From positions 1 through 48,989 of the forward strand of contig CALCZC010000013.1 in NCBI GenBank assembly GCA_937903605.1: a stretch of DNA of 48,989 nucleotides, given 5' to 3'. The number at the start of each line of letters is the position of its first letter. The first letter of the stretch is position 1. This DNA comes from an uncultured bacterium (GTDB lineage Bacteria > Patescibacteriota > Patescibacteriia > Magasanikbacterales > GWA2-37-8). Shown here one piece after another: positions 1 to 48,989 of this stretch. The notes beneath the pieces are model-generated. The model did no database searches, had not been told where the DNA came from, and saw only the letters and a program-made list of their open reading frames with translations. Made by a program: the position numbers and the translations under genes.

Positions 1-1
1 C

Positions 2-481
2 CGACCTCTACTTAATGTTGCTTCTATAGTAGGGGTGGATAACAAGTGGGAGATAAGTACCGAAGGGCTACTAACTACAAAAGTTATCACTACCAAAGGG
101 GAAAAGAAATTTTACAATATTACATCTGAAAATGCTGAAATAACTTTGTCCGGAACTAGTACTTTAGAAAACGGAGAAGCCCGAGTAGTGTTTGATACTA
201 GTACCGTTGAAATGATTGACGAAACTTCGCCGATGAAAATCATATTTTCACTTACCTCTCCATGCGATAAAAAAATATATGTAAGTGAGAAAAGTGCCAA
301 AGGTTTTGTTTTAAAAGAGGTTCAAGGAAATGACAGTGGAGTCGGTTTCGATTGGATGGTTTTGGCAAAAAGAAAAGCAAAGGATCCGTTTATTGAAAAT
401 ATTATTAGTGGTGAAACAATTACGACTACAGAAAAACAAACGTCAACATTAGATTTGGTTGTGGAAACTGTAAATTTTTAG
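2..481 (+). CDS. C-terminal fragment of a large, probably surface-exposed protein (5' end outside the window)
   Basis: Frame is open from position 2 (RPLLNVASIVGVDNKW...), upstream of the ORF-track start at 35. The NGEARVVF...IYVSEKSAKGF...FDWMVLAKRK pattern resembles C-terminal modules of large CPR/tail-fibre-like proteins (recalled similarity, not searched). Confidence 0.55.
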   Translation, partial: RPLLNVASIVGVDNKWEISTEGLLTTKVITTKGEKKFYNITSENAEITLSGTSTLENGEARVVFDTSTVEMIDETSPMKIIFSLTSPCDKKIYVSEKSAKGFVLKEVQGNDSGVGFDWMVLAKRKAKDPFIENIISGETITTTEKQTSTLDLVVETVNF

Positions 482-507
482 AATATCCTTAAAGAATATA
501 ATGCTAT

Positions 508-538
508 AAAAAAAATAGGCGCCAAGTAGGCGCCTATT
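508..538 (-). terminator. Rho-independent terminator
   Basis: Perfect stem AATAGGCGCC-aagta-GGCGCCTATT (514-538) with an A-run at 508-515 (U-tract on the minus strand), overlapping the stop of 534..1130. Confidence 0.75.
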
Positions 539-1130
539 GAATTTCCTCAAAAGTTCTTTCTTTGTCTTCAGAAGCTATAAAGAAAATAATTTCGCGGTTA
601 TTGCTTCCTAAGGATAAAGTGTTGGAATTATTGTCAGAATTCAAGGGGAAATAAAATCCAAAAAAAGATTCCCTATAACCTTCGTCTGTCAGTATCATCT
701 CTGTTTCACAGCGACATTCAGTTGGAGTCATATGGAGACGGATTCGTTTTCCATTTTCTTTATCTTTTCCATAATAACCATCGTAGTTGTCATAAAGAAG
801 AGTGCATGGTTGATCACAAAAATCAGCATCAGGGACAATGAAAGCGTCGTCTGTAATTTCTGCATCTTCATCCGACAAGAACTCTTCTGGATTTTCTTCA
901 TCTGGTTTAAGATGTTCTTCAGTGACCACTTCGCTATCATCACTCACAGCGATATTTTCGTTATCGCTATTTTCCGTAACATCCTCAATCTCTTTCTCTT
1001 CACCATTGTCCGGACGAGGATCTTCCTCTACCTGTACCCACTCACCATCAGCATAAACGAAATAATACTTCTCTACATTGGTACAAGCAAAAATCACGAT
1101 AACGATAGCAAAAAAGAATAAGCTCTTCAT
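534..1130 (-). CDS. Acidic hypothetical lipoprotein
   Basis: 198-aa ORF with MKSLFFFAIVIVIFAC lipobox-like signal, an AGGAG SD upstream and a D/E-rich middle. Confidence 0.65.
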   Translation of the reverse strand: MKSLFFFAIVIVIFACTNVEKYYFVYADGEWVQVEEDPRPDNGEEKEIEDVTENSDNENIAVSDDSEVVTEEHLKPDEENPEEFLSDEDAEITDDAFIVPDADFCDQPCTLLYDNYDGYYGKDKENGKRIRLHMTPTECRCETEMILTDEGYRESFFGFYFPLNSDNNSNTLSLGSNNREIIFFIASEDKERTFEEIQ

Positions 1131-1314
1131 AGCTTTCTCCTCTTATGTTGTTAAGGAACTAACAGTATAAAATACTATATTTTTGGGGTATTGTCAAGAT
1201 TATAAATACAAAATCAAAATAATGAAAAATATTAAAATATTAAGATATTAAAATATTATTAATTTATACCCTAGAATAATCAAACAATATTTTAGTATTC
1301 TAATATTATAATAA

Positions 1315-2397
1315 TTAAGAAGATATATGAAAATAAACAGTATCGCCGTCCTGAATAACATAATCTTTTCCTACCAATTTTATCTTTCCGCTTTCTTTGA
1401 GTTTCTCGCCCCAACCGCCAAAGGCAACAAAATCTTTCCAGTCCACCACATCGGCTTTAACGAAACCTTTGATAAAATCCGTATGAATCACCCCGGCTGC
1501 ATCCGGGGCTTTGGTATTGCGTTTTACAGTCCAAGCGCGAGTTTCCGGTTCGCCGGAAGTCAAGAAAGTCACTAAATTGAGAAGTTTATATCCGGCTTTG
1601 ATAAGTCTGTCCAAACCGGTTTCCGTTAACCCGAGAGATTGTAAATATTCTTGCGCTTCTTGCGGACTAAGATCGGCTAATTCAGCCTCCATCTTTGCAC
1701 AAATTTGAATTTGTTGAGTTTTGCCTTCTTCACCCAAAGTAGGTGACGGGGTCGTCGGAACTTCCTCGGTATTTACCACATAAAGCATTGGCTTCATTGT
1801 GAGAAGGTGCAAATCTTTTACAATGGACATTTCTTCTTCATCAAATTCTAAATCTCTAGCTGGCTTTTCCGCTTTGAGTTGCGCGTCAATTTTTTCTAAA
1901 GTAGAAATAGTCTTGGCTAGTTCTTTGGCATTGGCACCTTTGGCGTCTTTTTTTGTGTTACTTAATTTTTTTTCAACCGTTTGCATGTCAGCCAAAATCA
2001 ATTCCAAATTTATTACATCTGCGTCATTTTTCGGATCTATTTTATTGTTGACGTGGATAATGTTGTCGTCTCTAAAAGCGCGCACAACTTGGGCGATAGC
2101 GTCTACTTCTCGGATGTGGGATAAAAATTGGTTTCCCAATCCTTCGCCCTTACTGGCCCCGGCGACTAAGCCGGCAATATCTACAAATTCAATAGTGGTC
2201 GGTACTATTTTTTTTGATTTGGAAACTTCTGCTAGTTTGTTTAGTCTTTCGTCAGGTACCTCAACTACACCGACATTAGGGTCGATGGTACAAAAAGGAT
2301 AGTTTTGTGCGTTAGCTTGTTTACTGCGGGTTAATGCGTTAAACAGCGTGGATTTTCCGACATTGGGTAAGCCAACGATACCGATAGATAAAGACAT
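1315..2397 (-). CDS. ychF: Redox-regulated ribosome-binding ATPase YchF
   Basis: GIVGLPNVGKSTLFNALT, NYPFCTIDPNVG, DIAGLV, APDAAGVIHTDF and YVIQDGD motifs. Confidence 0.97.
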   Translation of the reverse strand: MSLSIGIVGLPNVGKSTLFNALTRSKQANAQNYPFCTIDPNVGVVEVPDERLNKLAEVSKSKKIVPTTIEFVDIAGLVAGASKGEGLGNQFLSHIREVDAIAQVVRAFRDDNIIHVNNKIDPKNDADVINLELILADMQTVEKKLSNTKKDAKGANAKELAKTISTLEKIDAQLKAEKPARDLEFDEEEMSIVKDLHLLTMKPMLYVVNTEEVPTTPSPTLGEEGKTQQIQICAKMEAELADLSPQEAQEYLQSLGLTETGLDRLIKAGYKLLNLVTFLTSGEPETRAWTVKRNTKAPDAAGVIHTDFIKGFVKADVVDWKDFVAFGGWGEKLKESGKIKLVGKDYVIQDGDTVYFHISS

Positions 2398-2513
2398 AAC
2401 GAATTTTAGATTTTTGATTTTAGAATTAAGATTGTTTGGATATTATTAACTAAAAACAGATAAAAAGCAAGCCCGATGAGGTATTTAGTATATAGTATTA
2501 AGTATTAAGTATA

Positions 2514-2542
2514 TTGACAAACAACTTAAAATAGGGCATACT
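2514..2542 (+). promoter_or_regulatory. sigma70 promoter of tRNA-Ala
   Basis: TTGACA (2514-2519), 17-bp spacer, CATACT (2537-2542), 13 bp upstream of the tRNA. Confidence 0.75.
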
Positions 2543-2555
2543 AATAACACAAAAA

Positions 2556-2629
2556 GGGCCTGTAGCGTAGCTGGCTAGCGCGTCTCCATGGCATGGAGAA
2601 GGTCAGGGGTTCGAATCCCCTCAGGTCCA
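2556..2629 (+). tRNA. tRNA-Ala(GGC)
   Basis: Cloverleaf: GGGCCTG/CAGGTCC acceptor with G3:U70, anticodon arm TCTCC-ATGGCAT-GGAGA, T arm AGGGG-TTCGAAT-CCCCT. No encoded CCA. Confidence 0.96.
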
Positions 2630-2630
2630 C

Positions 2631-2657
2631 AAAAAATTCCCTAATGGGAATTTTTTT
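2631..2657. terminator. Bidirectional terminator
   Basis: AAAAAATTCCC-taat-GGGAATTTTTTT between the tRNA and a convergent gene. Confidence 0.8.
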
Positions 2658-2683
2658 AATATTCAGTATTCAGTATTCAATAT

Positions 2684-3886
2684 TTACTTTTCTAATTTGA
2701 ACCTCCAAATTTCTCTCCCGACTTTTTGGTCAGCGCGGGAATAGAGTAAATACGATGCTTTCTTTTCCCCCAAATATAACAATGGTTCGGCTTTGAAGCC
2801 GAGTTTCAAAAGCTCTGTTTCTAAGTTTATACGAAGCCAAGATGACCCTTGTTTGAAACAGGGAACGATAAAAATGACTGTGCCGTTTTTTTTCAAAACT
2901 TTTTTAAATTCGGAAAACGCGCGGACGTAGAGTCCTTTGAGTTCATCAGCTTGATTTTCCAAAATACCGCGTGTCTCATTTCCTTTGAGCGGTTTTCCCA
3001 AAAACGGTTCAGTAACGATTTTGTCTATGCTGTTTAACTGTATATTTTTAGTTAGGTTTTCTACAGGCAAGACGTGATATTGAATGTTAGATATTGGATA
3101 TTGATTGCTGCTTTTTAACCAATCAACGTTCTTTTGAGTGTCTTTTACAGCCCTTTCAGATAGATCAGAAGCAATGGCGTTTTTTACCCCCAAAAGGAGG
3201 GCTTCGGTGAGAATGGTACCAGAACCGCAGAATGGGTCGAGTAACGTGTCAGAAGGGGTAAATTTAGCCAAATTTAGCATCATTAGGGCTAGCTTTGGGG
3301 GCAACATACCACTCAAACTATCTCTACCTGGACGGCCAAAATCCCTAGAACCAAAATCTTCAAAAGGTTGAACAGCTACAGTTTTAGCCAAGGAAAAACC
3401 GGAGTTTTTCCAAATATAAATATATTCACCACCTTTTTTTATCAAATCATTTTTATCAACTGAAACCGAAGAAAGAATCTGTTCATTATTGAAAGCAAAA
3501 CGTACGGATAGTCCCGTTTGTTTTAATATTTTTTTACTTTCCAACCCGATTTTTTTCAAACGATATAAACTTTCATTATTTTTTGGCGAATAATCGCTTA
3601 AACCAAAATGTATTTTACCTGTCTGATTTTTTAAATCATTAACAATAGTTTCTATCATTTCTTTTTGATTTAAATTTTTTCCAAGTTCAACAGCGATTTT
3701 TATTGTTCCACCAAGCTTTTTTATGAGGTTTGTAGCCTCTATTTCTTTGTTGACGAAGAGAAACGGGGTAGCAAAATCGTTTTGTTCAATTTTTTCCAAA
3801 TTTAAAACCGCGCCGATTTCGGCGGCGGATAATTCGGGGTTATTTCCGAGTAAAAACCAATATTTTATAGAATTATTTTTTGACAT
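2684..3886 (-). CDS. Trm11/UPF0020-like RNA methyltransferase
   Basis: RDFGRP...SGMLPPKLA and LLDPFCGSGTIL SAM-binding motif; IVTEPFLG motif IV variant. Confidence 0.8.
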   Translation of the reverse strand: MSKNNSIKYWFLLGNNPELSAAEIGAVLNLEKIEQNDFATPFLFVNKEIEATNLIKKLGGTIKIAVELGKNLNQKEMIETIVNDLKNQTGKIHFGLSDYSPKNNESLYRLKKIGLESKKILKQTGLSVRFAFNNEQILSSVSVDKNDLIKKGGEYIYIWKNSGFSLAKTVAVQPFEDFGSRDFGRPGRDSLSGMLPPKLALMMLNLAKFTPSDTLLDPFCGSGTILTEALLLGVKNAIASDLSERAVKDTQKNVDWLKSSNQYPISNIQYHVLPVENLTKNIQLNSIDKIVTEPFLGKPLKGNETRGILENQADELKGLYVRAFSEFKKVLKKNGTVIFIVPCFKQGSSWLRINLETELLKLGFKAEPLLYLGEKKASYLLYSRADQKVGREIWRFKLEK

Positions 3887-3894
3887 GTCAAAAA

Positions 3895-4314
3895 TTATTC
3901 GGCTGGGCCGGCTGTTTTGATAACAGAAGAAGATAAATCTTTATTTATTTCTAACGGTTGATAAATAATGTTTTCGTATTTCTCATAAAAAAATACATTA
4001 CGTATTTTTGACGGAATTGTCAAGGGGTTCTTTTTATATTCTATCAAGACAGTTGCTTTTTCCAGAGCCGTCATGTCAATATTTTCTATACTAAAACCGG
4101 ATTTATTAACTACGGTTTCGCTGGTTTTATCAAGCAAAGCGTTAGTTTGATAATAACTTAAACGAAGAAAATAAAAAATTGATAAAGACATTAATAAAAA
4201 CGTAAAAAGGACCACAGCTTTCCAAATAAAAATTTCATCTTTATTTTTAACCGTGATTTCGCTGAGATATTTTGCCAGTTTTTTTGTCAAAGGAATTTTT
4301 TTAGGGGTTGACAT
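3895..4314 (-). CDS. Single-TM protein at the end of the pil operon (PilP-position hypothetical)
   Basis: 139 aa, one TM helix, overlaps the end of the PilO-like gene. Confidence 0.55.
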   Translation of the reverse strand: MSTPKKIPLTKKLAKYLSEITVKNKDEIFIWKAVVLFTFLLMSLSIFYFLRLSYYQTNALLDKTSETVVNKSGFSIENIDMTALEKATVLIEYKKNPLTIPSKIRNVFFYEKYENIIYQPLEINKDLSSSVIKTAGPAE

Positions 4315-4846
4315 ATAATTTTATGCTTAAACGTAAGTCGGATTTTGAATTTTCCGAAGATTCCGGATTGGCAAGATCGTAAATTGGGTTAAAATCCAAA
4401 GAAGTTATTTGTAAAAAATAATTATAATTTTCCAAGTCTGCCAAACACTTTAAAACATCGGGATATTTCCCAGTAAAGCGCAAGCTCATGACAATTGTGT
4501 TGTTGGTTATCTTGTCCAAGTTCGATGACTCTATTTTTAGAGCAGATTGATTTTTGATAGCGATTTTTTCTAAATCGGTTATTAGATCCAATTCTTTTCC
4601 TGGGCTGAATAAATATTGTTTATAATCACTCATGGTAACTTTGGTATAGCGAACCTGGTCAAGGACTTCTTTGAGGTTTTGTGAACCGCGACTTTTTTCT
4701 TCCATTTCTTGAATATAATTTCTAATCTCTTTGTCTTTTGCCCTAATCATGGTTTCCATTTTGAAGACACCGAAAGCAACGATTCCGTCCAAAAGAATAA
4801 AGAGAAAAATAAGTAATTTTATTTGTTTGAGAAAATTTTTATTCAT
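4301..4846 (-). CDS. pilO: Type IV pilus assembly protein PilO-like
   Basis: N-terminal TM, coiled coil and SLRFTGKYPDVLKCLADLEN ferredoxin-like fold pattern; follows pilN. Confidence 0.7.
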   Translation of the reverse strand: MNKNFLKQIKLLIFLFILLDGIVAFGVFKMETMIRAKDKEIRNYIQEMEEKSRGSQNLKEVLDQVRYTKVTMSDYKQYLFSPGKELDLITDLEKIAIKNQSALKIESSNLDKITNNTIVMSLRFTGKYPDVLKCLADLENYNYFLQITSLDFNPIYDLANPESSENSKSDLRLSIKLYVNP

Positions 4847-4849
4847 ATA

Positions 4850-5377
4850 TTAATGCAATTCAAGCCCGATATTAAAAGAAATATTTTCTTTTTGTAATAA
4901 TTGCGATTTTGGTATATCTACATTTTTAATCCAAGGTATATTTTTCAAGATTGTTTCATAAGCAAGTAACGCGTCTCTGTCTTTGGCAACCCCAGGTAAA
5001 AAAAGAGCTTTTTTGTCCAAATTTAAAGAAAAAGAAGAAATCTTAATATTAGAAGGCGCGGTTTGGAGTAAATCTAGAAACTTCGGAGTAAGTTCTTGAT
5101 AATCTTGTCCAGCGACATTTATATTTTGTATGCTTTGATTAAGCTGACGAATTTCTTTGTTGTATTCCACAAAACTATTATCAACCAAAGATTTGCTTTG
5201 ATTGAGATTGTTAAGTTGTTGGTTGAGATTGTAATAAAAAATAGTTAAAAAACAAAGAAAAATCAAAAGCAAATAAAAAGAATTGCTTAAAAAATTCTTT
5301 ATCAGATTTATTCTGGTCAAGATTGCTAGTTCTTTCTTTTTATTTTTTGGCAATAAATTTAAATTGAGAATCATCAT
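4850..5377 (-). CDS. pilN: Type IV pilus assembly protein PilN-like
   Basis: N-terminal INLLP-type motif (LNLNLLP), TM helix, coiled coil and GVAKDRDALLAY; follows pilM. Confidence 0.8.
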   Translation of the reverse strand: MMILNLNLLPKNKKKELAILTRINLIKNFLSNSFYLLLIFLCFLTIFYYNLNQQLNNLNQSKSLVDNSFVEYNKEIRQLNQSIQNINVAGQDYQELTPKFLDLLQTAPSNIKISSFSLNLDKKALFLPGVAKDRDALLAYETILKNIPWIKNVDIPKSQLLQKENISFNIGLELH

Positions 5378-5381
5378 AAAT

Positions 5382-6485
5382 TTAATTTTTGAAATTTTTT
5401 AGTTCTTCACAAGCTCTCAAACCCAGCCCAATGGCCGAGGCGTAAGAAAGCAATTCATAGCGATCGCGACCGATAAGCTTTTCATTATAAATATTCTTCC
5501 AGGCGTTTCCTGGATACGCGCCAACCGCTAGTTTTTTGGTAATAATTTTATCTAGATTTTTTAAAGAGGAAACACCGCCGGACATAGTAATGTGAGTTAC
5601 CGGATTTGGTTCTGGGAAATGATTTTGATAATAATTAACAGTGCGAAAAATGTCGGAAAGAAGTTTTTCAATAAGTTCGCTAATAGTTTTTAAATAGAGA
5701 GGGTAGGCCGGATCATAAGTTAGTCCGTTTTTAATTTTTAAATTTTCAGCGGTTGTCCGATCTATTTTTAGAGACTGCATCAGAGCGGTATCGATAAGAT
5801 CGCCGGAAAAATTTATTCCTTGGCTGAATTGGATACTGCCTTTGTCATAAATGATGATGGTTGATCGAGAAGCTCCTAGATCTAGTATAGCCCGCGCTTC
5901 GCCCATATAAGTTTTATTTCCGGTGATCATGGCACGAGCAATTGAAAGATCTTCAACTTCCGTGGCGATAGGACTTAGCCCGATACTATCCAAAACACTA
6001 AAATAAGAATCAGCGATGATTTTAGGAACAGCTCCGATAAGAACTTTTGCACTAACAGCTTCTTCATCTTCTAGATTTATGATTTGCCAGTCAAGATAAG
6101 TTTCTTTGATATCAAAAGGTACATGGTTAACAGCTTCCAATTTTACATCTTCTTCAGTGAGTTGTAGTGGTGGAGTTTTGATTTCTATTAATTTTAAAAA
6201 TGTTTTAGTAACCGGTAAATCAAAAACCACCCAAGGAGTACTGATTTTTTTAAATTCATTTCCTTCATACCCCAACAGATGAAGAATTTTTTGTTTTATT
6301 GCTTCCGGTTGTAAGATTTCTCCCATTGCAATACAGCCCGGCAAAAGATCGACTTTGCGTAGGTGTTTGAGTTCGTAGGTAGGACGACCGCGCAAATTGA
6401 ATTTTTTGAGAATTTGCACTAATTTAATTGAGGAATCCCCAAAATCCAAACCAAAAGCGCCGTAAAAAGGATTGTTGATAAGCAT
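5382..6485 (-). CDS. pilM: Type IV pilus assembly protein PilM
   Basis: FGLDFGDSSIKLV, ILDLGASRS, ITMSGGVS and YASAIGLGLR actin-like motifs. Confidence 0.92.
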   Translation of the reverse strand: MLINNPFYGAFGLDFGDSSIKLVQILKKFNLRGRPTYELKHLRKVDLLPGCIAMGEILQPEAIKQKILHLLGYEGNEFKKISTPWVVFDLPVTKTFLKLIEIKTPPLQLTEEDVKLEAVNHVPFDIKETYLDWQIINLEDEEAVSAKVLIGAVPKIIADSYFSVLDSIGLSPIATEVEDLSIARAMITGNKTYMGEARAILDLGASRSTIIIYDKGSIQFSQGINFSGDLIDTALMQSLKIDRTTAENLKIKNGLTYDPAYPLYLKTISELIEKLLSDIFRTVNYYQNHFPEPNPVTHITMSGGVSSLKNLDKIITKKLAVGAYPGNAWKNIYNEKLIGRDRYELLSYASAIGLGLRACEELKNFKN

Positions 6486-6489
6486 AATA

Positions 6490-7590
6490 TTAAATATTTT
6501 GGGTTAAGGAATACATAGGCATTATTACCGCCACGGCTACACCCGCGACACCCAAGCCTAGAATCAAAATTATTATCGGTTCTATCACAGAAGTAAAATT
6601 GGACATAGTTTCATTGACTTCAGTGTTGTAATATTCCGATAATTCGTTGAGCATTTGTTCAATATTGCCGGTTTGTTCACCAACCATAATCATTTCTGTA
6701 ACCATGGGGGGAAACACTTCCGGATGACGAGAAAGAACCTCGGAGAGATTTATCCCTTTTTTTAGAGATTCAGAAGCTTCTTTTAATTTTTCTTTATAAA
6801 TAACATTACCCAAAACTTCTGACGAAATTCTAACCGCTTCTATAATAGGTATTGTGCTATTGAGCAGAGAACACAGAGTTAAAGTAAAATTGGCTAAATT
6901 AATTTTTTTGATAATAATTCCAAAGATCGGTAGTTTTAAACGCAGTGCGTGCATAGCTTTTTTGAAAGAATAAATCTTCATCGCGCGTAAATAAGCATAG
7001 ACAAACAAAACTGCGAAAATAATAATCAAATACCAATAATTCTGCATAAAATGAGTAATAAAAATCAGAATTCGCGTAGCCAAAGGTAATTCGGTTTGAG
7101 TTTCTTCAAACAAAACCAAGAGTTTTGGAAATATATAAAGTACGACAAAAAAAGCGATACCGACCATGACGGCAAAAATAACCGCCGGATAAATCATCGC
7201 ACCGCGAACTTTACTCATGAGCTCGTGAGATTTTTTCATTTGCGAAGATACTTCAGTCAAAGCTTCTTCAAGTTTTCCGGCTACTTCACCGGCAGCGATC
7301 ATACTGACATAAACAGGTGGAAAAACTTTTGGGTATTTGGCCAGAGCCACACTCAACTGCTGACCCTTTTCAACTTCCGCTTTGATTTCGGCGATAATAA
7401 GTTTTAGTTTTTTATTTTCACTTTCTTCACTGAGAATTTTCAAAGAGGTGATGATAGAAAGTCCGGCTTTGGTCATGATCTGTAGATGATGTACAAACAT
7501 CATCTTGTCAACAAAAGAGATGCGAGTTAAATAGCGAGAAAAGAAATCGTTAATTTTTTGTTCCAAAGGTGAAAGTTTTTTTGCCTCCAT
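6490..7590 (-). CDS. pilC: Type IV pilus inner-membrane platform protein PilC (GspF family)
   Basis: Two T2SSF repeats: AGEVAGKLEE, AMIYP, VGEQTG, IEPIIIL. Confidence 0.93.
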   Translation of the reverse strand: MEAKKLSPLEQKINDFFSRYLTRISFVDKMMFVHHLQIMTKAGLSIITSLKILSEESENKKLKLIIAEIKAEVEKGQQLSVALAKYPKVFPPVYVSMIAAGEVAGKLEEALTEVSSQMKKSHELMSKVRGAMIYPAVIFAVMVGIAFFVVLYIFPKLLVLFEETQTELPLATRILIFITHFMQNYWYLIIIFAVLFVYAYLRAMKIYSFKKAMHALRLKLPIFGIIIKKINLANFTLTLCSLLNSTIPIIEAVRISSEVLGNVIYKEKLKEASESLKKGINLSEVLSRHPEVFPPMVTEMIMVGEQTGNIEQMLNELSEYYNTEVNETMSNFTSVIEPIIILILGLGVAGVAVAVIMPMYSLTQNI

Positions 7591-7694
7591 ACAAAAACAT
7601 TTAAAAGATTGAAAGATTGAAAAGATTTAAAGATTATTAAAATCGGAATAATTTTTTAAATCTTTTAAATTTCTTAAATTTTTTTAATTTAATT

Positions 7695-9425
7695 TTACTC
7701 TTTCGTTACCCTGAGTATTTCTGAAATAGTAGTTGTGCCCATTTTGGCTTTTATAAGACCATCTTCACTCATCGTAATCATGCCATTTTTACGCGCCGTG
7801 TCTTTGAGTGTATTGGCATCGGCATGTTCATTGATTTTGTGAATTATTTCTTGATTAACTTCCAAAACTTCATAAATACCTACACGTCCTTTGAAGCCGG
7901 AGTTGTTACATCTAGAACACCCGTCACCTTTATAAAAGACCATTTCTTCCAAGTTTTTTTCTCCTTCTTTAAGTAGGTTGTTTTCTTTCAAAATGGTAGT
8001 AATTCTTTCCGCATCAAAAGCTTTGAGTAGCGCATCAATAGAAGCGCGGTCAAGCTTATATTCTTTTTTGCAATATTGGCAAATTTTACGCACCAAACGT
8101 TGAGCCATCACAATGTTGGTGGTATAGGAAACCAAAAAAGGAGGAACGCCCATGTCGGTCAAACGGGGAATAGTAGTCGGAGCGTCGTTGGTGTGTAAAG
8201 TAGAAAGTACTAAGTGTCCGGTCATGGCGGCATGTACGGCAATTTCCGCAGTTTCTTGATCACGAATTTCCCCAACCATGATAATGTTTGGATCTTGACG
8301 CAAAAAAGCGCGCAGACCGGTGGCAAAAGTAAAACCAACTTTGGGATTTATCTGACTCTGATTGATCCCTTGGATACGGTACTCAATAGGATCTTCAATG
8401 GTGGAGATGTTTACACCGGGTTGATTCAAAATACCAAGCACTGAATATAGGGTGGTGGTTTTTCCAGAACCGGTCGGACCAGTAACCAAGATCATACCGT
8501 TTGGTTTTTTGATAGCGTTTTCCACGACTTTTTTGACACTGGGTAAAAAACCGAGTTGTTCCAGGGTTAGAGGCTTGGCTCCTTCAGGCAAAAGACGCAT
8601 AACTATTTTTTCCCCGTCATAAACCGGAATTATAGAAACACGAAAAGCCATTTTTTCACTTTGGGTTTGGATTTTGAAGCGGCCATCTTGCGGAATCATA
8701 TGCTCGTCAATCTTGAGGTTAGCCAAGATTTTTATCCTAGCCACAATACCGCTCTGGAAATTTTTTGGTAAATTCATGACCAGTTTTAAAATACCATCAA
8801 TGCGGTAGCGAATCGCCAGCTCTTTTTCATTGGGCTCTATGTGAATATCGGAAGCTCCTTCATAAACAGCATGCTCCAAAATACTACCGACAATGTTGAT
8901 AATAGGTAATTCTTCAGCGGCTTTTTTGAGATCACCGGTATCGTCTTCATCCTCTTTTTCTTGAATAATTTTCATTTCTTCTTCCAATCCTACATGATAG
9001 CGGTGTAGGGCGTCTTTAAGATCGGAAAAAGTAGTAATATGAATTTTTGGTTCCAAACCTATTTTACGACGAATAAATTCCGCAGTTTGTAAATCAGTCG
9101 GATCGGTCATAGCCAAAAATATCTCTTTTTCATTTTTATCAAAAGCTATCACGCTGTTGGCATTGGCTACCGGAGAGGGGATAAGATTTAAAATGTCACG
9201 ACGAATATCGCGGCCTTTTAAAGAAACAAAAGGAACACTCAATATCTCTCCGACTTTATTAAAAAGTACGCTCTCTTCTACTAAATTTTTAGCCAAAAGA
9301 AGTTCAATAAGCGGAGTGTCTGTTTTTTCCGCCTCGGCTCTCAGATTTTTACAAGCATTTGTATCCGGGCCGATTTTGCAACTAATTATTATTTTTTCCA
9401 CGATATTTGCTGGAAGCATAAACAA
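7695..9425 (-). CDS. pilB: Type IV pilus assembly ATPase PilB (GspE family)
   Basis: ASDIHIEP, GPTGSGKTTT, IEDPIEY, LRQDPNIIMVGEIRD, TGHLVLSTLHTN and CxxC...CxxC motifs. Confidence 0.95.
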   Translation of the reverse strand: MFMLPANIVEKIIISCKIGPDTNACKNLRAEAEKTDTPLIELLLAKNLVEESVLFNKVGEILSVPFVSLKGRDIRRDILNLIPSPVANANSVIAFDKNEKEIFLAMTDPTDLQTAEFIRRKIGLEPKIHITTFSDLKDALHRYHVGLEEEMKIIQEKEDEDDTGDLKKAAEELPIINIVGSILEHAVYEGASDIHIEPNEKELAIRYRIDGILKLVMNLPKNFQSGIVARIKILANLKIDEHMIPQDGRFKIQTQSEKMAFRVSIIPVYDGEKIVMRLLPEGAKPLTLEQLGFLPSVKKVVENAIKKPNGMILVTGPTGSGKTTTLYSVLGILNQPGVNISTIEDPIEYRIQGINQSQINPKVGFTFATGLRAFLRQDPNIIMVGEIRDQETAEIAVHAAMTGHLVLSTLHTNDAPTTIPRLTDMGVPPFLVSYTTNIVMAQRLVRKICQYCKKEYKLDRASIDALLKAFDAERITTILKENNLLKEGEKNLEEMVFYKGDGCSRCNNSGFKGRVGIYEVLEVNQEIIHKINEHADANTLKDTARKNGMITMSEDGLIKAKMGTTTISEILRVTKE

Positions 9426-9667
9426 AAAAATAATTTTTTTGATTGATTAATACCAAAAAAAACCGAACAAAGTATCTTTTGGTTGTTCTTGTTTTATTAT
9501 AGCATAAATTTTCAACTGTGGATACCAACTGTAGATAACACGTTCATAGGTGTTGACTAATTTGAAAAATGTGCTAATATTTAGATACTTTAATCAAGTT
9601 TTATATCCCAAACTTTAAACCCCCCATGAAAAGGGTTGGTTTTAAAGGTCTAATTTTATTGTAAATT

Positions 9668-10195
9668 ATGCAGAAATATGAACTTTTATTGGTTCTTCCA
9701 GGTACTTTTGATGAAAAAGAGTCTGAAAATGAAGCCAATAAAATCTTAGCCGTTGTTAACGAAGTGGGCGAAGGAGCTACCATTTCCGAACTTGGCAAAA
9801 ATCGTTTAGCTTATCCTATCAAGCAAATTCGTTATGGTTATTTTTATACCATAGTTTTTGAAACTGAAACGGAAAAATTAAAAGATTTGAAAAATAAATT
9901 AAATTTGGACAAAAACATTTTACGTAGTTTTATCACCAAATATAATGAAAAAATGTCACAAGCTCAAAAAATTTCTTATTTTCAAACCGAAGCTAAAGAA
10001 GATCGTGAAGAAGTAGAAAAAACAGAGGAAAAAACCGAATCCCGCACTGAACGAAGTTCCAACGTTGCGGAAGAAGAAGTAAAACCTCGTGTTGAACAAG
10101 GTCCAAGTATCGGGGAAAAACCGTTGGATATGAAAGATATTGATAAAAAATTGGATGAAATTTTGGCTGACGATAACTTAATGACCAAAGTTTAA
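9668..10195 (+). CDS. rpsF: 30S ribosomal protein S6 with charged C-terminal extension
   Basis: KYELLLVL, LGKNRLAYPIK and GYFY motifs; first gene of rpsF-ssb-rpsR. Confidence 0.93.
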   Translation: MQKYELLLVLPGTFDEKESENEANKILAVVNEVGEGATISELGKNRLAYPIKQIRYGYFYTIVFETETEKLKDLKNKLNLDKNILRSFITKYNEKMSQAQKISYFQTEAKEDREEVEKTEEKTESRTERSSNVAEEEVKPRVEQGPSIGEKPLDMKDIDKKLDEILADDNLMTKV

Positions 10196-10215
10196 TCAAC
10201 AATAATTTTAATAAT

Positions 10216-10656
10216 ATGGACTTAAATCGCGTAACATTAATTGGTAATTTGACTCGCGACCCGGAATTGCGCAACACACCAAACGGAAAAGCCGTGGCTT
10301 CAATGTCTATCGCCACCAATCGCTTTTGGACCGATGCTCAAGGTCAAAAACAAAAAGAGGCTGAATTTCATAATATCGTGATGTGGTCAAAATTGGCGGA
10401 AATCGCTTCACAATATTTACATCGCGGATCCAAAGTCTATATTGAAGGTCGATTACAAACCAGAGAATGGACCGGACAAGACGGTATCAAACGTTACCGC
10501 ACAGAAATCGTAGCCGATAATATGATCATGTTAAATGGACCCTCTGATAATGCCGGTAAAACCCGAACAAACGATAATGTTCAAACTTCTTCTCCGGCGG
10601 AAAATTCCGACGAAGTTATAGAAGAAGAAATAAAAGTTGAAGATATACCTTTTTAA
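10216..10656 (+). CDS. ssb: Single-stranded DNA-binding protein
   Basis: LNRVTLIGNLTRDPELR, VYIEGRLQTR and C-terminal EDIPF. Confidence 0.98.
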   Translation: MDLNRVTLIGNLTRDPELRNTPNGKAVASMSIATNRFWTDAQGQKQKEAEFHNIVMWSKLAEIASQYLHRGSKVYIEGRLQTREWTGQDGIKRYRTEIVADNMIMLNGPSDNAGKTRTNDNVQTSSPAENSDEVIEEEIKVEDIPF

Positions 10657-10665
10657 AAATAAATT

Positions 10666-10881
10666 ATGCAAGACCAGAAAACAAAAAGTTGCTTTTATTG
10701 CACTAACAACAAAATGGTTGTGGATTATAAGGACGTAAACAGTTTGAGAAAATTTGTTTCTTCCTATATGAAAATCGCGCCTCGACGCCGCAGTGGACTT
10801 TGCGCTAAACACCAACGTCAAGTGGCCAATGCCATCAAACGTGCGCGCCAAGCCTCTCTCATGGCTTTTTTGTCTAAATAA
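10666..10881 (+). CDS. rpsR: 30S ribosomal protein S18 (Zn-binding C+ form)
   Basis: CFYC, VDYKDV, KIAPRRRSGLCAKHQRQVANAIKRAR. Confidence 0.97.
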   Translation: MQDQKTKSCFYCTNNKMVVDYKDVNSLRKFVSSYMKIAPRRRSGLCAKHQRQVANAIKRARQASLMAFLSK

Positions 10882-10932
10882 AAACAACCATCATCCCGAC
10901 TTTTTGTCGGGGTGATTTTGAATATAATAACT

Positions 10933-11493
10933 ATGGCTTCTACCAATGAAATTAGAAAAGGTGTAGTTATCAAACACCAAAACGACCTATTTGTGGTTGT
11001 AGAATTTCAACACATCAATCCGGGCAAAGGCGCGGCCTTTGTGCGTACTCGCATGAAATCTTTGGCCACTGGTAAAGTGATTGAAATTACTTATAAAACC
11101 GTAGAAACAGTAGATATTGTCAGTGTTTCTTTTGTTACTATGCAATATCTCTATAAAACTGGCGACAACTATGCTTTTATGAATATGCAATCCTACGAAC
11201 AGATTGAAATGGACGGTGATTTGATAGGAGATGATGCTAAATACCTCAAAGAAGGATTGGATGTCATCATCGGACTTTATGAAGAACGACCGGTCAGTAT
11301 CCAAATTCCGAAAAAAATTCAATACAAAGTAGTAGAAGCTCCGCCAGCAGAAAAAGGCAACAGTGCAGCCGGAAATGTGACTAAAGAAATAGTGCTTGAT
11401 AACGGTTTGCACATTCAAGCGCCGATATTTATCAAAGAAGGTGAAGAAATTTTGGTAAATACAGAAACAGGGGATTACAGCGCTAGAGCGTAA
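10933..11493 (+). CDS. efp: Translation elongation factor P
   Basis: PGKGAAFVR, YAFMN, KEIVLDNGL and P.FIKEGE motifs. Start moved to ATG 10933. Confidence 0.97.
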   Translation: MASTNEIRKGVVIKHQNDLFVVVEFQHINPGKGAAFVRTRMKSLATGKVIEITYKTVETVDIVSVSFVTMQYLYKTGDNYAFMNMQSYEQIEMDGDLIGDDAKYLKEGLDVIIGLYEERPVSIQIPKKIQYKVVEAPPAEKGNSAAGNVTKEIVLDNGLHIQAPIFIKEGEEILVNTETGDYSARA

Positions 11494-11530
11494 GGATGGA
11501 TTTTGGATTACAAACTTCAAGAATTAAATA

Positions 11531-11563
11531 AAAAAATTGTCCGTTTTTAGCGGGCGATTTTTT
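11531..11563 (+). terminator. Rho-independent terminator after efp
   Basis: AAAAAATTGTCCG...CGGGCGATTTTTT imperfect stem with T-run. Confidence 0.6.
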
Positions 11564-11713
11564 GTTTTTGTATACACTCTTGACTTTAACTAAAAATCAT
11601 ATTATAATTTTTTTACAATTTTGTTATATATTATATATATCTCGCGGGTACTATATACTAAGGTATATGCCACCCTCGTTCAAAAAAGAAAGTAAATTTT
11701 CTTTTCGCTCACT

Positions 11714-11785
11714 GCGGGTATCATATAACGGCTATTATCCCAGTTTTCCAAACTGGTGACACGGGTTCGACTCCCGTTACCCGCT
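11714..11785 (+). tRNA. tRNA-Gly(TCC)
   Basis: GCGGGTA/TACCCGC acceptor, CCAGT-TTTCCAA-ACTGG anticodon arm, GGTTCGACTCC T arm. Confidence 0.95.
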
Positions 11786-11996
11786 CAAAAAATACTTCCG
11801 ATTTATCGGAAGTATTTTTTTGTTTTGTAAGTAACGGGAGGAGAACAGGAAAAGGGAGAAAACGGGAGTTTTCTCTTGTTGAGGAAAGGTATTGGAAAAC
11901 CTGAAGGTTTTCCAAAGAGACGCAAAGCGCCGAGTGAGATTTCCCGTTACCCGCTCTAAATAAAGGTACTCCAGTTTATCTGGGGTATTTTTTTTT
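11772..11996 (+). repeat. tRNA-Gly 3'-end duplication enclosing a palindromic mini-element
   Basis: TCCCGTTACCCGCTC at 11772-11786 and 11942-11956, each followed by a related terminator. Inverted copy GTAACGGGAG at 11831-11840, with internal hairpins. Confidence 0.8.
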
Positions 11997-12095
11997 GAAT
12001 TTTATGTTTTGATATTATGATTTATTTGTTATTTGAAATTTTTAATTTGTAATTTATGGCGTTTATTAGTATAATTTAAATTAATAAATTTACTT

Positions 12096-12389
12096 ATGGA
12101 TATTGTTTTATTTTACAAAAATTACCCCTGGCTTATTTGGTATCTGATAGTTATAAATCTCGTCACTTTTTTTATCTACGGTTTGGACAAAGCCAAAGCC
12201 GAGGGACGTTCTTGGCGGGTTAAAGAAACTCGACTTTTGTTTTTAGCATTTATTGGCGGATCTATAGGAGCTATCGCCGGGATGAAGATTTTTCGTCATA
12301 AAATCAAAAAAATTAGGTTTTTATTGCCGTTTATCTTGATTTTAGCCGTTCAAATTGGTTTGCTTTATTACTTCTTGACGAATTTTTAG
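12096..12389 (+). CDS. DUF1294 (YsdA-like) membrane protein
   Basis: YGLDKAKA...WRVKETRLLFLAFIGGSIGA...FRHK motif. Confidence 0.88.
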   Translation: MDIVLFYKNYPWLIWYLIVINLVTFFIYGLDKAKAEGRSWRVKETRLLFLAFIGGSIGAIAGMKIFRHKIKKIRFLLPFILILAVQIGLLYYFLTNF

Positions 12390-12451
12390 AAGTTGTTATA
12401 ATATTTTTCAAAATAGCCAAGTTTTGGCTTGTAATAAAAATTTAAAGCACT

Positions 12452-12691
12452 ATGCTTAACAATATTAATTTTATTGACGATGATGCCAATTACGACGAAA
12501 ATGACGCCGTTTGGCAAGAAGAAGAAAAAGATGAATTAGATGAATTTGGTTTTAAGACTGAAGACGAGGAAAAAGAGGAAGAAACAAAAGCAGAAGAAGG
12601 TGATGATGATGGTGATGAAGATGAGGAAGATGAAGAGGAAGAAGAAGAGGAAGAAGAAGTTGAAGGATTTGGTCTGGAAAAAGATGTTTAA
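12452..12691 (+). CDS. Small hyperacidic protein
   Basis: 79-aa ORF, more than half D/E, followed by a terminator. Confidence 0.6.
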   Translation: MLNNINFIDDDANYDENDAVWQEEEKDELDEFGFKTEDEEKEEETKAEEGDDDGDEDEEDEEEEEEEEEVEGFGLEKDV

Positions 12692-12696
12692 AGTTT

Positions 12697-12731
12697 TCCC
12701 GCCCCGACGTGAAGTTGGGGCGGGACTTTTT
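12697..12731 (+). terminator. Rho-independent terminator
   Basis: TCCCGCCCCGAC-gtgaa-GTTGGGGCGGGA followed by CTTTTT. Confidence 0.8.
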
Positions 12732-12789
12732 ATAATATGTTCTAAATGCGGTTGAAATAAAAACCAGGGCTAAATTGTATTACCAATAT

Positions 12790-13350
12790 ATGGTCATAGA
12801 TCTCAATTTAAGCGACGAACAATTGGCGGTGGCGGTTCGCGAAGTAGACAAAGAATTATATGGTGAATTAATAAGGCGCTATTCGGTCAAAATAGGGCAT
12901 TATTTGCGTAAATTTATTCGAGACAATGATGAGCTTGAAGATGTCTTACAACTGGTTTTTATCAAGGCCTATCGTAATCTTTTTGATTTTAATTCAAAAT
13001 ATAAATTTTCTCCTTGGTTGTATCGGATAGCCCACAATGAAGCCTTAAATTTTTTGAAAAAATATAAAAGAGAAAAAGTTTCTTTAGATGAAACGGAGTG
13101 GGAAATAGTCGATGAAAAAATGAACCTTAATGATAAGATGGATGTAAAATTTTTGAAAGAAGATATTGAAAAAGGTTTGGGTAAGATGAAAGATAAATAT
13201 CGAGAAGTTTTGATCCTTTATTTTTTTGAACAAAAGACTTACGAAGAAATAGGAGAAATTATGCGTTTGTCACGTAATACAGTCGGGGTTTTATTAATGC
13301 GGGCAAAAGAAATTTTAAAACAAATTCTAAAAGAAGAAAAATATGTTTAA
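12790..13350 (+). CDS. ECF RNA polymerase sigma factor (SigW/RpoE-like)
   Basis: EDVLQLVFIKAY, FSPWLYRIAHN and YREVLILYFFEQKTYEEIGEIM (regions 2 and 4). Start uncertain (12775 or 12790). Confidence 0.9.
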   Translation: MVIDLNLSDEQLAVAVREVDKELYGELIRRYSVKIGHYLRKFIRDNDELEDVLQLVFIKAYRNLFDFNSKYKFSPWLYRIAHNEALNFLKKYKREKVSLDETEWEIVDEKMNLNDKMDVKFLKEDIEKGLGKMKDKYREVLILYFFEQKTYEEIGEIMRLSRNTVGVLLMRAKEILKQILKEEKYV

Positions 13351-14194
13351 AAATAATAAAATCGAAGAAAAAGTGATGGCTGAAATCAAAAGTGGTAAAG
13401 TAAAATTACGTTCCCGCTATGTTTTTTTAGCTGAAAAGCTTGGTATTGGCAGTGCTTTCATTTTTAGCGTATTTTTGGCTGTTTTATTTTTTACTTTAGT
13501 TTTATTTTACTTGCAAGCATCCGACAATTTAGGGTATTTGAGTTTTGGGAGCCGTGGAATGTTCGCTTTTTTGGAAACCTTCCCTTATTTATTGGTAGCC
13601 ACATTGATAATTTGTGTTTTTATAGCCGGATTTATTTTGAAAAAAAGCGGAGTTTTATATCAGAAGCCGTTTGGGCGTTTGGCTCTTAGTCTTTTAGGTT
13701 TTATTGTTTTTGTCGGAGTAATTTTAACCTTTACCTCCTTGGGGGAAAATATCGAAAAAAGATCTTATAATCGCCGTGCTCCAAGCAGAGTTTTTCACCC
13801 TCTATTACATCAGAGTTTTGGTGAACGTCAAAGAGGTATCGCTGGCAGAATTGTAGAAATTGGAGACAATTTTATAAACATAGAAACTCCGATGGGTGTG
13901 AAAAAGATTGATTTTTCTTCTTTACAGGTAAGCAGCACCACTCCCGCCTTTGAAACGGGAATGTTTATTATGGCCGTTGGCAAAAATAAAGGAGAACTTT
14001 TTTCAGCTGTTGATATAAAAGTAGTAAATGAAAATGAAATGCCGATGATACGTCGAGGAATAGACGACCGCTTTGGATCTTTTGAGGGTAGAAAAATTCC
14101 TTTGCCGGGTGAAGAAAAAGTAAGGTGTTTTGAAGGGTGTGTATTTGATAAAAACAACGCCAGTTCTTGTGAAAAAAATTGTCTAATAAAATAA
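13343..14194 (+). CDS. Membrane protein coupled to the ECF sigma (putative anti-sigma; DUF5666-like periplasmic domain)
   Basis: Overlaps the sigma stop; 3 TM helices; GIAGRIVEIGDNFINIET beta-domain pattern. Confidence 0.6.
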   Translation: MFKNNKIEEKVMAEIKSGKVKLRSRYVFLAEKLGIGSAFIFSVFLAVLFFTLVLFYLQASDNLGYLSFGSRGMFAFLETFPYLLVATLIICVFIAGFILKKSGVLYQKPFGRLALSLLGFIVFVGVILTFTSLGENIEKRSYNRRAPSRVFHPLLHQSFGERQRGIAGRIVEIGDNFINIETPMGVKKIDFSSLQVSSTTPAFETGMFIMAVGKNKGELFSAVDIKVVNENEMPMIRRGIDDRFGSFEGRKIPLPGEEKVRCFEGCVFDKNNASSCEKNCLIK

Positions 14195-14198
14195 ATAT

Positions 14199-15959
14199 AT
14201 GAGAAAAATATTTGGTTATTTTTTGGCGCACAAAATTATAAGTTCCATGGTTTTGATTGTTTTGATTGGCGGAGGTTATTGGTCATATCAAAAATGGTTT
14301 ACTCCGGAAGAAGCCGTGCGTTATCTTACCGCTAAAGCGGAAAAAGGGGTTTTATCCTCTTCTATTTCCGGCACCGGACAAGTTGAAGCCGAGAGTCAGG
14401 TTGATATAAAAGCTGAAGCTTCCGGAAAGATTGTTGGCGTTTCAACCAAAGTCGGACAAGAGGTAAAAACGGGGCAGTTGTTAATTACGCTTGATCCAAC
14501 TGATGCATTGAAATCCGTGCGTGATGCGGAAACAAATTTGCGTTCAGCACAAATATCTTATGAAAAGTTAGTTGCGCCGGCCACAGAGTTGGAAATTTTA
14601 CAAGCTGAAAACTCCCTACTTTCGAGCAAAGAATCTTTGCGTCAAGCACAAGATAATTTGGACAAAGCTTATGAAGATGGGTTTAATACAGTTTCTAACG
14701 CGTTTTTAGAGTTGCCGGGATTAATTTCAGATATGGAGGATATGATTTTTGACAATGATTTTGAAAAGTATCAGCCAAATATTGACTGGTATTTAAATCA
14801 AGGTCTTTCCTATGACAGTGATAATCAAAACAAGATAAGAAAATATCGTCAGGATGTCTTGGATGCTTATGATATAGCCAGAATAAATTATAATAACAAT
14901 TTTGAGGATTATAAAAACACATCGCGCGATTCCAGTACTTCTACAATCTCTAATTTGATTTGGCAAACCTATGAAACAGTTAAGTCTTTGGCGGATACGG
15001 TAAAAAATATGAATAATTATGTTGATTATATTCAAGACGCCATGTCACAAGCCGAGTATAAGGTAAATATACCGGCTTTGATGAGTACTCATCAAAGTTC
15101 TTTGGATACTTATACGGGAAAAACGAACAGTCACTTGTCTTCTTTATTACAAATAAAAAATAGTATTGAAAGCACTAAAACAAGTATTGAGAGTACATCG
15201 CGTGCTATTGCCGAAAAAGAGCTTTCATTCATCAATCTTAAAGCCGGACCAGATGCTTTGGATATAGAAACTCAAAAATTATCTTTGCAACAGAAAGAAA
15301 ATTTACTTTTGGAAGCTAGAGAAAAATTGGCTGATTATTATATCCGCGCCCCGTTTGACGGAGTTATTGCTTCGTTTAGTCTCAAGAAAGGGGATACGGT
15401 TTCTTCCGGAGGCGCTATTGCTACCATTATTAACAAACAATATACAGCCACTATTTCACTTAACGAAGTGGATGCGGCCAAAGTTAAAATTGGACAAAAA
15501 GTCATTATTACTTTTGATGCGATCGAAGATCTAACGCTTACCGGAGAAGTAGCGGAGATAGATACTTTGGGCACCGTGAGTCAAGGAGTGGTAAGTTATA
15601 ATGTAAAAATAATTTTTGATATTCAAGATGAAAGATTTAAATCAGGAATGACAGTTACAACTAATATTATTTTATCTTCTAAAACAGATGTTTTGATGGT
15701 TAAGACATCGGCCATTAAAACACAAGGTAATATAAATTATGTTGAAGTTTTGATAGACGGGGTGCCTCAGCAAAAGACAATAACAATTGGTGATAGTAAC
15801 GATACAATGACGGAAGTTTTGAGCGGGATTGACGAGGGCGATGAAGTAGTAACGCAAAAAATAACTGCTAGTTCCGTAACCGCTTCACAGACAAATGCAA
15901 CAACCGATAATAGGAGTTTTGGGGGAGACCAGGGAGTAATGAGAATGATAAGAGACTAA
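14199..15959 (+). CDS. Efflux periplasmic adaptor subunit (MacA/HlyD-like)
   Basis: N-terminal TM, SGTGQVEA, long coiled coil, IRAPFDGVI and ISLNEVDAAKVKIGQKV. Confidence 0.9.
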   Translation: MRKIFGYFLAHKIISSMVLIVLIGGGYWSYQKWFTPEEAVRYLTAKAEKGVLSSSISGTGQVEAESQVDIKAEASGKIVGVSTKVGQEVKTGQLLITLDPTDALKSVRDAETNLRSAQISYEKLVAPATELEILQAENSLLSSKESLRQAQDNLDKAYEDGFNTVSNAFLELPGLISDMEDMIFDNDFEKYQPNIDWYLNQGLSYDSDNQNKIRKYRQDVLDAYDIARINYNNNFEDYKNTSRDSSTSTISNLIWQTYETVKSLADTVKNMNNYVDYIQDAMSQAEYKVNIPALMSTHQSSLDTYTGKTNSHLSSLLQIKNSIESTKTSIESTSRAIAEKELSFINLKAGPDALDIETQKLSLQQKENLLLEAREKLADYYIRAPFDGVIASFSLKKGDTVSSGGAIATIINKQYTATISLNEVDAAKVKIGQKVIITFDAIEDLTLTGEVAEIDTLGTVSQGVVSYNVKIIFDIQDERFKSGMTVTTNIILSSKTDVLMVKTSAIKTQGNINYVEVLIDGVPQQKTITIGDSNDTMTEVLSGIDEGDEVVTQKITASSVTASQTNATTDNRSFGGDQGVMRMIRD

Positions 15960-15965
15960 TTTTTT

Positions 15966-16652
15966 ATGTTGATCAAATGTGAAAATATAAATCAGGCTTA
16001 TCAAGTTGGACGCTCGCTAGTACCGGTTTTAAAAAACATCAATTTTACGATAGAAAAAGGAGAATTTGTGGCGATAATGGGACCGTCCGGTTCTGGTAAA
16101 TCCACTTTAATGAACATTTTGGGCGCTTTGGATAAGCCAATATCTGGAAAATATTATTTGGAAGGAAAAGACGTTTTTTCCCTGTCTGAAAAAGATATTG
16201 CTTCTATTCGGGCTGAAAAAATCGGCTTTGTTTTTCAATCGTTTAATCTTTTGTCACGTTCTACAGTAATACGCAATGTTATGTTACCGTTAGTTTATAA
16301 TCCACTCATTAAAAGAGATCAAAGAAAGAATCTGGCGATTAAAGCTTTGAAAAGTTGCGGTTTGGAAGAAGATCGTTGGCAACATCTAAGTAATGAACTT
16401 TCGGGTGGTCAAATGCAAAGAGTAGCTATTGCCCGCGCGCTTGTCAGTGAGCCGGATATTATTTTAGCCGATGAACCAACCGGCAACCTTGATTCAAAAA
16501 CAGGACAAATTATTTTACAGACTTTTCAAAAGTTAAATCGAGAACAAGGTCATACGATTATTATTATTACTCATGATAAATATGTAGCTGATCAGACAGA
16601 CAGAATCATTGAAATCAAAGACGGAGAAATAATTTCCGATAAGAAAAAATAA
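15966..16652 (+). CDS. ABC transporter ATP-binding protein (MacB/LolD-like)
   Basis: GPSGSGKST, LSGGQMQRVAIARAL, ADEPTGNLD. Confidence 0.95.
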   Translation: MLIKCENINQAYQVGRSLVPVLKNINFTIEKGEFVAIMGPSGSGKSTLMNILGALDKPISGKYYLEGKDVFSLSEKDIASIRAEKIGFVFQSFNLLSRSTVIRNVMLPLVYNPLIKRDQRKNLAIKALKSCGLEEDRWQHLSNELSGGQMQRVAIARALVSEPDIILADEPTGNLDSKTGQIILQTFQKLNREQGHTIIIITHDKYVADQTDRIIEIKDGEIISDKKK

Positions 16653-16657
16653 AAAAT

Positions 16658-17872
16658 ATGTTAATAACCGATATTTTTGAAGAAACAATTTTTTCACTTT
16701 CTTCCAACAAATCACGCTCGGCTTTGACTATTTTAGGCATTGTCATTGGGATTGCTTCCGTCATTGCCATGATTTCTGTGGGTCAGGGTTCGGCACAATC
16801 TATAACCGACAGAGTTGAATCGCTCGGAACTAATTTATTGACCATAATGCCCGGTTCACAAAGACGAACGATGGTCAGCGGGGGTATGGGCTCGGCCACA
16901 ACATTAACTTTGGATGATGCGCAAGCTCTTAGAGAAATTAGCGGGGTAGAATCCGTTGCCCCAACCGTCAGCAGTCGCAAACAAATAACCGTAAAAGGAA
17001 ATAACACCAACACTTCTATCAATGGGATCGATGAAAATTATTTTTTTGTTAAAACAATTGAATTGGAAATGGGTAGTGAATTTACTGCGGTGCAATTAAA
17101 ATCAAAATCAAAAGTCGCCATTATTGGTCCGACTACAAGAAATAATTTGTTTGGAGAAAATGTTGACCCTATCGGACAAAAAATTCGAATTGCCAGCCAA
17201 GAATTTACAGTTGTCGGAGTAACTAAGGCCAAAGGGGGAACTGGATTTGGCAGTGCAGACGATCTTATCTACGTTCCGCTTGGCACCGCTCAACAGTACA
17301 TCACCGGTAATAGCAATTTAAGCAATATTAACGTTCAGGTGGAATCCGCCGATTTGATGGAAATAATAGACCAAGAGATTACAGCTATTCTTTTGGAAAG
17401 ACACAATATAAGCGATGTCACTAAAGCCGATTTTAGTATTATGAACCAAGCTGACATGCTTTCGACCATGACAGAGGTAACCAATACGATGACGATGTTA
17501 CTTGCTGCTATTGCCGGTATTTCTCTTGTTGTTGGCGGAATTGGAATTATGAACATGATGTTAACGACAGTCACTGAACGCACGCGGGAAATAGGTTTGC
17601 GTAAATCTATCGGCGCCAATAATGAAGATATAGTCGTGCAGTTTTTGATGGAATCGGTGGCTTTGACTTTTCTCGGCGGAATAATAGGAATAGTAATAGG
17701 GTGGCTGGCGGCTTGGGTTATGCAGAATTTTTTTAGCATTACTACGTCGGTTAGGCTGTGGTCTATAGTAATGTCTTTTGGAGTAGCGACTTTAATAGGA
17801 ATAGTTTTTGGATATTATCCGGCGCGTCGGGCCGCAAAATTGGATCCGATAGACGCTTTACGTTATCAATAA
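16658..17872 (+). CDS. MacB-family ABC permease
   Basis: RSALTILGIVIGIASVIAM, GGIGIMNMM...ERTREIGLRK and GYYPARRAAKLDPIDALRY. Confidence 0.95.
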   Translation: MLITDIFEETIFSLSSNKSRSALTILGIVIGIASVIAMISVGQGSAQSITDRVESLGTNLLTIMPGSQRRTMVSGGMGSATTLTLDDAQALREISGVESVAPTVSSRKQITVKGNNTNTSINGIDENYFFVKTIELEMGSEFTAVQLKSKSKVAIIGPTTRNNLFGENVDPIGQKIRIASQEFTVVGVTKAKGGTGFGSADDLIYVPLGTAQQYITGNSNLSNINVQVESADLMEIIDQEITAILLERHNISDVTKADFSIMNQADMLSTMTEVTNTMTMLLAAIAGISLVVGGIGIMNMMLTTVTERTREIGLRKSIGANNEDIVVQFLMESVALTFLGGIIGIVIGWLAAWVMQNFFSITTSVRLWSIVMSFGVATLIGIVFGYYPARRAAKLDPIDALRYQ

Positions 17873-17894
17873 TTTATTAATTTATTTAAACTTT

Positions 17895-18482
17895 ATGCGA
17901 AAGTATTTTTTTCTAATTTTATTTTTTGCTTTGGTTTTGACGGTTGCCGGTTGTGCAAAAAAACAAGGAGTGACCAATGATAATATTGGTAAAAGAAATT
18001 TACAAACCGAACAAAACAGACAAAGGAACGGTTTTGCCAGTAGTACCTGGCAAAATTTGGGAGAAAAAGGAGGTGTAAAAGATTTGGATTTAGGAGAAAA
18101 AATCACAGTGATGGGATCAACAAATCAAGACGGTAGTATAAATGCCAGCAGGATTATGCTTGGCGAAATGCCAAAAATGGAAAGACCTAACACTACATCG
18201 GAACAATTTCAAAATAGGGAAGGAAATCAGGCTCCCGCAAATATGGACAGGGGGGACAACTCTCGGTTTGGAAACAATGGTGATCGTCCAAGTGGAACGA
18301 TGAATAGAAATTTTGGAGCAGGAATGTTTAGCGGAGAGATATTAAAAATTGACATTAATAATTTTATTTTGAAAACCGAAAAAGAAGGCACAAAAATAAT
18401 TTATTTTACTCCGGGAACGGAAATTTATATTTTTTCTTCTACAACTTTGAAAGAAAATGTAAGCACAGATTTGGTTGAATAA
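17895..18482 (+). CDS. Lipoprotein, DUF5666-like
   Basis: LTVAGC lipobox; DLGEKITVMGSTNQDGSINASRI and FSGEILKID repeats. Confidence 0.65.
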   Translation: MRKYFFLILFFALVLTVAGCAKKQGVTNDNIGKRNLQTEQNRQRNGFASSTWQNLGEKGGVKDLDLGEKITVMGSTNQDGSINASRIMLGEMPKMERPNTTSEQFQNREGNQAPANMDRGDNSRFGNNGDRPSGTMNRNFGAGMFSGEILKIDINNFILKTEKEGTKIIYFTPGTEIYIFSSTTLKENVSTDLVE

Positions 18483-18506
18483 AAAAGCCCCCGCGAATGC
18501 GGGGGC
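18481..18506 (-). terminator. Terminator between convergent genes
   Basis: AAAAAA-GCCCCCGC-gaat-GCGGGGGC. Confidence 0.8.
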
Positions 18507-18520
18507 AGAAAGAACGAATT

Positions 18521-19375
18521 TTAGGCCGTAGCTCCCGTGACCTTTTCCGGCAGGGGCTTGGAACTTTCCGTTTTGAGCGGAAGATCCGGCTTTTCCTCTT
18601 TTGGAAGTTCAAGCATCCTCACCTCACCGATTATTTCTAACCGGAACTTGGTGTTGGGACTGTTGATTTCCTTGAGACGAGGGAATTCCAGGAGCTCTCC
18701 GCCATCCAAACCACGCATGCCGTCGAGCTTGTTGATCGGGGTATTGTGCCAGTGAATCCTGGCCTGACCAAGCTTGGTCATGACCGTTCCCCATCCCATT
18801 GCCCGGTTGTACCAGAGCACGAACGCCTGGTTGTTGCCGAGTTTCGGGATTTTTACCTCTGGTTTGGTCGGGATCTTGTGCACCGGGCGCAAGTTCTGTT
18901 CGGGTTTGGTAATCCCGAGTTTGCGTGCTCCGGCCGTGTCCTCGTTGATCAGTTTGTCCAGAGCCGGCCAGTTGAGTTCCGGAACCATGAGCGTACCCCA
19001 ATGGATACCGATCTCTTCACGACGAACTTCCTGTTCGGTGATGAAAAGTTCACCGTAGTGAGCCACGACCGCGATTTCGGCCATGACAATGTTGCGTCCG
19101 TCGCGCGCTACGATCCGCAAGTTATTCTGCGGGTACTTGGTGTAAATGAACGGCACACCGTCCACGTACGTCAGCTGGGTAGCGATCTCAATACGATAAA
19201 CACTGTCCTTGTTCTCCGAACGGATCGGTTTGAGGATGTGGATGTTTTTTTGCTGATCCACACTCACCACGATCTTGAACTGATCGAAAAGCTGAACCTC
19301 CAGGGACAGCTTGTCTTCCAGTTTCAAATCTTTCCCGTCAAAGGGAAGGCCGTTTTTCAAAAGTTTCAGTTTCAT
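18521..19375 (-). CDS. GC-rich hypothetical protein with a C-terminal cold-shock/OB-fold-like motif
   Basis: ATG 19375 has an AGGAGG SD; VLWYNRAMGWGTV...ARIHW resembles CSD RNP1/RNP2. Base composition is visibly GC-richer than the flanks. Confidence 0.7.
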   Translation of the reverse strand: MKLKLLKNGLPFDGKDLKLEDKLSLEVQLFDQFKIVVSVDQQKNIHILKPIRSENKDSVYRIEIATQLTYVDGVPFIYTKYPQNNLRIVARDGRNIVMAEIAVVAHYGELFITEQEVRREEIGIHWGTLMVPELNWPALDKLINEDTAGARKLGITKPEQNLRPVHKIPTKPEVKIPKLGNNQAFVLWYNRAMGWGTVMTKLGQARIHWHNTPINKLDGMRGLDGGELLEFPRLKEINSPNTKFRLEIIGEVRMLELPKEEKPDLPLKTESSKPLPEKVTGATA

Positions 19376-19419
19376 CTGGCGCCTCCTTGTAGCTGTTGTT
19401 AAAAGGTACAAAACATATG

Positions 19420-19448
19420 ATTATAGCACATTTTAGCCTTTTTGTCAA
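19420..19448 (-). promoter_or_regulatory. Consensus sigma70 promoter
   Basis: Minus strand TTGACA, 17-bp spacer, TATAAT with an extended TG. Confidence 0.85.
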
Positions 19449-19615
19449 GCTTGCTAATTTACAAACATTTATATTAGACTAATCATCTTAAATATATTTT
19501 TTTAATATTTTTTAATATTCAATATTTAATATCCAATATCCAAGTTTATACCATTGACAAAAACCATTTTTTGCCTTATTTTAGATATAATAGTACTTTA
19601 ACAATGGAGGACACC

Positions 19616-20263
19616 ATGGGATTTTTTAGGAAAGATGGAAGCCTGGACACCATTTTGGCCGGAATGTTTTATCCGCCGATCGCTCAGATAGACAAGATGT
19701 GTAAAATCATCCTTAGCTACGGCGGACAGTTTCACAAGAAACAAGACGGCGGGGTAAAATTTTATTTATTGGAAGAATCTGACGCGGAACTTGAAAAACA
19801 AAACGGTAGATTATTTTTGATTCCGGAAAAAATTTTAGAGTTCGATCCAAACCCAAAGGTATTTGTGGAAGGTGCGGAACATGTTGATTTTACAAATGGC
19901 AAAAAAGAAATGGCACACATTTTTGCTGACAAAATGGGAAATCCATTAATGTCATTTTTTATTCCGCATGAGCAAAAAAAAGAAAAAGCCCACGCCTTAT
20001 TCTCTTTTAAAGACGGATATGAATTAATCGTTTTTGTGGAAAAAGAAAAGGTAGAAATTCAGATCGTGGATATCAGATGTAGATTGTTGTCATCGGGGAA
20101 ATATGCTCTTTATGAAAATCCGATTTACCAGGGATTACTTGCTACAACTTTGCCAAGGAAATTTTGGAAATTGGAGCGAGCTTTTGCGGCCGCTAAAGAA
20201 AAATTCTTTTGTAAAGATTGTATTCACCCACATTTTTACAAGAAATATCGCGCTCGTCCTTAA
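19616..20263 (+). CDS. Hypothetical protein with C-terminal CxxCxHxH
   Basis: GGAGG SD before ATG 19616; C-terminus CKDCIHPHFY. Confidence 0.7.
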   Translation: MGFFRKDGSLDTILAGMFYPPIAQIDKMCKIILSYGGQFHKKQDGGVKFYLLEESDAELEKQNGRLFLIPEKILEFDPNPKVFVEGAEHVDFTNGKKEMAHIFADKMGNPLMSFFIPHEQKKEKAHALFSFKDGYELIVFVEKEKVEIQIVDIRCRLLSSGKYALYENPIYQGLLATTLPRKFWKLERAFAAAKEKFFCKDCIHPHFYKKYRARP

Positions 20264-20286
20264 TCGGGGCGAGCTTTTTTATTGGC

Positions 20287-20315
20287 TTGACAAATTTAAA
20301 AAAAATTACTATAAT
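20287..20315 (+). promoter_or_regulatory. Consensus sigma70 promoter of the tRNA pair
   Basis: TTGACA (20287-20292), 17-bp spacer, TATAAT (20310-20315). Confidence 0.9.
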
Positions 20316-20328
20316 CATTTTACAAAAT

Positions 20329-20402
20329 GCGGTAGTAGTTCAGTTGGCTAGAATGTCTCCTTGCCAAGGAGAAGGTCGCCGGTTCGAATCCGGTCTACCG
20401 CT
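20329..20402 (+). tRNA. tRNA-Gly(GCC)
   Basis: GCGGTAG/CTACCGC acceptor, TCTCC-TTGCCAA-GGAGA anticodon arm, GGTTCGAATCC T arm. Confidence 0.96.
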
Positions 20403-20412
20403 CGAGTCATAT

Positions 20413-20485
20413 CGCGGGATAGAGCAATTGGCAGCTCGCCAGGCCCATAACCTGGAGGTTCTCGGTTCAAGTCCGAGTCCCGCAA
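20413..20485 (+). tRNA. Initiator tRNA-fMet(CAT)
   Basis: C1:A72 mismatch (CGCGGGA/TCCCGCA), CCAGG-CCCATAA-CCTGG anticodon arm, GGTTCAAGTCC T arm. Confidence 0.93.
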
Positions 20486-20670
20486 CTAAAAAGAGACCCA
20501 ATAGTTTGGGTCTCTTTTCGGACTTGAACGCCGGACCGATATTGCGCGACGCAGGCGAGCGAGCGCAATCGGGAGGCGGTGGTCAGACCGAGGAGCCGGA
20601 AGGCGACGAGAGTCGCGACCAAGTCCGAGTCCCGCAACTAAAAAGAGACCCAATAGTTTGGGTCTCTTTT
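20468..20670 (+). repeat. 51-bp direct repeat (tRNA-fMet 3' end + terminator) enclosing a 101-bp GC-rich palindromic element
   Basis: 20468-20518 is identical to 20620-20670. The element starts with TCGGACTTGAAC, the inverse of the T-arm GTTCAAGTCCGA. Confidence 0.9.
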
Positions 20671-20720
20671 AATTTATTTTTTTACTGCTTACCAGCTTAT
20701 AAGCTTACTTGCTTACCAGC

Positions 20721-21773
20721 TCAATTATGGTCCAGCTGTTCCCTATAATATTCATCATACATTTCCCAAAATGCCAAAAGAAGTGAAGCAATAATAGGAC
20801 CGATGATAAATCCTGAAGGCCCAAAAACTACGATACCACCAAGCATAGAAAAAAGAATAAGTAGTGGATGCATTTGCGCTTCTCTACCAACAATTATCGG
20901 GCGCAATAGATTATCAACTGTGCTGATAACAAAGACACCAAAAGACAACATGAAAATTCCTTGCCAAATTTTACCTGATAAAAGTAGAAGTATACCAGCC
21001 GGAAACCAAACCAAACTACAACCAAAAGCTGGTAAAAGTGTCAAAACAAACATTACTAAGCCCCAGATCAGAGCTCCTTGTAACCCGGCGATAAAAAATG
21101 CCAGAGCACCTAAACCTGCTTGTAAACCTCCGACTATTGCTACGCCTTTTAGAGTCCCCAAAGCTGTATTAGTAAATTTTTGAAAAAGTATTTTTTCATA
21201 CTTGTCTCCCAAAGGACAAAGATGCATCAAAGTTTTGAGAATTTTTTCTCCATCACGTAAAAAGAAATAAAGAGTGTAGAGCATTATCAAAACCATGGTA
21301 AAAAATATAATGGAATTCTGGGTAATCTTGGTGATGTTGGTGAAAATATAAGAAGTGATAAATTTAACACCCTCGGAAAATTTTTCCGTCCAGAAACTTT
21401 CATCAAAGTTGAATCTGGCTGTAAAGTGGTTGTTTTTTATAGTTTCCGCCGCTTTGGTCAAAAAAGAAGTTATTTGATCTTGGTTGTTGCTGACCTTATT
21501 GTAAATATCAACCGACTGGGTTATCAAAATTGTCCCGAAAATAAGCAAAGGTATGGCAATGGCAAAAAAAGCAATGATCAAAGTCAAAGTGGCGCTTAAA
21601 TTTGGAGTTTTTAATTTTAAATTTAGTTTTTTATAAAGCGGATAAAATAGCGCCGCAAAAACAGCTGCCCAAAAAATAGGGTAAATAAAAGGGCGAATAA
21701 TATAAATAAAGCTCAAAGTAACTAATAAGAGAGTTCCCAAAAAAATAAGGTTGCGAATTTTAGCAAAGTCCAT
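20721..21773 (-). CDS. AI-2E family transporter (PerM/YdiK-like)
   Basis: Multi-TM; YFFLRDG, DNLLRP, MHPLLILFSMLGG and GFIIGP motifs. Confidence 0.92.
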   Translation of the reverse strand: MDFAKIRNLIFLGTLLLVTLSFIYIIRPFIYPIFWAAVFAALFYPLYKKLNLKLKTPNLSATLTLIIAFFAIAIPLLIFGTILITQSVDIYNKVSNNQDQITSFLTKAAETIKNNHFTARFNFDESFWTEKFSEGVKFITSYIFTNITKITQNSIIFFTMVLIMLYTLYFFLRDGEKILKTLMHLCPLGDKYEKILFQKFTNTALGTLKGVAIVGGLQAGLGALAFFIAGLQGALIWGLVMFVLTLLPAFGCSLVWFPAGILLLLSGKIWQGIFMLSFGVFVISTVDNLLRPIIVGREAQMHPLLILFSMLGGIVVFGPSGFIIGPIIASLLLAFWEMYDEYYREQLDHN

Positions 21774-21784
21774 ATATTTTAAAT

Positions 21785-23209
21785 TTAGTTTTTATTTAAT
21801 TTATTAAAAGGGATAAGTTGTAAGAGGCTGTCGCGAGAAAATATTTTCAGAGTTATTGCGCCCAAAGTGTAAAAAAGTCCAGCCAGAGAAATTAAAATCA
21901 GGACATGTTCATTTCTTAAATTATAAACCAAAATAGACATTAGTAAAGAGAGGAAGAGGATTTTCAAGAAAGTAAAAAGTTTTGGAAAAAAACCACTATA
22001 ACGATAAGCCAAGAAAAGTAAGAAAGCCCCGGCATAAAATTCGGAAAAAATCGTGACATAAGCCGCGCCAAACATGCCAAATTTTGGGATAAAAATAAAA
22101 TATCCGATCAGGCTTAGTAAAGCATCACTGAGATAAACCCAGAAAACCTGTCTTTGTTTATTGATAGCTAAGGTTAGATGACCAAAAACCATCCCAAAAC
22201 AAACGCCAAAAATAGAAATTATCAAAATTTGTAAGATTTTACCGGCTCCAACAAAATCAGCTCCGGCTACAAAACGCATAATAGGTTCAGCCAAGACAAA
22301 AGCGCCAAAAACCATCGGGATAAGTAATGTCATGAGCAGATCAAAAGCTAGTTGTGCATTTTTTTTGAAATCAGACATTATTTGTCGAGACCAAGTAAAA
22401 GCTAAAAGCGGTGTCATAATTCCCATGATCATGGAGCTAACTTGAATAATAATATCAAGTACACGGTAGGCCGCACCATAAAAACTGACATCTGTTTGAG
22501 AGACATAAAGTGGCAAAATAACCCGATCACCCTGTAAATAAATAGCATTGAAAATAACCGCCAAAGCCGTCGGCCAAAGCTGAATGAAAATAGCCTTTGA
22601 TATTTGTTTATCAATCTCCAGTTTAAATTTTTCATTTTTGTACCAGAGATAACCAGTATAAAAACAAGAAGAAACAGTAATAACCGCCATCATAGGTAAA
22701 AACCCAAAACTATTTTTGGCTATCAATAATGCACCGATTACTAAAATTATGCGTCCGATAATTTCCCCGATAGATTGTAAGTGCATTTTTAGTTGAGTTT
22801 GCAAAGAAGCGATGAATATTTGATTTATAGAAACATTGATGAAAGAAATAGCGGTAATCAGTACTGCCAGCTTAATTTCAAAGGGATAGGGAAAAAAGAA
22901 AATAGTAAATGGTAAAATACCTTGGAAAAGCAAAGCGGAAATCAATCGCAGCGTGAAAAGATTATTAAAAAGAGATTTTTTATCAAAATCCGGTCGAGAA
23001 AGCATATTAGCTGAAACAACCGTAAAGCCAAAATCACAAAAAATACCGATAAATTGCAAGAAACCGGTAGCCGTAGCATACCAGCCAAATTTTTCTACCC
23101 CCAAAGAGCGAGTCATGATAGCGACCACCGCCAAACCCAAAACAGTGCTGATAATTTTTCCTACCAGCTGTACCAGGGTATTTTGATAAATTTGTTTAGT
23201 TTGAGACAT
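21785..23209 (-). CDS. Wzx-like polysaccharide flippase (MOP family)
   Basis: About 13 TM helices; RSLGVEKFGWY, DFGF and YGAAYRV. Start moved to ATG 23209. Confidence 0.88.
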   Translation of the reverse strand: MSQTKQIYQNTLVQLVGKIISTVLGLAVVAIMTRSLGVEKFGWYATATGFLQFIGIFCDFGFTVVSANMLSRPDFDKKSLFNNLFTLRLISALLFQGILPFTIFFFPYPFEIKLAVLITAISFINVSINQIFIASLQTQLKMHLQSIGEIIGRIILVIGALLIAKNSFGFLPMMAVITVSSCFYTGYLWYKNEKFKLEIDKQISKAIFIQLWPTALAVIFNAIYLQGDRVILPLYVSQTDVSFYGAAYRVLDIIIQVSSMIMGIMTPLLAFTWSRQIMSDFKKNAQLAFDLLMTLLIPMVFGAFVLAEPIMRFVAGADFVGAGKILQILIISIFGVCFGMVFGHLTLAINKQRQVFWVYLSDALLSLIGYFIFIPKFGMFGAAYVTIFSEFYAGAFLLFLAYRYSGFFPKLFTFLKILFLSLLMSILVYNLRNEHVLILISLAGLFYTLGAITLKIFSRDSLLQLIPFNKLNKN

Positions 23210-23443
23210 AAAAGTCATATTATTATAACATAAAATATTATTTCTGACCAAAACTGGAAAAATGTGATATAATATAAAAAATTTAAAAAATTATTTTTTA
23301 AAAACACCAAGCCCTAAACCCTAAAACCCAAACAATATTTAATATTTAATATTAAATATTAAAAACAGGCGGATTTAAGTATTGAATATTTAAATTTTAA
23401 TATTGTTTAGAACTTAGAATTTAGAAATTAGAGCTTTTTCATT

Positions 23444-25585
23444 ATGAATATTTACAAAACAATACTATCTATAATTGCCCTAAACTGTTTGTTTATAGCT
23501 TTTCCTGTTAAAGCCATTGGTTTTACTCCTCCTCCTTTCAAAGACGCGGATTATTTGGGGCAGTATGTGAGTGTATCGCTAAAAGAACCGATTGAATTGA
23601 AAACTGGAGAAATAAAAGAAATAACGGTAAAAATAAAAAATATCGGTAAAGCGACTTGGGAAAATACAGGCGCTAATTTTGTTTCCATTTACACGGTTAA
23701 TCCCAATTATCGTCAAAGTATTTTTGCCGATAGTTCCTGGATCTCTGATAGTAATCCGGTAAAAATAAAAGCAAGAACTGTTCCCGGACAAACAGGTGAG
23801 TTTACTTTCAAAATAAAAGCACCAAATACTCCTGGAAATTATAAAGAAGATTTTTATTTGGCTGCAGAAAATAAAACTTGGATCAAAAGCAGTTATTTTT
23901 ATATTGATTTAAAAGTTGTGTTGGGCACTTCTCAGACTATAAATGTTAGTCCGGTAGCTAATCAAACAACCGGATTTGTTTTTAATAAAAATTTAGAAAT
24001 GGGTTCTGTAGGGGAGGATGTTAAACAATTGCAAAAATATCTTAACAGTGAAGATTTTATCGTGGCTGCTTCTGGTGCCGGATCTGTCGGAAATGAAACA
24101 ACAAGATTTGGCGCGGCAACCCAAAGCGCTTTGATTAGATTTCAAAAGGCCAATAAAATTTTTCCTGCTTCCGGGTATTTTGGTCCTTTGACTAGAAAAT
24201 TTATTAATGAAAAAATAAATGCCACACAAGTAAAAGAGTCAACAGATGGAATTGGTAATGATACCGGCTATTTACCCGATGAAGCGCAAAAGGTCAGTAA
24301 AGAGTACAAAACTAACCTTTCCGCCATGACCGGTTATAAAATCACGGCTACCGGTGGAGAACAAATCAGATTTATTGTCATGTATACCAATATTGGCACT
24401 TTGAAATGGGATAATTATTTATGGCAAGAAGCTGGTAGTACTGAAATTACTACCGGATCAAGTAAGATAAATATTGCTGACAATAGTTGGCTGTCGCCGG
24501 TAAAGATTTATCAAGGTATAACTTCCGTAGAACCACAACAAACCATTCGTGTAGATTTTTATTTTCGCGCTCCAAAAAACAAAGGAGAATATATTGCCAG
24601 ATTTCAACTTACCGCCAACAATCACACTCTTGACGGTGGAACGCTAGAAATTCCTATTACAGTCACACAGAGCAACCCTGCTTATCAAGAACCACAATTT
24701 ACAAACAATCGGATTTTGGTCTCAGAACCAAATGTAAGAATAGGACTTTATAAAGCGACAGAAGAAGTTAAATTTAAATCTGACTTTGCTTATGAAGTCT
24801 TTGCCGGAGACCAGCTTCAAGGAGTGTTATATGGAGGAGAAAATGCATCTTTGCGATATGCAGGCGGTAATTATTATTTCAACAGCCCAAATTTGAATTT
24901 TACTTCCGTAGAAAAAATTCGTTTAATACCTTATGATTTAAATCATTATTTTGTCCTAACAAATTATAGCCGCTTGGTAAGTTGGAAGGGTAATAAAAAT
25001 TTTAATGTTTATAGAGGAATAATGGAGTTTGTTTATTCTCCAAAAACCGATGTGGCGTGGGTGGTCAATGAATTACCGATGGAATCATATATCGCCGGAA
25101 TCGGAGAAACCAGTAATGGTGCGGCGATGGAATATATCAAAGCCATTTTGGTTGCTGCACGTAGTTATGCTTATTATCATCTTTTTAACGGAGTTTCGGC
25201 TGACCAAAGAACCTTTGATTTATATGCTACTACCGTGGACCAACTTTATTTGGGTTACAATTCGGAAGTTCTGATGCCAAGAGTTGTACAAGCAGAGAGA
25301 GCAACTTATGGAGAAATGGTAACTTATGAAACAAATGTTATTGGGACTCCATATTTTGGCAATTCCGATGGTAAAACTAGGACCTGGAAAGAAGTTTGGG
25401 GTGGTACGGATAAACCATGGTTAGTACCGGTAGTTTGTATTTATGATCAAGGTAAAAAATTGTTTGGTCATGGTGTCGGAATGAGCGCTTGGGATGCTTC
25501 ACAACGGGCAGACAAAGATAGTTGGACATATGAACAGCTTTTGCGTTATTATTATACAGGGGTACAAATTGAAAAAATTTATTAA
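23444..25585 (+). CDS. SpoIID/LytB-domain protein with Ig-like and peptidoglycan-binding modules
   Basis: Signal peptide; two NBR1-like Ig repeats (KNIGKATW, YTNIGTLKW); GEDVKQLQKYLN...GYFGPLTR PG-binding module; ESYIAGIGE...AARSYA...DQLYLG...GHGVGMS SpoIID motifs. Confidence 0.85.
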   Translation: MNIYKTILSIIALNCLFIAFPVKAIGFTPPPFKDADYLGQYVSVSLKEPIELKTGEIKEITVKIKNIGKATWENTGANFVSIYTVNPNYRQSIFADSSWISDSNPVKIKARTVPGQTGEFTFKIKAPNTPGNYKEDFYLAAENKTWIKSSYFYIDLKVVLGTSQTINVSPVANQTTGFVFNKNLEMGSVGEDVKQLQKYLNSEDFIVAASGAGSVGNETTRFGAATQSALIRFQKANKIFPASGYFGPLTRKFINEKINATQVKESTDGIGNDTGYLPDEAQKVSKEYKTNLSAMTGYKITATGGEQIRFIVMYTNIGTLKWDNYLWQEAGSTEITTGSSKINIADNSWLSPVKIYQGITSVEPQQTIRVDFYFRAPKNKGEYIARFQLTANNHTLDGGTLEIPITVTQSNPAYQEPQFTNNRILVSEPNVRIGLYKATEEVKFKSDFAYEVFAGDQLQGVLYGGENASLRYAGGNYYFNSPNLNFTSVEKIRLIPYDLNHYFVLTNYSRLVSWKGNKNFNVYRGIMEFVYSPKTDVAWVVNELPMESYIAGIGETSNGAAMEYIKAILVAARSYAYYHLFNGVSADQRTFDLYATTVDQLYLGYNSEVLMPRVVQAERATYGEMVTYETNVIGTPYFGNSDGKTRTWKEVWGGTDKPWLVPVVCIYDQGKKLFGHGVGMSAWDASQRADKDSWTYEQLLRYYYTGVQIEKIY

Positions 25586-25610
25586 AATTAAAATATTAAA
25601 ATTAAATTTT

Positions 25611-25790
25611 ATGTCAGATTCAAAAAGATGGCGTGGAGGGGAAAGAGAAATAAAGCCAAGAGTTGAAGAAGATTTTTTGGATCCAGATGATCCAAACTAT
25701 ATTCCAACCCCAGCAGAATATGAAGTAATGAAAAAAAATAAAGAGGAAGCGGAAAAAGATGCGGAAAAAGAAAAAGTAAGTAATGCCTAA
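25611..25790 (+). CDS. Small charged hypothetical protein
   Basis: 59 aa from ATG 25611, followed by a terminator. Confidence 0.5.
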   Translation: MSDSKRWRGGEREIKPRVEEDFLDPDDPNYIPTPAEYEVMKKNKEEAEKDAEKEKVSNA

Positions 25791-25794
25791 AAAT

Positions 25795-25825
25795 AAAAAA
25801 CTCTGCCACTTGGCAGAGTTTTTTT
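25795..25825. terminator. Bidirectional terminator
   Basis: AAAAAA-CTCTGCC-actt-GGCAGAG-TTTTTTT. Confidence 0.85.
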
Positions 25826-25854
25826 AATATCGCAATGTCTTGATATTTTAATAT

Positions 25855-26397
25855 CTATTTCACACCTTGATGATATTTTCTATCAGCATCAGCTAAATCC
25901 AAAATTTGTTGGCGCAGACTGTGGGGATCAGAAATATTGTGAATTTTAAATTGTGGTTTAGATCCTGCGGTTTGAATAGTCAATGTACCATAATTGAACA
26001 CATGAGCGGTTATACCTTTGACTTCAGAAGTTACATCTTGGATGCGATAAAGATCCACTTCGGAAACTGTACGAGCAAAAAGATTATTCTGCTCCATGTC
26101 TACCAGGCGGTCATTGGTTATAAAAAGAACATCTAAATAAAAGTCAATAAAATAGGCGAAAAAAAATAAAGTTACCGAAAGTAAATAAACTCCGCCCAGC
26201 AATATGAAAAGCGGGGCATAATCAGAATTCAAAATGTTTTCTCCATTTTCCAATCCAAAATAAATAGCGATTCCAACCGGGATAGCCAAAGCCAAAATGT
26301 ACAAAAGGATTGCTGGTAAGAAAGTGATAACATGACGACGCAAACAAAAAACTTTTTTTTCGTAAGACTTGAGAGTAAAAATTTTTCCAATGGACAT
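25855..26397 (-). CDS. Membrane protein with bacterial PH (bPH_2-like) domain
   Basis: Two TM helices then ITNDRLVD...IQDVT...NYGTLTIQTAG. Confidence 0.8.
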   Translation of the reverse strand: MSIGKIFTLKSYEKKVFCLRRHVITFLPAILLYILALAIPVGIAIYFGLENGENILNSDYAPLFILLGGVYLLSVTLFFFAYFIDFYLDVLFITNDRLVDMEQNNLFARTVSEVDLYRIQDVTSEVKGITAHVFNYGTLTIQTAGSKPQFKIHNISDPHSLRQQILDLADADRKYHQGVK

Positions 26398-26435
26398 ATA
26401 ATTAAAATTCAAAAGGCAAAAGTCAAAATTAATGA

Positions 26436-26708
26436 TTAATTAAAATTAAAAATACTTGTTATCCAAGAACTGTCAAAAATGGTTATTTGGGTTTGCCAGT
26501 TGATATCTTGCAATAAATACCAAGTGATAAAAAATGATAATGAGGAAACAGCAAAAACTAAGATTGTTACTGCCAGACTTGTAAGTGTCAAAGAGGCGGT
26601 TTCAAAAAGTCTATAGAGTCCTATAAAAATAAATAACAAAAAAACAGCAATAAAAACAAAAAAAGCGAAAAGAAAAATGTAAATAGGAAGAGAGAGAATG
26701 AGGGGCAT
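26436..26708 (-). CDS. Small two-TM membrane protein
   Basis: 90-aa hydrophobic ORF, co-oriented with ruvB. Confidence 0.6.
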   Translation of the reverse strand: MPLILSLPIYIFLFAFFVFIAVFLLFIFIGLYRLFETASLTLTSLAVTILVFAVSSLSFFITWYLLQDINWQTQITIFDSSWITSIFNFN

Positions 26709-26877
26709 ATTGTTGAAATTTCAAATGTCAAATTTCCAATTTCCAACTCGATTATTTTAAAAATAATTCTTCGAATTTGGTAGATAGGTTAATGACAGAC
26801 ATTTAATAATAAAAATTTTAAATTTTGATATTTAGATTTTGAAATTGATTTGATATTGGATATTGGAAATTTGATAT

Positions 26878-27918
26878 TTATAATAATGTTCCATTGTTTT
26901 TCGGCTCCTCAAACCCCAAATGTCTGTAAGCTAGAGTTGTGGCTTTTCTTCCGCGCGGAGTTCTTTCCAAGAAGTCGGTTTGTAAAAGATATGGTTCATA
27001 AATATTTTCTATAGCATCCATTTCTTCAGAAATTGCTGCAGCCAGCGTGTTTAATCCCACCGGTCCGCCTCGAAATTTATCAATCAAAACTTCCAGTAGT
27101 CGGCGATCGACTTCGTCCAAACCATATTCATCAATAGAAAGCATGGCTAGGGCCTCGGTAGCTATTTTTTCGTTTATGTTTCCTTCATGTTTAACTTGAG
27201 CGAAATCACGAACACGTTTGAGTAATCTATTGGCGATGCGCGGAGTACGTCTAGCGCGACTAGAAATTATTTGCAGAGCCGGTTCATCAGTTTGAATATT
27301 TAATATTTGCGAACTGCGTTGCAAAATTTGTTGGATGTCTTTTTCTTCATAAAAATTCAAATGATAAGCGTGACCGAAACGATCGCGAAGCGGGCCGGAA
27401 AGCAAGCTCATTTTGGTAGTGGCGCCGATAAGAGTAAATCTATTGAGTGGCATACGAATGGTGCGGGCGGCCGGACCGGATCCGATGATAATATCCAAAG
27501 AATAATCTTCCAGTGCCGGGTAAAGAACTTCCTCAATGGTTTTATTAAGACGATGGATTTCGTCAATAAACAAAATATCGCCATTTTCTAAATTGGAAAG
27601 TATAGCGGCCAAATCGCCGACTTTTTCCAAAGCCGGACCGGCAGTGGTTTTGATATTACCACCCATTTCTTTTCCTATAATATGTGCCAAAGTGGTTTTG
27701 CCCAAACCCGGGTTGCCGTAAAGCAGAACGTGTTCCAAACAATCGCCGCGTTTTTTGGCGGCTTGTATAGAAATATCCAGATTTTGTTTCAGTTGATCTT
27801 GGCCGACAAAATCAGAGAGTTTTTGCGGGCGAAGATTGTTTTCAAAAACAACCTCCTCCGGCAATTCTTCCGGTTTTATAAGGTCTTCTTCGTTTTCTAT
27901 GATAAATTCTTCATCCAT
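26878..27918 (-). CDS. ruvB: Holliday junction branch migration helicase RuvB
   Basis: LRPQKLSDFVGQ, GNPGLGKTT, FIDEIHR, LIGATT, LRDRFG and RTPRIANRLL. Start moved to ATG 27918. Confidence 0.97.
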   Translation of the reverse strand: MDEEFIIENEEDLIKPEELPEEVVFENNLRPQKLSDFVGQDQLKQNLDISIQAAKKRGDCLEHVLLYGNPGLGKTTLAHIIGKEMGGNIKTTAGPALEKVGDLAAILSNLENGDILFIDEIHRLNKTIEEVLYPALEDYSLDIIIGSGPAARTIRMPLNRFTLIGATTKMSLLSGPLRDRFGHAYHLNFYEEKDIQQILQRSSQILNIQTDEPALQIISSRARRTPRIANRLLKRVRDFAQVKHEGNINEKIATEALAMLSIDEYGLDEVDRRLLEVLIDKFRGGPVGLNTLAAAISEEMDAIENIYEPYLLQTDFLERTPRGRKATTLAYRHLGFEEPKNNGTLL

Positions 27919-28033
27919 AGTGATTTTATTGTAATATAGAACTCTCATAAAAACAAGGAGATTGACTTTTTTATTAAGAAATGGTAAAAAAAACATGGTT
28001 CTTTTCATAAACTAAACTATTTCGGAGGATAAA

Positions 28034-28222
28034 ATGAACAGTACTTTTATTTTTTGTTCTTGCTGTGATTACGACACGCAACAGAAAGAGCTAAAAAACA
28101 ACGGTTTCAAAAAAGAAACCGAATGTCTGGTGTGTAAAAACATCAACAGATTTGAATTTTGTGGAGAATGTCATAATTTTTACCACATTGAAAAGGGCTG
28201 CAGTTGTCAAAAAGAGAAATAA
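28034..28222 (+). CDS. Small Cys-rich (putative Zn-binding) protein
   Basis: GGAGG SD at about -11; motifs CSCC, CLVC, CGEC and CSC in 62 aa. Confidence 0.6.
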   Translation: MNSTFIFCSCCDYDTQQKELKNNGFKKETECLVCKNINRFEFCGECHNFYHIEKGCSCQKEK

Positions 28223-28237
28223 GAGATCATTTTTTAA

Positions 28238-28266
28238 TCCCGGTCGCATTGAAGCGACCGGTTTTT
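28238..28266 (+). terminator. Rho-independent terminator
   Basis: CCGGTCGC-attgaa-GCGACCGG followed by a T-run. Confidence 0.75.
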
Positions 28267-28275
28267 ATTTTTGTT

Positions 28276-28284
28276 TGTGGATAA
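28276..28284 (-). promoter_or_regulatory. Perfect DnaA box upstream of nrdD
   Basis: TGTGGATAA, the reverse complement of the TTATCCACA consensus. Confidence 0.5.
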
Positions 28285-28347
28285 CTTTTTTTTAAAATTT
28301 TATCGTCTGCGGTTTTTGTGGTTTGTATAGCTAAAATAAGTTTACTC

Positions 28348-28376
28348 TTGGAGGTCCTTGACGGAAGTGATATAAT
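28348..28376 (+). promoter_or_regulatory. Putative nrdDG promoter
   Basis: TTGGAG, 17-bp spacer, TATAAT with an extended TG. Confidence 0.6.
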
Positions 28377-28393
28377 GTAATTGCTTAAATAAA

Positions 28394-28442
28394 ACACAAC
28401 ATGTTGTGCCAAAATTAATAAAAATAACACAACCTGTAGAAA
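28394..28442 (+). promoter_or_regulatory. Tandem NrdR-box-like operators
   Basis: Palindrome CACAACATGTTGTG (28395-28408) and a degenerate copy ACACAACCTGTAG 33 bp downstream, upstream of nrdD. Confidence 0.65.
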
Positions 28443-28492
28443 CAATAAAAAAGCCTTAAATCTATAAAAATAATTAACTTTTTAATAAATAT

Positions 28493-30628
28493 ATGTTTGA
28501 CAAAATCAAAAAGAGGGACGGCCGAGTGGTTGATTTTGATGCCGAGAAAATAGTGTCCGCCATTGCTAAAGCCGGTCAAGCTACCGGAGAGTTTGATGAA
28601 ACAACCGCCCGTCGGCTTGCGCTTAAAGTTGTTCAATTAGCTGGCAAGATGATCCGTAAAGAAGTTCCGACCGTAGAAGATTTACAAGATATTGTCGAAG
28701 CTGTTCTCATTGATTCTACTTATACCAAAACCGCTAAATCCTACATCATCTATCGCGAGCAACACAAACAATTGCGTGAATTGACCAATCGCGCCAGCGT
28801 GGATTTGGTAGATCAGTATTTATCTCAAGCAGACTGGCAAGTGAATGAAAACAGTAACATGGCTTTTTCACTTCAAGGGTTGAACAATTATATTTCATCT
28901 GAAATCAGTAAGGTTTATTGGCTCAACAAAATTTATCCCAAAGCCATCAAAGACGCGTATCTTGATGGAGATTTTCATATTCATGATTTGAATATTTTGT
29001 CTGTATATTGTGTGGGTTGGGATTTGATGGATTTGTTAACAGAGGGTTTTACCGGTGTGGCGGGAAAAGTGGAAACCAAACCGGCTAAACATTTGCGTCC
29101 GGCTTTGGGTCAGGTGGTAAACTTTTTCTATACTTTGCAAGGTGAAGCTGCTGGAGCCCAAGCTTTTTCCAATTTTGACACTTTGCTCGCGCCGTTTATT
29201 CGTTATGATAATTTGTCTTACAAAGATGTTAAACAATGTTTGCAAGAATTTGTTTTCAACGTCAATGTGCCGACTCGCGTGGGTTTTCAAACTCCTTTTA
29301 CCAATGTGACCATGGATTTGAAAGTTCCAAGTTATTATAAAGATCAGCCAGTGATTATTGGCGGTAAACCGCAAAAAGAAACTTACGGCGAATTTCAAGC
29401 GGAAATGGATATGTTTAACAAAGCGTTTTTTGAAGTGATGATGGAAGGAGATGCCAAAGGACGCGTGTTTACTTTCCCGATTCCGACCTACAACATCACC
29501 AAAGATTTTGATTGGGATAATCCGGAACTCAAAAATCTCTGGGAAATGACCGCTAAATACGGTATTCCTTATTTCTCCAACTTTGTAAATTCCGATATGA
29601 ATCCGGAAGATGCTCGTAGTATGTGTTGTCGTTTGCGTATTGATAATCGTGAATTGCAATCTCGCGGAGGCGGACTTTTTGGCGCCAATCCGCTCACCGG
29701 TTCTATCGGGGTGGTTACTATAAATATGCCAAGATTGGGTTATACTTCTAAAACAGAAGAAGAATTCAAAGAAAAACTTGGTCGTTTGATGGATTTGGCC
29801 AAAGATAGTTTGGAAATCAAAAGAAAAATTTTGGAAACATTGACTGAAAAAAATCTTTATCCTTACGCTAAATATTATTTACGCAATATCAAAGCTCGTT
29901 TTGATCAATATTGGAAAAATCATTTTGGTACTATCGGATTAGTCGGGATGAACGAAGCGGTTAAAAACTTGTTTGGAAAAAATATTACAGAAAAAGAAGG
30001 TATGGATTTCGCTGTTCGTATAATGAATTTTATGCGCGATAGATTGCAAGTTTATCAAGAAGAAACCGGTAGTATTTATAATCTAGAAGCTACTCCGGCC
30101 GAAGGAACTTCTTTCCGTCTTGCCAGCAAAGATAAAATCAAATATCCGGAAATTATCGTAGCCAATGAAGCAGAATATCAAAAAGGAGCTCATCCTTTTT
30201 ATACCAACTCCACTCAATTGCCGGTAAATCATACGGATGATATTTTTGAAGCTATGGAATTGCAAGACAATTTGCAAACCAAATATACCGGCGGAACCGT
30301 AATGCATCTTTTTGTCGGAGAAAAAATAAACAGTGTAGAGTCGGTAAAAAATATGGTGAAGAAAATTTGTAATACTTATAAATTGCCTTACTTCACTTTC
30401 TCGCCGACGTTCTCCGTTTGTCCGAGTCACGGTTATATCGTCGGAGAACATTTTGAATGTCCGACTTGTAAAGCCAAAACCGAAGTTTATTCTCGCGTAG
30501 TTGGGTATCTCCGCCCGGTCCAACAATGGAATCACGGTAAAAAAGCGGAATTTGGTATGCGCAAAACTTTCAAAGTGCCGGTAAACGAAGAAGAGCCGAT
30601 AATGCAAACTACTTGCGCCACTTGTTAA
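28493..30628 (+). CDS. nrdD: Anaerobic (class III) ribonucleoside-triphosphate reductase with ATP cone
   Basis: IKKRDGRVVDFD ATP cone, SMCCRL, EATPAEG, CPSHG...CPTC and YSRVVGYLRPV glycyl-radical motif. Confidence 0.96.
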   Translation: MFDKIKKRDGRVVDFDAEKIVSAIAKAGQATGEFDETTARRLALKVVQLAGKMIRKEVPTVEDLQDIVEAVLIDSTYTKTAKSYIIYREQHKQLRELTNRASVDLVDQYLSQADWQVNENSNMAFSLQGLNNYISSEISKVYWLNKIYPKAIKDAYLDGDFHIHDLNILSVYCVGWDLMDLLTEGFTGVAGKVETKPAKHLRPALGQVVNFFYTLQGEAAGAQAFSNFDTLLAPFIRYDNLSYKDVKQCLQEFVFNVNVPTRVGFQTPFTNVTMDLKVPSYYKDQPVIIGGKPQKETYGEFQAEMDMFNKAFFEVMMEGDAKGRVFTFPIPTYNITKDFDWDNPELKNLWEMTAKYGIPYFSNFVNSDMNPEDARSMCCRLRIDNRELQSRGGGLFGANPLTGSIGVVTINMPRLGYTSKTEEEFKEKLGRLMDLAKDSLEIKRKILETLTEKNLYPYAKYYLRNIKARFDQYWKNHFGTIGLVGMNEAVKNLFGKNITEKEGMDFAVRIMNFMRDRLQVYQEETGSIYNLEATPAEGTSFRLASKDKIKYPEIIVANEAEYQKGAHPFYTNSTQLPVNHTDDIFEAMELQDNLQTKYTGGTVMHLFVGEKINSVESVKNMVKKICNTYKLPYFTFSPTFSVCPSHGYIVGEHFECPTCKAKTEVYSRVVGYLRPVQQWNHGKKAEFGMRKTFKVPVNEEEPIMQTTCATC

Positions 30629-30629
30629 T

Positions 30630-31319
30630 ATGAAAATAGGCGGATTGCAAAAATTCTCAATGATTGACTATCCGGATAAAATCGCTTGCATAGTTTTCAC
30701 CCAAGGTTGCAATTTTCGCTGTCCATATTGTCACAATCCGGAATTGGTAAAACCGGAAATGTTTGGGGAAAGTTTAAACGAAGAAGAATTTTTTGACTTT
30801 TTGAAAGAAAGAATGGGGAAACTGGATGCAGTGTCTATCACCGGCGGGGAACCGACACTCCAATACGATTTGATAGAGTTTATCAAAAAAATCCGCGATT
30901 TGGGATTTCTCATCAAACTGGATACCAATGGCACCAATCCGGAAATGCTCAAAGAAATCATTGATCAAAAGCTCGTAAATTATCTGGCCATGGATATCAA
31001 AGCGCCCTTCTCTAAATACGAAGAGATTACCAGAATGCCGGTAAATATAGAAAAGATCAAACAAAGCGTGGAAATGATAAAAAATTCGGGGATTGATTAT
31101 GAATTTCGCACGACTTTGGTGAAAAAACTTTTGTCTCCGGAAGATATAGAACAAATAGGCAGAGATATTGCCGGCGCGAAACAATACTTTTTGCAAAAAT
31201 TTGTTTCCACCAAAACGGTTGATGAAAAAGTTTTACACGAAGAAACCTATAGTGAAGAAGAAATGGAAAATCTAAAAGAACGATTAAAACCTTTTGTCGC
31301 AAAGTGCCTGTCGCGATAA
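30630..31319 (+). CDS. nrdG: Anaerobic RNR-activating radical SAM protein
   Basis: FTQGCNFRCPYCHNP, ITGGEPT and KLDTNG; directly after nrdD. Confidence 0.92.
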   Translation: MKIGGLQKFSMIDYPDKIACIVFTQGCNFRCPYCHNPELVKPEMFGESLNEEEFFDFLKERMGKLDAVSITGGEPTLQYDLIEFIKKIRDLGFLIKLDTNGTNPEMLKEIIDQKLVNYLAMDIKAPFSKYEEITRMPVNIEKIKQSVEMIKNSGIDYEFRTTLVKKLLSPEDIEQIGRDIAGAKQYFLQKFVSTKTVDEKVLHEETYSEEEMENLKERLKPFVAKCLSR

Positions 31320-31331
31320 AAGGGGAAAACT

Positions 31332-31366
31332 AAAAAAGCTCCAACATGCCTGTCTGGAGCTTTTTT
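31332..31366 (+). terminator. Terminator, copy 1 of a 35-bp direct repeat
   Basis: AAAAAAGCTCCAACATGCCTGTCTGGAGCTTTTTT, 30/35 identical to 32307-32341. Confidence 0.75.
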
Positions 31367-31448
31367 GTTTGGAAAAATCATTGTGTTTTTTGGTCGGAAA
31401 AGGTAAAATATGTTTATATTATTTTTACAAAATAAAAAATATAAACAT

Positions 31449-32273
31449 ATGGAGGAACCACAAAATCAGCAAATAGCTTTATTTAAAGGTAAAGAAATAA
31501 GAAAAATTCTGCACAAAAATGAATGGTGGTTTTCTATTCTTGATGTGGTAGCTGTGTTGGCGGAAACCCCGTCGCCTAAAACATATTGGTCAAAAATGAA
31601 AGATCGGGATAAAGAAATATCTCAACCGTTCCCATTTTGGGAACAGTTAAAATTAGTTGCAGAAGATGGTAAAATGCGCGAAACAGACTGTGCTGACACC
31701 GAAGGTATTTTTCGTATTATCCAATCTATTCCTAGTCCCAAAGCCGAGCCTTTTAAGCGTTGGCTGGCCAAAGTTGGTTATGAACGTGTGCAAGAAATTG
31801 AAAATCCAGAATTGGCAACCAAAAGGACTAGAATGCTCTATAAACTCAAAGGTTATAGCGAAGATTGGATAGAAAAAAGAATGCGCGGAATCGCTATCCG
31901 CGAAGAATTGACCGATGAATGGGAAAAACGTGGAGCTAAAGAGAAAAAAGATTATGAAATTTTGACCGCGGAAATATCTAAAGCAACTTTCGGAATAACA
32001 CCGAGTCAATACAAAAAACTCAAAGGTCTTAAACGAGAAAATTTGCGTGATCACATGGATGATTTCGAACTTATCTTTAATATGCTCGGTGAGAGGTCTA
32101 CAACTGAAATTCATCGCAATGAAAATTCAATTGGTGTAAAAAAATTAAAAAATGATGCGTATAGAGGTGGAAAAGTTGCCGGCAATGCCAGAAAAGAATT
32201 GGAAAAAGAATTAGGGCGATCAATCACAACAAAAAATAATTTTTTATCAAAAGCTAAAAGAAAGCGTATATAA
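31449..32273 (+). CDS. Bro-N domain protein (phage antirepressor-like)
   Basis: EIRKILHKNEWWFSILDVVAVL, RIIQSIPSPKAEPFKRWLA and LRDHM motifs. Start moved to ATG 31449. Confidence 0.88.
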   Translation: MEEPQNQQIALFKGKEIRKILHKNEWWFSILDVVAVLAETPSPKTYWSKMKDRDKEISQPFPFWEQLKLVAEDGKMRETDCADTEGIFRIIQSIPSPKAEPFKRWLAKVGYERVQEIENPELATKRTRMLYKLKGYSEDWIEKRMRGIAIREELTDEWEKRGAKEKKDYEILTAEISKATFGITPSQYKKLKGLKRENLRDHMDDFELIFNMLGERSTTEIHRNENSIGVKKLKNDAYRGGKVAGNARKELEKELGRSITTKNNFLSKAKRKRI

Positions 32274-32306
32274 TTTTGTAGTGTATTTATCTTGATTAAT
32301 AAAATT

Positions 32307-32341
32307 AAAAAAGTTCCAGTATGCTTGTCTGGGGCTTTTTT
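32307..32341 (+). terminator. Terminator, copy 2 of a 35-bp direct repeat
   Basis: AAAAAAGTTCCAGTATGCTTGTCTGGGGCTTTTTT. Confidence 0.7.
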
Positions 32342-32441
32342 AGTTTGAATAGTGAATTTTGACATTTTTAAAGTTTTTATATATACTATAAAGTCAATTA
32401 ATTTTGATACGATCTTTAACAATTTAGATAAGGAGATTAAT

Positions 32442-32990
32442 ATGGGAACAAACGAGAAAAAAGCAAATCCTGTTTTTAATGATTTAAGTAAATCAGGAAA
32501 CCAAAAGGCTGATTGCTTACACCAAAGCTTGAAGAGGTATGGTGTAAATTTTGCTACCGGCGTGCCTTGTGGAGTGTTGCGACACGTTATCAATAACTTG
32601 ATAAATGACAAGAGTATTATTCACGTAGTATCAAATCGTGAATCAGAAGCAGTTGGAATTGCAGCGGGTGCTTATCTATCAGGAAAATGTCCGGTAGTTT
32701 ACATGCAAAATTCTGGACTTTTTGCAGCTTCAAACGATATTGCTTCTCTTCTTGTTCCTTATAAGATCCCAATTTTATTTGTGGTTACTTATAGGGGCTG
32801 CGAAGGTGAAGATGCTGTCCAACATCTTGTAACTGGAAAAGCAACCGAAAAATTACTTACATCATTTGATGTTGATTTCTTTGTATATGAAAAACAGGAC
32901 ATTAATGATTTGGTTGATATGATTTTCAACCGTATGAATGAAACCAACTTACCAAACTTTTTACTTTTAAAAAGGGGGTGGAACAAATGA
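32442..32990 (+). CDS. ThDP-dependent decarboxylase alpha subunit (sulfopyruvate ComD / phosphonopyruvate decarboxylase N-half like)
   Basis: GVPCG, RESEAVGIAAGAYLSG and YMQNSG; AGGAG SD before ATG 32442. Confidence 0.85.
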   Translation: MGTNEKKANPVFNDLSKSGNQKADCLHQSLKRYGVNFATGVPCGVLRHVINNLINDKSIIHVVSNRESEAVGIAAGAYLSGKCPVVYMQNSGLFAASNDIASLLVPYKIPILFVVTYRGCEGEDAVQHLVTGKATEKLLTSFDVDFFVYEKQDINDLVDMIFNRMNETNLPNFLLLKRGWNK

Positions 32991-33556
32991 AAAGAAAAGA
33001 TGCAATTAAAACAATTTTTTCAACGATTGGTGTTTCGGATGTCACTATCTCTACAACAGGACTTATTTCGAGAGAAGTATTTTCAAAATTCGATTCTCCT
33101 AGAAATATCTATGTTCCAGGTTCAATGGGCCTGGTGTCGTCAATTGGATTGTCACTTGCTTTGTGTAATAGTAATAGAAGAGTGTTTGTAATAGACGGTG
33201 ATGCCAGTCTATTAATGAATTTTGGAAGTCTTGTAACCATAGGAGCATATAAACCGAATAATTTAATCCATATTGTTTTGGATAATAGTGCTTATGGTTC
33301 ATGCAGTGAAGAAAAATCTTTGTCATCTTCAGTAAATTTTGCTAAAATAGCTAAAGATGTAGGATTTAACACTGTTTTTGAGGTTCAAGATAAAAATGGG
33401 TTAAAAAACGCAATTGTGAGCGATTCTCCTTGCCCGATTTTTGTTCATGTGAAAATTGAGCTGGGAGGAAGACGGGATTTTTCTCGTCCACTGGACTTGC
33501 CAGGAATCAAAGAAAGATTTATGTCATTTTTACTAACTAACAATATAAGGAGATAA
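32987..33556 (+). CDS. ThDP-dependent decarboxylase beta subunit (ComE / Ppd C-half like)
   Basis: GSMGLVSSIGL and IDGDASLLMN...LDNSAYGS ThDP motif; ATGA overlap with the alpha subunit. Confidence 0.85.
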   Translation: MKRKDAIKTIFSTIGVSDVTISTTGLISREVFSKFDSPRNIYVPGSMGLVSSIGLSLALCNSNRRVFVIDGDASLLMNFGSLVTIGAYKPNNLIHIVLDNSAYGSCSEEKSLSSSVNFAKIAKDVGFNTVFEVQDKNGLKNAIVSDSPCPIFVHVKIELGGRRDFSRPLDLPGIKERFMSFLLTNNIRR

Positions 33557-33559
33557 AAT

Positions 33560-34384
33560 ATGATATTTCAAGGCGAAAAAATGTTTGATGCATCTTTTGA
33601 TATCTTTGCGAATAATTATGATGATGTTCGCCCGGGTTACCCGAAAGAGATGTATGATGATATTGCAAAAATCTGCAATCTCAGTAAATCTTCCAGTGTA
33701 ATTGAAATTGGAGCTGGCAGCGGAATTGCCACTGTTGAGTTGGCTAAAACAGGATGTAAGATTGTCGGTATTGAGCCGGGATCTAATTTGGTGGTGATAG
33801 CCAAAGAAAAAACTAAAGATTATCCAAACGTGGAAATTGTCGAGGCTATGTTTGAAGATTATGAATCTTCGAACAAGTTTGATTGCTTGATCGCTTTGAC
33901 TTCCTTTCATTGGATCAGCGAACAAACGAAATACAAAAAGGCCTATGACTTATTGAATCGCAATGGACATTTTGTCATCGTTTGGAACAGCTTTTTTCAA
34001 TCAACAGGAGAAGCGACAAAAGAAGTTAACTCCCTGTATAATGAAATGTTGTCTGATATATATCCCGAACAGAAAAATGATGTTAATTTGGGTGTATTTA
34101 ACAAATTGAATGGGCGTGAGCTGGAAATTGTCGGAAGTGATATGTTTTATCTTTACTTTCTGCGTAAATATGTCACGGTTTACAACTACGACAAAGAAAC
34201 GTATCCGATGCTTTTGAATACTTTTCCAAAAATTATTAAGATTAAAAAGGAAAGACGGGAAAAGTTTCTCAAAAGAGTGGAAAAGATTGTTGAAAAACAT
34301 GGCACACTTTCTGTTCCTGTATTAACTACATTGCTTATAACCAAGAAAAAGGACGTATTTTTTGATGAAATCAACAAGGTTTAA
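33560..34384 (+). CDS. Class I SAM-dependent methyltransferase
   Basis: YDDVRPGYP, VIEIGAGSG, GIEPG and SFHWI motifs. Confidence 0.88.
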   Translation: MIFQGEKMFDASFDIFANNYDDVRPGYPKEMYDDIAKICNLSKSSSVIEIGAGSGIATVELAKTGCKIVGIEPGSNLVVIAKEKTKDYPNVEIVEAMFEDYESSNKFDCLIALTSFHWISEQTKYKKAYDLLNRNGHFVIVWNSFFQSTGEATKEVNSLYNEMLSDIYPEQKNDVNLGVFNKLNGRELEIVGSDMFYLYFLRKYVTVYNYDKETYPMLLNTFPKIIKIKKERREKFLKRVEKIVEKHGTLSVPVLTTLLITKKKDVFFDEINKV

Positions 34385-34398
34385 AAAGGAGGTTTAGA

Positions 34399-35493
34399 AT
34401 GATAACATTGAAAAAGATATATTCTCTGGCTGAGATTTATAATGTGCCAGTGGAGGATGTTTTGTTTGTCGCATTGAATATTTACGGAGCTGCTTTTAAA
34501 TGTGATTTTAACCGCATGAGAATGGGGATACATACTATCGAACAAGAAGTATTCAAATATTCCCACTCCCTTGGCATCAAAGACTTCTATTTTGCATTGC
34601 CGATTAATGAAAGCAGCCCTTTCTCTGTTACTGACGGAAAATTGCTTTTTGATAATCAGGAAATAGCTGATGCAATTGAACCGTCCGAAGATTTTTGCGA
34701 TTCAAACTATCCAAGAAGAAACGGTACGGTTTTGAACATTAACCCAAATTCTCGCACATCTTGTCGGGGGTGCAAGTTTTGCTACACAGGCTATCAAGTG
34801 CCAAGAGATATGAAACGCATGGCTTGTGCAACGGACATAAAGGAATTTTTTGATAATTGGATGGCCGAGAAAAAATTAGTCGATCTTTCAAATCTTGTGC
34901 AGGTAGCCGTGGTTACTGGTTGTTATAATAGTAATAGCGAGCTAAGCTCATTCTTGATTTTGTTGAGGGAGATATTGAACCGATATCAATTCAAAGGCGA
35001 AATTTTCTATCTTGGCTCGCAGATTACCAATAAAGAAACACTGGAAAAGCTAAAGTCAATTCAACCTTTCTGTTACTGTGTATCTCTTGAGTGCTTTGAA
35101 AATAGAAATACACTTCTTCGTGACAAGAAAAGCAGCATGACGGTTGAATCCGCTTTTAAATTGATGGACTTTGCTAAATCCATTGATCACCGAGTAAATT
35201 TTTCCTATGTGCTTGGATTGGAGTCGCTGTTTACGGTTGAAAAATACTTTTCATTGGCAAAAAGGTTTATAAACAGCTTTCCAATTGTAAATACAATTCA
35301 GCTTCACAAATATCACAGTGCCTCGCTTCTTACGCCTGAGGCGGTAAATATCGAATATTTTTTTGAGGCCAGAAAACTGCTTGAAAGAATATTTATTGAT
35401 ACTGATATGAGGCCGAAGGAATGGGAAAACTATCGTAGTTTATGGTTTTTGAAATTTGCCGAAGAAAAACTTACAGGCATCAGAACGCCATAA
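34399..35493 (+). CDS. Radical SAM-like Fe-S protein with CX2CX2C motif
   Basis: SCRGCKFCY, VAVVTG, SLECF and FSYVLGLE; AGGAGG SD. Confidence 0.6.
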   Translation: MITLKKIYSLAEIYNVPVEDVLFVALNIYGAAFKCDFNRMRMGIHTIEQEVFKYSHSLGIKDFYFALPINESSPFSVTDGKLLFDNQEIADAIEPSEDFCDSNYPRRNGTVLNINPNSRTSCRGCKFCYTGYQVPRDMKRMACATDIKEFFDNWMAEKKLVDLSNLVQVAVVTGCYNSNSELSSFLILLREILNRYQFKGEIFYLGSQITNKETLEKLKSIQPFCYCVSLECFENRNTLLRDKKSSMTVESAFKLMDFAKSIDHRVNFSYVLGLESLFTVEKYFSLAKRFINSFPIVNTIQLHKYHSASLLTPEAVNIEYFFEARKLLERIFIDTDMRPKEWENYRSLWFLKFAEEKLTGIRTP

Positions 35494-35513
35494 TAATTAT
35501 TAATTTTAACAGT

Positions 35514-35542
35514 GAGTCGTGTATTTTAGCACGACTCTTTTT
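35514..35542 (+). terminator. Terminator between the radical SAM gene and the integrase
   Basis: GAGTCGTG-tattttag-CACGACTC followed by a T-run. Confidence 0.75.
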
Positions 35543-35555
35543 TATTTACTCCTTA

Positions 35556-36368
35556 TCAAAGAGGGCTTTTGATATTTTTGATACTGGGATTAGTCACGTG
35601 AGTATATATTTGCGTAGTGCGGATATTGGCGTGGCCCAAAAGCTCTTGTACATAACGTACATCAACGCCGTTTTCTAGTAGGTGAGTGGCGAAACTATGG
35701 CGTAAACTATGAAAGCTAGCGGGTTTTTTGATCCCTGATTTTTTCAATGCTTCTTCAAATATGGCTTGCGCGGTTCTGACGGTGAGTTTGCCACCACGAT
35801 TACTTTCAAAAAGATAATCCTCGCCGTTTCGTTCACCTGTCAAAAAATATAAATCATTTTTGATATTTTCTGGAATAACGGTTATCCTGTCTTTTTTGCC
35901 TTTGCCTTGCCTTACTTTCAAAATTAGTTCATCAAGTAAAACGTCTTTTATTTTCAAATCAACAACTTCACTCACTCGCAATCCCGCTCCATAAGCTAGA
36001 GATAATAGTAACAAATGTTTTTTATTGGTAACTTGAGATAAGATATTTTTGATTTCTTCTTTACTCAAAACTTCCGGCAAAGAATTGTTTCTTTTGGCAA
36101 ATTTTAGATCAACTCTTTGGTTATTTTTCAAAACATCATGATAGAAAAATTTTATAGCGTGTAAATACAAATTAATTGTTTGAGGAGAAAAATGCTTGTC
36201 TTGTTTTGAAAGTAAAAATTGTCTGATTTTGTCTATACTCAAAACCTCAAAATCAACTCTCAAAAAGATAAAATAATCTCTTAAACAGCCAAGATAGGAG
36301 TCAATGGTCCGAGGGCTATAATTACGTAGTCGTAACTCAATCCGAGTTTTGTCTAAAAATTCTTGCAT
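35556..36368 (-). CDS. IntI-like tyrosine recombinase (short form, no I2 insertion)
   Basis: LRLRNYSPRTIDSY N-domain; catalytic GLR, GKGKKDR, HSLRH, LLGH and TQIY; C-terminal SPL as in IntI; divergent from a cassette array. Confidence 0.92.
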   Translation of the reverse strand: MQEFLDKTRIELRLRNYSPRTIDSYLGCLRDYFIFLRVDFEVLSIDKIRQFLLSKQDKHFSPQTINLYLHAIKFFYHDVLKNNQRVDLKFAKRNNSLPEVLSKEEIKNILSQVTNKKHLLLLSLAYGAGLRVSEVVDLKIKDVLLDELILKVRQGKGKKDRITVIPENIKNDLYFLTGERNGEDYLFESNRGGKLTVRTAQAIFEEALKKSGIKKPASFHSLRHSFATHLLENGVDVRYVQELLGHANIRTTQIYTHVTNPSIKNIKSPL

Positions 36369-36473
36369 ATTTTGATAAAAAAGAGTAAAATTTGTATATA
36401 TTTATATACAACAACATTATACATAAAATTCGTAAAATATACAAATTTAGGTATATTTCACGTAGTTTTATTC

Positions 36474-36493
36474 GTATAACAACCAGTTGCGCA
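36474..36493 (+). other. Candidate attI site
   Basis: GTATAAC-AACCA-G|TT, an inverted AAC/GTT core with a 5-bp spacer, 105 bp upstream of the integrase start. The first mini-cassette begins at the G|TT. Confidence 0.6.
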
Positions 36494-36639
36494 AAATTTC
36501 GCTTCGCTCATTTTGCGCAATGTGCGGCGCATAACTGCGCCAGCTGTGCTTCGCGAAGCTTCGCACAACTGTCGCATATCCAAAATGGCGATCTGATGAC
36601 AAAGTCATCATCTCACCACTTCGGATTATGCGCCGCACA
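36487..36639 (+). mobile_element. 153-bp gene-less mini-cassette type A, copy 1
   Basis: TTGCGCAAAAT...GCCGCACA, identical to copies 2-4; inserted at G|TT. Confidence 0.9.
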
Positions 36640-36826
36640 TTATACGCAATTCAAAAAATATTTTTCTTTTAATAAGGAATTTTGACAGGCTTTTTTAAAG
36701 GGGAATAAATTTGTTTTTTTATTTATTAGAAAGGGGTATAAGGTGTTTTCTCCGCTTCGCTACGAAAACGATTTATTTATAAGGGGAAAACGAATACAAT
36801 ACAAATACCTATCACGAAAATAATTT

Positions 36827-38629
36827 ATGCCAAAAATTAAGGATATGCCTAAGATTGACCGCCCAAGAGAACGATTTTTGCAAAAAGGGGCTGATGCACT
36901 TTCAAAGAGTGATCTTTTGGCAATTCTTTTGGGTAGCGGAATTAAGGGGAAAAATGTTAGACAGCTTTCGGAAAATATTATTAAAAAATTCGGTAAAAAC
37001 TTTTTAAATATCACCGTTGATGATCTTTTAGAAATTTCGGGAATTGGACAAGCTAAAGCATTACAAATTGCTTCCGCTGTTTCGTTAGTAAAAAGATTTT
37101 ACGACGAGGACAAAACAAACGAAATTGTTATAAAAAACTCTCAAGATGTTTTATCCCTTACTTATGATTTAAGAGACAAGAAAAAAGAACATTTAGTTTG
37201 TCTTTATTTGAACGCACGAAATGTTTTGTTGAAAAAAGAAATTGTTAGTGTAGGTCTTTTAGACAAAGCATTGCTACATCCGAGAGAAATTTTTTACCCT
37301 GCAACCGAATTAAACGCCGCCAGTGTAATTTTGGTTCACAATCACCCTTCGGGCGATTCTTCACCTAGCGAAAAAGACAACCAAATTATTGAAAAAATTG
37401 TGCAAGCCGGCGAGATCATGGGAATACCTGTTATTGATTTTATTATTATTTCGACAAATGGAAATTATAGTTTTTTTGAAAAGTTAAAAGGTCAAAACAC
37501 AAATTTTGATTATGTAGCGGATGGTGTACAGGGAACGCTTTTTAATCTGTTGGAAATTGAAAAATCACCTTACGAGGTAACGATAAAAAAGATCGAAAAG
37601 CCATATTTTCATTTTTCAAAGACAAAAAGCAATTCATTCCAGCTACAAAATAGAAGATATTTAGGAAACAAGCATAAATTACTTGGTTTTATTGAAGATA
37701 TTGTTTCTGAAAAATGCAATGGAATAAAATCATTTTGCGATATTTTTGCCGGCACAGGCGTTGTTGGCGAAAGATTTAATAAGCCCACAATCAAAGTTAT
37801 TTCAAATGACATACTTTTTAGTAACTACGCTTGTCTAAAAGCTTTTCTCGGCATAAACACAAACATAGATAACATTACGGAAAAAATAAAAATTTTAAAT
37901 AACCTACAAGCTACTGAAGATAATTATTTCTCAAAGCATTTTGGAAATACTTATTTTTCACTAGAAAACGCTAAAAAAATTGGGGCTATCAGAGAAGAAA
38001 TAGAAAATATTGCAGAATCCGAAGAAGAAAAAAACGCTCTCATTTGCTCGCTATTATATGCAGTTGACAAAGTTGCAAACACCGTCGGTCACTATGATGC
38101 CTTTCGTAAAGATTTAGACATGATTCAGCCAATAATGCTGTTAACGCCAGATATTGATTACTCAAACAATGCAAATAACGAAGTTTACAAGGAAGATGCA
38201 AATATTTTGATTAGAAAAATTTCTTGTGATGTATTGTATATCGACCCGCCATATAACTCACGTCAATATTCAGATGCTTATCACTTGCTTGAAAATCTTG
38301 CGGAATGGAAAAAACCAGAAGTCGAAGGAGTGGCAAAAAAAATGGATCGTTCACACATCAAAAGTTCCTACTGCCTCAAAAATGCGACGCAGGCATTTGA
38401 AGATTTAATCAGAAATGCGGATTGTAAACATATTTTATTATCATATAATAATACTGGGGATTCAAAAGACGGACGATCAAATGCCAGAATTTCTGACAAT
38501 GACATTTTAAGAATATTAAAAAACAAAGGAGAAGTTGAAATTTTTGAAAGAGATTACAAAGCCTTTACCGCGGGCAAGAGTAATGGCGACGGAAATGCGG
38601 AAAGAATTTTTTATTGCAAAGTAAACTAA
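36827..38629 (+). CDS. RadC (JAB) - D12-class N6-adenine DNA methyltransferase fusion
   Basis: PRERF...LLAILLGSG, HPREIF and VHNHPSGDSSPSEKD (RadC), then RRYLGNK, DIFAGTG and YIDPPYN (MTase), in one frame. Confidence 0.9.
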   Translation: MPKIKDMPKIDRPRERFLQKGADALSKSDLLAILLGSGIKGKNVRQLSENIIKKFGKNFLNITVDDLLEISGIGQAKALQIASAVSLVKRFYDEDKTNEIVIKNSQDVLSLTYDLRDKKKEHLVCLYLNARNVLLKKEIVSVGLLDKALLHPREIFYPATELNAASVILVHNHPSGDSSPSEKDNQIIEKIVQAGEIMGIPVIDFIIISTNGNYSFFEKLKGQNTNFDYVADGVQGTLFNLLEIEKSPYEVTIKKIEKPYFHFSKTKSNSFQLQNRRYLGNKHKLLGFIEDIVSEKCNGIKSFCDIFAGTGVVGERFNKPTIKVISNDILFSNYACLKAFLGINTNIDNITEKIKILNNLQATEDNYFSKHFGNTYFSLENAKKIGAIREEIENIAESEEEKNALICSLLYAVDKVANTVGHYDAFRKDLDMIQPIMLLTPDIDYSNNANNEVYKEDANILIRKISCDVLYIDPPYNSRQYSDAYHLLENLAEWKKPEVEGVAKKMDRSHIKSSYCLKNATQAFEDLIRNADCKHILLSYNNTGDSKDGRSNARISDNDILRILKNKGEVEIFERDYKAFTAGKSNGDGNAERIFYCKVN

Positions 38630-38634
38630 AATCT

Positions 38635-40470
38635 ATGAAAAAACCTTGGTCAATAACAACAACTACCAGAAGTCCTTACCGACTAAAAGAGCAACTGCGA
38701 GTATTAGTTGATAATTTTTCCGGCTTTGAGTGGACAAGAGAAAATCAGATAAATTTTCAGATTTCTTTGATTCAACACCGCTTATATGGACACAACGAAG
38801 ATACCGGTTTTTCTCAACAATTTTTAAACGGCTTGTCGGAAACACACAAAGAAATATTCACTGATTTTTCGCATATCTTAACTTTTGAAGAAGCTAAAGA
38901 GATATTTGATAGCAAAAATTACGAGGATCCCTCAATGAGAGGTCGACAATCCTTTAACCCATTTAAAAAATTCGGATTTGTGAGATTGAGAAAGAAAATT
39001 TTAGAAATAACACCATTCGGTGAGAATTTTTTGTCTAATGAGCATGATCTTTCAGATATATTTTTTAGTAGTTTTATAAAATGGCAATTACCTAATCCCG
39101 ATAATTCTGGCTACAAATTGGCTGACGGCTACAATATAAAACCATTTATTGGAATACTCCACCTTATACGCAAGGTGAATGAAAAATCTTTGGCATTAGG
39201 AGAAAAAAATAAAGGAATTAGTAAGGCAGAATTTTCATTATTTGGCCCCTCGCTAGTAAATTTTAATGACGTTGATTCATACGCTGAAAAAATTATTGGC
39301 TTACGACAAAAATTGAATGGAAAAAATAAGCAAGAACAAAAAGCTATTTTTGAGCAGTATAAAAAAACTTTTGCAAAAGAATTTCTCCAGTCCGACAATC
39401 CAAAAGGAGTAAATAAACTCCTTAAAAACTTGAAAGATTACGGCGATAATGCCATTAGGTACTTCCGATTAACTAACTATATCTATATTCGTGGTGGTGG
39501 TTTTTATATTGATTTAGAGCCGAGAAGGTCTGTTGAAATTAACGCCTTGCTAGATTTTGACAATGCACAATCCAAAACATTCGCAACTAAAGAGGCGTAT
39601 TTTGATTACATTTCCGACATTGCGCAACCGCATCTCCCTTGGGAAACAAAAGAAAAGTACATTGAGATTGTTGCCAAACTTATTGAAGAAGTAAAGAATT
39701 ATGAAACTGAATTAGAAAAAGAGCCCGTTGTAATACAGGACTATTCAAAATTGGAGGAAACTGAACTAAAAACATACATTGCCGAGCTTAGAAAATACCG
39801 ACGAGAATTACAAGATCAAGAAGCTCACAGTAAATCCCAAGACACAGAAGCAATAAAATCCTATATCCAAGAATTGGAAAATATTTTTGATGCCGATGAC
39901 AAACCTATACTGCTTGAAAAACTTTCATCGTTAGGCTTGCACGCACTAAACGATGCTCTAAAAATACAACCAAATTATCCTGTCGGAGACGACAACGAGC
40001 CAACATTTACAGCACCAGCCAACACGCCCGATATAGAATGCTTTTATAAAAGCTTCAATGCTATTTGCGAAGTAACAATGCTCACGGGACGAGATCAATG
40101 GTATAATGAGGGTCAGCCAGTTATGAGACATTTAAGGGATTTTGAAAGTAAATATAATGACAAAAACTCTTATTGCTTGTTTATTGCGCCAAAAATTCAC
40201 AGGGATACAGTCAATACTTTTTGGACTGCTATAAAATATGAATATGAAGGCAAAAAACAAAGGATAATTCCCCTGTCAATCGGCAATTTTGTTTCTCTTC
40301 TGAATATCTTGGTTAAAATAAAATCAGAAAATAAATTTTTGAAGCACAGCGAAATTTCCAGACTGTATGATGAAATAATCAATTCATCAAATTCTTTTAA
40401 CGATTCCAACGAATGGCTCAAAAATATTCCTGCGACTATTTCGTCATGGCAAGAAAGCCTAACATTCTAA
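38635..40470 (+). CDS. AlwI/Nt.BstNBI-family type IIS restriction endonuclease
   Basis: WSITTTTRSPYR, DPSMRGRQS and PTFTAPANTPDIEC...EVTMLTGRDQWYNEGQPVMRH; flanked by two MTases. Confidence 0.85.
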   Translation: MKKPWSITTTTRSPYRLKEQLRVLVDNFSGFEWTRENQINFQISLIQHRLYGHNEDTGFSQQFLNGLSETHKEIFTDFSHILTFEEAKEIFDSKNYEDPSMRGRQSFNPFKKFGFVRLRKKILEITPFGENFLSNEHDLSDIFFSSFIKWQLPNPDNSGYKLADGYNIKPFIGILHLIRKVNEKSLALGEKNKGISKAEFSLFGPSLVNFNDVDSYAEKIIGLRQKLNGKNKQEQKAIFEQYKKTFAKEFLQSDNPKGVNKLLKNLKDYGDNAIRYFRLTNYIYIRGGGFYIDLEPRRSVEINALLDFDNAQSKTFATKEAYFDYISDIAQPHLPWETKEKYIEIVAKLIEEVKNYETELEKEPVVIQDYSKLEETELKTYIAELRKYRRELQDQEAHSKSQDTEAIKSYIQELENIFDADDKPILLEKLSSLGLHALNDALKIQPNYPVGDDNEPTFTAPANTPDIECFYKSFNAICEVTMLTGRDQWYNEGQPVMRHLRDFESKYNDKNSYCLFIAPKIHRDTVNTFWTAIKYEYEGKKQRIIPLSIGNFVSLLNILVKIKSENKFLKHSEISRLYDEIINSSNSFNDSNEWLKNIPATISSWQESLTF

Positions 40471-40473
40471 CTT

Positions 40474-41250
40474 ATGGGTATGAAAACAAACATTATTTAT
40501 AACGACGATTGCGTAGATATACTCAAATTAAAAATTGATAAGGAATCAATTGATCTTATTTTTGCCGATCCGCCATATAACTTATCTGGCAACGGACTAT
40601 CTTGGAAAGGCAATAAAACTGGTGGTGATTGGTACATGGTAAATGAGGCATGGGACAGAATGTCCGCACCAGAATACCTGCAATTTACCAGAAAATGGAT
40701 TGGTGGTGCCTATCGTGCATTGAAAGACGGCGGATCAATTTATATTTCCTGCACTTATCACAATATCGCAGAAGTCATGATTGTTTTGAAGCAACTGGAT
40801 TTCAAAATCAATAATATCATCACTTGGCAAAAAACAAATGCGATGCCGAATATGACAAGACGAGTTTTTACACACTCTACTGAATTTGTAGTTTGGGCGG
40901 TAAAAGGCAAAAAATGGATTTTTAACTACGAAGAATTAAAGAAACTAAACCCCGACAAACAGAAAGACGGATCTCTAAAACAAATGCGAGACGTTTGGCA
41001 ATTGCCTCTCGTTCAGGGCAAAGAAAGAATCAGAGGAAATGATAACAGGGCTATTCACCCCACCCAAAAGCCAGAAGAAATGTTGCGTCGTATTATTCTC
41101 GCATCTTCGAACAAGGGCGATATTGTTCTTGATCCATTTTTAGGTAGTGGGACGACAACTTTTGTAGCAAAAAAACTTGGGAGGAAATGGATAGGAATAG
41201 AAAAGGACAAAAAATATTTTACGGTTGCGGAAAAAAGAATGAATTATTAG
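40474..41250 (+). CDS. beta-class N4/N6 DNA methyltransferase
   Basis: [14 protein letters not shown] and [11 protein letters not shown]. Confidence 0.93.
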
Positions 41251-41254
41251 AAAT

Positions 41255-43279
41255 ATGAACAATAATGAATCAAAAACAAACGGCTGGCTACATAATAGGT
41301 TTTTCCTATTTTTAACTTTTACTATTGCTTTGCTTGGTGCAAATTATTTTTTTACAGGAAACCTTTTTCCTAGCACTAATACAAAAGAGCTTTGGTTTTA
41401 CTCTGGAATTTTCATGGTTCTTTTTTCGATTCTTTTTATTGAGCCGTATTATACATCTCCTAAAAATGTTATAACCAACGCCATCCCGCTATTGCTTGTT
41501 TTTCTTTCGATAGAAAATACCTTTGAAAACAAAATCTTATGGTGGATTGCGGTTGCAATAATTTTAGCTCTACTTTTCTTTTCAATTATCGCAATTGCGT
41601 TAGAGGATAAAAATAAAAGTCCAAATCATTTGAAAAATAAATTTTCAGAATTGTTAAAAAAACTTGTAGTAATTGTCGGCAAGGGAAAAATTATCTATTC
41701 CGCAGTTTTTCTTTTATTCTTATTCGTTAACATTACATCAAAACCGGCAGAAGATTTTAATCAGATATTTGATAGTTATTTTGTGGTTTTACTAATCTTT
41801 TGGGGCTTAATTCTTTCTATTGATCCGAAAGAAATAAATAATACTTTTTCTTTAAAGAAAAAAATACTTAATGATGATGCACTAGGCGAAATTTTTGGAG
41901 TTCAATCTAGAAAAATATTTCTGGTAAAACTTTTTGAGGATAGAAAAGAAATAAAAAAGTTTGACATAGTAAGATTTAGATATTCAATGCAGGATTCAAA
42001 TGATTTTTTAATATCAGGCATTGTTTTTGACACATATTTACTTAATCAAGAGAAGTGGGCAAAGGTTTTGCAATTAGGGAAAATAGCAAAAAACAGTTCT
42101 AGTGCCGAAAAAAATGTTGTTTATAAAGTATCAAATAGCGAAGAAATCGACACACTGGAAAAAGAATTACGCACAGATCGCTTTGTTGGTATTGTGATTG
42201 AAGGCTCAAACATAGGAAAAATTAAATTTGAGTATTCAAAAAAACAAGAGGATTTACAAGAGGGAGATTTAATCGAACTAAAAACAAATGATAAAAGATT
42301 ATTTTATCAAGTAATTAACGGACTAACTGAAAAGGAATCTTTGGAACATCGAAATGAAACAAGTTTTATTAAAGGCGAGGCAATTCAACTTGGAGAATGG
42401 AAAAACGATGATCTCTCCTTTCAAAAATATGGCTGGGTACCTTCCATAAATACGCCTATTTTTAAAGCTGACACGTCTGATATTGAAGTGAAGAGTTTTA
42501 ATTATCCCGAATACAAACTTGGAATAATTCCCAATACTTCATTGCCTTCTGTAATTAACTTAGCTCAAGCAGTTAGTCATCATATGGCTCTATTAGGCGT
42601 TACTGGATCAGGTAAATCCTTTCTCGCTCGCGAAATTATAAAAGAATTAACTAATGATACAAAAATAATTTGTGTTGATTTTACAAGTGAATGGAAAAAG
42701 GAGGTTGAAAAAACAGCAATTACTCCAACAATATTAAACAAGGACAATATAGACACTTTTTTAAGCGGTACGGATAAAATTGGGATTGTTGAATTGCCCG
42801 CAATGAGTAATACAGTTGAAATTATAAGTGCCACAGAAAAACTTTTTGAAGCAATATTTAATTTTGCAAAAAAGAAATACGACGAACAAAATCCAACAAA
42901 AATATCTCTCGTACTTGAAGAAGCTCACACAATAGTTCCTGAAGAAAAATTTTTAGGTGTTAATAATTGGGATAGTAAGGCTATAGTAAATAAGATGGGG
43001 CAGATTGCCTTACAGGGCAGAAAATACGGAATAGGCTTACTTGTCATCGCACAAAGAACTGCAAATGTTTCTAAAACAGTTTTAACGCAATGTAATACAG
43101 TTATTTGTTTTCAAGCATTTGACGAGACTAGTTTTAATTTCTTAGGAAATTATGTCGGCAAAGATCTCGTTCTGACACTTCCAAATTTAAAACAATACCA
43201 TGCAATTGTTACTGGCAAAGCTATCAAATCAAATGTTCCAATGATTATTGATTTAGAAAGAAAAAAGGAGAAAGAATAA
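41255..43279 (+). CDS. Membrane-anchored HerA/FtsK-like (DUF87) ATPase
   Basis: About 6 N-terminal TM helices, HAS-barrel-like middle, HMALLGVTGSGKS, LVLEEAH and GRKYGIGLLVIAQR. Confidence 0.85.
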   Translation: MNNNESKTNGWLHNRFFLFLTFTIALLGANYFFTGNLFPSTNTKELWFYSGIFMVLFSILFIEPYYTSPKNVITNAIPLLLVFLSIENTFENKILWWIAVAIILALLFFSIIAIALEDKNKSPNHLKNKFSELLKKLVVIVGKGKIIYSAVFLLFLFVNITSKPAEDFNQIFDSYFVVLLIFWGLILSIDPKEINNTFSLKKKILNDDALGEIFGVQSRKIFLVKLFEDRKEIKKFDIVRFRYSMQDSNDFLISGIVFDTYLLNQEKWAKVLQLGKIAKNSSSAEKNVVYKVSNSEEIDTLEKELRTDRFVGIVIEGSNIGKIKFEYSKKQEDLQEGDLIELKTNDKRLFYQVINGLTEKESLEHRNETSFIKGEAIQLGEWKNDDLSFQKYGWVPSINTPIFKADTSDIEVKSFNYPEYKLGIIPNTSLPSVINLAQAVSHHMALLGVTGSGKSFLAREIIKELTNDTKIICVDFTSEWKKEVEKTAITPTILNKDNIDTFLSGTDKIGIVELPAMSNTVEIISATEKLFEAIFNFAKKKYDEQNPTKISLVLEEAHTIVPEEKFLGVNNWDSKAIVNKMGQIALQGRKYGIGLLVIAQRTANVSKTVLTQCNTVICFQAFDETSFNFLGNYVGKDLVLTLPNLKQYHAIVTGKAIKSNVPMIIDLERKKEKE

Positions 43280-43541
43280 ATGGGGTAAGCAAATAAAAGG
43301 CAAAAATTCCCTCCCCTTAAACCCCTTCCTTTTTGCCTTTTATTTGAAGAGAATAAGGAGTTTTGGATTTTGGGCATTCACCCCTAACCCCTCTGCCCAA
43401 AATCCAAAACAAAAAAACAAATTTATGATTATTGAATAAAAAGCCTGTCAAAATGAAATTGAATGAAAAATATTTTTTGAACTCGCTCCTTTCAATCGCG
43501 CCCCGCTGCGCTCTCGCCTCCGCTACGCTACGGCTCGGGGC

Positions 43542-43640
43542 GTATAACACAGCGTATGCGGTTCGGGGCTCGGCTCGCCCCTCACCCATATTTTTGCTCC
43601 CGTTGGTCGCAAAAACATCGCATACGCTGGAACGTTGCGC
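43542..43640 (+). other. attC site 1
   Basis: R'' GTATAAC, L'' CAGCGTATGCG, L' CGCATACGCTG, then GAAC-G|TT. CGTATAAC complements the cassette start G+TTATACG (36640). Confidence 0.85.
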
Positions 43641-43787
43641 AAAATTTCGCTTCGCTCATTTTGCGCAATGTGCGGCGCATAACTGCGCCAGCTGTGCTTC
43701 GCGAAGCTTCGCACAACTGTCGCATATCCAAAATGGCGATCTGATGACAAAGTCATCATCTCACCACTTCGGATTATGCGCCGCACA
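43635..43787 (+). mobile_element. 153-bp mini-cassette type A, copy 2
   Basis: Identical to 36487-36639. Confidence 0.9.
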
Positions 43788-43811
43788 TTATATGAAATAC
43801 ATCACAAAATT

Positions 43812-44612
43812 ATGATAATCGACAGTCATTTACATCTATCATACTTAGATGAAGAGAAAAAAAATCTTTTCGAAGTAAAAAAAGAACTTTTAGAATCAAT
43901 GGAAAAATACGGTATTGATTATTCGATTGTCATTCCCGATAACGTGCCAAACCCAAAATGCGCTGATACAGAAACAATGTTTAATATCATTGGAGACGAC
44001 AAACAGTTTTTTTCAATGGGAACCATAAATATTTTTCAAGATATAGAAAAACAAATATTAAATTTAGAATCACTGATAACGGCCAAAAAAATTTGCGCTA
44101 TCAAGCTTTTTCCTGGACACGACCCCTTCTATCCTGTCGATGAGAAATGCCAACTAATTTATGAATTATGCGCTAAACACGATATTCCAGTTGTTTTTCA
44201 TACTGGTGCAAACACTGGAAATGCTGATTGCGCAAAATATAATGATCCAAAATACATTGTCGAAATTGCAAAAAAATACAACACCTTAAAAGTTGTCATT
44301 TCACATTTTTTTTGGCCTAAGATGGAATATTGTTATGAGGCAACCAAAGACTTGAAAAATATTTATTACGATACTTCAGCAATGGCAGATGATGAAGTTG
44401 TTGAAAGTTCTGGTGGCTGGGATAAAGTTGTAGAAATATTGAAAAAAACTGTTTTACATAAACCTAAAAACGTTTTGTTTGGCACTGACTGGCCAATGTG
44501 CCCTGTCGATAAACACATAAAATTAATCAAAGATTTGGGATTAGATTCCAGAACCGAAGAAAAGATTTTTTTTCTTAACACAGTTGATCTATATAAACTC
44601 GAAATTTTGTGA
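43812..44612 (+). CDS. Amidohydrolase_2-family metal-dependent hydrolase (cassette gene)
   Basis: IIDSHLHL, IKLFPG, VVFHTG, ISHFFWP, YYDTS and LFGTDWP. Start moved to ATG 43812. Confidence 0.88.
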   Translation: MIIDSHLHLSYLDEEKKNLFEVKKELLESMEKYGIDYSIVIPDNVPNPKCADTETMFNIIGDDKQFFSMGTINIFQDIEKQILNLESLITAKKICAIKLFPGHDPFYPVDEKCQLIYELCAKHDIPVVFHTGANTGNADCAKYNDPKYIVEIAKKYNTLKVVISHFFWPKMEYCYEATKDLKNIYYDTSAMADDEVVESSGGWDKVVEILKKTVLHKPKNVLFGTDWPMCPVDKHIKLIKDLGLDSRTEEKIFFLNTVDLYKLEIL

Positions 44613-44620
44613 TGTACTTC

Positions 44621-44777
44621 ATATAACACCTGCCTATGCGGTTACAGAATTTTTCCAAATCCAATTAACGCCAAGGAATAAAAAATTCTTCCACCCAAAT
44701 TTTTATCTTTCTTTTCTTAAGAGAATTAACATCAAGGAAGAAAGATAAAAACTTCGCATCATCCGGATACGTTGCGC
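44621..44777 (+). other. attC site 2
   Basis: CATATAAC complements the cassette start G+TTATATG (43788); CTATGCG...CGCAT arms (imperfect, possibly hybrid); GGATAC-G|TT. Confidence 0.75.
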
Positions 44778-44924
44778 AAAATTTCGCTTCGCTCATTTTG
44801 CGCAATGTGCGGCGCATAACTGCGCCAGCTGTGCTTCGCGAAGCTTCGCACAACTGTCGCATATCCAAAATGGCGATCTGATGACAAAGTCATCATCTCA
44901 CCACTTCGGATTATGCGCCGCACA
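44772..44924 (+). mobile_element. 153-bp mini-cassette type A, copy 3
   Basis: Identical to copy 1. Confidence 0.9.
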
Positions 44925-44943
44925 TTATATAAAATTTTATACT

Positions 44944-45270
44944 ATGAAAAAATTGATTGTCGTTTTATCCAGCGGTGCATTGGTTCTACCAGAAATAGCT
45001 AATGCGTGTTATTTAACGCCCAATTTTAAGAATATTTTTTTAAGTGGCATTATTGGCCTGGTCTTATCCGCCATACTGATAACATTAATTCATAAAAAAA
45101 TAAGTAAGTTATTTGCAAAAAAATACAAATATTATTTGCTGTTTATACCAATTTACATAATAATGACCTTGATACTCATTATGATTATCCCGCTGGATAA
45201 AACGACAATTGAATGTGGGAATACTACAGGAAATGAGCAACTACCAGAAAATTTTGGCAAAACGCCATAA
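44944..45270 (+). CDS. Small membrane protein (cassette gene)
   Basis: 108 aa from ATG 44944, signal-like N-terminus and 2 TM helices. Confidence 0.7.
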   Translation: MKKLIVVLSSGALVLPEIANACYLTPNFKNIFLSGIIGLVLSAILITLIHKKISKLFAKKYKYYLLFIPIYIIMTLILIMIIPLDKTTIECGNTTGNEQLPENFGKTP

Positions 45271-45313
45271 ATACCGGAAATCAAAACGATATTTTTTCAT
45301 AGTATAAAACTTT

Positions 45314-45726
45314 ATATAACAGCGTATATACGGCTCACAAGCGAAATAAAATTATTTTTTCTTTTATGCGTGGAGATAACAACATTTTACGGTTAGACGG
45401 CGCAAATATGGATATTGATTTGACTTCCGGGGATAAAACTTCGTGGAAGCAAACAGAATGTCCATGGAATGAGGCCGAGGGTACAAATGAACACAAATGC
45501 GCCGTCAAAAATGTTTCTATTTGCAAATATTTCTGCGGAATTGAGTATTTAGACAATGTTTTGTGCTGTTATCCCAACAAAAATATGCTGGTGGATAACA
45601 AACAGAAAAAATAATTATATTTTTAATCGCTTGTTCGCCCAAATTCGGTTTCCGTTTTGTGTTGGCGCTCCGCGCAATTTTAACACAAAACTACAACCGA
45701 ACTTCGTATATACGCGTACATTGCGC
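45314..45726 (+). other. attC site 3, with a ~400-bp variable region containing an ORF
   Basis: TTATATAAC complements the cassette start G+TTATATAA (44925); GCGTATATACG (45322-45332) pairs with CGTATATACGC (45705-45715); then GTAC-A|TT. Confidence 0.75.
45366..45614 (+). CDS. Small Cys-rich hypothetical protein inside attC3
   Basis: 82-aa ATG ORF with 6 Cys; protein-like composition in otherwise structured DNA. Confidence 0.55.
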   Translation: MRGDNNILRLDGANMDIDLTSGDKTSWKQTECPWNEAEGTNEHKCAVKNVSICKYFCGIEYLDNVLCCYPNKNMLVDNKQKK

Positions 45727-45873
45727 AAAATTTCGCTTCGCTCATTTTGCGCAATGTGCGGCGCATAACTGCGCCAGCTGTGCTTCGCGAAGCTTCGCAC
45801 AACTGTCGCATATCCAAAATGGCGATCTGATGACAAAGTCATCATCTCACCACTTCGGATTATGCGCCGCACA
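45721..45873 (+). mobile_element. 153-bp mini-cassette type A, copy 4
   Basis: Identical to copy 1. Confidence 0.9.
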
Positions 45874-45934
45874 TTAAGTGAAATTGAATTTTGACAACGA
45901 TTGTAAAATACAAGTTCATTTATAAAATAACCTT

Positions 45935-46330
45935 ATGAAAATTTTTGTTCAATTTGTTTCAAGCTTAGTGGGCGGCATATTGTTAGGCATCATTGGACTT
46001 TTTATTGGCTCCATGATTGGCGGCAATTTCGGCTTCCCTGAATTCGGAGGTAACGTTGGATATCAAGCAGGAGGCCCTTTTTTCGGAATTATTGGAATTT
46101 CGCTAGGAAGCCTCCTTGGAATAATAGCTGCTAAAAGAATTCAAAAGGATCAGTTTATATATTCAATAACCTCAATAGCCGCCATTATAACAACTATTAT
46201 CGGCTTACTTCTTTTTGATTACAATATGCCGCCAGCTATTGGCTTTAGTATACCTTTGATGCCAGCAATAGTATTAATAATCGTCACAAATTGGCAAAAA
46301 TTTTTTAAAATTAAACTAAATAAAACTTAG
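45935..46330 (+). CDS. Gly-rich multi-TM membrane protein (cassette gene)
   Basis: 131 aa, about 4 TM helices with GxxxG repeats. Confidence 0.7.
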   Translation: MKIFVQFVSSLVGGILLGIIGLFIGSMIGGNFGFPEFGGNVGYQAGGPFFGIIGISLGSLLGIIAAKRIQKDQFIYSITSIAAIITTIIGLLLFDYNMPPAIGFSIPLMPAIVLIIVTNWQKFFKIKLNKT

Positions 46331-46345
46331 CCAAAATTCAACATC

Positions 46346-46432
46346 ACTTAACACGGGATACACGGTAAAGTCTTTCGCGGAAAGACTTTACTCAAATTGC
46401 TACGCAACTTCGCTTATCCCGGAACGTTATCT
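46346..46432 (+). other. attC site 4
   Basis: CACTTAAC complements the cassette start G+TTAAGTG (45874); CGGGATA...TATCCCG arms; internal hairpin GTAAAGTCTTTC/GAAAGACTTTAC; GAAC-G|TT. Confidence 0.85.
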
Positions 46433-46596
46433 AAAATGTCTCTCGCTCCGCTCGCTCCATTTTAGATAATGTGGCGCGTATATCTCCGCTGTTCTCCTCG
46501 CGTCGCTTCGCGACACTTCAGATAACAGCGGATAATCTGTAATATCTGTCTGACGACTTCGTCGTCATCCAGCTACTACAGATTATCCGCGCCACA
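46427..46596 (+). mobile_element. 170-bp gene-less mini-cassette type B
   Basis: TTATCTAAAATG/CATTTTAGATAA hairpin, then AATGTGGCGCG...CGCGCCACA|TT main stem with two branches; same layout as type A with a different sequence. Confidence 0.8.
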
Positions 46597-46659
46597 TTGT
46601 GTGAAATATTTTAGAAAAATTTAAATTTATATCATATTTATTAATAATATATAATTACC

Positions 46660-48036
46660 ATGAAAAAAACACTTATTATTTTAATTACAGTGACGGCTGT
46701 TTTATTAATCGGAGCTTTTTATTTTTTCAACAGAGAATCAGCTGGACAGAAACAAGAACAAGTTTTATTAGAACAGACATATGAAATTTCTAAAGAGTAT
46801 CTTTCTCTTCGTCTCCAAACCGATGATGTTTTGATTAATGCCAAGAATTATCCTGATTATGAATCATGGAATACAGAAATGACAAAAATTATCAGTGATT
46901 GGAATAATTTAGAAAAAAAATCACAAGAATTGCAAGAAACTGCTTTTGAAATTGTAGAATTGTCTGCTATAGATTTTGATTTAATCCCAACAGCCAATGC
47001 TTATACTGCCAAAGAAATCTCAGATATTTATGACGGAGCGCCTAAATTCCAAGGTATCGCAACTCTAGCCAAACATTTGGGAGTGGATGCCAAAAGAGCC
47101 CAAGTGATTTTAGACAAGGCGCAAGCTGAGATAAGCGCCGGTGTTTTTAGTGAAGAAGGAGATGCCTTTGAAAATCTGGAAAATACCGCGATTGTAGTGA
47201 AAGATGGCTGTAAAGTGGCCGGTTTTGTGGGCGGAGTAGTAATAACCGGAGGTGCTGCGGGATTTGCAGCTGCCGGTACGATGGCCCAAGTAGGTACAGT
47301 TGTTGTAGGAGTAGATCTGGCACTTGAAGTGACAGAAGACGGAGCTCAAATTGCTTTTGGAGATAAAAATAAAGTGTCTTCTTTTGTCAAAGATATCAGA
47401 ACAGTTACCGAACCCGTTGCAAACGTATTGGCAATTACCAATATACCCGGCAACCTTGGTACCGCATACGGGAAAATCGAAAGCGTTATGATAGGATTGG
47501 AAAAGTTTCGAGAGACTGCTCAAGAAGGTAAGGTAATCGGTATTAACCTTAACAATTTCAAATACCAACCATCTTTTCAGCTTATCAAAAAAACCAAATA
47601 TCCGGGAACAGTAACAGTAGCAGAAATGGAAAAGGCGGAAGTAGAAGAATGGTTAAAAAGTTTAAACAAAAAACAAGAGCCGATGTCTCAAGAAGAAATT
47701 AAAAAGTTTTTATCAAGCTCGCTTAAATCGATAAAACAAGAAAAAGAAGATGCAAAAAATGAGACTATAGATACCGCAGAAAAAGCAAACAACGAAGTTA
47801 AGCTGATGTCAGTTGATGAATTTCAAGAACTTTTTGACGAAGAAGTGGCTTTTGAAAGTGTTTCAAAAGCCAAGAAAATTTTTGGCGAACCCGACGAAGT
47901 TAATATGTTTGAGGATGGGTATGGAAATTATGTTTATCGCAAAAGATTGGTATATCCAAACGGCAATGTTGCAAAGTTTACAATAAGATTTCATAATAAG
48001 GACGTTGAAGGTTACAGTATCGGACTAGATGAATAA
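46660..48036 (+). CDS. Membrane-anchored hypothetical protein
   Basis: 458 aa; N-terminal TM, helical region and a central Gly/Ala-rich hydrophobic hairpin. Confidence 0.75.
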   Translation: MKKTLIILITVTAVLLIGAFYFFNRESAGQKQEQVLLEQTYEISKEYLSLRLQTDDVLINAKNYPDYESWNTEMTKIISDWNNLEKKSQELQETAFEIVELSAIDFDLIPTANAYTAKEISDIYDGAPKFQGIATLAKHLGVDAKRAQVILDKAQAEISAGVFSEEGDAFENLENTAIVVKDGCKVAGFVGGVVITGGAAGFAAAGTMAQVGTVVVGVDLALEVTEDGAQIAFGDKNKVSSFVKDIRTVTEPVANVLAITNIPGNLGTAYGKIESVMIGLEKFRETAQEGKVIGINLNNFKYQPSFQLIKKTKYPGTVTVAEMEKAEVEEWLKSLNKKQEPMSQEEIKKFLSSSLKSIKQEKEDAKNETIDTAEKANNEVKLMSVDEFQELFDEEVAFESVSKAKKIFGEPDEVNMFEDGYGNYVYRKRLVYPNGNVAKFTIRFHNKDVEGYSIGLDE

Positions 48037-48081
48037 TAGTATTGTTAAATTTTTGAAAAAATTTTTAATTAACTAAAAAAT

Positions 48082-48423
48082 ATGAAAAAAAGAGTATTTG
48101 TGGCTATTTTATCAGGAGCTTTTTTGGGTATTTTTTGTATAATCGGAGTAAGTAGTAGACTTGGTTTTGCCGGAAATGAATTGTTTATATTATCTACTTG
48201 GATAAATAGAGTAGTCATGGGTTTAGTAATAGGCTTGGCGCCATATTATCAAATCCAAAATAATACCAAAAATATTATATTGCGCGGAGCGTTGCTCGGA
48301 CTCATAATAAGTGGTTCATTTTTCTTAGCCACAGACTTCAAAGATATCCTAGGATTTTTTGCAGGAATTGTTTACGGGATAATTATAGATTTTGTTGCGA
48401 CAAAATACGGAGAAAAGAAATAA
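48082..48423 (+). CDS. Four-TM membrane protein
   Basis: 113-aa hydrophobic ORF. Confidence 0.7.
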   Translation: MKKRVFVAILSGAFLGIFCIIGVSSRLGFAGNELFILSTWINRVVMGLVIGLAPYYQIQNNTKNIILRGALLGLIISGSFFLATDFKDILGFFAGIVYGIIIDFVATKYGEKK

Positions 48424-48434
48424 AAATAAAAAAT

Positions 48435-48650
48435 ATGAAAATATTATATATTTTTTTGCTCGGTGCTTGTGTTCTTTTGGGAGCAATAATTTTAAATTTA
48501 GTTGCCAATTTTATCGGACTTACCACTTGGTATGAATTTTTAAAAAATCCAAGCAAAACAAATACTATTTCTTATATCTGGCTTTTTGTTTTTTATCCAC
48601 TGGGACTGGGCTTAATAGCATATTTTGTTATCAAATTGTTAAATATTTAA
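48435..48650 (+). CDS. Small two-TM membrane protein
   Basis: 71-aa hydrophobic ORF with a TWYEFL loop. Confidence 0.6.
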   Translation: MKILYIFLLGACVLLGAIILNLVANFIGLTTWYEFLKNPSKTNTISYIWLFVFYPLGLGLIAYFVIKLLNI

Positions 48651-48665
48651 TTTTAAATTTTAAAT

Positions 48666-48694
48666 ATAAAACACTCCGATAAGGAGTGTTTTAT
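48666..48694. terminator. Bidirectional terminator
   Basis: ATAAAACACTCC-gataa-GGAGTGTTTTAT. Confidence 0.8.
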
Positions 48695-48989
48695 AGTGCC
48701 CGCCCCAAAGGGGCCCCTTCGGGGGTGTGGGAATCTGCTTCGCCTCTCGTCGTCTTCCGACTCCTCGGGCTAGCCACCAGCTCGCGGTTTTACTCGCCCG
48801 CAAGCTCGTAAAACATCGCTCCGCTGTTCTCATCCTGACGCGAGCAAACAGTTTTGCTCGCTCCCCAGACAAAATAACACAGACCAAAAAAGGTCTGTGT
48901 TATTTTGTCTGGGGCGGGAATTCCTCGTCGTCTCGCCGACAAATATCGGCTCGACTCCTTGCCCTGGGCAGCGTCGGATTCACACTGTG
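48695..48989 (-). repeat. Tandem GC-rich palindromic elements related to the tRNA-fMet-associated element
   Basis: The reverse complement of 48744-48778 matches 20578-20612 at 30/35. A perfect 23-bp inverted repeat lies at 48863-48885/48892-48914. Confidence 0.75.

Follow-up and report, generated by a model that had tools for sequence, protein, structure and literature searches.

The AAT/ATT recombination core of the gene-less mini-cassettes (minis) described here belongs, we propose with moderate confidence and from the sequence evidence below, to one of two alternative closures of the same recombination arm, each excluding the other, in a cargo-less cassette of an integron-like system whose integrase has no I2 region. 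The window is the whole stretch of DNA that was analyzed, 48,989 nucleotides from an uncultured bacterium of the Patescibacteriota. The AAT...A|TT closure, in which the bar marks the crossover and which we call fold I, is real and is conserved across many ultra-small bacteria. Folds I and II are both conserved, and both covary with the mini's own start. We regard the AAT/ATT core as a first-nucleotide variant within a bistable site and probably not as a new recombination code; nor does it show that the integrase has given up AAC/GTT.

What do these minis look like? One is present at each of the five junctions of the array in the window (Table 1), and each gene cassette begins directly after a mini. 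The stretch 36519-36645, to which the first-pass annotation had drawn attention, is the right-hand three quarters of mini copy 1, which lies between the start of the integrase gene and a 7-kb restriction-modification/HerA cassette. Read directly, the layout is G|TTGCGCAAAAT, 12 nt, ATTTTGCGCAAT, GTGCGGCGCATAA...TTATGCGCCGCAC-A|TT, and the mini boundaries match the crossover point to the base. In each mini a single R', formed on circularization by A|TT and the first ~10 nt of the mini itself, is accompanied by two R'' boxes. The unitig of the mini in the source metagenome has ~4 times the depth of its flank (39.8 vs 9.6), and no copies were seen outside cassette arrays in this genome.

Table 1. 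Features of the cassette array, with positions in the window
Feature	Position	Strand	Description
Tyrosine recombinase (XerA/IntI-like)	35556-36368	-	270 aa; Pfam Phage_integrase and SAM_4
attI-like left part TTCGTATAACAACCAG	36472-36486	+	Ends in the G of G|TT; conserved in G013
attI without mini			Would read attI G joined to TTATACGC
Gene-less mini copy 1 (type A)	36487-36639	- (better-folding strand)	153 nt; match of covariance model R1
Start box TTGCGCAAAAT	36487-36497	+	Right half of R' once the mini is circular; complementary to both R'' boxes
R''1 box ATTTTGCGCAAT	36510-36521	+	Ends ...GCGCAAT, AAT at 36519-36521; 11/11 Watson-Crick with R'
L''1 GTGCGGCGCATAA	36522-36534	+	Abuts R''1 without a gap; pairs with 36626-36638, no spacer (fold I)
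R''2 box CTTCGCACAAC	36559-36569	+	AAC at 36567-36569; ordinary-type second R''
1-nt spacer T and L''2 GTCGCATATCC	36570-36581	+	Fold II; SSGNRTATSYG-type L box as in the 52 ordinary sites
L'2 GGATTATGCGC, then 5-nt CGCAC, then R' A|TT	36623-36641	+	A at 36639
Mini 3' arm TTATGCGCCGCAC-A|TT			Junction A at 36639
Ordinary attC1	43538-43634	+	GCGTATAAC a CAGCGTATGCG ... CGCATACGCTG gaac G|TT; R'' complementary to cassette start at 36640
Gene-less mini copy 2	43635-43787	-	153 nt; letter-identical to copy 1
Ordinary attC2	44602-44771	+	R'' ...CATATAAC, ...atac G|TT; 24/26 complementary to start at 43788
Gene-less mini copy 3	44772-44924	-	153 nt; letter-identical to copy 1
Ordinary attC3	45292-45720	+	...TATATAAC a GCGTATATACG ... 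CGTATATACGC gtac A|TT
Gene-less mini copy 4	45721-45873	-	Identical to copy 1; inserted at A|TT of attC3
Ordinary attC4	46326-46426	+	...CACTTAAC a CGGGATA ... TATCCCG gaac G|TT
Variant mini (type B)	46427-46596	-	170 nt; R''1 AAT at 46468-70; A|TT at 46596
Variant mini R''2 box CTTCAGATAAC	46516-46526		

Fold I of the circularized mini is a helix of 25 uninterrupted bp (22-25 bp, perfect) with neither a bulge nor an extrahelical base, and within it the arms at 36519-36534 and 36626-36641 are complementary at 16/16 positions. The first-pass annotation had described all five minis as closing on R''=AAT and R'=A|TT with no unpaired spacer, and attC3 as ending in GTAC-A|TT at 45720; both descriptions are confirmed by direct reading, attC3 ending in ...GCGTAC-A|TT with the A at 45720. 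The variant mini keeps the architecture by means of 14 compensatory pairs relative to type A, and the covariance model built from these two local mini types has 52 pairs, including those 14. Together with the covariation of R''1 and the junction base among 42 family members, discussed below, these compensatory pairs argue that the architecture of fold I is not a product of chance. Similarly, the outer L''1 5-mer covaries with its partner across the mini family (GGGTC/GACCC, GTGGC/GCCAC, GGCGC/GCGCC and others). In isolation, fold I of copy 1 is calculated at -58.4 kcal/mol and fold II at -37.9 kcal/mol; the variant mini gives -54.7 and -37.4 kcal/mol, respectively. Compensatory change maintains Watson-Crick pairing at the crossover in fold I, which suggests that selection acts on this fold as far as the cleavage site. 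Fold I alone is retained in two 57-nt "micro" units, and it is the only fold that one T-class unit (L075) fits. The micro units (L066:1666-1722 in G073 and L069:10057-10113 in G076) consist of the start, an AAT box, a 9-bp stem and A|TT with no AAC box, and arose by deletion between CCGC repeats of a full mini in the same genome.

The gene cassettes themselves end in attC-like sites of a more familiar kind. Toward its far end each cassette has a box, ending in TAAC, that can pair with the cassette's own first 18-26 nt; the match is 24/26 for cassettes 2 and 3 and 20/26 for cassette 4, and it is split in cassette 1. Downstream of the TAAC box lie 1 nt, the L'' arm, a loop, the L' arm, 4 nt (gaac, atac or gtac) and [G/A]|TT. 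The consensus of 52 such sites is CATCNNNTAAC-a-SSGNRTATSYG...RWAC-[G38/A14]|TT, with R'' reading CATC-N3-T-AAC and an asymmetric spacer of 1 nt vs 3-4 nt; these counts describe fitting sites only, as the scans required AAC and a near-perfect stem (>=10/11 pairs). A less constrained hairpin scan also gave AT-rich matches, which we regard as unrelated hairpins. The one attC3 is an AAC/ATT site, which gives a T.G wobble on the bottom strand. No extrahelical bases were seen in the 11-bp L stems by the scan requiring >=10/11 pairs, in agreement with the first-pass annotation, which had seen no obvious extrahelical base near the core of the minis; a one-sided bulge of 3-5 nt is present in the ordinary sites and in fold II, and fold I has neither bulge nor extrahelical base.

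Several further structures were noted in or near the cassettes. A 58-nt GC-rich insertion (43482-43539) splits the long R'' arm of cassette 1, and similar GC-rich loops, of the CGCTTCGCT type, are found in many hairpins of this otherwise AT-rich genome. Cassette 1 ends with a perfect 17-bp hairpin (CAAATAAAAGGCAAAAA/TTTTTGCCTTTTATTTG, 43290-43346) that is identical in G013 (L022 8304-8360), and thus the 3' ends of the first cassettes, comprising the hairpin and what lies just after it, are common to two genera while the genes differ. The open reading frame of cassette 3 contains a perfect 18-nt inverted repeat (TTGTCGTTTTATCCAGCG/CGCTGGATAAAACGACAA, 44957-44974 and 45191-45208) flanked by A|TT and AAT, resembling a nested site. 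Finally, the contig end (48690-48989) is GC-rich and strongly structured, with a hairpin at 48858-48919 (AAAATAACACAGACC/GGTCTGTGTTATTTT) that may be another type of site; the contig breaks at 48989, where this structured stretch ends.

The scan for the ordinary-site architecture repeatedly matched mini interiors, and this is how the internal AAC box was found. Every full mini has this second R'', 48-56 nt downstream of R''1, and R''2 is AAC in 37/42 minis irrespective of the junction base. Fold II runs CATC-N4-AAC, 1 nt, an 11-nt L box centered on TAT, a loop and L', after which 5 bulged nt lead to A|TT. The consensus of the 31 mini-internal modules is CATCGCATAAC-a/t-GCGGNTATNCN...5 nt-[mostly A]|TT. 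Thus, with R''2, spacer, 11-nt arms, bulge and A|TT in the consensus order, each full mini contains a complete ordinary-type site, and the bulge geometry on the bottom strand is common to fold II and the ordinary sites. Folds I and II share the 3' arm and are mutually exclusive; for example, the CGCAC 5-mer is bulged in fold II and paired in fold I. A constrained fold II of copy 1 is feasible at the energy given above, and its R''2/R' helix has 10/10 pairs on the bottom strand, including three G.T pairs that are A.C mismatches on the top strand. Among 25 distinct minis with 19 different R''2 tetramers, the variable tetramer is complementary to the mini's own start at 88/100 positions (shuffles 49+/-4; 0/5000 reach 88). 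The likeness of R''2 to R''1 could nevertheless reflect descent and not pairing.

How widespread is the AAT/A|TT closure? The covariance model finds the mini family in 16/100 genomes of the taxonomic family and in 36/240 genomes of the order, where 28/114 genera are represented. Among 42 junction-distinct members from other genomes, R''1 is AAT in 34, AAC in 7 and AAA in 1; at the junction, 30 members have A, 11 have G and 1 has T. Free to be G, A or T, the junction base is matched by compensation in R''1: the third base of R''1 and the junction base are T/A in 30 members, C/G in 7, A/T in 1, T/G in 4 and C/A in none (Fisher p=1.5e-5, an indicative value only, as family members are related and the counts overstate independence). 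When R''2 is included, the cores (R''1, R''2, R') are AAT, AAC, A in 25 members, AAC, AAC, G in 7, AAT, AAC, G in 4 and AAA, AAC, T in 1. A rough tree scatters the G-type minis over three or more places and the T/G hybrids over four, with the T-type appearing once. Tabulated over homologous arrays, ATT junctions are common elsewhere, so that the first-pass proposal does not fall on the ground it had named for itself, their absence from other arrays. A degenerate 19-mer scan of genome contigs returned matches that were almost all due to chance and lay in unrelated phyla.

Junctions with G on the left and A on the right of the mini make up ~27/45 junction pairs, and minis with A|TT sit mostly at G|TT targets. 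Two simpler rules were tried and rejected. The first, that identity of the first nucleotide governs mini insertion, fails as the left and right junction bases are uncorrelated. The second was that ordinary sites carry A|TT only before a mini; the early counts of 6/0 vs 12/10 became ~8/5 vs 16/22 with more sites, which is not significant.

Have the A|TT junctions been used? An identical mini precedes at least seven different sequences in this genome, in the congeneric genome G001 and in metagenome contigs. The right neighbors of the type-A mini are four different cassettes in the window and another sequence in G001, and in contigs of three unrelated metagenomes they are the start of a type-B mini or other cassette starts; each time, the similarity among type-A neighborhoods stops directly after CACATT. 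These varied right neighbors of an identical mini imply that A|TT junctions have been used, in the sense of historical junctions preserved in contigs of public runs. We also note that in runs X3, X5 and X9, compared with 36470-36660, a type-A mini is followed by a type-B start (CACATTAT|CTAAAATGTCTC), forming tandem gene-less units.

Removal of the mini restores AAC...G|TT followed by the cassette start, which places the minis exactly at the integron-type crossover point. This result also bears on whether the mini could be an integral, conserved 3' module of a composite attC belonging to each cassette, like VCR repeats, a reading that we hold to be very improbable. The presence of a mini at all five junctions of the array would fit it, as would the pairing of each cassette's R'' with a start lying beyond the mini. 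Against this, G013, which encodes the closest relative of the integrase (76% identical), has two AAC...G|TT cassettes and no mini at any of three junctions, attI (which reads TTCGTATAGTAAAGAG|TT) and attC alike, and relatives of cassette 1 are mini-free there; G036 mixes junctions with and without minis; and the identical mini sits at attI in G001 and adjoins another mini in metagenomes. The mini-free array of G013 indicates that minis are optional insertions and not part of every site. A search of Logan contigs, which drop rare variants, found no mini-less joint at attI.

Might the minis instead be hairpin-ended, non-autonomous elements moved by transposases of the IS200/IS605 Y1 type? The genome encodes two Y1_Tnp proteins (G000:C7:269447-269794 and G000:C8:780-1124), and the minis have subterminal hairpins and make no target duplication. 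Such elements require a constant 4-5-nt target on the left, and the identical mini follows CCAG, AACG, TACG and TACA; furthermore, the insertions are always at [G/A]|TT of attI or attC sites beside the integrase. We rejected Y1 mobilization on this target variability and consider it barely credible.

Calculated as DNA, copy 1 folds at -57.9 kcal/mol on the bottom strand vs -47.4 kcal/mol on the top strand (z -9.4), and the bottom strands of minis generally fold better than the top strands by 8-10 kcal/mol. Non-Watson-Crick pairs are biased in the same direction: in the model structure, bottom-strand G.T pairs outnumber top-strand G.T pairs by 62 vs 8, and in R''2/R' by 96 vs 7. On these predicted energies and pairs, the bottom strand is the folding strand. 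The G.T bias argues for folded single-strand substrates and against plain duplex simple sites, and the recombination of these sites as double-stranded simple sites, which the first-pass annotation had suggested, is accordingly disfavored. The preference also agrees with published work in which the nucleotide skew of unpaired and variable features helps bottom-strand choice (PMC5027507).

Taken alone, the G.T bias fits single-stranded DNA and minus-strand RNA equally, and, on the minus strand, copy 1 precedes the integrase gene. The structure might then act as RNA, either as a minus-strand transcript or as an insulator or terminator between cassettes, and AAT/ATT would have no role in recombination. 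We consider this very unlikely. No Rfam family matches the structure, the Rfam scan of the window yielding tRNAs only, and transcripts of the other copies would run antisense to the cassettes. Moreover, the mini boundaries coincide base-exactly with the crossover, and both R'' boxes track the mini's own start, which is sensible only for a circularized DNA cassette. The public runs in which the stretch was found are all DNA.

The integrase scores 225 bits against the NCBIfam model XerA_Arch, above the cut-off of 220, and 208 bits against integrase_gron (TIGR02249), below the cut-off of 265 and with the match in two pieces. Residues 3-169 and 202-270 align to VchIntIA, and the region corresponding to the IntI-specific insertion (I2) has 32 residues vs 75 in VchIntIA, a gap of 43 residues. 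The first-pass description of an integrase without I2 was correct on both this alignment and the score below the integron-integrase cut-off. One other tyrosine recombinase is encoded elsewhere in the genome.

The premise that IntI substrates need AAC/GTT was stated too strongly. IntI1 cleaves at the A-C step of AAC on the bottom strand, and it accepts any base as the first nucleotide of GTT as long as the two partner sites match, while differing first nucleotides cost 10^3-10^4-fold; G1->A1 sites are cleaved in vitro, and GTT was, according to the authors, kept in all integrons then known (PMC2811028). This freedom of the first nucleotide makes ATT/AAT mechanistically permissible even for a classical integrase. 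Extrahelical bases are another matter: complementing those of a VCR site lowered IntI1 activity from ~10^-1 to 4x10^-5 (PMC2095811), and a site without them would thus be a very poor substrate for IntI1. Given the cost to IntI1 of differing first nucleotides, the norm of G on the left and A on the right suggests that the enzyme studied here may follow other rules. Nor is it accurate to say that the core is not AAC/GTT. That statement overlooked the AAC-bearing R''2 of each full mini and the canonical AAC...G|TT of the neighboring ordinary sites; attI, the ordinary sites and R''2 all have AAC together with a conserved asymmetric spacer. Full-text literature searches found no description of this system.

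We propose that exchange would be integron-like, with bottom-strand cleavage inferred at AA|Y and crossover at [A/G]|TT with a free junction base. At ordinary sites, attI and fold II the receiving base would always be G (from AAC), which accepts C, or T by wobble. Wobble acceptance would explain both the A|TT found without compensation in 27% of ordinary sites and the location of A|TT minis mostly at G|TT targets. Within minis A would be favored: of the four bases, only T on the bottom strand can pair with both boxes (as T-A in fold I and as T.G in fold II), which may account for the dominance of A there.

Which fold is recombined? We give just under an even chance to fold II being the catalytic substrate, in which case fold I would be a more stable competing or masking state. 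Alternatively, and with less probability, fold I itself may be recombined; we retain this alternative on account of its compensated crossover pair, its stability and the two 57-nt derivatives that have only fold I. Equally tentative is the suggestion that the minis are natural bistable sites, switching back and forth between a perfect helix, closed through AAT/ATT, and an open attC of the ordinary type (AAC with A|TT wobble), so that the sole "cargo" would be an antisense mask of the mini's own attC arm. If this is true, bistability and the free G/A base could gate or partition exchanges (A-class vs G-class) for an integrase without I2, and extrahelical bases and the I2 domain would be dispensable for single-strand cassette recombination.

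A reading in the line of the first-pass annotation would go further and make the perfect AAT/ATT fold I the sole substrate, a duplex-like simple site for an I2-less, Xer-like integrase, with ATT sites forming their own compatibility class. Fold I does resemble a duplex-type simple site in being perfectly paired, and its R box, paired 5-bp spacer and L box resemble a core-type site. It is also thermodynamically dominant (by ~20 kcal/mol), its crossover pair is compensated (AAT/A, AAC/G, AAA/T), the micro units keep it alone, and the integrase is of the kind this reading expects. If the identity rule of IntI1 applied, exchanges of the A x A kind between minis would carry cassette and mini along as pairs and so produce the strict alternation seen in the window; G036, however, shows that alternation is not general. 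Likewise, the consensus AAC box and bulge are kept in every full mini, the same integrase serves ordinary sites and attI with AAC/G|TT and an asymmetric spacer, and the minis sit mostly at G|TT targets. The stem of fold I is the same on both strands and offers no strand cue, and yet the junctions are of one polarity. We judge this reading unlikely.

Finally, how do mini-cassettes with two alternative closures compare with known systems? Work on integrons treats GTT/AAC, extrahelical bases and the I2 domain as a fixed grammar. Like integron attC sites and gene-less cassettes, such as the Vibrio cholerae repeats, the sites described here have an R''-L''...L'-R' hairpin layout, a crossover at [G]|TT and an R'' complementary to the cassette's own first bases, and the array diverges from a tyrosine recombinase gene with the bottom strand favored by nucleotide skew. 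The AAC...G|TT core is found in the ordinary sites (G 38, A 14) and attI, the circular-permutation signature in cassettes 2-4 (20-24 of 26) and in both mini boxes, and folding appears, from the calculated structures, to take place on the bottom strand as in integrons. Unlike integrons, the integrase lacks the I2 domain, the L stems showed no extrahelical bases in the scan for near-perfect stems (>=10/11 pairs), the spacer is a one-sided bulge (1 nt vs 3-5 nt), R-arm complementarity reaches 18-26 bp, G or A (rarely T) stands at the junction, and the minis have two alternative R''/L'' sets for a single R'.

A close parallel to fold I is found in the engineered attC/attI1 first-nucleotide mutants of Frumerie et al. 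(2010), in which ATT/AAT likewise entails a complementary change on the folded strand; those mutants undergo cleavage, and a partner with the same base gives full activity (PMC2811028). Unlike those laboratory constructs for IntI1, the variants described here are natural, frequent and mostly found beside G-type partners. The Xer/dif systems offer a second comparison, as archaeal XerA is the closest named protein model of the integrase, and fold I and the restored attI (CGTATAA-CAACCAG-TTATACG) resemble their core sites in having inverted arms around a ~7-bp center. The arms of Xer/dif sites lie 6-8 bp apart, whereas those of the mini are 91 nt apart in the duplex and meet only in the folded strand; the restored attI is symmetric here and that of G013 is not, and, in contrast to Xer/dif, a genome here has numerous sites, with cargo lying between one and the next. 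Thus a natural system that is widespread in ultra-small bacteria appears to have kept the AAC box and bottom-strand folding and dropped I2 and extrahelical bases, while its crossover base varies with compensation and a second, competing helix has been added. We propose that the minis could serve as concrete natural substrates for asking what sets strand and partner choice in folded-DNA recombination.

Follow-up and report, generated by a model that had tools for sequence, protein, structure and literature searches.

Crossover-anchored inverted repeats at the cassette ends of an integron-like array in Patescibacteria

The window (the whole 48,989-nt stretch of DNA analyzed here; G+C content of 36%) comes from an ultra-small bacterium of the Patescibacteria and carries an integron-like gene-capture array. 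The integrase gene is located on the minus strand (35556..36368) and is divergent from the co-directional array to its right, with attI between them. It encodes a 270-aa tyrosine recombinase of the XerA/IntI type with the Pfam domains Phage_integrase and SAM_4. NCBIfam XerA_Arch was the best model passing its own cut-off (225 bits, cut-off 220). The integron integrase model TIGR02249 scored 208 bits, below its cut-off of 265, and its match was split into two stretches around a missing segment. The IntI-specific insertion (the I2 additional domain), which recognizes extrahelical bases in IntI (PMC4792948), is absent from this integrase.

An attI-like double-stranded core, TTCGTATAA-CAACCAG↓TTGCGCAAAAT (the arrow marks the crossover), lies at 36471..36497 on the plus strand, with the crossover between 36486 and 36487. 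The junction, ...ATA(A/G)AAACGAG↓TT, adjoins the integrase gene and is conserved across related loci. Every array unit ends in an imperfect palindrome, AAC...[G/A]↓TT, with the crossover before TT; the units preceding gene cassettes deviate from G↓TT and end in A↓TT. The crossover position was assigned from the conservation of the attI G↓TT junction in related loci and from a joint found in the assembled contigs of four runs, in which one metagenome contig (X4) fuses 36639 directly to 46427, with 4 bases that fit either side.

The first unit past attI is a gene-less mini-cassette of 153 nt (36487..36639, plus strand), and other copies are present at 43635-43787, 44772-44924, and 45721-45873 (direct repeat family D1). 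In the mini-cassette, a 12-nt loop is closed by 11-bp arms (TTGCGCAAAAT/ATTTTGCGCAA), and the hairpin site of the unit itself comes next. A type B mini-cassette at 46427..46596 (plus strand; inverted repeat I4) has the architecture of type A with a different sequence. Cassette 5 starts at 46597..46622 on the plus strand (TTGTGTGAAAT...), and no partner arm for it could be located in the remainder of the window.

Cassettes 1 to 4, all on the plus strand, are bounded by inverted arms that begin at the first T past the [A/G]↓TT crossover and stop at the AA of the AAC box. The repeat pairs listed in the original prediction were recomputed, and all coordinates and match counts were right to the base. 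In cassette 1, the left arm (36640..36720) and the right arm (43411..43547) pair in four blocks: 36650-36666/43465-43481 (17/17), 36679-36695/43438-43454 (17/17), 36705-36720/43411-43426 (16/16), and a further pair beyond those predicted, 36640-36647/43540-43547 (8/8). A 58-nt GC-rich insert in the right arm (43482-43539) occupies the place of the position 9-10 mismatch of the other cassettes. The arm is followed by an attC-like hairpin at 43548..43634 (AAC-AC-AGCGTATGCG...CGCATACGCT-GGAACG↓TT), assigned from its sequence and predicted folding. In cassette 2, the left arm (43788..43811) stops immediately ahead of the ATG at 43812, and the right arm (44603..44626) overlaps the final codons and the stop codon of an amidohydrolase gene (inverted pair I6). 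The pair 43788-43810/44604-44626 matches at 22/23, and a perfect 17-bp inner block lies within the ORF (43855-43871/44559-44575). The attC-like site, as judged by folding, is at 44627..44771.

Cassette 3 has two blocks on each side (inverted pairs I1 and I23). The left arm (44925..44975) covers the start codon with block 1 (44925-44953) and codons 5-11 with block 2 (44956-44975). In the right arm (45190..45319), block 2 (45190-45209) lies in the ORF and block 1 (45291-45319) after the stop codon, the two being set apart by an 81-nt bulge. The pair 44925-44952/45292-45319 matches at 27/28, and block 2 is a perfect 20-bp match. The attC-like site of cassette 3 (45320..45720) holds an 82-aa ORF (45366-45614) nested in its loop and closed by extra stems at 45344-45365/45601-45622 (I25); the homologous site in locus L180 has an unrelated ORF inside. 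In cassette 4, the left arm (45874..45902) and the right arm (46323..46351) form the inverted pair I7, with 18/20 matches between 45874-45893 and 46332-46351, and folding places the attC-like site at 46352..46426. The mismatch in cassettes 2-4 is at position 10 or positions 9-10 from the crossover, always with a left-arm A facing a right-arm C. The cassette pairs are among the longest inverted pairs in the window-wide repeat listing (I1, I6, I7, and I8).

The same architecture was found in 29 cassettes of 16 related Patescibacteria arrays. The fraction of paired bases was 0.90-1.0 both at positions 1-8 and at positions 11-22, and it fell to 0.17 and 0.03 at positions 9 and 10, respectively; non-cognate ends gave 0.26-0.40 at positions 12-22. 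The conserved mismatch is AA facing CA on the top strand, equivalent to T.T + T.G on the bottom strand. The second helix, from position 11, has a median end at position 24; further paired blocks follow, and the total is 21-103 paired bases per cassette vs 0-6 in shuffles. Mismatches outside positions 9-10 have no strand bias (G.T on top in 23 and on bottom in 21). A partner arm was present for 17/20 first units with an attI-fixed start, and gene-less cassettes (L097 and the mini-cassettes) retain arms. It had been proposed that each repeat is cassette-specific. This holds beyond position 11, where the arms differ between cassettes; positions 1-11, in contrast, are a family consensus (TTNNNNGAAAT facing ACATCNNNNAA), with the two arms differing in a fixed way (AAAT vs ATGT). 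The long repeats of cassette 1 are likewise common to other genomes, as part of a carrier frame that holds unrelated cargo there. Such carrier frames are conserved between genomes whose integrases are just ~55-65% identical.

The proposal that the repeats prolong the R-box helix once a cassette is circular or single-stranded agrees with the anchoring of the arms at the crossover and with the modeled structures. Since the repeats are anchored there, they would continue that helix in such a cassette. In DNA folding predictions for cassettes 1, 2, and 4, each circular junction formed a single continuous stem, with the bottom strand exceeding the top one in predicted stability by 5-7 kcal/mol. In classical integrons, it is the folded bottom strand that serves as the substrate, and replication resolves the single strand exchange. 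Within the array, the arm after an attC belongs to the next cassette; therefore, the extension cannot prolong that attC there.

The array resembles a classical integron in its divergent tyrosine recombinase, attI, and co-directional array. Its units resemble integron cassettes in ending in an imperfect palindrome (...AAC to G↓TT), in the crossover before TT, and in first bases complementary to their own inverse core, as expected of units that pass through a circle; the textbook attC, R boxes, and bottom-strand crossover have been described (PMC2727003, PMC3053210). The array differs from classical integrons in the fixed 2-nt mismatch at positions 9-10, in the integrase without the I2 insertion, in the gene-less mini-cassettes that alternate with gene cassettes, and in the genes that may sit in the attC loop. 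It had also been assumed that complementarity in canonical cassettes stops at the 7-bp R box. This limit was too strict: in seven class 1 cassette types, all mobile, end complementarity was 7-11 bp, and 5/7 reached 10-11 or about 9/11. The difference itself is real, as end complementarity here is ~24 bp and up to 100 bp.

The origin of the arms was examined with the amidohydrolase gene of cassette 2. Cassette-borne copies of this gene had inverted-repeat scores of 20-21.5 (shuffle maximum of ≤13). Four orthologues outside arrays scored 5-10 and were without arms, so the check suggested in the original prediction had the outcome foreseen there. The left arm that immediately precedes the ATG (TCACAAAATT) is complementary to the gene's own native 3' coding end. 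The C-terminus ...LYKLEIL is common in the amidohydrolase family, and the non-array orthologues retain ...TTGTGA. A templated origin of the cassette 2 arms is thus supported by sequence comparison. As for the upkeep of the pairing, both arms of L176 have changed at position 7, from G:C to A:T, L180 has a synonymous compensatory pair within a coding block, and 3/56 pairs of the carrier frame are compensatory, with few broken.

We consider it somewhat more probable than otherwise that, through the inverted repeats, the R arm of a folded single-stranded recombination site has been extended under selection, with templated copying as the probable first source of the repeats. Each cassette carries, at its two ends, both strands of an extended R-arm helix, which runs from the crossover as 8 bp, the 2-nt mismatch at positions 9-10, and a clamp helix of ~12-16 bp, often with more blocks and small hairpins between them beyond the clamp. 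When the cassette is single-stranded, as an excised circle or exposed ssDNA, the ends may anneal and lengthen the attC-like hairpin, in which L box, unpaired spacer, and R box would follow one another. This pairing would stabilize an AT-rich R box that may be too weak by itself and would hold the 9-10 mismatch as an internal loop. The loop would be T.T + T.G on the bottom strand and A.A + A.C on the top strand; hence, the bottom strand would fold better, and the two arms would not be equivalent. The Xer-like 270-aa integrase, without I2, may bind TTNNNNGAAAT as its arm and carry out a single strand exchange at [A/G]↓TT, the partner being the dif-like attI or another attC. One cassette end would originally have been copied by template onto the other, and the pairing would then have been kept by selection or by conversion between the arms.

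Alternatively, the arms may be a functionless by-product, that is, scars of templated palindrome growth that are now decaying. They could have arisen, for example, by template switching or fold-back priming at a hairpin during replicative resolution or cassette birth. The complementarity of the cassette 2 left arm to the native 3' coding end is consistent with this, as are the perfect 17- and 20-bp blocks within ORFs, the degenerate copies (15/24 in L181; partly decayed in L170 and L179), and the two uncompensated changes in block 1 of the L180 homologue. However, scars would not explain the uniform order of 8 bp, 2-nt mismatch, and 12-16 bp in 29 unrelated cassettes, the compensatory changes, or the conservation of carrier frames despite the integrase divergence, and decay would not yield a mismatch that is always A,A facing A,C. 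We regard this explanation as unlikely. The earlier suggestion that the repeats are a scar of cassette genesis is therefore retained for a templated origin, in cassette 2, and contradicted as a full account by the uniform architecture, the conserved mismatch, and the compensatory changes.

Quasipalindrome template-switch mutagenesis would, by analogy, make an exact complement on the opposite arm, even in coding sequence (compare cassettes 2 and 3). This process is mutational and not a system in itself; it could account for the origin only, and it explains neither the conserved mismatch nor the fixed helix length.

A function at the RNA level is improbable as well, and we rank it slightly lower. 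The 5' and 3' ends of the cassette transcript would pair, as an RNase III-type processing stem or for control of stability or translation, and the location at the crossover would be of secondary importance. A stem of 22-24 bp is near the lower size limit of RNase III substrates; cargo genes are nearly all in the array direction, and the arms cover a start codon (cassette 3) and a stop codon (cassette 2). Nevertheless, the stems start at base 1 past the crossover and take in the R box, gene-less cassettes have them too, and the sense strand, with A.A + A.C, has a worse form of the conserved mismatch than the antisense strand does. No RNA run was found to contain this locus.

It is very unlikely that the repeats serve an invertible-segment switch, with the recombinase flipping each cassette at them. 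Inverted repeats do surround each gene beside a tyrosine recombinase, and one cassette in L099 is inverted along with its attC. However, contigs assembled from four runs showed no opposite-strand joints at the arms (contigs drop rare variants), the arms are cassette-specific past position 11 with a fixed inter-arm difference, and cassettes are gained or lost between samples, not flipped. A transposon or MITE with terminal inverted repeats was rejected: the flanks (...A↓TT and AA↓C...) are not target-site duplications, the repeats differ between cassettes past position 11 instead of being family-wide, and no transposase gene was found in the cassettes. Chance matching, which a window of only 36% G+C might favor, can be dismissed, because the longest perfect inverted match at the cassette 1 ends is 17 (300 shuffles: mean 7.6, maximum 11), cognate ends of cassettes 2-4 match at 18-19 of the first 20 positions vs ≤12/20 for non-cognate ends of the same array, and the pattern recurs in 29 cassettes.

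The array may also be set beside Xer-type systems. A Xer/dif site is 28-30 bp long, with two 11-bp arms around a 6-8 bp center. The recombinase here passes the XerA model, attI reads by eye as arm, about 7 nt, and arm, and the cassette start TTATGTGAAAT (L008, L110) shares 10/11 bases with TTATGTTAAAT, which we take to be the right arm of Escherichia coli dif. This dif sequence occurs unchanged (100% identity) in most E. coli chromosomes, and 5424/5426 genomes have matches to it. In CTX phage integration, the attP(+) hairpin, a folded single strand, recombines with the double-stranded dif1 site by one strand exchange, and the reaction proposed here would be analogous. Phage genes are absent from this array, unlike CTX, and Xer/CTX elements differ from it in that many different cassettes with cassette-specific stems are arrayed here. 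The pdif modules of Acinetobacter plasmids are gene modules bounded by inverted Xer-type sites; these are conserved 28-bp double-stranded sites, not module-specific stems, and to our knowledge there is no attC-like hairpin between the modules. By this description, the units here are likewise bounded by inverted sites and differ in their cassette-specific stems and attC-like hairpins.

No description of cassette-end stems of this kind was found in the literature searched; they are a new structural variant of the integron system. A more far-reaching version is speculative, and we give it little probability. The downstream unit would supply the R helix at every crossover by pairing its two ends across the cargo, the mini-cassettes providing a ready-made local hairpin, and the I2-less Xer-like integrase would recombine these three-way-junction sites in the array and on circles. 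The same fold-back pairing would first turn a chromosomal gene into a cassette, with its 3' end copied before the start codon. If this is true, the array would be a proto-integron that shows attC recombination before the I2 domain, as well as cassette birth. The cassette-end stems make cassette formation accessible to study.

The array is co-directional and lies opposite a tyrosine recombinase gene (270 aa, 35556-36368, minus strand), whose product passed the XerA model and failed the integron-integrase model. The array works like an integron. Each gene cassette begins with TT right behind [A/G] and ends with AA right ahead of C. Every gene cassette is followed by a variable attC-like hairpin site, AAC...[G/A]^TT (the caret marks the crossover), and then, in the window, by a 153-nt gene-less mini-cassette; four mini-cassettes are identical, and a fifth unit has the same shape and a different sequence. 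Cassette 1 carries a restriction-modification operon (RadC-Dam fusion, AlwI-type endonuclease, N4/N6 methylase, and HerA-like ATPase), cassette 2 an amidohydrolase, and cassettes 3 and 4 small membrane proteins. Boundaries were set from attI, the repeated units, and the AAC...[G/A]TT anchors, because a simple rule for hairpins gave too much noise in DNA this rich in AT.

Three observations support the crossover at [A/G]^TT. The junction ...AAACGAG^TT is conserved beside the integrase gene in related loci. A metagenome contig joins 36639 straight to 46427 with cassettes 1-4 deleted, the joint falling between A^TT and G^TT with 4 bases that fit either side. The repeats themselves begin at TT and finish at AA. 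According to assembled contigs, the cassette content differs between sludge and wastewater samples with the locus. The joints 43799 to 36733 and 46608 to 46402, also from assembled contigs, were considered as circle junctions and look like variant cassettes instead.

The attI site and the cassette starts resemble the arms of dif. In the attI core (36471-36497) and in related loci, an arm TTCG(T/C)ATA(A/G) is separated by about 7 nt (AAACGAG in related loci, CAACCAG in the window) from the arm TTNNNNGAAAT. The left arm of attI in the related locus L007, GTGCGCATA, comes close to the arm that XerC has in E. coli dif. The sequence TTATGTGAAAT matches the right arm of E. coli dif at 10 of 11 bases. 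The dif sequence used for this comparison occurs with 100% identity in most E. coli chromosomes, and 5424 of 5426 genomes gave matches.

All repeat pairs of the original prediction were located with the coordinates and match counts it had given. In cassette 2, 43788-43810 is complementary to 44604-44626 (22/23); in cassette 3, 44925-44952 to 45292-45319 (27/28); and in cassette 4, 45874-45893 to 46332-46351 (18/20). Cassette 1 has three perfect pairs, 36650-36666 with 43465-43481 (17/17), 36679-36695 with 43438-43454 (17/17), and 36705-36720 with 43411-43426 (16/16), to which 36640-36647 with 43540-43547 (8/8) was added. The repeats are longer than had been described, with a perfect 17-bp pair inside the ORF in cassette 2 and a further perfect 20-bp pair in cassette 3. 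The region's longest inverted repeats, as ranked by a repeat search, include the cassette-end pairs. Over the first 20 positions, counted from the crossover, cassettes 2-4 scored 18-19/20 for cognate ends, compared with 12/20 or fewer for non-cognate combinations within the array. The longest perfect inverted match between the ends of cassette 1 was 17, compared with a mean of 7.6 and a maximum of 11 in 300 shuffles. The matches thus exceed those expected by chance in AT-rich DNA. Insertion of a mobile element into a palindrome was rejected, because it would make the attC flanks complementary and the complementary pair flanks the cargo instead.

Class 1 integron arrays from eight plasmids, a small sample of mobile class 1 cassettes only, were measured identically as a control. 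The anchored complementarity was 11 for aadB, aadA2, and aac(6')-Ib, 10 for blaVIM-2, 9 for aac(6')-29a, 7 for arr-3, and about 9/11 for aadA1; no class 1 cassette measured went past 11 or had a second helix. As described in textbooks, attC carries a pair of heptanucleotide R boxes, and crossover takes place at R' on the bottom strand (PMC2727003, PMC3053210). Given the values of 7-11, the premise that classical complementarity ends at the 7-bp R box was too strict; what stood is that none extended past 11. The median was 24-25 in the arrays studied here versus at most 11 in class 1, and this contrast, which the original prediction had proposed to check, is real. No paper describing integron-like arrays in Patescibacteria, CPR, or Parcubacteria, or extended stems at cassette ends, came up in a literature search.

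Integrase homologues (50-67% identity) were present on many Patescibacteria contigs, many of which break at the array. Wherever the array sequence was long enough, end complementarity with identical anchoring was found. Boundaries in related loci were partly located via the repeats themselves, and the unbiased subset is the attI-anchored one: among 20 first units fixed by attI, a partner arm was found in 17, one was ambiguous, and two had no partner in the sequence covered. In register, 29 cassettes from 16 arrays shared one architecture. The paired fraction was 0.90-1.0 at positions 1-8, 0.17 at position 9, 0.03 at position 10, and again 0.90-1.0 at positions 11-22, versus 0.26-0.40 for non-cognate ends at positions 12-22. 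On the top strand, positions 9-10 are A,A on the left arm and A,C on the right, which gives T.T and T.G on the bottom strand. The median end of the second helix is position 24; past it, the register is displaced by indels and by small hairpins rich in GC, and more blocks follow. In total, 21-103 bases were paired per cassette, compared with 0-6 in shuffles. Positions 1-11 form a consensus, left TTNNNNGAAAT facing right ACATCNNNNAA; the claim that each repeat is cassette-specific is therefore true only beyond position 11. Stem length did not grow with cassette length (Spearman rho 0.25, p 0.18, n=29), a weak test because many long cassettes belong to one frame family; the idea that the stems are needed to close the cargo loop, which predicts such growth, was set aside on this result. 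In L099, another related locus, the second cassette and its attC are inverted (1634-2228, array orientation), so that AAC directly adjoins GTT; the arms of its first cassette are perfectly symmetrical and lack the mismatch at positions 9-10.

Circular junctions, composed of the last 45 nt of a cassette, its attC, and its first 45 nt, were folded with DNA energy parameters. A single continuous stem was predicted for each of cassettes 1, 2, and 4. The predicted energies of the bottom and top strands were -40.4 vs -35.3, -37.7 vs -32.1, and -41.2 vs -34.1 kcal/mol, respectively, the bottom strand being more stable by 5-7 kcal/mol. In the array context, the right arm was predicted to be unpaired, with the L hairpin and the mini-cassette hairpin folding apart. 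In the array, the arm behind an attC is part of the following cassette, so a complete R helix requires either the circle or pairing across the cargo.

Several attC sites (43605-43634, 44745-44771, and 46405-46426, and those of L015, L169, and L180) share AAC(T/A)TC(G/A) about 15-20 nt ahead of the crossover in the 3' half and ...CGGTT in the 5' half, and their pairing leaves two bases bulged. The I2 domain has been described as a reader of extrahelical bases (PMC4792948), and the two bulged bases could be the counterpart of the classical ones. The loop of the attC-like site of cassette 3 (45320-45720) carries an 82-aa Cys-rich ORF that extra stems close off; in L180 (533-985), the homologous site keeps the stems around an unrelated 98-aa membrane ORF, and one attC loop of L015 holds an unannotated two-gene insert. 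In L015 (2296-2383 and 5047-5148), two cassettes with different bodies have nearly the same attC, along with the final 12 nt of their right arms (ACATCATATAAC), so one cassette is mismatched in its own R box; this sequence pattern suggests that attC plus an 11-nt arm may be exchanged as a module. Behind the last ORFs, 48690-48989 is GC-rich and structured, with a 28-nt hairpin at 48858-48919 and a composition (CTCGC/CGCTTCGC-type loops) akin to that of mini-cassettes and attC loops; the array probably runs on beyond the window end. At gathering thresholds, Rfam gave nothing in the array and only four tRNAs in the window.

The ends of cassette 1 (left about 160 nt, right 130-190 nt) form a carrier frame that recurs in L008, L007, L015, L099, L108, and L005; its long repeats are thus not private to this cassette, contrary to what had been claimed. 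L007 and L015 have two copies each, the second of L007 being more distant. The cargo is unrelated and includes methyltransferases, a YhhQ-like transporter, an inositol-phosphate-synthase-like protein, an aminotransferase, and membrane proteins. The consensus fold of four frames comprised the R box and three long-range helices, with 3 of 56 pairs compensatory and few broken. In L176, of the amidohydrolase cassette family, position 7 changed from G:C to A:T on both arms. In L180, a homologue of cassette 3 (80% protein identity), the 20-bp in-ORF block was kept at 19/20 with one pair of complementary synonymous changes, and block 1 had two uncompensated changes. Arms were decayed in L181 (15/24) and partly in L170 and L179. 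Taken together, pairing is therefore maintained in most copies, not all.

The right end of cassette 1 (43365-43405) also forms a hairpin with a conserved 19-nt loop, ATTCACCCCTAACCCCTCT, and a stem that covaries between loci (GGATTTTGGGC, GAAAAATGAA, and GGCGGGGCGCA). The loop shows partial complementarity to GGGGTATAAGGTG, which lies near 36733 in the left end. There, a conserved leader (36733-36786), GGGGTATAAGGTGTTTTC-TCCGCTTCGCTAC-GAAAACGATTTATTTATAAGGGG, is found ahead of unrelated cargo in L005, L007, L008, L015, and L099; it had no Rfam match. A promoter-like sequence (TTGACA, 18 nt, TAAATT; 10/12 matches) lies inside the left arm at 36682-36711, with its complement in the right arm. 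One low-depth contig of the metagenome run X3 joins 36667 to 36743 and 36789 to 43461, with other letters between the parts possible; it may be a carrier frame without cargo or with different cargo.

The cassette-2 amidohydrolase has hundreds of homologues. The inverted-repeat score between leader and 3' end was 20-21.5 (shuffle maximum 13 or less) in the window, L169 (88%), L182 (86%), and L176 (79%), where attC follows the gene. In the ordinary chromosomal copies of L172, L174, L177, and L178 (65-73%), the score was 5-10, no better than shuffles; in these four copies outside arrays, the same gene lacks the repeats, the outcome that the original prediction had proposed to look for. The C-terminal sequence ...LYKLEIL is a native feature of the family, and the closest non-array orthologue ends with ...GTATTGTGA; hence, in cassette 2 the distal half of the right arm (AAATTTTGTGA) represents old coding sequence, and its complement is the left arm right before ATG (TCACAAAATT). 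Cassette 3 shows the opposite relation: its left arm contains the start codon and first codons, and its right arm is their complement. These sequence relations fit arms made by copying one cassette end onto the other, and do not fit arms brought in with the gene.

We lean towards the reading that the arms extend the R arm of the folded single-stranded recombination site under selection. The second helix would act as a clamp, stabilising the AT-rich R box and holding the 2-nt mismatch in place as an internal loop, so that the two strands, and likewise the two arms, are no longer equivalent. An integrase without I2 could use this difference to choose the strand or the orientation. On the boldest and less likely reading, an R helix paired across the cargo inside the array would give three-way junctions. 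That the arms are purely a scar of cassette genesis, which had also been suggested, is unlikely, as it leaves the uniform geometry, the invariant mismatch, and the compensation unexplained. Slightly less likely still is a role at the RNA level, which fits poorly with the anchoring to the crossover; moreover, gene-less cassettes (L097 and the mini-cassettes) also have arms, and the mismatch is worse on the sense strand. Among RNA runs, none was found to contain the locus. Invertible segments are very improbable, and chance matching can practically be discounted given the non-cognate and shuffle controls.

The system bears on how attC recombination could occur before the IntI-specific I2 domain existed, which has been called a chicken-and-egg paradox (PMC4792948). 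It is natural and widespread, and combines a Xer-sized integrase without I2 with a long, precisely built cassette stem, whose strand-specific mismatch just outside the R box is a candidate alternative recognition or stabilising device. The second integron question is how gene cassettes are made. As one gene family occurs both armed in cassettes and armless in chromosomes, cassette birth can be compared across copies, and the finding that the 5' leader of the cassette form is the complement of the gene's native 3' end bears on it. Tools that use a 7-bp R box and an IntI model as cassette criteria will miss such arrays.

Follow-up and report, generated by a model that had tools for sequence, protein, structure and literature searches.

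The four genes at positions 36640–43634 of the window (the whole stretch of DNA that was analysed, 48,989 nucleotides in length) most probably form one integron-type gene cassette of 6,995 bp, which is part of an integron-like array of Patescibacteria (CPR) and lies beside the gene for a XerA/IntI-like tyrosine recombinase of 270 aa. A typical integron cassette consists of one promoterless ORF of about 0.5–1 kb, and integron cassettes have been treated as small, usually single-gene units; here, a whole restriction-modification operon and an accessory ATPase were found between one pair of ends. Relatives of the cassette in several unrelated genomes, together with a second example of similar size in a sister genus, suggest that entire defence operons can be moved by the integron-like system of CPR. 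The features are compiled in Table 1.

Table 1. Features of the large cassette and its surroundings (positions in the window)
Feature	Position	Strand	Remarks
Tyrosine recombinase, XerA/IntI-like, 270 aa	35556..36368	-	presumed cassette recombinase; PF00589 146 bits, PF13495
attI-side minimal site	36473..36488	+	CGTATAAC-AACCA-G|TT; crossover between 36486 and 36487; sequence read
Mini-cassette A, copy 1, 153 nt	36487..36639	+	gene-less, folded; lies upstream of the 7-kb cassette, with the crossover as its exact insertion point
Whole cassette	36640..43634	+	6,995 bp; begins with the TT of the upstream crossover and ends with the G of the cassette's attC
5' end module	36640..36790	+	R' box, inverted-repeat arm 36650-36724, promoter-like element, conserved hairpin at about 36740-36770
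Inverted repeat pair 1	36650-36673/43458-43481		24 nt, 92%
Inverted repeat pair 2	36679-36695/43438-43454		17 nt, 100%
Inverted repeat pair 3	36705-36724/43407-43426		20 nt, 95%
RadC-methylase fusion, 600 aa	36827..38629	+	UPF0758_N, RadC JAB and D12/Dam-class N6-adenine methylase
AlwI-family type IIS-like restriction (or nicking) endonuclease, 611 aa	38635..40470	+	PF09491 281 bits
Beta-class N6_N4 methylase, CcrM/HinfI-like, 258 aa	40474..41250	+	PF01555 222 bits
Membrane-anchored HerA/DUF87 ATPase, 674 aa	41255..43279	+	PF01935; fourth-gene slot
3' end module	43290..43481	+	two perfect 17-bp hairpins (43290-43346, 43360-43410) and inverted-repeat arm 43407-43481
GC-rich insert, 59 nt	43482..43540	+	in the 3' arm only; sequence read
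Cassette attC	43541..43636	+	R'' CGTATAAC, L'' AGCGTATGCGG, two inner hairpins, L' CGCATACGCT, GGAAC-G|TT
Mini-cassette A, copy 2	43635..43787	+	between cassettes 1 and 2; cassette 2 starts with TTATATG at 43788

The ends of the cassette are defined by several features. As originally predicted, the block opens with the R' box TTATACG (36640-36646), which matches the R'' box CGTATAA(C) at 43541-43548; the imperfect palindrome following the latter ends in GGAACG|TT, with the G at 43634, and its L'' sequence pairs with its L' sequence. By reading of the sequences, each of the four complete cassettes in the array was found to start with a 7-mer that pairs with its own R'' (TTATACG/CGTATAA, TTATATG/CATATAA, TTATATA/TATATAA and TTAAGTG/CACTTAA); given four variable positions per cassette, the chance of all four matches is about (1/256)^4. 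The ends pair over an inverted repeat of about 75 nt, consisting of three colinear repeats, and when joined they are predicted to fold into one long hairpin (top strand, -75.6 kcal/mol; bottom strand, -80.4 kcal/mol); a z-score of -7.9 to -9.6 was obtained for the predicted fold of the attC junction region, the same range being given for mini-cassette A. A covariance model of the array's own attC family (R1), which was run with filters off, recovered J1, J2 and J4 at 53–91 bits and scored the attC of the cassette with 90.9 bits, this site being a training member of the model. Degenerate att sites which would split the block had been considered in the original prediction; within the block, R1 with filters off yielded only chance-level matches (≤9.7 bits, E ≥ 1.2), nor were copies of the mini-cassette found inside it. 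Thus the packaging of four genes as a single cassette appears well founded, by its matched ends (R'/R'' and three inverted repeats), the lack of an internal att site and the existence of relatives with the same ends.

The four genes are tightly packed, with gaps of 5, 3 and 4 nt (at most 5 bp had been claimed). The RadC-methylase fusion matched PF02086 (128 bits), PF04002 (124 bits) and PF20582 (81 bits); a check with PADLOC, which had been recommended, assigned it to MTase_II (390 bits) and the nuclease to REase_II PDLC03393 (417 bits, full length). The PF09491 match of the nuclease spans positions 3-441 of the 441 of the profile; its length of 611 aa is that given by the gene callers, and the ORF list contains also a TTG start at 38614. 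The cassette thus encodes two methylases, one of the D12 class and one of the N6_N4 class, and the cargo would appear to be a type IIS-like restriction-modification system, in which they presumably protect an asymmetric site. In AlwI-family type IIS systems (Pfam RE_AlwI; N.BspD6I structure 2EWF) a PF09491 nuclease likewise occurs with two DNA methylases, which are needed for an asymmetric site; different are the distant match to N.BspD6I of just 128 bits, the fusion of one methylase to RadC, and the absence of a gene for a small subunit from the cassette.

The suggested recognition motif resembling GGATC was not borne out. The beta-class methylase had its best matches to CcrM/HinfI-like models (NF050803 CcrM, 257 bits, below cutoff), a family which acts on GANTC, and the ratios of observed to expected occurrences in the genome were 1.14 for GGATC and 0.90 for GAGTC, so that neither motif is avoided. 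The host belongs to the Patescibacteria (CPR) and has an ultra-small genome of about 1.1–1.13 Mb.

The fourth protein possesses about five hydrophobic helices near its N-terminus (residues 16-190), followed by the ATPase with a Walker A motif GVTGSGKS. Like SIR2-HerA and DUF4297-HerA systems, it is found in a defence context and has an ATPase core of the HerA type, in which both Walker motifs (A and B) are present, but it differs by the membrane domain; only its C-terminal ATPase matched the HerA model NF042944, with about 71 bits versus a cutoff of 850, and a profile search of the cassette genes revealed neither a SIR2 nor a DUF4297 partner. Homologues are located beside or within type I, II and III restriction operons. 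The cargo would presumably have defence activity, and the cassette provides a well-defined context for an uncharacterised family of membrane-anchored HerA proteins.

Both end modules occur also elsewhere. Homologous 5' modules were found in L011, L012, L019, L009, L088, L090 and L127, and the depth of the module in metagenome contigs was 10–15 times that of the cargo. The promoter-like sequence TTGACA-N18-TAAATT, which the promoter scan located in this module at 36682-36711, is conserved, and expression would probably proceed from this element of the cassette itself. The 3' module is near-identical in L127 (9804-9905), 97% identical in L019 and 89% in L088; the GC-rich insert is present in the L012 homologue and absent from that of L011. 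In L011, L012 and L019, where the arrays lie beside orthologous recombinases, the same 5' and 3' modules enclose about 2 kb of unrelated cargo, next to attC. Such long terminal inverted repeats, different cargo within the same shell and the existence of copies outside arrays could bring to mind a non-autonomous, transposon-like shell, marked by these repeats, which carried the operon and landed beside the recombinase by chance, the integron-like sites being irrelevant to its movement. This explanation is highly improbable, since no transposase was detected within the block or close to it and target-site duplications were not seen, the ends coincide with G|TT crossovers, and the R' box covaries with its own R'' box; moreover, wherever the modules lie in arrays, attC follows the 3' module in every case, and the 5' module invariably comes after the L'-G of the preceding attC or after an attI-like site. 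Copies which adjoin ordinary sequence, with a duplicated target and no G|TT junction, were not encountered. The modules are regarded here as parts of a cassette.

A search of other genomes for the same operon, with a check for att or inverted-repeat boundaries, had been recommended, and relatives of the cassette were found. The three-gene restriction core, mostly with the same ends but with a different fourth gene, is present in four other places, namely in an activated-sludge contig at an attI-like site, in two decayed copies outside visible arrays and in one copy without ends. A contig of 11,040 nt from run X21 is 93% identical to 36640-41241, then contains an unlike stretch of 2,703 letters where the HerA region would be, and is again about 95% identical to 43350-43636, including an attC with 95% identity; the likeness stops at the GTT of attC (43636), where a different cassette start, ATGCGAAATAAAT..., follows. 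L088/L089 showed 87% nucleotide identity over 36660-41246, with the 3' module retained, and L090/L091 showed 81–83%, with a match beginning exactly at 36640. The RadC-methylase fusion is preserved in L088, L090 and L093. In X21, L088 and L090 the start is at G|TTATAC; the upstream crossover reads A|TT in our array, because a mini-cassette was inserted there. The copies in L088/L089 and L090/L091 are located in an ordinary chromosomal context among unrelated genes, with half an attC or none. Orthologues without att sites had been named as a possible argument against a cassette; decayed ones lacking a full att indeed exist, but since their end modules and G|TT junctions are still present, they are read as fossil cassettes rather than as a refutation.

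The restriction proteins were 90–96% identical to those of L088, compared with 54% for BipA and 31.5% for LeuRS, and the nuclease was detected in 9 of 401 genomes of the phylum, distributed over 9 genera, with no occurrence in relatives of the same genus. Judged by these similarities, transfer of the cargo between distant lineages, together with its ends, is demonstrated.

The fourth slot contains an HTH-DEAD helicase and an ORF of 101 aa in L088, DUF4917 in L090 and the 2.7 kb of other sequence in X21; this variation points to a composite origin of the cargo. Could the 7-kb unit then be an accident of decay, formed from two or more cassettes (for example, a three-gene restriction module and a HerA gene) after loss of the att site between them? 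Besides the replacements of the fourth gene, the association of HerA homologues with restriction operons of several types would be in agreement, as would be the large cassette of the sister genome G412, which has an internal gap of 243 nt with a terminator-like hairpin. We consider such a fusion quite unlikely, since the gap between methylase and HerA gene is just 4 nt and no att remnant was found even with filters off. The likeness to L088 stops 4 nt before the stop codon of the methylase and resumes 16 nt after that of HerA; these breaks indicate a gene-for-gene swap inside constant ends. The same 5' and 3' modules are present in every variant, so that the unit which moved had already a fourth-gene slot. 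A single large cassette, as preferred here, has also a parallel: the first cassette of G412 comprises 6,482 bp, next to a recombinase with 76% identity, and contains four genes (an EcoRI-like methylase, a GmrSD_N-HNH protein, an AAA ATPase and an S8 protease) between the same end modules, with a terminal inverted repeat of 23 nt and without an internal attC. The notion that this system carries very large multi-gene loads was therefore substantiated by two examples.

The recombinase passed the cutoff of the XerA-type model NF040815 (225 bits versus 220); it reached 208 bits, in two stretches, with the integron integrase model TIGR02249 (cutoff 265) and 133 bits with NF011946 (cutoff 435). By profile comparison, the additional domain or insertion specific for IntI is absent, and its action on folded sites can thus only be presumed. 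The attI-side site was aligned by the attC model as R'' plus R' with the centre deleted (7.4 bits, not significant alone). An X21 contig joins the same attI-side site straight to the cassette start (...TTCGTATAACAACGAG|TTATACG), with no mini-cassette A between them. In the genome studied here four identical copies of mini-cassette A are present, all in this array, with a strong predicted fold. Directly behind the attI-side site is a gene-less unit of 153 nt (36487-36639), and the block is therefore the first gene-bearing cassette, not strictly the first unit next to attI, as had been stated. The deduction of recent acquisition or highest expression from this position was not supported, in view of the cassette's own conserved promoter-like element, the intervening, strongly folding unit and the 93%-identical variant in the same slot elsewhere. 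That variant, in the attI-proximal slot of another population (X21), fits retention as well as recent capture, and since X21 and our genome share the attI-side context, the pair may reflect common descent rather than two captures.

As to movement, a contig of 649 nt from run X5, from a relative with about 96% identity, joins position 36639 directly to 46427; cassettes 1–4 are thus absent as a precise block in a close relative. Among assembled contigs of public runs, from which assembly drops rare forms, neither an excised circle nor an empty-site junction peculiar to this cassette was encountered. Contig L087 (7,047 nt), which contains just the four genes, was rejected as a circle, since it ends inside the identical flanking mini-cassettes, which indicates an assembly break. 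The larger a cassette of classical integrons is, the more poorly it is recovered, and with one of 4 kb there was no recovery at all (10.64898/2026.03.17.712381); a 7-kb unit may therefore be nearly immobile. It is conceivable, though less probable, that the cassette was captured once at the attI side and has since been held there, by a spacing of 7 kb beyond the reach of the recombinase and by killing through the nuclease upon loss of the methylases. Apart from the size effect, the presence of the same cassette family in the attI-proximal slot of X21 and the decayed att sites of the copies outside arrays would agree with this, as would the known constraint on cassette dynamics by toxin-antitoxin cassettes (PMC13108822); the restriction system could indeed stabilise the cassette by such addiction. 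Against immobility speak the intact att site with its 90.9 bits and fully complementary R' and R'', the block missing precisely from the close relative, and the passage of the cargo, along with its ends, from one lineage to another, distant one.

Movement of the 7-kb unit by the recombinase would be the preferred reading, and could proceed as follows. In the cassette, which is layered into the 5' end module, the four-gene cargo and the 3' end module with an imperfect palindrome of the attC type, the cargo would consist of a restriction core and a fourth-gene slot, occupied here by the HerA ATPase and in relatives by other genes of defence type. In a circular form the ends would be joined, which would give a single folded site of about 320 nt, with a core of R''-L''...L'-R' and a crossover at G|TT; the junction of the circle would read ...GGAACG|TTATACGCAATTC. 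Like IntI, which acts on folded single strands, the recombinase would insert this folded site at the G|TT of the attI side, or use a neighbouring site for its excision. A wider proposal, which is offered tentatively, is that in Patescibacteria the capture and exchange of complete multi-gene defence operons of 6.5–7.6 kb, each as a single cassette, may be routine for this platform; owing to the long inverted-repeat modules the folded site would be larger, and the classical size limit would thereby be lifted, and the slot on the recombinase side would be a hot spot for defence islands, with gene-for-gene swaps. Such arrays should offer a concrete way to relate the architecture of sites to the size of the load which a cassette recombinase handles.

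Defence cassettes in integrons are already known; here one is present in an integron-like system for which no published description was found. The BRiCs of Kieffer et al. (10.1101/2024.07.02.601719) are similar, in that a defence system forms one cassette between crossovers, with attC at the 3' end, and close homologues are known outside arrays, where they have a pseudo-attC or lack attC altogether, like those in L088 and L090. In contrast, BRiCs comprise one or two genes and belong to IntI integrons (mobile and sedentary chromosomal) of Proteobacteria; our cassette has four genes in 7 kb, long inverted-repeat modules, likely its own promoter, a recombinase without the IntI-specific domain and a CPR host of 1.1 Mb. 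With classical cassettes (Cury et al. 2016, PMC4889954) it shares the R''-L''...L'-R' palindrome, a crossover at G|TT and first bases which are complementary to its own R''; in both, the array is read in the direction away from the recombinase gene, which is oriented divergently. The largest integron cassettes known measure about 2 kb; this is also roughly the maximum built into search tools, which work with a clustering window of 4 kb (PMC4889954). At 6,995 bp, about 3–3.5 times the largest of these, with four ORFs and a promoter-like element in a 1.13-Mb genome, the cassette would be outside the default search window, and such large loads would escape standard integron searches.

Cassettes of the integron type carry a signature in which the 7-mer at the start is complementary to the cassette's own R'' box. 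In the present array, the start was the reverse complement of its own R'' box in all four complete cassettes, and the 7-mers varied from cassette to cassette. This complementarity places the crossovers of the 7-kb block of defence genes (cassette 1) at 36639/36640 and 43634/43635 (slashes denote crossover points). Inverted repeats in three colinear pairs (24, 17 and 20 nt; 92–100% complementary) connect 36650–36724 with 43407–43481; upon joining of both ends in silico, a single hairpin of about 320 nt was predicted, with attC at its core. Internal attC sites were searched for with a covariance model (R1), which was built from ten attC sites of the window and of the related loci L011 and L012 and was run with filters off; it was used instead of a hand-written scan for R''-L''/L'-R' stems, which was too noisy in AT-rich DNA. 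The model recovered the attC sites of the array at 53–91 bits, and its best match inside the 7-kb block reached 9.7 bits (E = 1.2). Degenerate copies of the 153-nt unit were not found within the block either, and the intergenic gaps of 5, 3 and 4 nt leave no space for an att site between the genes. The original prediction of one cassette, bounded by TTATACG and a matching R'' box, thus withstood the search for degenerate internal sites, and the paired ends, as well as relatives which keep the same ends, speak for it; both the architecture of the block and its comparison with relatives support the single-cassette reading well.

Features of the window and of related loci, with their coordinates
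Feature	Locus	Position	Remarks
Tyrosine recombinase, 270 aa	window	35556-36368	minus strand
attI-side site	window	36473-36488	CGTATAAC-AACCA-G/TT
153-nt gene-less unit	window	36487-36639	between attI-side site and 7-kb block
5' module	window	36637-36782	extent shared with other cassettes
Cassette start	window	36640-36646	TTATACG
RadC (UPF0758_N + JAB domain) fused to D12-class methylase	window	36827-38629	
AlwI-family nuclease	window	38635-40470	PF09491, 281 bits
Beta-class N6_N4 methylase	window	40474-41250	top NCBIfam match CcrM-like
HerA/DUF87 ATPase (C-terminal)	window	41255-43279	about five N-terminal hydrophobic helices
3' module	window	43347-43595	extent shared with other cassettes
R'' box	window	43541-43548	CGTATAAC; head of palindrome ending GGAACG/TT, G at 43634
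Fourth-gene slot	L088	12677-14960	HTH_17-DEAD/ResIII helicase + 101-aa ORF
Fourth-gene slot	L090	12611-13879	DUF4917
HerA homologue	L097		between hsdM and hsdS, type I system
HerA homologue	L096		behind type III-like mod/res pair
HerA homologue	L130		behind DpnI-like nuclease and its methylase
HerA homologue	L129		behind DEAD/ResIII helicase

A check of other genomes and metagenomes for the same operon yielded relatives with cassette ends or remnants of them, and one set of loci with neither. An 11,040-nt contig from activated sludge (run X21) matched 36640–41241 at 93%, contained 2,703 other nucleotides in the position of the HerA gene, and then matched 43350–43636 at about 95%. Its left flank, ...TTCGTATAACAACGAG/TTATACG, has the same attI-like site with the cassette attached directly, without the 153-nt unit; on the right, a different cassette starts beyond the GTT of attC. 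In L088/L089, a response-regulator gene and leuS enclose the 5' module, the three restriction genes (with 87% nucleotide identity across 4.6 kb) and the 3' module; a G/TTATACG junction lies ahead of the block, and attC is reduced to its L'-R' half. In L090/L091, the similarity begins exactly at 36640, behind glyA, and the inverted repeat is present as a remnant only; L093–L095 share the three genes alone. The restriction proteins are 90–96% identical to those of L088, compared with 54% for BipA and 31.5% for LeuRS, and among 401 genomes of the phylum, the nuclease family occurs in 9, each of another genus, with all same-genus relatives lacking it; the unit was thus spread horizontally and took its cassette ends along. 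On either side of the fossil cassette of L088 there is also a direct repeat, GTTATA(C/T)GCCCATTTTTCTTTT (8017–8040 and 15131–15155), which is longer than expected from a G/TT crossover; with its downstream copy, a second, now decayed cassette may begin, in what would be a small array without an integrase.

Cury et al. (PMC4889954) gave about 2 kb for the largest known cassette and used a 4-kb clustering window; in a study of cassette recovery (10.64898/2026.03.17.712381), recovery was negatively correlated with size and a 4-kb cassette was never recovered. Considering also the attC spacing of 0.6–2.5 kb in related arrays (about a dozen cassettes), a cassette of 7 kb is exceptional. It is not unique: G412, a sister genome of the same family with a recombinase of 76% identity, has a first cassette of 6,482 bp, extending from G/TTAGCC to GGCTAAC-attC, without an internal attC. 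This cassette encodes an EcoRI-like methylase, a GmrSD_N-HNH protein, an AAA ATPase and an S8 protease; its 5' module is the same as here, its 3' module is nearly identical, and it has a 23-nt terminal inverted repeat. Defence systems in integron-type cassettes are already known; unusual here are the size, the end modules and the host system, for which no description was found in titles and abstracts of the literature on integrons and attC sites in Patescibacteria.

The source genome (1.13 Mb in 32 contigs, one of which, of 48,989 bp, is the window) has Patescibacteria/CPR metagenome bins as its relatives. Its recombinase scored 225 bits against the XerA-type model NF040815 (cutoff 220) and 208 bits against the integron integrase model TIGR02249 (cutoff 265). 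The latter match was split in two stretches, thus the insertion specific for IntI is missing; such a recombinase may be active on folded sites. Five genomes of the same genus lack the recombinase, thus the entire integron-like platform is accessory. The array is located on the plus strand downstream of the recombinase gene and consists of 153-nt gene-less folded units (four identical, the fifth diverged) alternating with gene-bearing segments, each closed by an attC-like imperfect palindrome. A conserved 160-nt element was considered as a piece of a giant attC of the cassette; this was rejected in favour of a separate unit, since the cassette in X21 occurs without it, and since units A and B (the first and the fifth) are adjacent, with no cargo between them, in a digester run (X5). 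In the 649-nt contig from this run (depth 17.9, from a relative of about 96% identity), 36639 is fused directly to 46427, the first 153-nt unit being followed immediately by the fifth; cassettes 1–4 are missing, and the breaks are those of the predicted crossovers. Over 6.7 kb, no further attC was detected; the array therefore seems to stop at the fifth unit. Beyond the last genes following that unit, about 650 nt of non-coding DNA, which is GC-rich, full of hairpins and without an Rfam match (window 48690–48989, continuing in L085 at 17436–18090), precede a minus-strand tRNA gene (L085 18092–18173). An Rfam search of the window gave tRNAs only; end modules and mini-cassette matched no curated RNA family.

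Present-day mobility of the 7-kb cassette is plausible. The circle would have the junction ...CATCGCATACGCTGGAACG/TTATACGCAATTCAAAAAAT, and loss of the cassette would be expected to leave mini-cassette A joined to TTATATGAAATAC; in the assembled contigs of public runs, neither a circle nor an empty site specific to this cassette was seen. A contig of 7,047 nt which contains the four genes and no others (L087) was rejected as a circle, because its ends lie inside identical flanking repeats and represent an assembly break. The block had been assigned the first position beside attI, which is correct for gene-bearing cassettes, but it is not the first unit, since the 153-nt unit stands between it and the attI-side site. 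Recent acquisition or highest expression, as deduced from this position, cannot be concluded: the cassette has its own conserved TTGACA-N18-TAAATT, promoter-like as far as a pattern match goes; between the cassette and the attI-side site there is a unit which folds strongly; and the X21 variant fills the same slot, which would fit long retention equally well. Such retention would be plausible if cells die when the methylases are lost.

Profile matches and helix prediction agreed with the gene content of the original prediction, i.e., a fusion methylase, an AlwI-family nuclease, a beta methylase and a membrane-anchored HerA. In PADLOC, the nuclease was matched best, over the full length, by a cluster named "type II nicking endonuclease" (417 bits); in the PDB, nothing closer than a distant match, to N.BspD6I (128 bits), was obtained, thus the recognition site is not readable from it. 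The proposed GGATC-like motif found no support: with its CcrM/HinfI-like methylase, the system would sooner recognise a site of the GANTC type, e.g., GAGTC, than GGATC, and genome word counts (observed/expected: GAGTC 0.90, GGATC 1.14, GATC 0.68) gave no signal of avoidance for GAGTC or GGATC. Split gene calls were noted in other samples of this organism, in two assemblies of low coverage (L100 3090–5114, L101 3642–5444): one has the HerA gene as pieces of 484 + 158 aa, the other has the RadC-methylase fusion as pieces of 220 + 359 aa. Either the assemblies are wrong here, at a depth of 4–5x, or the variants are genuine and inactivating.

The three-gene restriction core is conserved as one unit in the L088, L090 and L093 loci. 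In L088, similarity breaks off 4 nt ahead of the stop codon of the methylase and is regained 16 nt past that of HerA; the fourth position of the cassette is a slot, which holds three other gene sets among the relatives. Those of L088 and L090 look like defence-type genes, apparently exchanged gene for gene behind the same restriction core. Membrane-anchored HerA homologues are 60–82% identical across phyla (CPR, Bacteroidota and other groups). The cassette protein does not belong to the SIR2-HerA or DUF4297-HerA systems, since it has no partner gene and scores far under the cutoffs; an uncharacterised accessory tied to restriction systems is the description that fits its gene best, and the family, beside or inside type I, II and III restriction operons, is a candidate for a stand-alone defence accessory.

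Homologous pairs of 5' and 3' modules enclose unrelated loads of about 2 kb, with adjoining attC, in L011, L012 and L019, where the arrays are located beside orthologous recombinases (57–64% identity). In metagenome contigs the depth of the end modules is 10–15 times that of the cargo; cassettes of these communities have them as their standard ends. The inner 5' module (window 36706–36790; L127, the locus of G412, 3780–3860; L088 8070–8150; L009 129–213, 89% identity) is kept across unrelated cargo. It forms a hairpin, gttttc-tccgcttcgctac-gaaaac, with ATAAGG(G)G repeats on its flanks and without a match in Rfam; the stem in G412, gtttttgcccct...aggggcaaaaac, shows compensatory substitutions. 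For this hairpin, a role as leader, attenuator or protein-binding site is conceivable. At the 3' end of cassettes, two perfect 17-bp hairpins (window 43290–43410; L127 9804–9905; L019 90–134 and 5963–6007) with the C-rich loops ttccctccccttaaaccccttcc and ttcacccctaacccctc form a module; it is nearly invariant across genera, the G412 copy being almost identical to that of the window, and may act as a terminator in both directions or belong to the folded site.

What the first reader, a model, noticed from the sequence alone, without database searches (positions are those of the whole stretch)
45314..45726. A protein-coding gene nested inside an attC site
Seen: the outer attC3 arms (GCGTATATACG 45322-45332 / CGTATATACGC 45705-45715) are ~370 bp apart. 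Inside, ACAAGCGA (45337-45344) pairs with TCGCTTGT (45627-45634) and brackets the 82-aa Cys-rich ORF 45366-45614. This matches the short GGCTCGGCTCGCC hairpin position in attC1. Inference: the loop of a variable-region hairpin has captured a gene, so the recombination site itself carries cargo. attC sites are normally about 60-140 bp and non-coding.
Basis: partly seen in the sequence, partly recalled or inferred. Interest (0 to 1): 0.75.

Follow-up and report, generated by a model that had tools for sequence, protein, structure and literature searches.

The report
Gene carried inside a recombination-site hairpin
In an integron-like gene-cassette array of an uncultured Patescibacteria bacterium, a complete, conserved 82-amino-acid gene sits inside a hairpin loop of the recombination site itself. 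Related arrays show the same thing repeatedly, so these hairpin loops appear to act as extra cargo slots.

Summary

- **The site:** 45315-45720 is a real member of the array's attC-like site family. Its 11-nt arms align in register with 15 other sites. The arm stem covaries (98.7% paired, 8 of 11 pairs compensatory).
- **The hairpin:** the first of the two variable hairpins has an 8 + 12 bp stem. It closes around a complete gene at 45366-45614.
- **The gene:** it belongs to a family of more than 630 small Cys4-His proteins, 60-89% identical, mostly found outside cassettes.
- **Folding:** both strands fold in silico into this architecture (z = -5.9 and -7.15).
- **No hidden core:** no att core flanks the ORF.
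- **One unit:** in assemblies from at least 8 wastewater or sludge samples, cassette 3 (44925-45720) is one unit with varying right-hand neighbours.
- **Recurrence:** the identical scaffold elsewhere carries three other ORFs in the same slot, and once also hicAB in the second hairpin. Three further sites of the family (460-628 nt) hold other small ORFs. The 15 ORF-free sites measure 58-191 nt.

How cargo enters or is exchanged is unknown. I found no published description. I class it as a new variant of integron attC architecture, in a system whose recombinase lacks the IntI-specific domain.

The parts
44925..44952 (+). Start of cassette 3. It begins with TT just after the crossover, and this is the left arm of the 28-bp repeat that extends the R box. 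It includes the ATG of the first gene.
   Evidence: Pairs 27/28 with 45292-45319. Contigs of several runs break or switch neighbour at 44924|44925.
44944..45270 (+). 108-aa membrane-protein gene in the ordinary cassette position, between R' and R''.
   Evidence: ORF list. In diverged alleles from runs X9 and X15, 7 of the first 9 substitutions fall on third codon positions.
45292..45320 (+). Right arm of the 28-bp repeat, ending in the R'' box TATAAC (AAC at 45318-45320).
   Evidence: AAC is invariant in 16 of 16 aligned sites.
45322..45332 (+). L'' arm, GCGTATATACG.
   Evidence: In register with the family. The stem is 98.7% paired, with 8 of 11 pairs compensatory.
45337..45361 (+). Left side of the hairpin-1 stem: ACAAGCGA (45337-45344) and AATTATTTTTTC (45350-45361).
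   Evidence: Paired in the MFE and centroid folds of both strands. Identical in L011 copies that carry other cargo.
45366..45614 (+). Nested gene: an 82-aa Cys4-His mini-protein of unknown function.
   Evidence: More than 630 homologues at 60-89% identity. C32, C45, C53, C67 and H43 are invariant. pN/pS is 0.32 against the nested L011 copy.
45605..45634 (+). Right side of the hairpin-1 stem: GAAAAAATAATT (45605-45616, covering the stop codon) and TCGCTTGT (45627-45634).
45638..45645 (+). Conserved single-stranded linker CCCAAATT between hairpins 1 and 2.
   Evidence: A CC(A/C)(A/T)ATT motif is present at this position in most sites of the family.
45644..45701 (+). Hairpin 2: TTCGGTT / AACCGAA and GTTTTGTGTT / AACACAAAAC.
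   Evidence: Folds. Nearly identical in L011 at 945-1019. In the L011 copy at 2453-3281 it is replaced by a hicAB-bearing hairpin.
45705..45715 (+). L' arm, CGTATATACGC.
45716..45722 (+). Spacer GTAC, the last base of the cassette (A at 45720; G in run X9 and in L011), and the TT that begins the next unit.
   Evidence: Three different sequences follow this point in different samples: the 153-bp mini-cassette type A (mini-A; window), a related mini-cassette type B (mini-B; X9) and another cassette (X3).

Best explanation
The stretch 45315-45720 is one functional recombination site, attC-like, of a Patescibacterial integron-like array.

Sites of this family share a fixed core:
- TAAC-A-L''(11 nt) on the left.
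- L'(11 nt)-4 nt-(G/A)|TT on the right.
- A branched variable part between them: hairpin 1, a CCCAAATT linker and hairpin 2.

Here the loop of hairpin 1 is a whole gene. It is closed off by an 8 + 12 bp gene-hugging inverted repeat. On single-stranded DNA this repeat zips up and brings the core arms into the same geometry as in the 58-191-nt relatives.

Cassette 3 (44925-45720) is therefore a two-gene cassette. One gene sits in the usual place. The other travels inside the site.

Comparison shows that the hairpin loops of this family are general cargo slots, each cargo bracketed by its own inverted repeat.

Shown:
- The anatomy and the register of the arms.
- Covariation of the arm stem.
- The in-silico fold.
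- That the gene is real.
- That the cassette is one unit.
- That cassette boundaries are real recombination junctions.
- That cargo differs between identical scaffolds.

Inferred:
- Recombination acts on the folded single strand and is done by the neighbouring 270-aa recombinase.
- The zipper is what keeps the long site active.
- How cargo gets in remains unknown.
For: 1. **Register and covariation.** Sixteen sites aligned without gaps. The AAC/GTT and L stems are 98.7% paired, 8 of 11 L pairs carry compensatory changes, 0 of 500 shuffles reach the score, and slid controls are 17-49% paired.
2. **Fold.** The MFE and centroid structures of both strands contain L''/L', the hairpin-1 stem closing the ORF, and hairpin 2. 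z = -5.9 (bottom strand) and -7.15 (top strand).
3. **Boundaries are real junctions.** Cassette 4 is absent exactly at 45873|46427 in run X2, and adjacency of the 153-bp mini-cassette type A (mini-A) to the related type B (mini-B) appears in five more runs. The 7-kb cassette start TTATACGC follows a different site's G in L018.
4. **One unit.**
   - Single contigs span from the start of cassette 3, or from within its first gene, across ORF82 to the 3' arm of the site (45704 or beyond) in X1, X2, X3 and X6.
   - An X4 contig covers 45186-45714, and an X12 contig spans from the first gene through ORF82 to 45626.
   - Three other assemblies carry it with 0 of 796 mismatches.
   - The right-hand neighbour is mini-A, mini-B or another cassette.
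5. **Same scaffold, other cargo.**
   - L011 586-1038 holds a 97-aa membrane ORF.
   - Run X9 holds 220 other letters between 45352 and 45614. From the 30 letters seen at each end I infer an ORF of about 65 aa, with its own 9-bp inverted repeat.
   - Runs X22 and X23 show a fourth cargo.
   - L011 2453-3281 holds ORF82 in hairpin 1, plus HicA (PF07927, 50.6 bits) and its partner in hairpin 2.
6. **Other scaffolds with nested ORFs.** L011 1542-2106 (565 nt), L107 (628 nt) and L109 (460 nt).
7. **Scaffold versus gene.** The 51-nt left scaffold is 0 of 51 different between the window and L011, while the gene differs at 30 of 246 positions (pS 0.28).
Against: - No experiment shows that this system recombines folded single strands, or that a 403-nt site is active.
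- The window copy has A instead of G at the crossover base (45720), which could weaken it.
- I found no empty version of this scaffold, so insertion into a pre-existing site is inferred, not seen.
- The population evidence comes from assembled contigs (Logan), not raw reads. The fourth cargo comes from metatranscriptome assemblies that may contain DNA.
- The recombinase lacks the IntI-specific domain and the arms lack extrahelical bases, so analogy with classical attC mechanics may not hold.
Confidence: 0.75

Rival explanations
1. Historical fusion of two ordinary cassettes. The 108-aa gene's site would have lost its 3' half and the ORF82 cassette's site its 5' half, leaving arms that happen to pair. 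The present site would then be a scar, not a designed slot.
For: ORF82 relatives do occur as ordinary cassettes, with the ORF followed by its site, in L018 and L040. The stretch TTATTTTTTC...GAAAAAATAA around ORF82 superficially resembles a cassette start (TTAT...) and an R''-like end (...ATAA).
Against: - The arms are perfectly complementary over 11 bp and in exact family register.
- No half-site remnants lie between the two genes.
- The same scaffold occurs with an almost empty ordinary compartment (L011 481-585) and with different cargo in the same slot.
- The pattern recurs in three unrelated scaffolds. Independent symmetric double losses are unlikely.
Confidence: 0.1
2. ORF82 with its inverted repeats is an independent small mobile element that inserted into the site. 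Comparable cases would be IS1111-attC elements, group IIC-attC introns or a MITE.
For: Elements that target attC sites are known (PMC3001079, PMC8876359). The cargo is bounded by inverted repeats and is replaced as a unit in X9 and X22.
Against: - There is no transposase, reverse transcriptase or any Pfam domain.
- The repeats are specific to each cargo and partly made of the gene's own last codons.
- There is no target duplication.
- Most of the 80 genome loci holding homologues are ordinary chromosomal contexts without such ends.
- The gene is sense-oriented and internal to hairpin 1, not near the 5' end on the antisense strand.
Confidence: 0.07
3. The nested repeats act only at the RNA level, for example in mRNA stability or translational control of the small gene. 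The long arms would be irrelevant to DNA recombination, which would need only the short R-box sequences.
For: The repeats cover the region just upstream of the ATG and the stop codon. Transcripts or assemblies from metatranscriptomes cover the scaffold.
Against: - L''/L' covariation is shared with 58-191-nt ORF-free sites.
- The junction geometry is fixed relative to L', which points to a DNA-site role.
- RNA effects could coexist with that role.
Confidence: 0.05

Closest known systems
Long attC sites of sedentary chromosomal integrons (e.g. Vibrio cholerae repeats) with branched variable terminal structures
   Same: - AAC and GTT triplets lie at the crossover.
- R and L arms are complementary while their sequence varies.
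- The variable part can be a branched structure.
- Sites of one type are shared by cassettes holding unrelated genes (PMC5027507, PMC5371416).
   Different: - Known sites are 57-141 bp and non-coding. This one is about 403 nt and contains a whole gene, and relatives reach 829 nt with three genes.
- The arms here lack extrahelical bases.
- The spacer is an asymmetric 1/4-nt bulge.
- The neighbouring recombinase lacks the IntI-specific insertion.
IS1111-attC insertion sequences and group IIC-attC introns
   Same: Both put protein-coding DNA inside an attC site (PMC3001079, PMC8876359).
   Different: Those are autonomous elements. They encode a transposase or a reverse transcriptase, insert near the 5' end on the antisense strand, and interrupt the site. 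Here the cargo is ordinary small genes in sense orientation, placed in a hairpin loop so that the core stays intact.
Short ORFs within attC sites that aid translational re-initiation
   Same: Coding sequence lies inside the site (PMC8876359).
   Different: Those are peptides of a few codons that overlap the stem-loop. Here the ORF is a conserved, independently evolving 82-aa protein gene.
Multi-gene or fused integron cassettes
   Same: More than one gene moves as one cassette.
   Different: In known cases all genes lie between R' and R''. Here the second gene, and in L011 the second to fourth, lies between L'' and L'.

Membership tests
Integron attC recombination site | Conserved AAC (R'') and GTT (R') triplets, with the crossover at G|TT coinciding with the cassette boundary | tested here: met
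   AAC is present in 16 of 16 aligned sites and GTT in 15 of 16. The window site has ATT, but the X9 and L011 alleles have GTT. Boundaries at N|TT are confirmed by the precise absence of cassette 4 and by changed neighbours.
Integron attC recombination site | R''-L'' pairs with L'-R' as a hairpin whose structure, not sequence, is conserved | tested here: met
   98.7% of cells are paired, 8 of 11 L pairs are compensatory, and 0 of 500 shuffles do as well. The pairs are present in the folds.
Integron attC recombination site | Extrahelical bases in the stem next to L'' | tested here: not met
   The L stem of this site is 11 perfect pairs. Only occasional relatives (L018) have a single bulged base.
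Integron attC recombination site | Unpaired central spacer of about 5-6 nt on each arm between the R and L boxes | tested here: inconclusive
   There is an asymmetric bulge instead: 1 nt (A) on the 5' arm against 4 nt (GTAC, GAAC or ATAC) on the 3' arm.
Integron attC recombination site | Length 57-141 bp with a non-coding variable terminal structure | tested here: not met
   The site is 403 nt from AAC to the crossover and holds an 82-aa gene. The literature range is from PMC5027507 and PMC5371416.
Integron attC recombination site | Part of an array next to an integron integrase that carries the IntI-specific additional domain | tested here: not met
   The array and a divergent recombinase are present. 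However, TIGR02249 scores 208 bits against a cut-off of 265 and matches in two pieces that skip the insertion. The best model is NF040815, XerA-like/integron integrase.
Integron attC recombination site | Recombined as folded bottom-strand single-stranded DNA | not testable with these tools
   The only hints are in-silico folds and a G·T wobble that favours the bottom strand.
[quoted passage not shown] | Encodes a DEDD transposase or a reverse transcriptase/maturase | tested here: not met
   No Pfam or NCBIfam hit at E <= 10 for the 82-aa product.
Fused cassettes | Remnant of an internal site or core between the fused genes | tested here: not met
   Only R''-L'' and the left hairpin-1 arm lie between the two genes. 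No L'/R'-type sequence is present.
Cys4-His mini-protein family of CPR (candidate phyla radiation = Patescibacteria), DPANN archaea, Chloroflexota and Clostridia (uncharacterised) | A protein of about 75-90 aa with the motif LDGANMDIDL...CPWN...HKCAVKN.SIC.YFCG...CCYP | tested here: met
   60-89% identity to more than 630 proteins. The invariant Cys and His residues are present.

The most novel reading that the evidence does not exclude
The hairpin loops of these recombination sites may be dedicated, separately exchangeable cargo compartments, in effect cassettes within the site.

- A conserved scaffold of arms, stems and linker would be reused.
- Genes would be swapped in and out of its loops by a route distinct from cassette-level recombination.
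- Gene-hugging inverted repeats would be generated de novo, for example by template switching at the hairpin.

If so, this could be a visible intermediate of how genes first become joined to recombination sites. The origin of integron cassettes is a long-standing open question.
Probability: 0.3. Interest if true: 0.85.

Novelty: new variant of a known kind. Interest (0 to 1): 0.68.

Why it matters
Integron recombination sites are treated as short, non-coding structural elements.

This finding shows three things:
- A site can hold whole genes in its variable hairpins and still behave as one mobile unit, provided each gene is zipped off by an inverted repeat.
- One cassette can carry up to three separate cargo compartments.
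- An identical site scaffold occurs with different genes inside.

The third point gives a concrete, testable handle on how genes and recombination sites become associated. It also adds to the evidence that Patescibacteria have a widespread, non-canonical integron-like system.

Tried and rejected
- **Search for an empty scaffold or more copies.** An exact 19-mer, TCGCTTGTTCGCCCAAATT, gave 5 hits in metagenome contigs, all chance matches inside unrelated coding sequences. It gave none in viral contigs.
- **Rfam.** Only tRNAs and sub-threshold noise over the array.
- **Function of ORF82.** No Pfam, NCBIfam or PDB sequence match. The AlphaFold2 model on a 47-sequence alignment was poor (pLDDT 54.9), so I made no fold search.
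- **An overlooked core.** The pattern scan found only one junction-like match, inside the coding sequence at 45380, plus the true end at 45716.
- **A canonical crossover at the hairpin-1 boundary.** I considered A|TT at 45351|45352 and G|TT at 45632|45633. I rejected this because the flanks do not fit the NNAC(G/A)|TT consensus, the putative inner site has no arms, and the X9 cargo diverges after a single T.
- **CACA|TT upstream of the L011 copy.** I first read it as a crossover. It is in fact part of that cassette's extended R'' arm, which pairs 20/21 with the cassette start.

Full report
**Context**

- The window's right third is an integron-like array.
- A 270-aa tyrosine recombinase (35556-36368, minus strand) matches NF040815, "XerA/integron integrase", at 225 bits.
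- It matches the integron-integrase model TIGR02249 only in two pieces, below the cut-off, skipping the IntI-specific insertion.
- Downstream lie gene cassettes that alternate with four near-identical repeats of about 153 bp, here called mini-cassettes type A (mini-A).
- Each gene cassette ends in a structured site: ...TAAC-A-[11-nt arm]-hairpin 1-CCCA(A/T)ATT-hairpin 2-CTT-[complementary arm]-4 nt-(G/A)|TT.
- Earlier first-stage notes on the same window describe this layout. I checked the parts that I use.

**Observation**

- Every coordinate in the finding is right, and each of the four repeat halves is unique in the window.
- The hairpin around the ORF is stronger than reported. Besides ACAAGCGA/TCGCTTGT there is a perfect 12-bp repeat, AATTATTTTTTC (45350-45361) / GAAAAAATAATT (45605-45616). 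It ends 4 nt before the ATG and includes the stop codon.

**Is it a real site?**

- I extracted the arms of 21 sites from five arrays: the window, L011/L100, L040, L091, L018, L107 and L109.
- Sixteen of them align without gaps, in one register.
- On that alignment the AAC/GTT and arm stems are 98.7% paired, and 8 of 11 arm pairs show compensatory changes.
- No shuffle of 500 reaches the covariation score, and sliding the partner by 1-3 columns drops pairing to 17-49%.
- The window's long site is an ordinary member. Its one deviation is A instead of G at the last cassette base (45720). The allele in run X9 and the two L011 copies have G.
- Both strands of 45310-45726 fold as DNA into exactly the proposed architecture, in the MFE and the centroid structures. 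z = -5.9 (bottom strand) and -7.15 (top strand).
- Short relatives fold the same way, with a G·T wobble that favours the bottom strand.

**Are the boundaries real recombination junctions?**

- In Logan contigs of public wastewater and sludge runs, cassette 4 is missing exactly between 45873 and 46427 in X2. The same adjacency of mini-A to a related mini-cassette type B (mini-B) appears in X3, X4, X6, X7 and X15.
- In L018 the start of the window's 7-kb cassette (TTATACGC...) follows the G of a different site.
- Single contigs span from the start of cassette 3 (44925-45720), or from within its first gene, across ORF82 to the 3' arm of the site in X1, X2, X3 and X6. An X4 contig covers 45186-45714, and an X12 contig spans from the first gene through ORF82 to 45626. 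The cassette is 796/796 identical in three other assemblies.
- Its right-hand neighbour varies: mini-A here, mini-B in X9, and another cassette in X3.
- The long site has therefore taken part in rearrangements, or moved, as one piece. Nothing separates ORF82 from the 108-aa gene.
- A scan for core-like patterns inside the site found only a chance match within the coding sequence.

**The gene**

- ORF82 has more than 630 homologues at 60-89% identity. They occur in the candidate phyla radiation (CPR, i.e. Patescibacteria), DPANN archaea, Chloroflexota and Clostridia.
- C32, C45, C53, C67 and H43 are invariant.
- Most homologues sit in ordinary, unrelated neighbourhoods.
- Two (L018, L040) are ordinary cassettes, with the ORF followed by the site.
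- It has no Pfam, NCBIfam or PDB match, and the structure model was poor. Its function is unknown, probably metal binding.
- Against the nested copy in L011, pN/pS is 0.32.

**Comparative evidence**

- L011, a cassette array in another assembly, holds the identical scaffold twice.
  - At 586-1038 it has the same arms, the same hairpin-1 stem and the same hairpin 2, but a 97-aa membrane-protein ORF in the slot.
  - At 2453-3281 it has an ORF82 orthologue in hairpin 1. Hairpin 2 is replaced by a 13-bp-stemmed hairpin that holds HicA (PF07927) and its partner.
- Run X9 carries both the ORF82 form and a form with 220 other letters between 45352 and 45614. Their ends show an ATG-initiated ORF, which I infer to be about 65 aa, flanked by its own 9-bp repeat ATTAAAATC/GATTTTAAT.
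- Metatranscriptome assemblies X22 and X23 show a fourth cargo between 45360 and 45606.
- Unrelated scaffolds also hold nested ORFs bracketed by 20-50-bp repeats:
  - L011 1542-2106, 565 nt, with a 67-aa zinc-ribbon ORF.
  - L107, 628 nt, with a 78-aa membrane ORF on the opposite strand.
  - L109, 460 nt, with a 57-aa zinc-ribbon ORF.
- Overall, 15 sites measure 58-191 nt and 6 measure 403-829 nt with ORFs inside.
- The 51-nt left scaffold is identical between the window and L011, while the gene differs at 12% of positions (pS 0.28). Scaffold and cargo therefore have different histories.

**Interpretation**

- The gene is carried in the variable hairpin of a bona fide site.
- The cargo-hugging repeat plausibly keeps the arms in register on single-stranded DNA.
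- In the excised circular form, the cassette would fold as a rod (extended R stem plus L stem) with cargo loops at both ends. "Inside" and "outside" the site are then nearly symmetric positions.
- How genes enter or are exchanged in the slot is unknown. There is no conserved inner core, and the bracketing repeats partly consist of the genes' own terminal codons. This suggests that they are made after capture, for example by template switching. That is speculation.

**Comparison with known systems**

- Classical attC sites are 57-141 bp. Their variable terminal structure ranges from 3 nt to branched structures (PMC5027507, PMC5371416).
- Coding DNA inside them is known only in two forms: very short ORFs, and insertions of IS1111-attC elements or group IIC-attC introns (PMC8876359, PMC3001079).
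- I found no description of ordinary genes housed in attC hairpins, nor of this Patescibacterial system.

**Limits**

- No biochemical evidence.
- The population data are assemblies, not raw reads.
- No empty scaffold was found.

Noticed in passing
45720: The last base of cassette 3 is A (GTACA|TT) in the window and in three other assemblies. The same site has G in run X9 and in both L011 copies. This could weaken cleavage at this junction.
   Followed up: partly
45874-46426: Cassette 4 is precisely absent in run X2, and five other runs show the 153-bp mini-cassette type A (mini-A) joined directly to the related type B (mini-B). After mini-A, some runs carry another cassette that begins TTGTCGGAAAAATAGCTCC. 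The array is polymorphic in nature.
   Followed up: partly
35556-36368: The 270-aa recombinase has more than 5,550 homologues at E <= 1e-40, and the best 120 are 62-75% identical. In three relatives it sits divergently next to accessory-gene arrays holding restriction-modification (RM) genes, Fic, peptidases and others. It may double as the lineage's Xer-type recombinase, which would make the arrays Xer-exploiting elements.
   Followed up: partly
45315-45365 versus L011:2450-2500: The left scaffold is 0 of 51 different, while the enclosed gene is 12% different (pS 0.28). This suggests homogenisation or exchange of scaffold and cargo.
   Followed up: partly
45346-45351: TAAAAT, which resembles a -10 promoter element, lies in the left hairpin-1 arm 15 nt upstream of the ATG. 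The same 5' leader (AAATAAAATTATTTTTTTCTTTT) accompanies diverged nested copies in L091 and L093. The scaffold might supply a promoter.
   Followed up: no
43376-43395 and L011:283-301: A shared motif, ATTCACCCCTAACCCCTCT, lies upstream of a site at the end of large cassettes in both arrays. It also appears in loose ends of runs X5 and X8.
   Followed up: no
L stems of all 16 aligned sites: The middle of the arm is conserved (TA invariant, mostly GTAT/ATAC), and the arms are flanked by invariant GG...TC. There are no extrahelical bases, which fits a recombinase without the IntI I2 insertion.
   Followed up: partly
44944-45270: Diverged alleles of the 108-aa gene in runs X9 and X15 differ mostly at third codon positions (7 of the first 9 sites). 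The gene is therefore under purifying selection.
   Followed up: partly
L011:2788-2800 and L011:3245-3257: The hicAB cargo in hairpin 2 is bracketed by TGACTTATTTTTT / AAAAAATAAGTCA. This contains the same TTATTTTTT / AAAAAATAA pair that brackets three cargos in hairpin 1. It could be coincidence (Lys-Lys-stop in an AT-rich genome) or a shared end sequence.
   Followed up: no

Follow-up and report, generated by a model that had tools for sequence, protein, structure and literature searches.

The locus studied here raises the question of what a 170-nt unit without a gene is doing between two gene cassettes. Such a unit could be a part of its neighbours, an RNA that controls them, a small transposon, or a cassette in its own right. 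The unit, called the type B mini-cassette (B), lies at one junction of an array of cassettes in the window, i.e., the whole stretch of 48,989 nt of DNA that was analysed. The results indicate that B is probably a gene-less cassette consisting of an attC site only, belonging to an integron-like gene-capture array run by a 270-aa Xer/IntI-like recombinase.

The Cassette Array and Its Recombinase

The features of the array and of B are listed in Table 1. The tyrosine recombinase contains the domains Phage_int_SAM_4 and Phage_integrase. It scored 225 bits against the NCBIfam model XerA_Arch NF040815, passing the cut-off of 220. Against TIGR02249 integrase_gron it scored 208 bits, under the cut-off of 265, and against NF011946 it scored 133, well under 435. 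The match to TIGR02249 fell into two separate stretches, and the recombinase is therefore without the IntI-specific insertion in the middle; it is not an IntI with the integron-specific additional domain. The best solved relatives were archaeal XerA (4a8e and 5hxy), followed by Vibrio IntI4 (2a3v), which was matched in two stretches. The scores of the recombinase lie between those of XerA and IntI.

After attI, the plus-strand array contains the following units: mini-A–restriction-modification/HerA block (7 kb)–mini-A–amidohydrolase cassette–mini-A–small membrane-protein cassette–mini-A–small cassette–B–further genes. The first mini-A sits inserted at the attI crossover. Every gene cassette in the window has a mini-cassette (mini) directly upstream, and each junction consists of an attC-type site followed by a mini. 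The attC-type sites of the gene cassettes have an R'' box reading (A/C)T(A/T)TAAC, a covarying stem, e.g., CAGCGTATGCG/CGCATACGCTG, and then GAACG|TT, in which the bar marks the crossover. When the end of a gene cassette was joined to its own start, as in a circular form, folding gave a long stem with a 3–4-nt bulge beside the AAC/GTT box. For cassette 4 the bulge was 3 nt, and B begins after the last G of this site. The four copies of mini-A are 100% identical over 153 nt, and the ordinary sites of the array are diverged (63–79%). The mini-A unitig had a depth of 59 versus about 12 in the metagenome run X1.

Table 1. Positions of the array features and of the parts of B in the window.
Feature	Position	Strand	Description
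Tyrosine recombinase, 270 aa	35556..36368	-	Xer/IntI-like; divergent from the array
attI-type site	36470..36488	+	ATTCGTATAACAACCAG|TT; divergent from the recombinase gene
Mini-A copy 4	45721..45873	+	other copies at 36487-36639, 43635-43787 and 44772-44924
attC-type site of gene cassette 4	46346..46426	+	R'' ACTTAAC; stem CGGGATA.../...TATCCCG; GAACG|
Type B mini-cassette	46427..46596	+	170 nt, gene-less
B head hairpin	46427..46469	+	TTATCTAAAATG (46427-46438) pairs with the R''-type arm CATTTTAGATAA (46458-46469)
B main stem, 5' arm	46470..46478	+	(AA)TGTGGCGCG; stacked straight on the head hairpin
B branch 1	46485..46532	+	TCCGCTGTT/AACAGCGGA; apex GTCGC-TTC-GCGAC
B branch 2	46533..46585	+	TAATCTGTA...TACAGATTA; apex TGACGAC-TTC-GTCGTCA
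B main stem, 3' arm	46588..46596	+	CGCGCCACA(TT); end is the crossover A|TT
Head of the next cassette after B	46597..46607	+	TTGTGTGAAAT; consensus TTnnnnGAAAT

Architecture of the Type B Mini-Cassette

The ORF check of the 170 nt of B gave reading frames of 22–29 aa as the longest, with GTG/TTG starts, and no ORF of at least 70 aa was present between its two crossovers. The head hairpin has 12 bp and a loop of 19 nt at the place of the gene in gene cassettes. The helix of head and R'' arm is continuous with the main stem of 9 bp, and neither extrahelical bases nor an unpaired spacer interrupt it. Read on the bottom strand, branch 1 is capped by d(GCGAAGC) (GCTTCGC at 46505), and the apex of branch 2 makes an identical C-GAA-G turn. 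An earlier sequence-only reading had described these elements; every one was found at its position, and the minimum-energy DNA fold had the same architecture of head hairpin, main stem and two branches. The top and bottom strands folded with -43.2 and -52.0 kcal/mol, giving z = -7.9 and z = -10.6, respectively. Shuffles of the top strand gave -19.5 ± 3.0 kcal/mol, and for both strands 0 of 200 shuffles were as good.

The head hairpin is not peculiar to the minis, since the head of each gene cassette has its reverse complement 3' of its gene. In the gene cassettes of the window, these are cassette-specific inverted repeats of 24–29 nt, whereas in the minis the head and R'' arms are 4–40 nt apart instead of being separated by a gene. 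Compared by eye, the 3' part of a mini consists of an ACTTCG(C/G)AT-type motif, 10–14 nt of stem, and (A/G)|TT, and this layout is the same as in the gene-cassette site (AACTTCGCATA..., 9–11 nt, G|TT) and in attI (ACTTCGCATAGAAACGAG|TT). From the pairing of the head and the attC/attI-like 3' layout, it follows that B is a cassette head plus a recombination site. A motif match, also made by eye, suggests that the 3' foot of branch 2 (...CAGATTA motif) may be the counterpart of the ACTTCGCATA motif that ends the gene-cassette attC and attI. Three features set B apart from the gene-cassette sites of the same array: it has AAT/ATT and not AAC/GTT, it is without the crossover bulge, and it has an extra hairpin, branch 1.

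Ends and Neighbours of B in Other Metagenomes

The array was compared with Logan contigs from sludge, bioreactor and wastewater metagenomes. In the runs X2, X3, X5 and X8, B was a unitig of its own, 46427–46598, with a depth of 31–44 compared to 5–12 for the flanks, i.e., 3–4 times the flanks. Therefore, B is a repeat, and its shared part extends from the TT after G to the TT after CACA. In other metagenomes, the De Bruijn contigs broke off at 46427 and 46598, with the ends of B reading G|TT...CACA|TT, and the boundary is ambiguous by 2 nt because TT stands at both ends. The end CACA|TT, which had been proposed from the letters of the window, was in this way confirmed independently.

B was found behind the end of attC4, behind other attC-type ends (e.g., ...ACTTCTCATACACACAAACG|), and behind the tail of mini-A. 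Of this tail, the final 26 nt (CACCACTTCGGATTATGCGCCGCACA|) stood directly left of B in X2, X3, X5, X6 and X11. On the right, B was followed by at least four different cassettes, all starting with TTGTnnGAAA. In X4 and X7, cassette 4 was followed by mini-A (...GGAACGTT|GCGCAAAATTTC), and the tail of mini-A preceded a diverged cassette 5. In these contigs, mini-A therefore occupies the junction that carries B in the window. One 3.3-kb contig of X8 opened with the 3' end of B and closed with its 5' start, placing B on both sides of a 3.2-kb insert.

The joint 45873>46427 corresponded to a loss of 553 nt, which is exactly gene cassette 4 (45874–46426), and this cassette was precisely absent in X2 and X5. 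The joint 45717>46424 corresponded to a loss of 706 nt (153 + 553). Both joints, which like all contig joints of this comparison rest on sides of 26–30 nt, show the loss of whole units at the same crossovers. Cassette boundaries were thus found at G|TT, with presence or absence of exact units. In a variant of the source sample, attC1 was directly followed by a gene cassette (loose end at 43636). No joint removing exactly B (46426>46597, with attC4 directly on cassette 5) was seen in the eight runs compared at this junction, and no match to B was found in phage records, plasmids or viral contigs.

Mini-Cassettes in Related Loci

The recombinase family numbers thousands of proteins in CPR bacteria, with 4,576 proteins at E<=1e-60 in a large protein collection. 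The close relatives of the recombinase were 50–67% identical, were all about 270 aa long, and came from many Patescibacteria MAGs and metagenome contigs. The upstream DNA of about 45 recombinase genes contained a conserved attI-like site, (A/T)TCG(T/C)ATA(A/G)AAACGAG|TT, with the consensus present in about 30 relatives. What follows directly after the G of attI in relatives is mostly a gene cassette with the head TTnnnnGAAAT or GACAT. A mini was located at the attI crossover in about one-quarter of the relatives, and the others had a gene cassette at the same G|TT. In the locus L091, attI was directly followed by TTATACGCAATTCAAAAAATATTTTTC, the cassette head found behind mini-A in the window. 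One junction of L015 was without a mini, L007 carried an attC-type array without any mini, and the arrays on the long contigs with close integrase relatives (L163–L177) were without minis. The arrays beside the recombinase family were full of restriction-modification and defence genes and differed between samples. Many contigs of relatives stopped 100–200 nt upstream of the recombinase gene, within such a repeat.

Besides A and B, complete minis were of type C (L015, 148 nt), F (L089, 180 nt), G (L099, 148 nt) and H (L107, 187 nt), present in four, one, one and one copies, respectively. Truncated minis at contig ends were of types D (L004/L086), E (L012), I (L085), J (L092), K (L094), L (L098), M (L104) and N (L105). 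When the six complete types were folded separately, each gave the four helices described for B (head hairpin, main stem, branches 1 and 2). The boxes AAT...A|TT of B were the same in A, C, F and G, and AAC...G|TT was found in H, J and L and in all gene-cassette sites of the array.

MAFFT mis-paired the stems when it aligned the six types, and for this reason a covariance model was built from A and G only, with the fold of A and with B left out, and Infernal was used to align the rest. The model matched B with 72.8 bits (E about 1e-15) and C, H and F with 56–62, 45 and 34 bits, respectively. It also matched the truncated D, J and I at contig ends. The sequence-only reading had taken A and B for members of a family and not for a duplication accident, and this view is supported by a model that recovers B, which it did not contain, and four more types (C, F, H and D). 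All matches were on the array strand beside homologous 270-aa recombinases, a co-location that is partly by construction because the related loci were all fetched through the recombinase. A control search around 100 more distant Xer-type genes (1.5 Mb) gave 0 matches at E<=1. The model had no matches elsewhere in the window, and its sole match in the long contigs that carry close relatives (0.2 Mb) was one truncated A. No copy of a mini lay outside an array in the loci of close relatives, which comprised 0.77 Mb. All full or partial copies (20/20) were at att crossovers and in a single orientation.

The pairs were counted in an alignment of only eight distinct rows fitted to the model structure. 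In these eight rows, standard pairs occupied 90.2% of pair cells, compared to 70.3 ± 1.6% with shuffled partners and 35–43% when the structure was slid by 1–3 columns. Compensatory, i.e., both-side, changes were present at 35 of 56 pairs, and 0 of 500 shuffles reached any of the five measures in this small, model-fitted alignment. Across types, compensatory changes affected 5 of 11 pairs of the head helix and 9 of 14 pairs of helix 2, the main stem. A and B were 61% identical, and their 53 comparable pairs comprised 29 unchanged, 16 double, 0 single and 8 broken ones. The inner 4-mers of the head hairpin took 10 different forms in 14 types, all compensated, a few of them by G-T pairs. The 16 double against 0 single changes support the covariation between A and B, and the selection for the fold, that the sequence-only reading had claimed. 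The core AATGTG...CACATT that it counted as part of this structure is, however, not invariant: C has AATGCGG...CCGCATT and H has AACGGCG...CGCCGTT. A strict search of the relatives for AATGTG...CACATT with complementary stems gave no match, and the core is therefore not conserved. As in attC sites, the minis are foldable imperfect inverted repeats of which the structure is conserved and the sequence is not.

Strand Preference of the Fold

Integron integrases recombine the bottom strand of attC. In all six complete types (6/6), the bottom strand of the minis folded 5–11 kcal/mol better than the top strand, and 3–6 A-C mismatches of the top strand are G-T pairs on the bottom strand. This excess was exceeded in 0–4 of 150 dinucleotide shuffles for five of the six types, and for type H the excess beyond composition was not significant in the 150 shuffles. 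The motif d(GCGNAGC), i.e., GCTNCGC on the top strand, occurred 20 times on the bottom and twice on the top strand of the distinct minis (1,576 nt in total), for an expectation of about 0.4. The background in the first 36 kb of the window was three on the bottom and three on the top strand. A d(GCGNAGC) sequence forms an extraordinarily stable DNA mini-hairpin (PMC13037366). The bottom-strand bias and the loop motif argue for a fold as bottom-strand ssDNA and against a fold of the sense transcript. The minis had been proposed to be structured ssDNA/RNA elements. They are structured elements, and the bias of the fold points to ssDNA more than to sense RNA.

Alternative Explanations

B might act chiefly as RNA, being a leader, an insulator, a small RNA or a promoter-carrying spacer that controls the downstream cassette, and it could still be mobile as a cassette. 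The position of a mini directly upstream of every gene cassette in the window fits this, and a metatranscriptome contig covers 46423–46587. This contig had a depth of 2.6 and no strand information; such RNA contigs of low depth may be DNA carry-over. Gene-less cassettes of Vibrio and Treponema have promoter activity, which is unpredictable in silico (PMC11014356, PMC6557892). Consensus scans of B and A found neither sigma-70-like promoters nor terminator-like sites within them, and the promoter-like matches were in the leaders of downstream cassettes. Rfam gave only sub-threshold, chance-level matches over 42500–48989 (mir-2763 with 24.7 bits at a cut-off of 50, and CRISPR-DR22 with 21.7). The strand data also speak against RNA, because the sense strand is the one that folds worse in 6/6 types, with mismatches where the bottom strand has G-T wobbles, and the mini-hairpin formed by the loop motif of the bottom strand is specific to DNA. 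A function chiefly as RNA or promoter is regarded as unlikely.

Less probable still is that gene cassette 4 or 5 has one long compound recombination site and that B is its distal half. This would explain why an attC-type site and a mini follow each other at each junction of the window, and why the 3' part of a mini has the ACTTCGCATA-type motif in common with the ends of gene-cassette attC. However, B was also found behind mini-A, behind other attC ends and before several cassettes, and X4 and X7 carried A instead of B at that junction. Mini-free junctions and attI sites are common in relatives, and the variant of the source sample joins attC1 straight to a gene cassette, so that the context data already largely refute a compound site. 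Equally improbable is a MITE-like non-autonomous transposon or an att-targeting relic (IS1111-attC or group IIC-attC intron), with the transposase or reverse transcriptase elsewhere and TT as the duplication. Elements that target attC sites are known (PMC3001079), and B is short, multi-copy and hairpin-rich, with TT on both sides and identical copies within an array. However, on its left side B starts with the head hairpin and not with an arm of its long inverted repeat, which is therefore not terminal there. The insertions are all exactly at an attI/attC-type crossover and in one orientation, and B begins like the head and ends like the tail of an ordinary cassette. There was no match to a group II intron or another Rfam family and no copy outside arrays in 0.77 Mb. 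A MITE would carry a terminal inverted repeat at each end and target duplications at varied sites, neither of which B has.

Relation to Known Systems

B has its closest known counterparts in the attC sites and gene-less cassettes of integrons. Integrons are the textbook gene-capture device of bacteria, and their defining features are an integrase carrying a special insertion and attC sites with AAC/GTT and extrahelical bases. Like B, integron attC and gene-less cassettes are bounded by ...|TT crossovers, contain no gene and have a folded imperfect-palindrome site at the 3' end. Further likenesses are an array divergent from a tyrosine recombinase gene, a fold favoured on the bottom strand, and a cassette start complementary to its own R'' arm. 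However, the system of B has a recombinase without the IntI-specific insertion, AAT/ATT, no unpaired spacer or extrahelical bases, and an R-box complementarity of 11–14 nt compared to 6–7 nt in integrons. The minis, at 148–187 nt, contain essentially no DNA other than the site; the gene-less cassettes known so far have, in addition, a spacer body that contains a promoter. Unlike known gene-less integron cassettes, the minis also recur within an array as identical copies. Some attC sites are long and have variable terminal structures that branch, e.g., the Vibrio cholerae repeats of about 125 nt. These resemble B in length class (the site part of B is about 127 nt) and in a branched, three-way-junction-like top over a basal stem, but in B the basal stem is fully paired and the loops are capped by d(GCGNAGC) mini-hairpins. 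B is accordingly rated as a gene-less cassette of an integron analogue, the system being integron-like yet without several of the features that define integrons.

IMEX elements and the attP of the CTX phage are folded ssDNA that mimics dif and is integrated by the host XerCD. They are similar to B as passengers without a recombinase of their own that exploit an Xer-type enzyme, which for B is our inference. Single-recombinase Xer systems with dif beside the gene include XerS/difSL, XerH/difH and archaeal XerA. The array resembles them in having attI directly upstream of the recombinase gene and XerA as the best solved relatives. Read by eye, attI looks like an 11-(6/7)-11 dif-type palindrome, e.g., TTTTCGTATAA-AAACGAG-TTATGTGAAAT in L008, and its right arm resembles the E. 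coli XerD arm, TTATGTTAAAT. In contrast to IMEX and Xer/dif systems, the array is composed of numerous small cassettes with individual folded sites and has no phage or plasmid body. Hairpin-rich intergenic repeats and MITEs such as REP/BIME, Correia/NEMIS and RUP share with B that they are short, GC-rich relative to the genome, strongly folding and multi-copy, and that they break short-read assemblies. B differs from them in being confined to the crossovers of one array type, in its single orientation and cassette-like ends, and in having neither a terminal inverted repeat pair nor a transposase-type target duplication. A literature search found no account of integron-like arrays or mini-cassettes in Patescibacteria/CPR.

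Proposed Working and Significance

The reading of B as a gene-less cassette is directly supported by its fold, the compensatory conservation, the exact ends, the many contexts, the exchange of A and B, the restriction to arrays beside the recombinase family, and the bottom-strand bias. We infer that the recombinase is the enzyme acting on B, that the substrate is folded bottom-strand ssDNA, and that B may be selfish rather than useful. B is made up of a head of 11–12 nt (TTnnnnAAAAT), a short loop at the place of the cargo, a complementary R''-type arm, and a recombination-site fold of a GC-rich main stem with two hairpins, ending at the crossover A|TT. Once the bottom strand is single-stranded, the head hairpin would stack on the main stem, and the first and last bases of B would meet on one helix; the stacking would also set the end of the upstream attC beside the head of the downstream cassette. 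A pair of recombinase dimers at (G/A)|TT could excise B as a small circle, and the recombinase could insert it at attI or behind any attC-type site. Being small and almost perfectly paired, B may multiply in arrays and move between arrays as a non-autonomous passenger of the recombinase. The four identical or near-identical copies each of A and C amid diverged sites, the exchange of A and B, and the tandem A-B point to active spread. The host may also benefit, and candidate benefits lie in insulation between cassettes, in extra sites that speed shuffling, or in promoters as in Vibrio gene-less cassettes (PMC11014356).

The logic of integrons, i.e., an array with exact crossovers and folded bottom-strand sites, is thus found here with a short Xer-like enzyme without the insertion. 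The minis are the barest of cassettes, consisting of the recombination site alone, and they are probably parasitic on a gene-capture system. They explain the assembly breaks in CPR genomes beside the recombinase gene, and at 148–187 nt they offer a compact natural substrate for learning how the recombinase recognises its sites. It is also conceivable, though we hold it to be rather doubtful, that the minis are portable, free-living recombination sites of an Xer-derived 'proto-integron' that is widespread in Patescibacteria. On this view, a mini that lands next to an ordinary gene or operon would provide the folded site and so turn any adjoining DNA into a mobile cassette. If this were true, the recombination of cassettes as folded ssDNA would need no IntI-specific domain, and the birth of integron cassettes, a long-standing question, would become directly testable.

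Repeats and hairpins of the cassettes

In each gene cassette of the array, inverted repeats of 24-29 nt flanked the ORF, and their sequence was cassette-specific. In the circular form of the gene cassettes, these repeats give a stem of about 25-30 bp at the junction. Pairing in the R-boxes of classical integrons spans 6-7 nt, whereas in the gene cassettes of this array the repeats lengthen the pairing far past that. A conserved hairpin was found in the 5' leaders of first cassettes that are unrelated to each other in several genomes, both in this window and at the recombinase-relative loci L005, L083, L091, L099 and L106. This hairpin, too, has a GCTTCGC-like loop.

Coordinates of repeats, hairpins and apparent insertions in the window
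Feature	Position	Description
Inverted-repeat pair	43788-43811/44603-44626	around gene-cassette ORF
Inverted-repeat pair	44925-44953/45291-45319	around gene-cassette ORF
Inverted-repeat pair	45874-45902/46323-46351	around gene-cassette ORF
Leader hairpin	36735-36775	GGTGTTTTCTCCGCT(T/A)(T/C)CGCT(A/C)CGAAAACGATTT
Cys-rich ORF	45353-45613	82 aa
Structured block	48697-48959	263 bp, GC-rich and hairpin-rich
Perfect hairpin	48858-48919	about 23-28 bp, inside the block

Apparent insertions and further joints

In cassette 3, the attC-type site carried the Cys-rich ORF within its loop. A contig from metagenome run X5 lacked exactly the 261 nt holding this ORF (joint 45352>45614), and therefore the segment behaves as an insertion within the recombination site. 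The structured block near the window end was missing from one X5 contig (joint 48696>48960). The covariance model built from mini-cassette types A and G did not match this block, which looks like a further discrete structured insertion of a type other than the mini-cassettes.

Two further joints were each seen in a short contig. At 46571-46605, a 55-nt contig from run X3 fused the 3' end of the type B mini-cassette with the attI-left region in reverse-complement orientation (TTATACGAATAAAACTACGTGAAATATAC), which hints at an inversion between a mini-cassette end and the palindromic attI, or else at a related locus. In the source sample (X1), a 127-nt contig carried a minor variant at 43636, in which a different cassette head (TTAGCTGAAATATATG...) followed immediately on the attC-type end of cassette 1; the same head begins the first cassette in L005, L083 and L107.

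Assembly breaks and variable cargo

In many relatives, the contig broke off upstream of the recombinase gene, at a distance of 90-230 nt (L002, L004, L006, L012, L014, L016, L084-L086, L092-L096, L103, L104, L161 and L162), and the end point, where readable, was within a mini-cassette. Mini-cassette repeats systematically break short-read assemblies at the recombinase locus.

At the loci of integrase relatives P0002, P0064 and P0045 (L163-L177), the first cassettes varied among samples despite an identical recombinase and an identical housekeeping flank. Most of them carried restriction-modification or defence genes, such as an EcoRI-type methylase with GmrSD, an N6_N4 methylase with ResIII, and HinfI. 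Therefore, these arrays act as variable defence islands.
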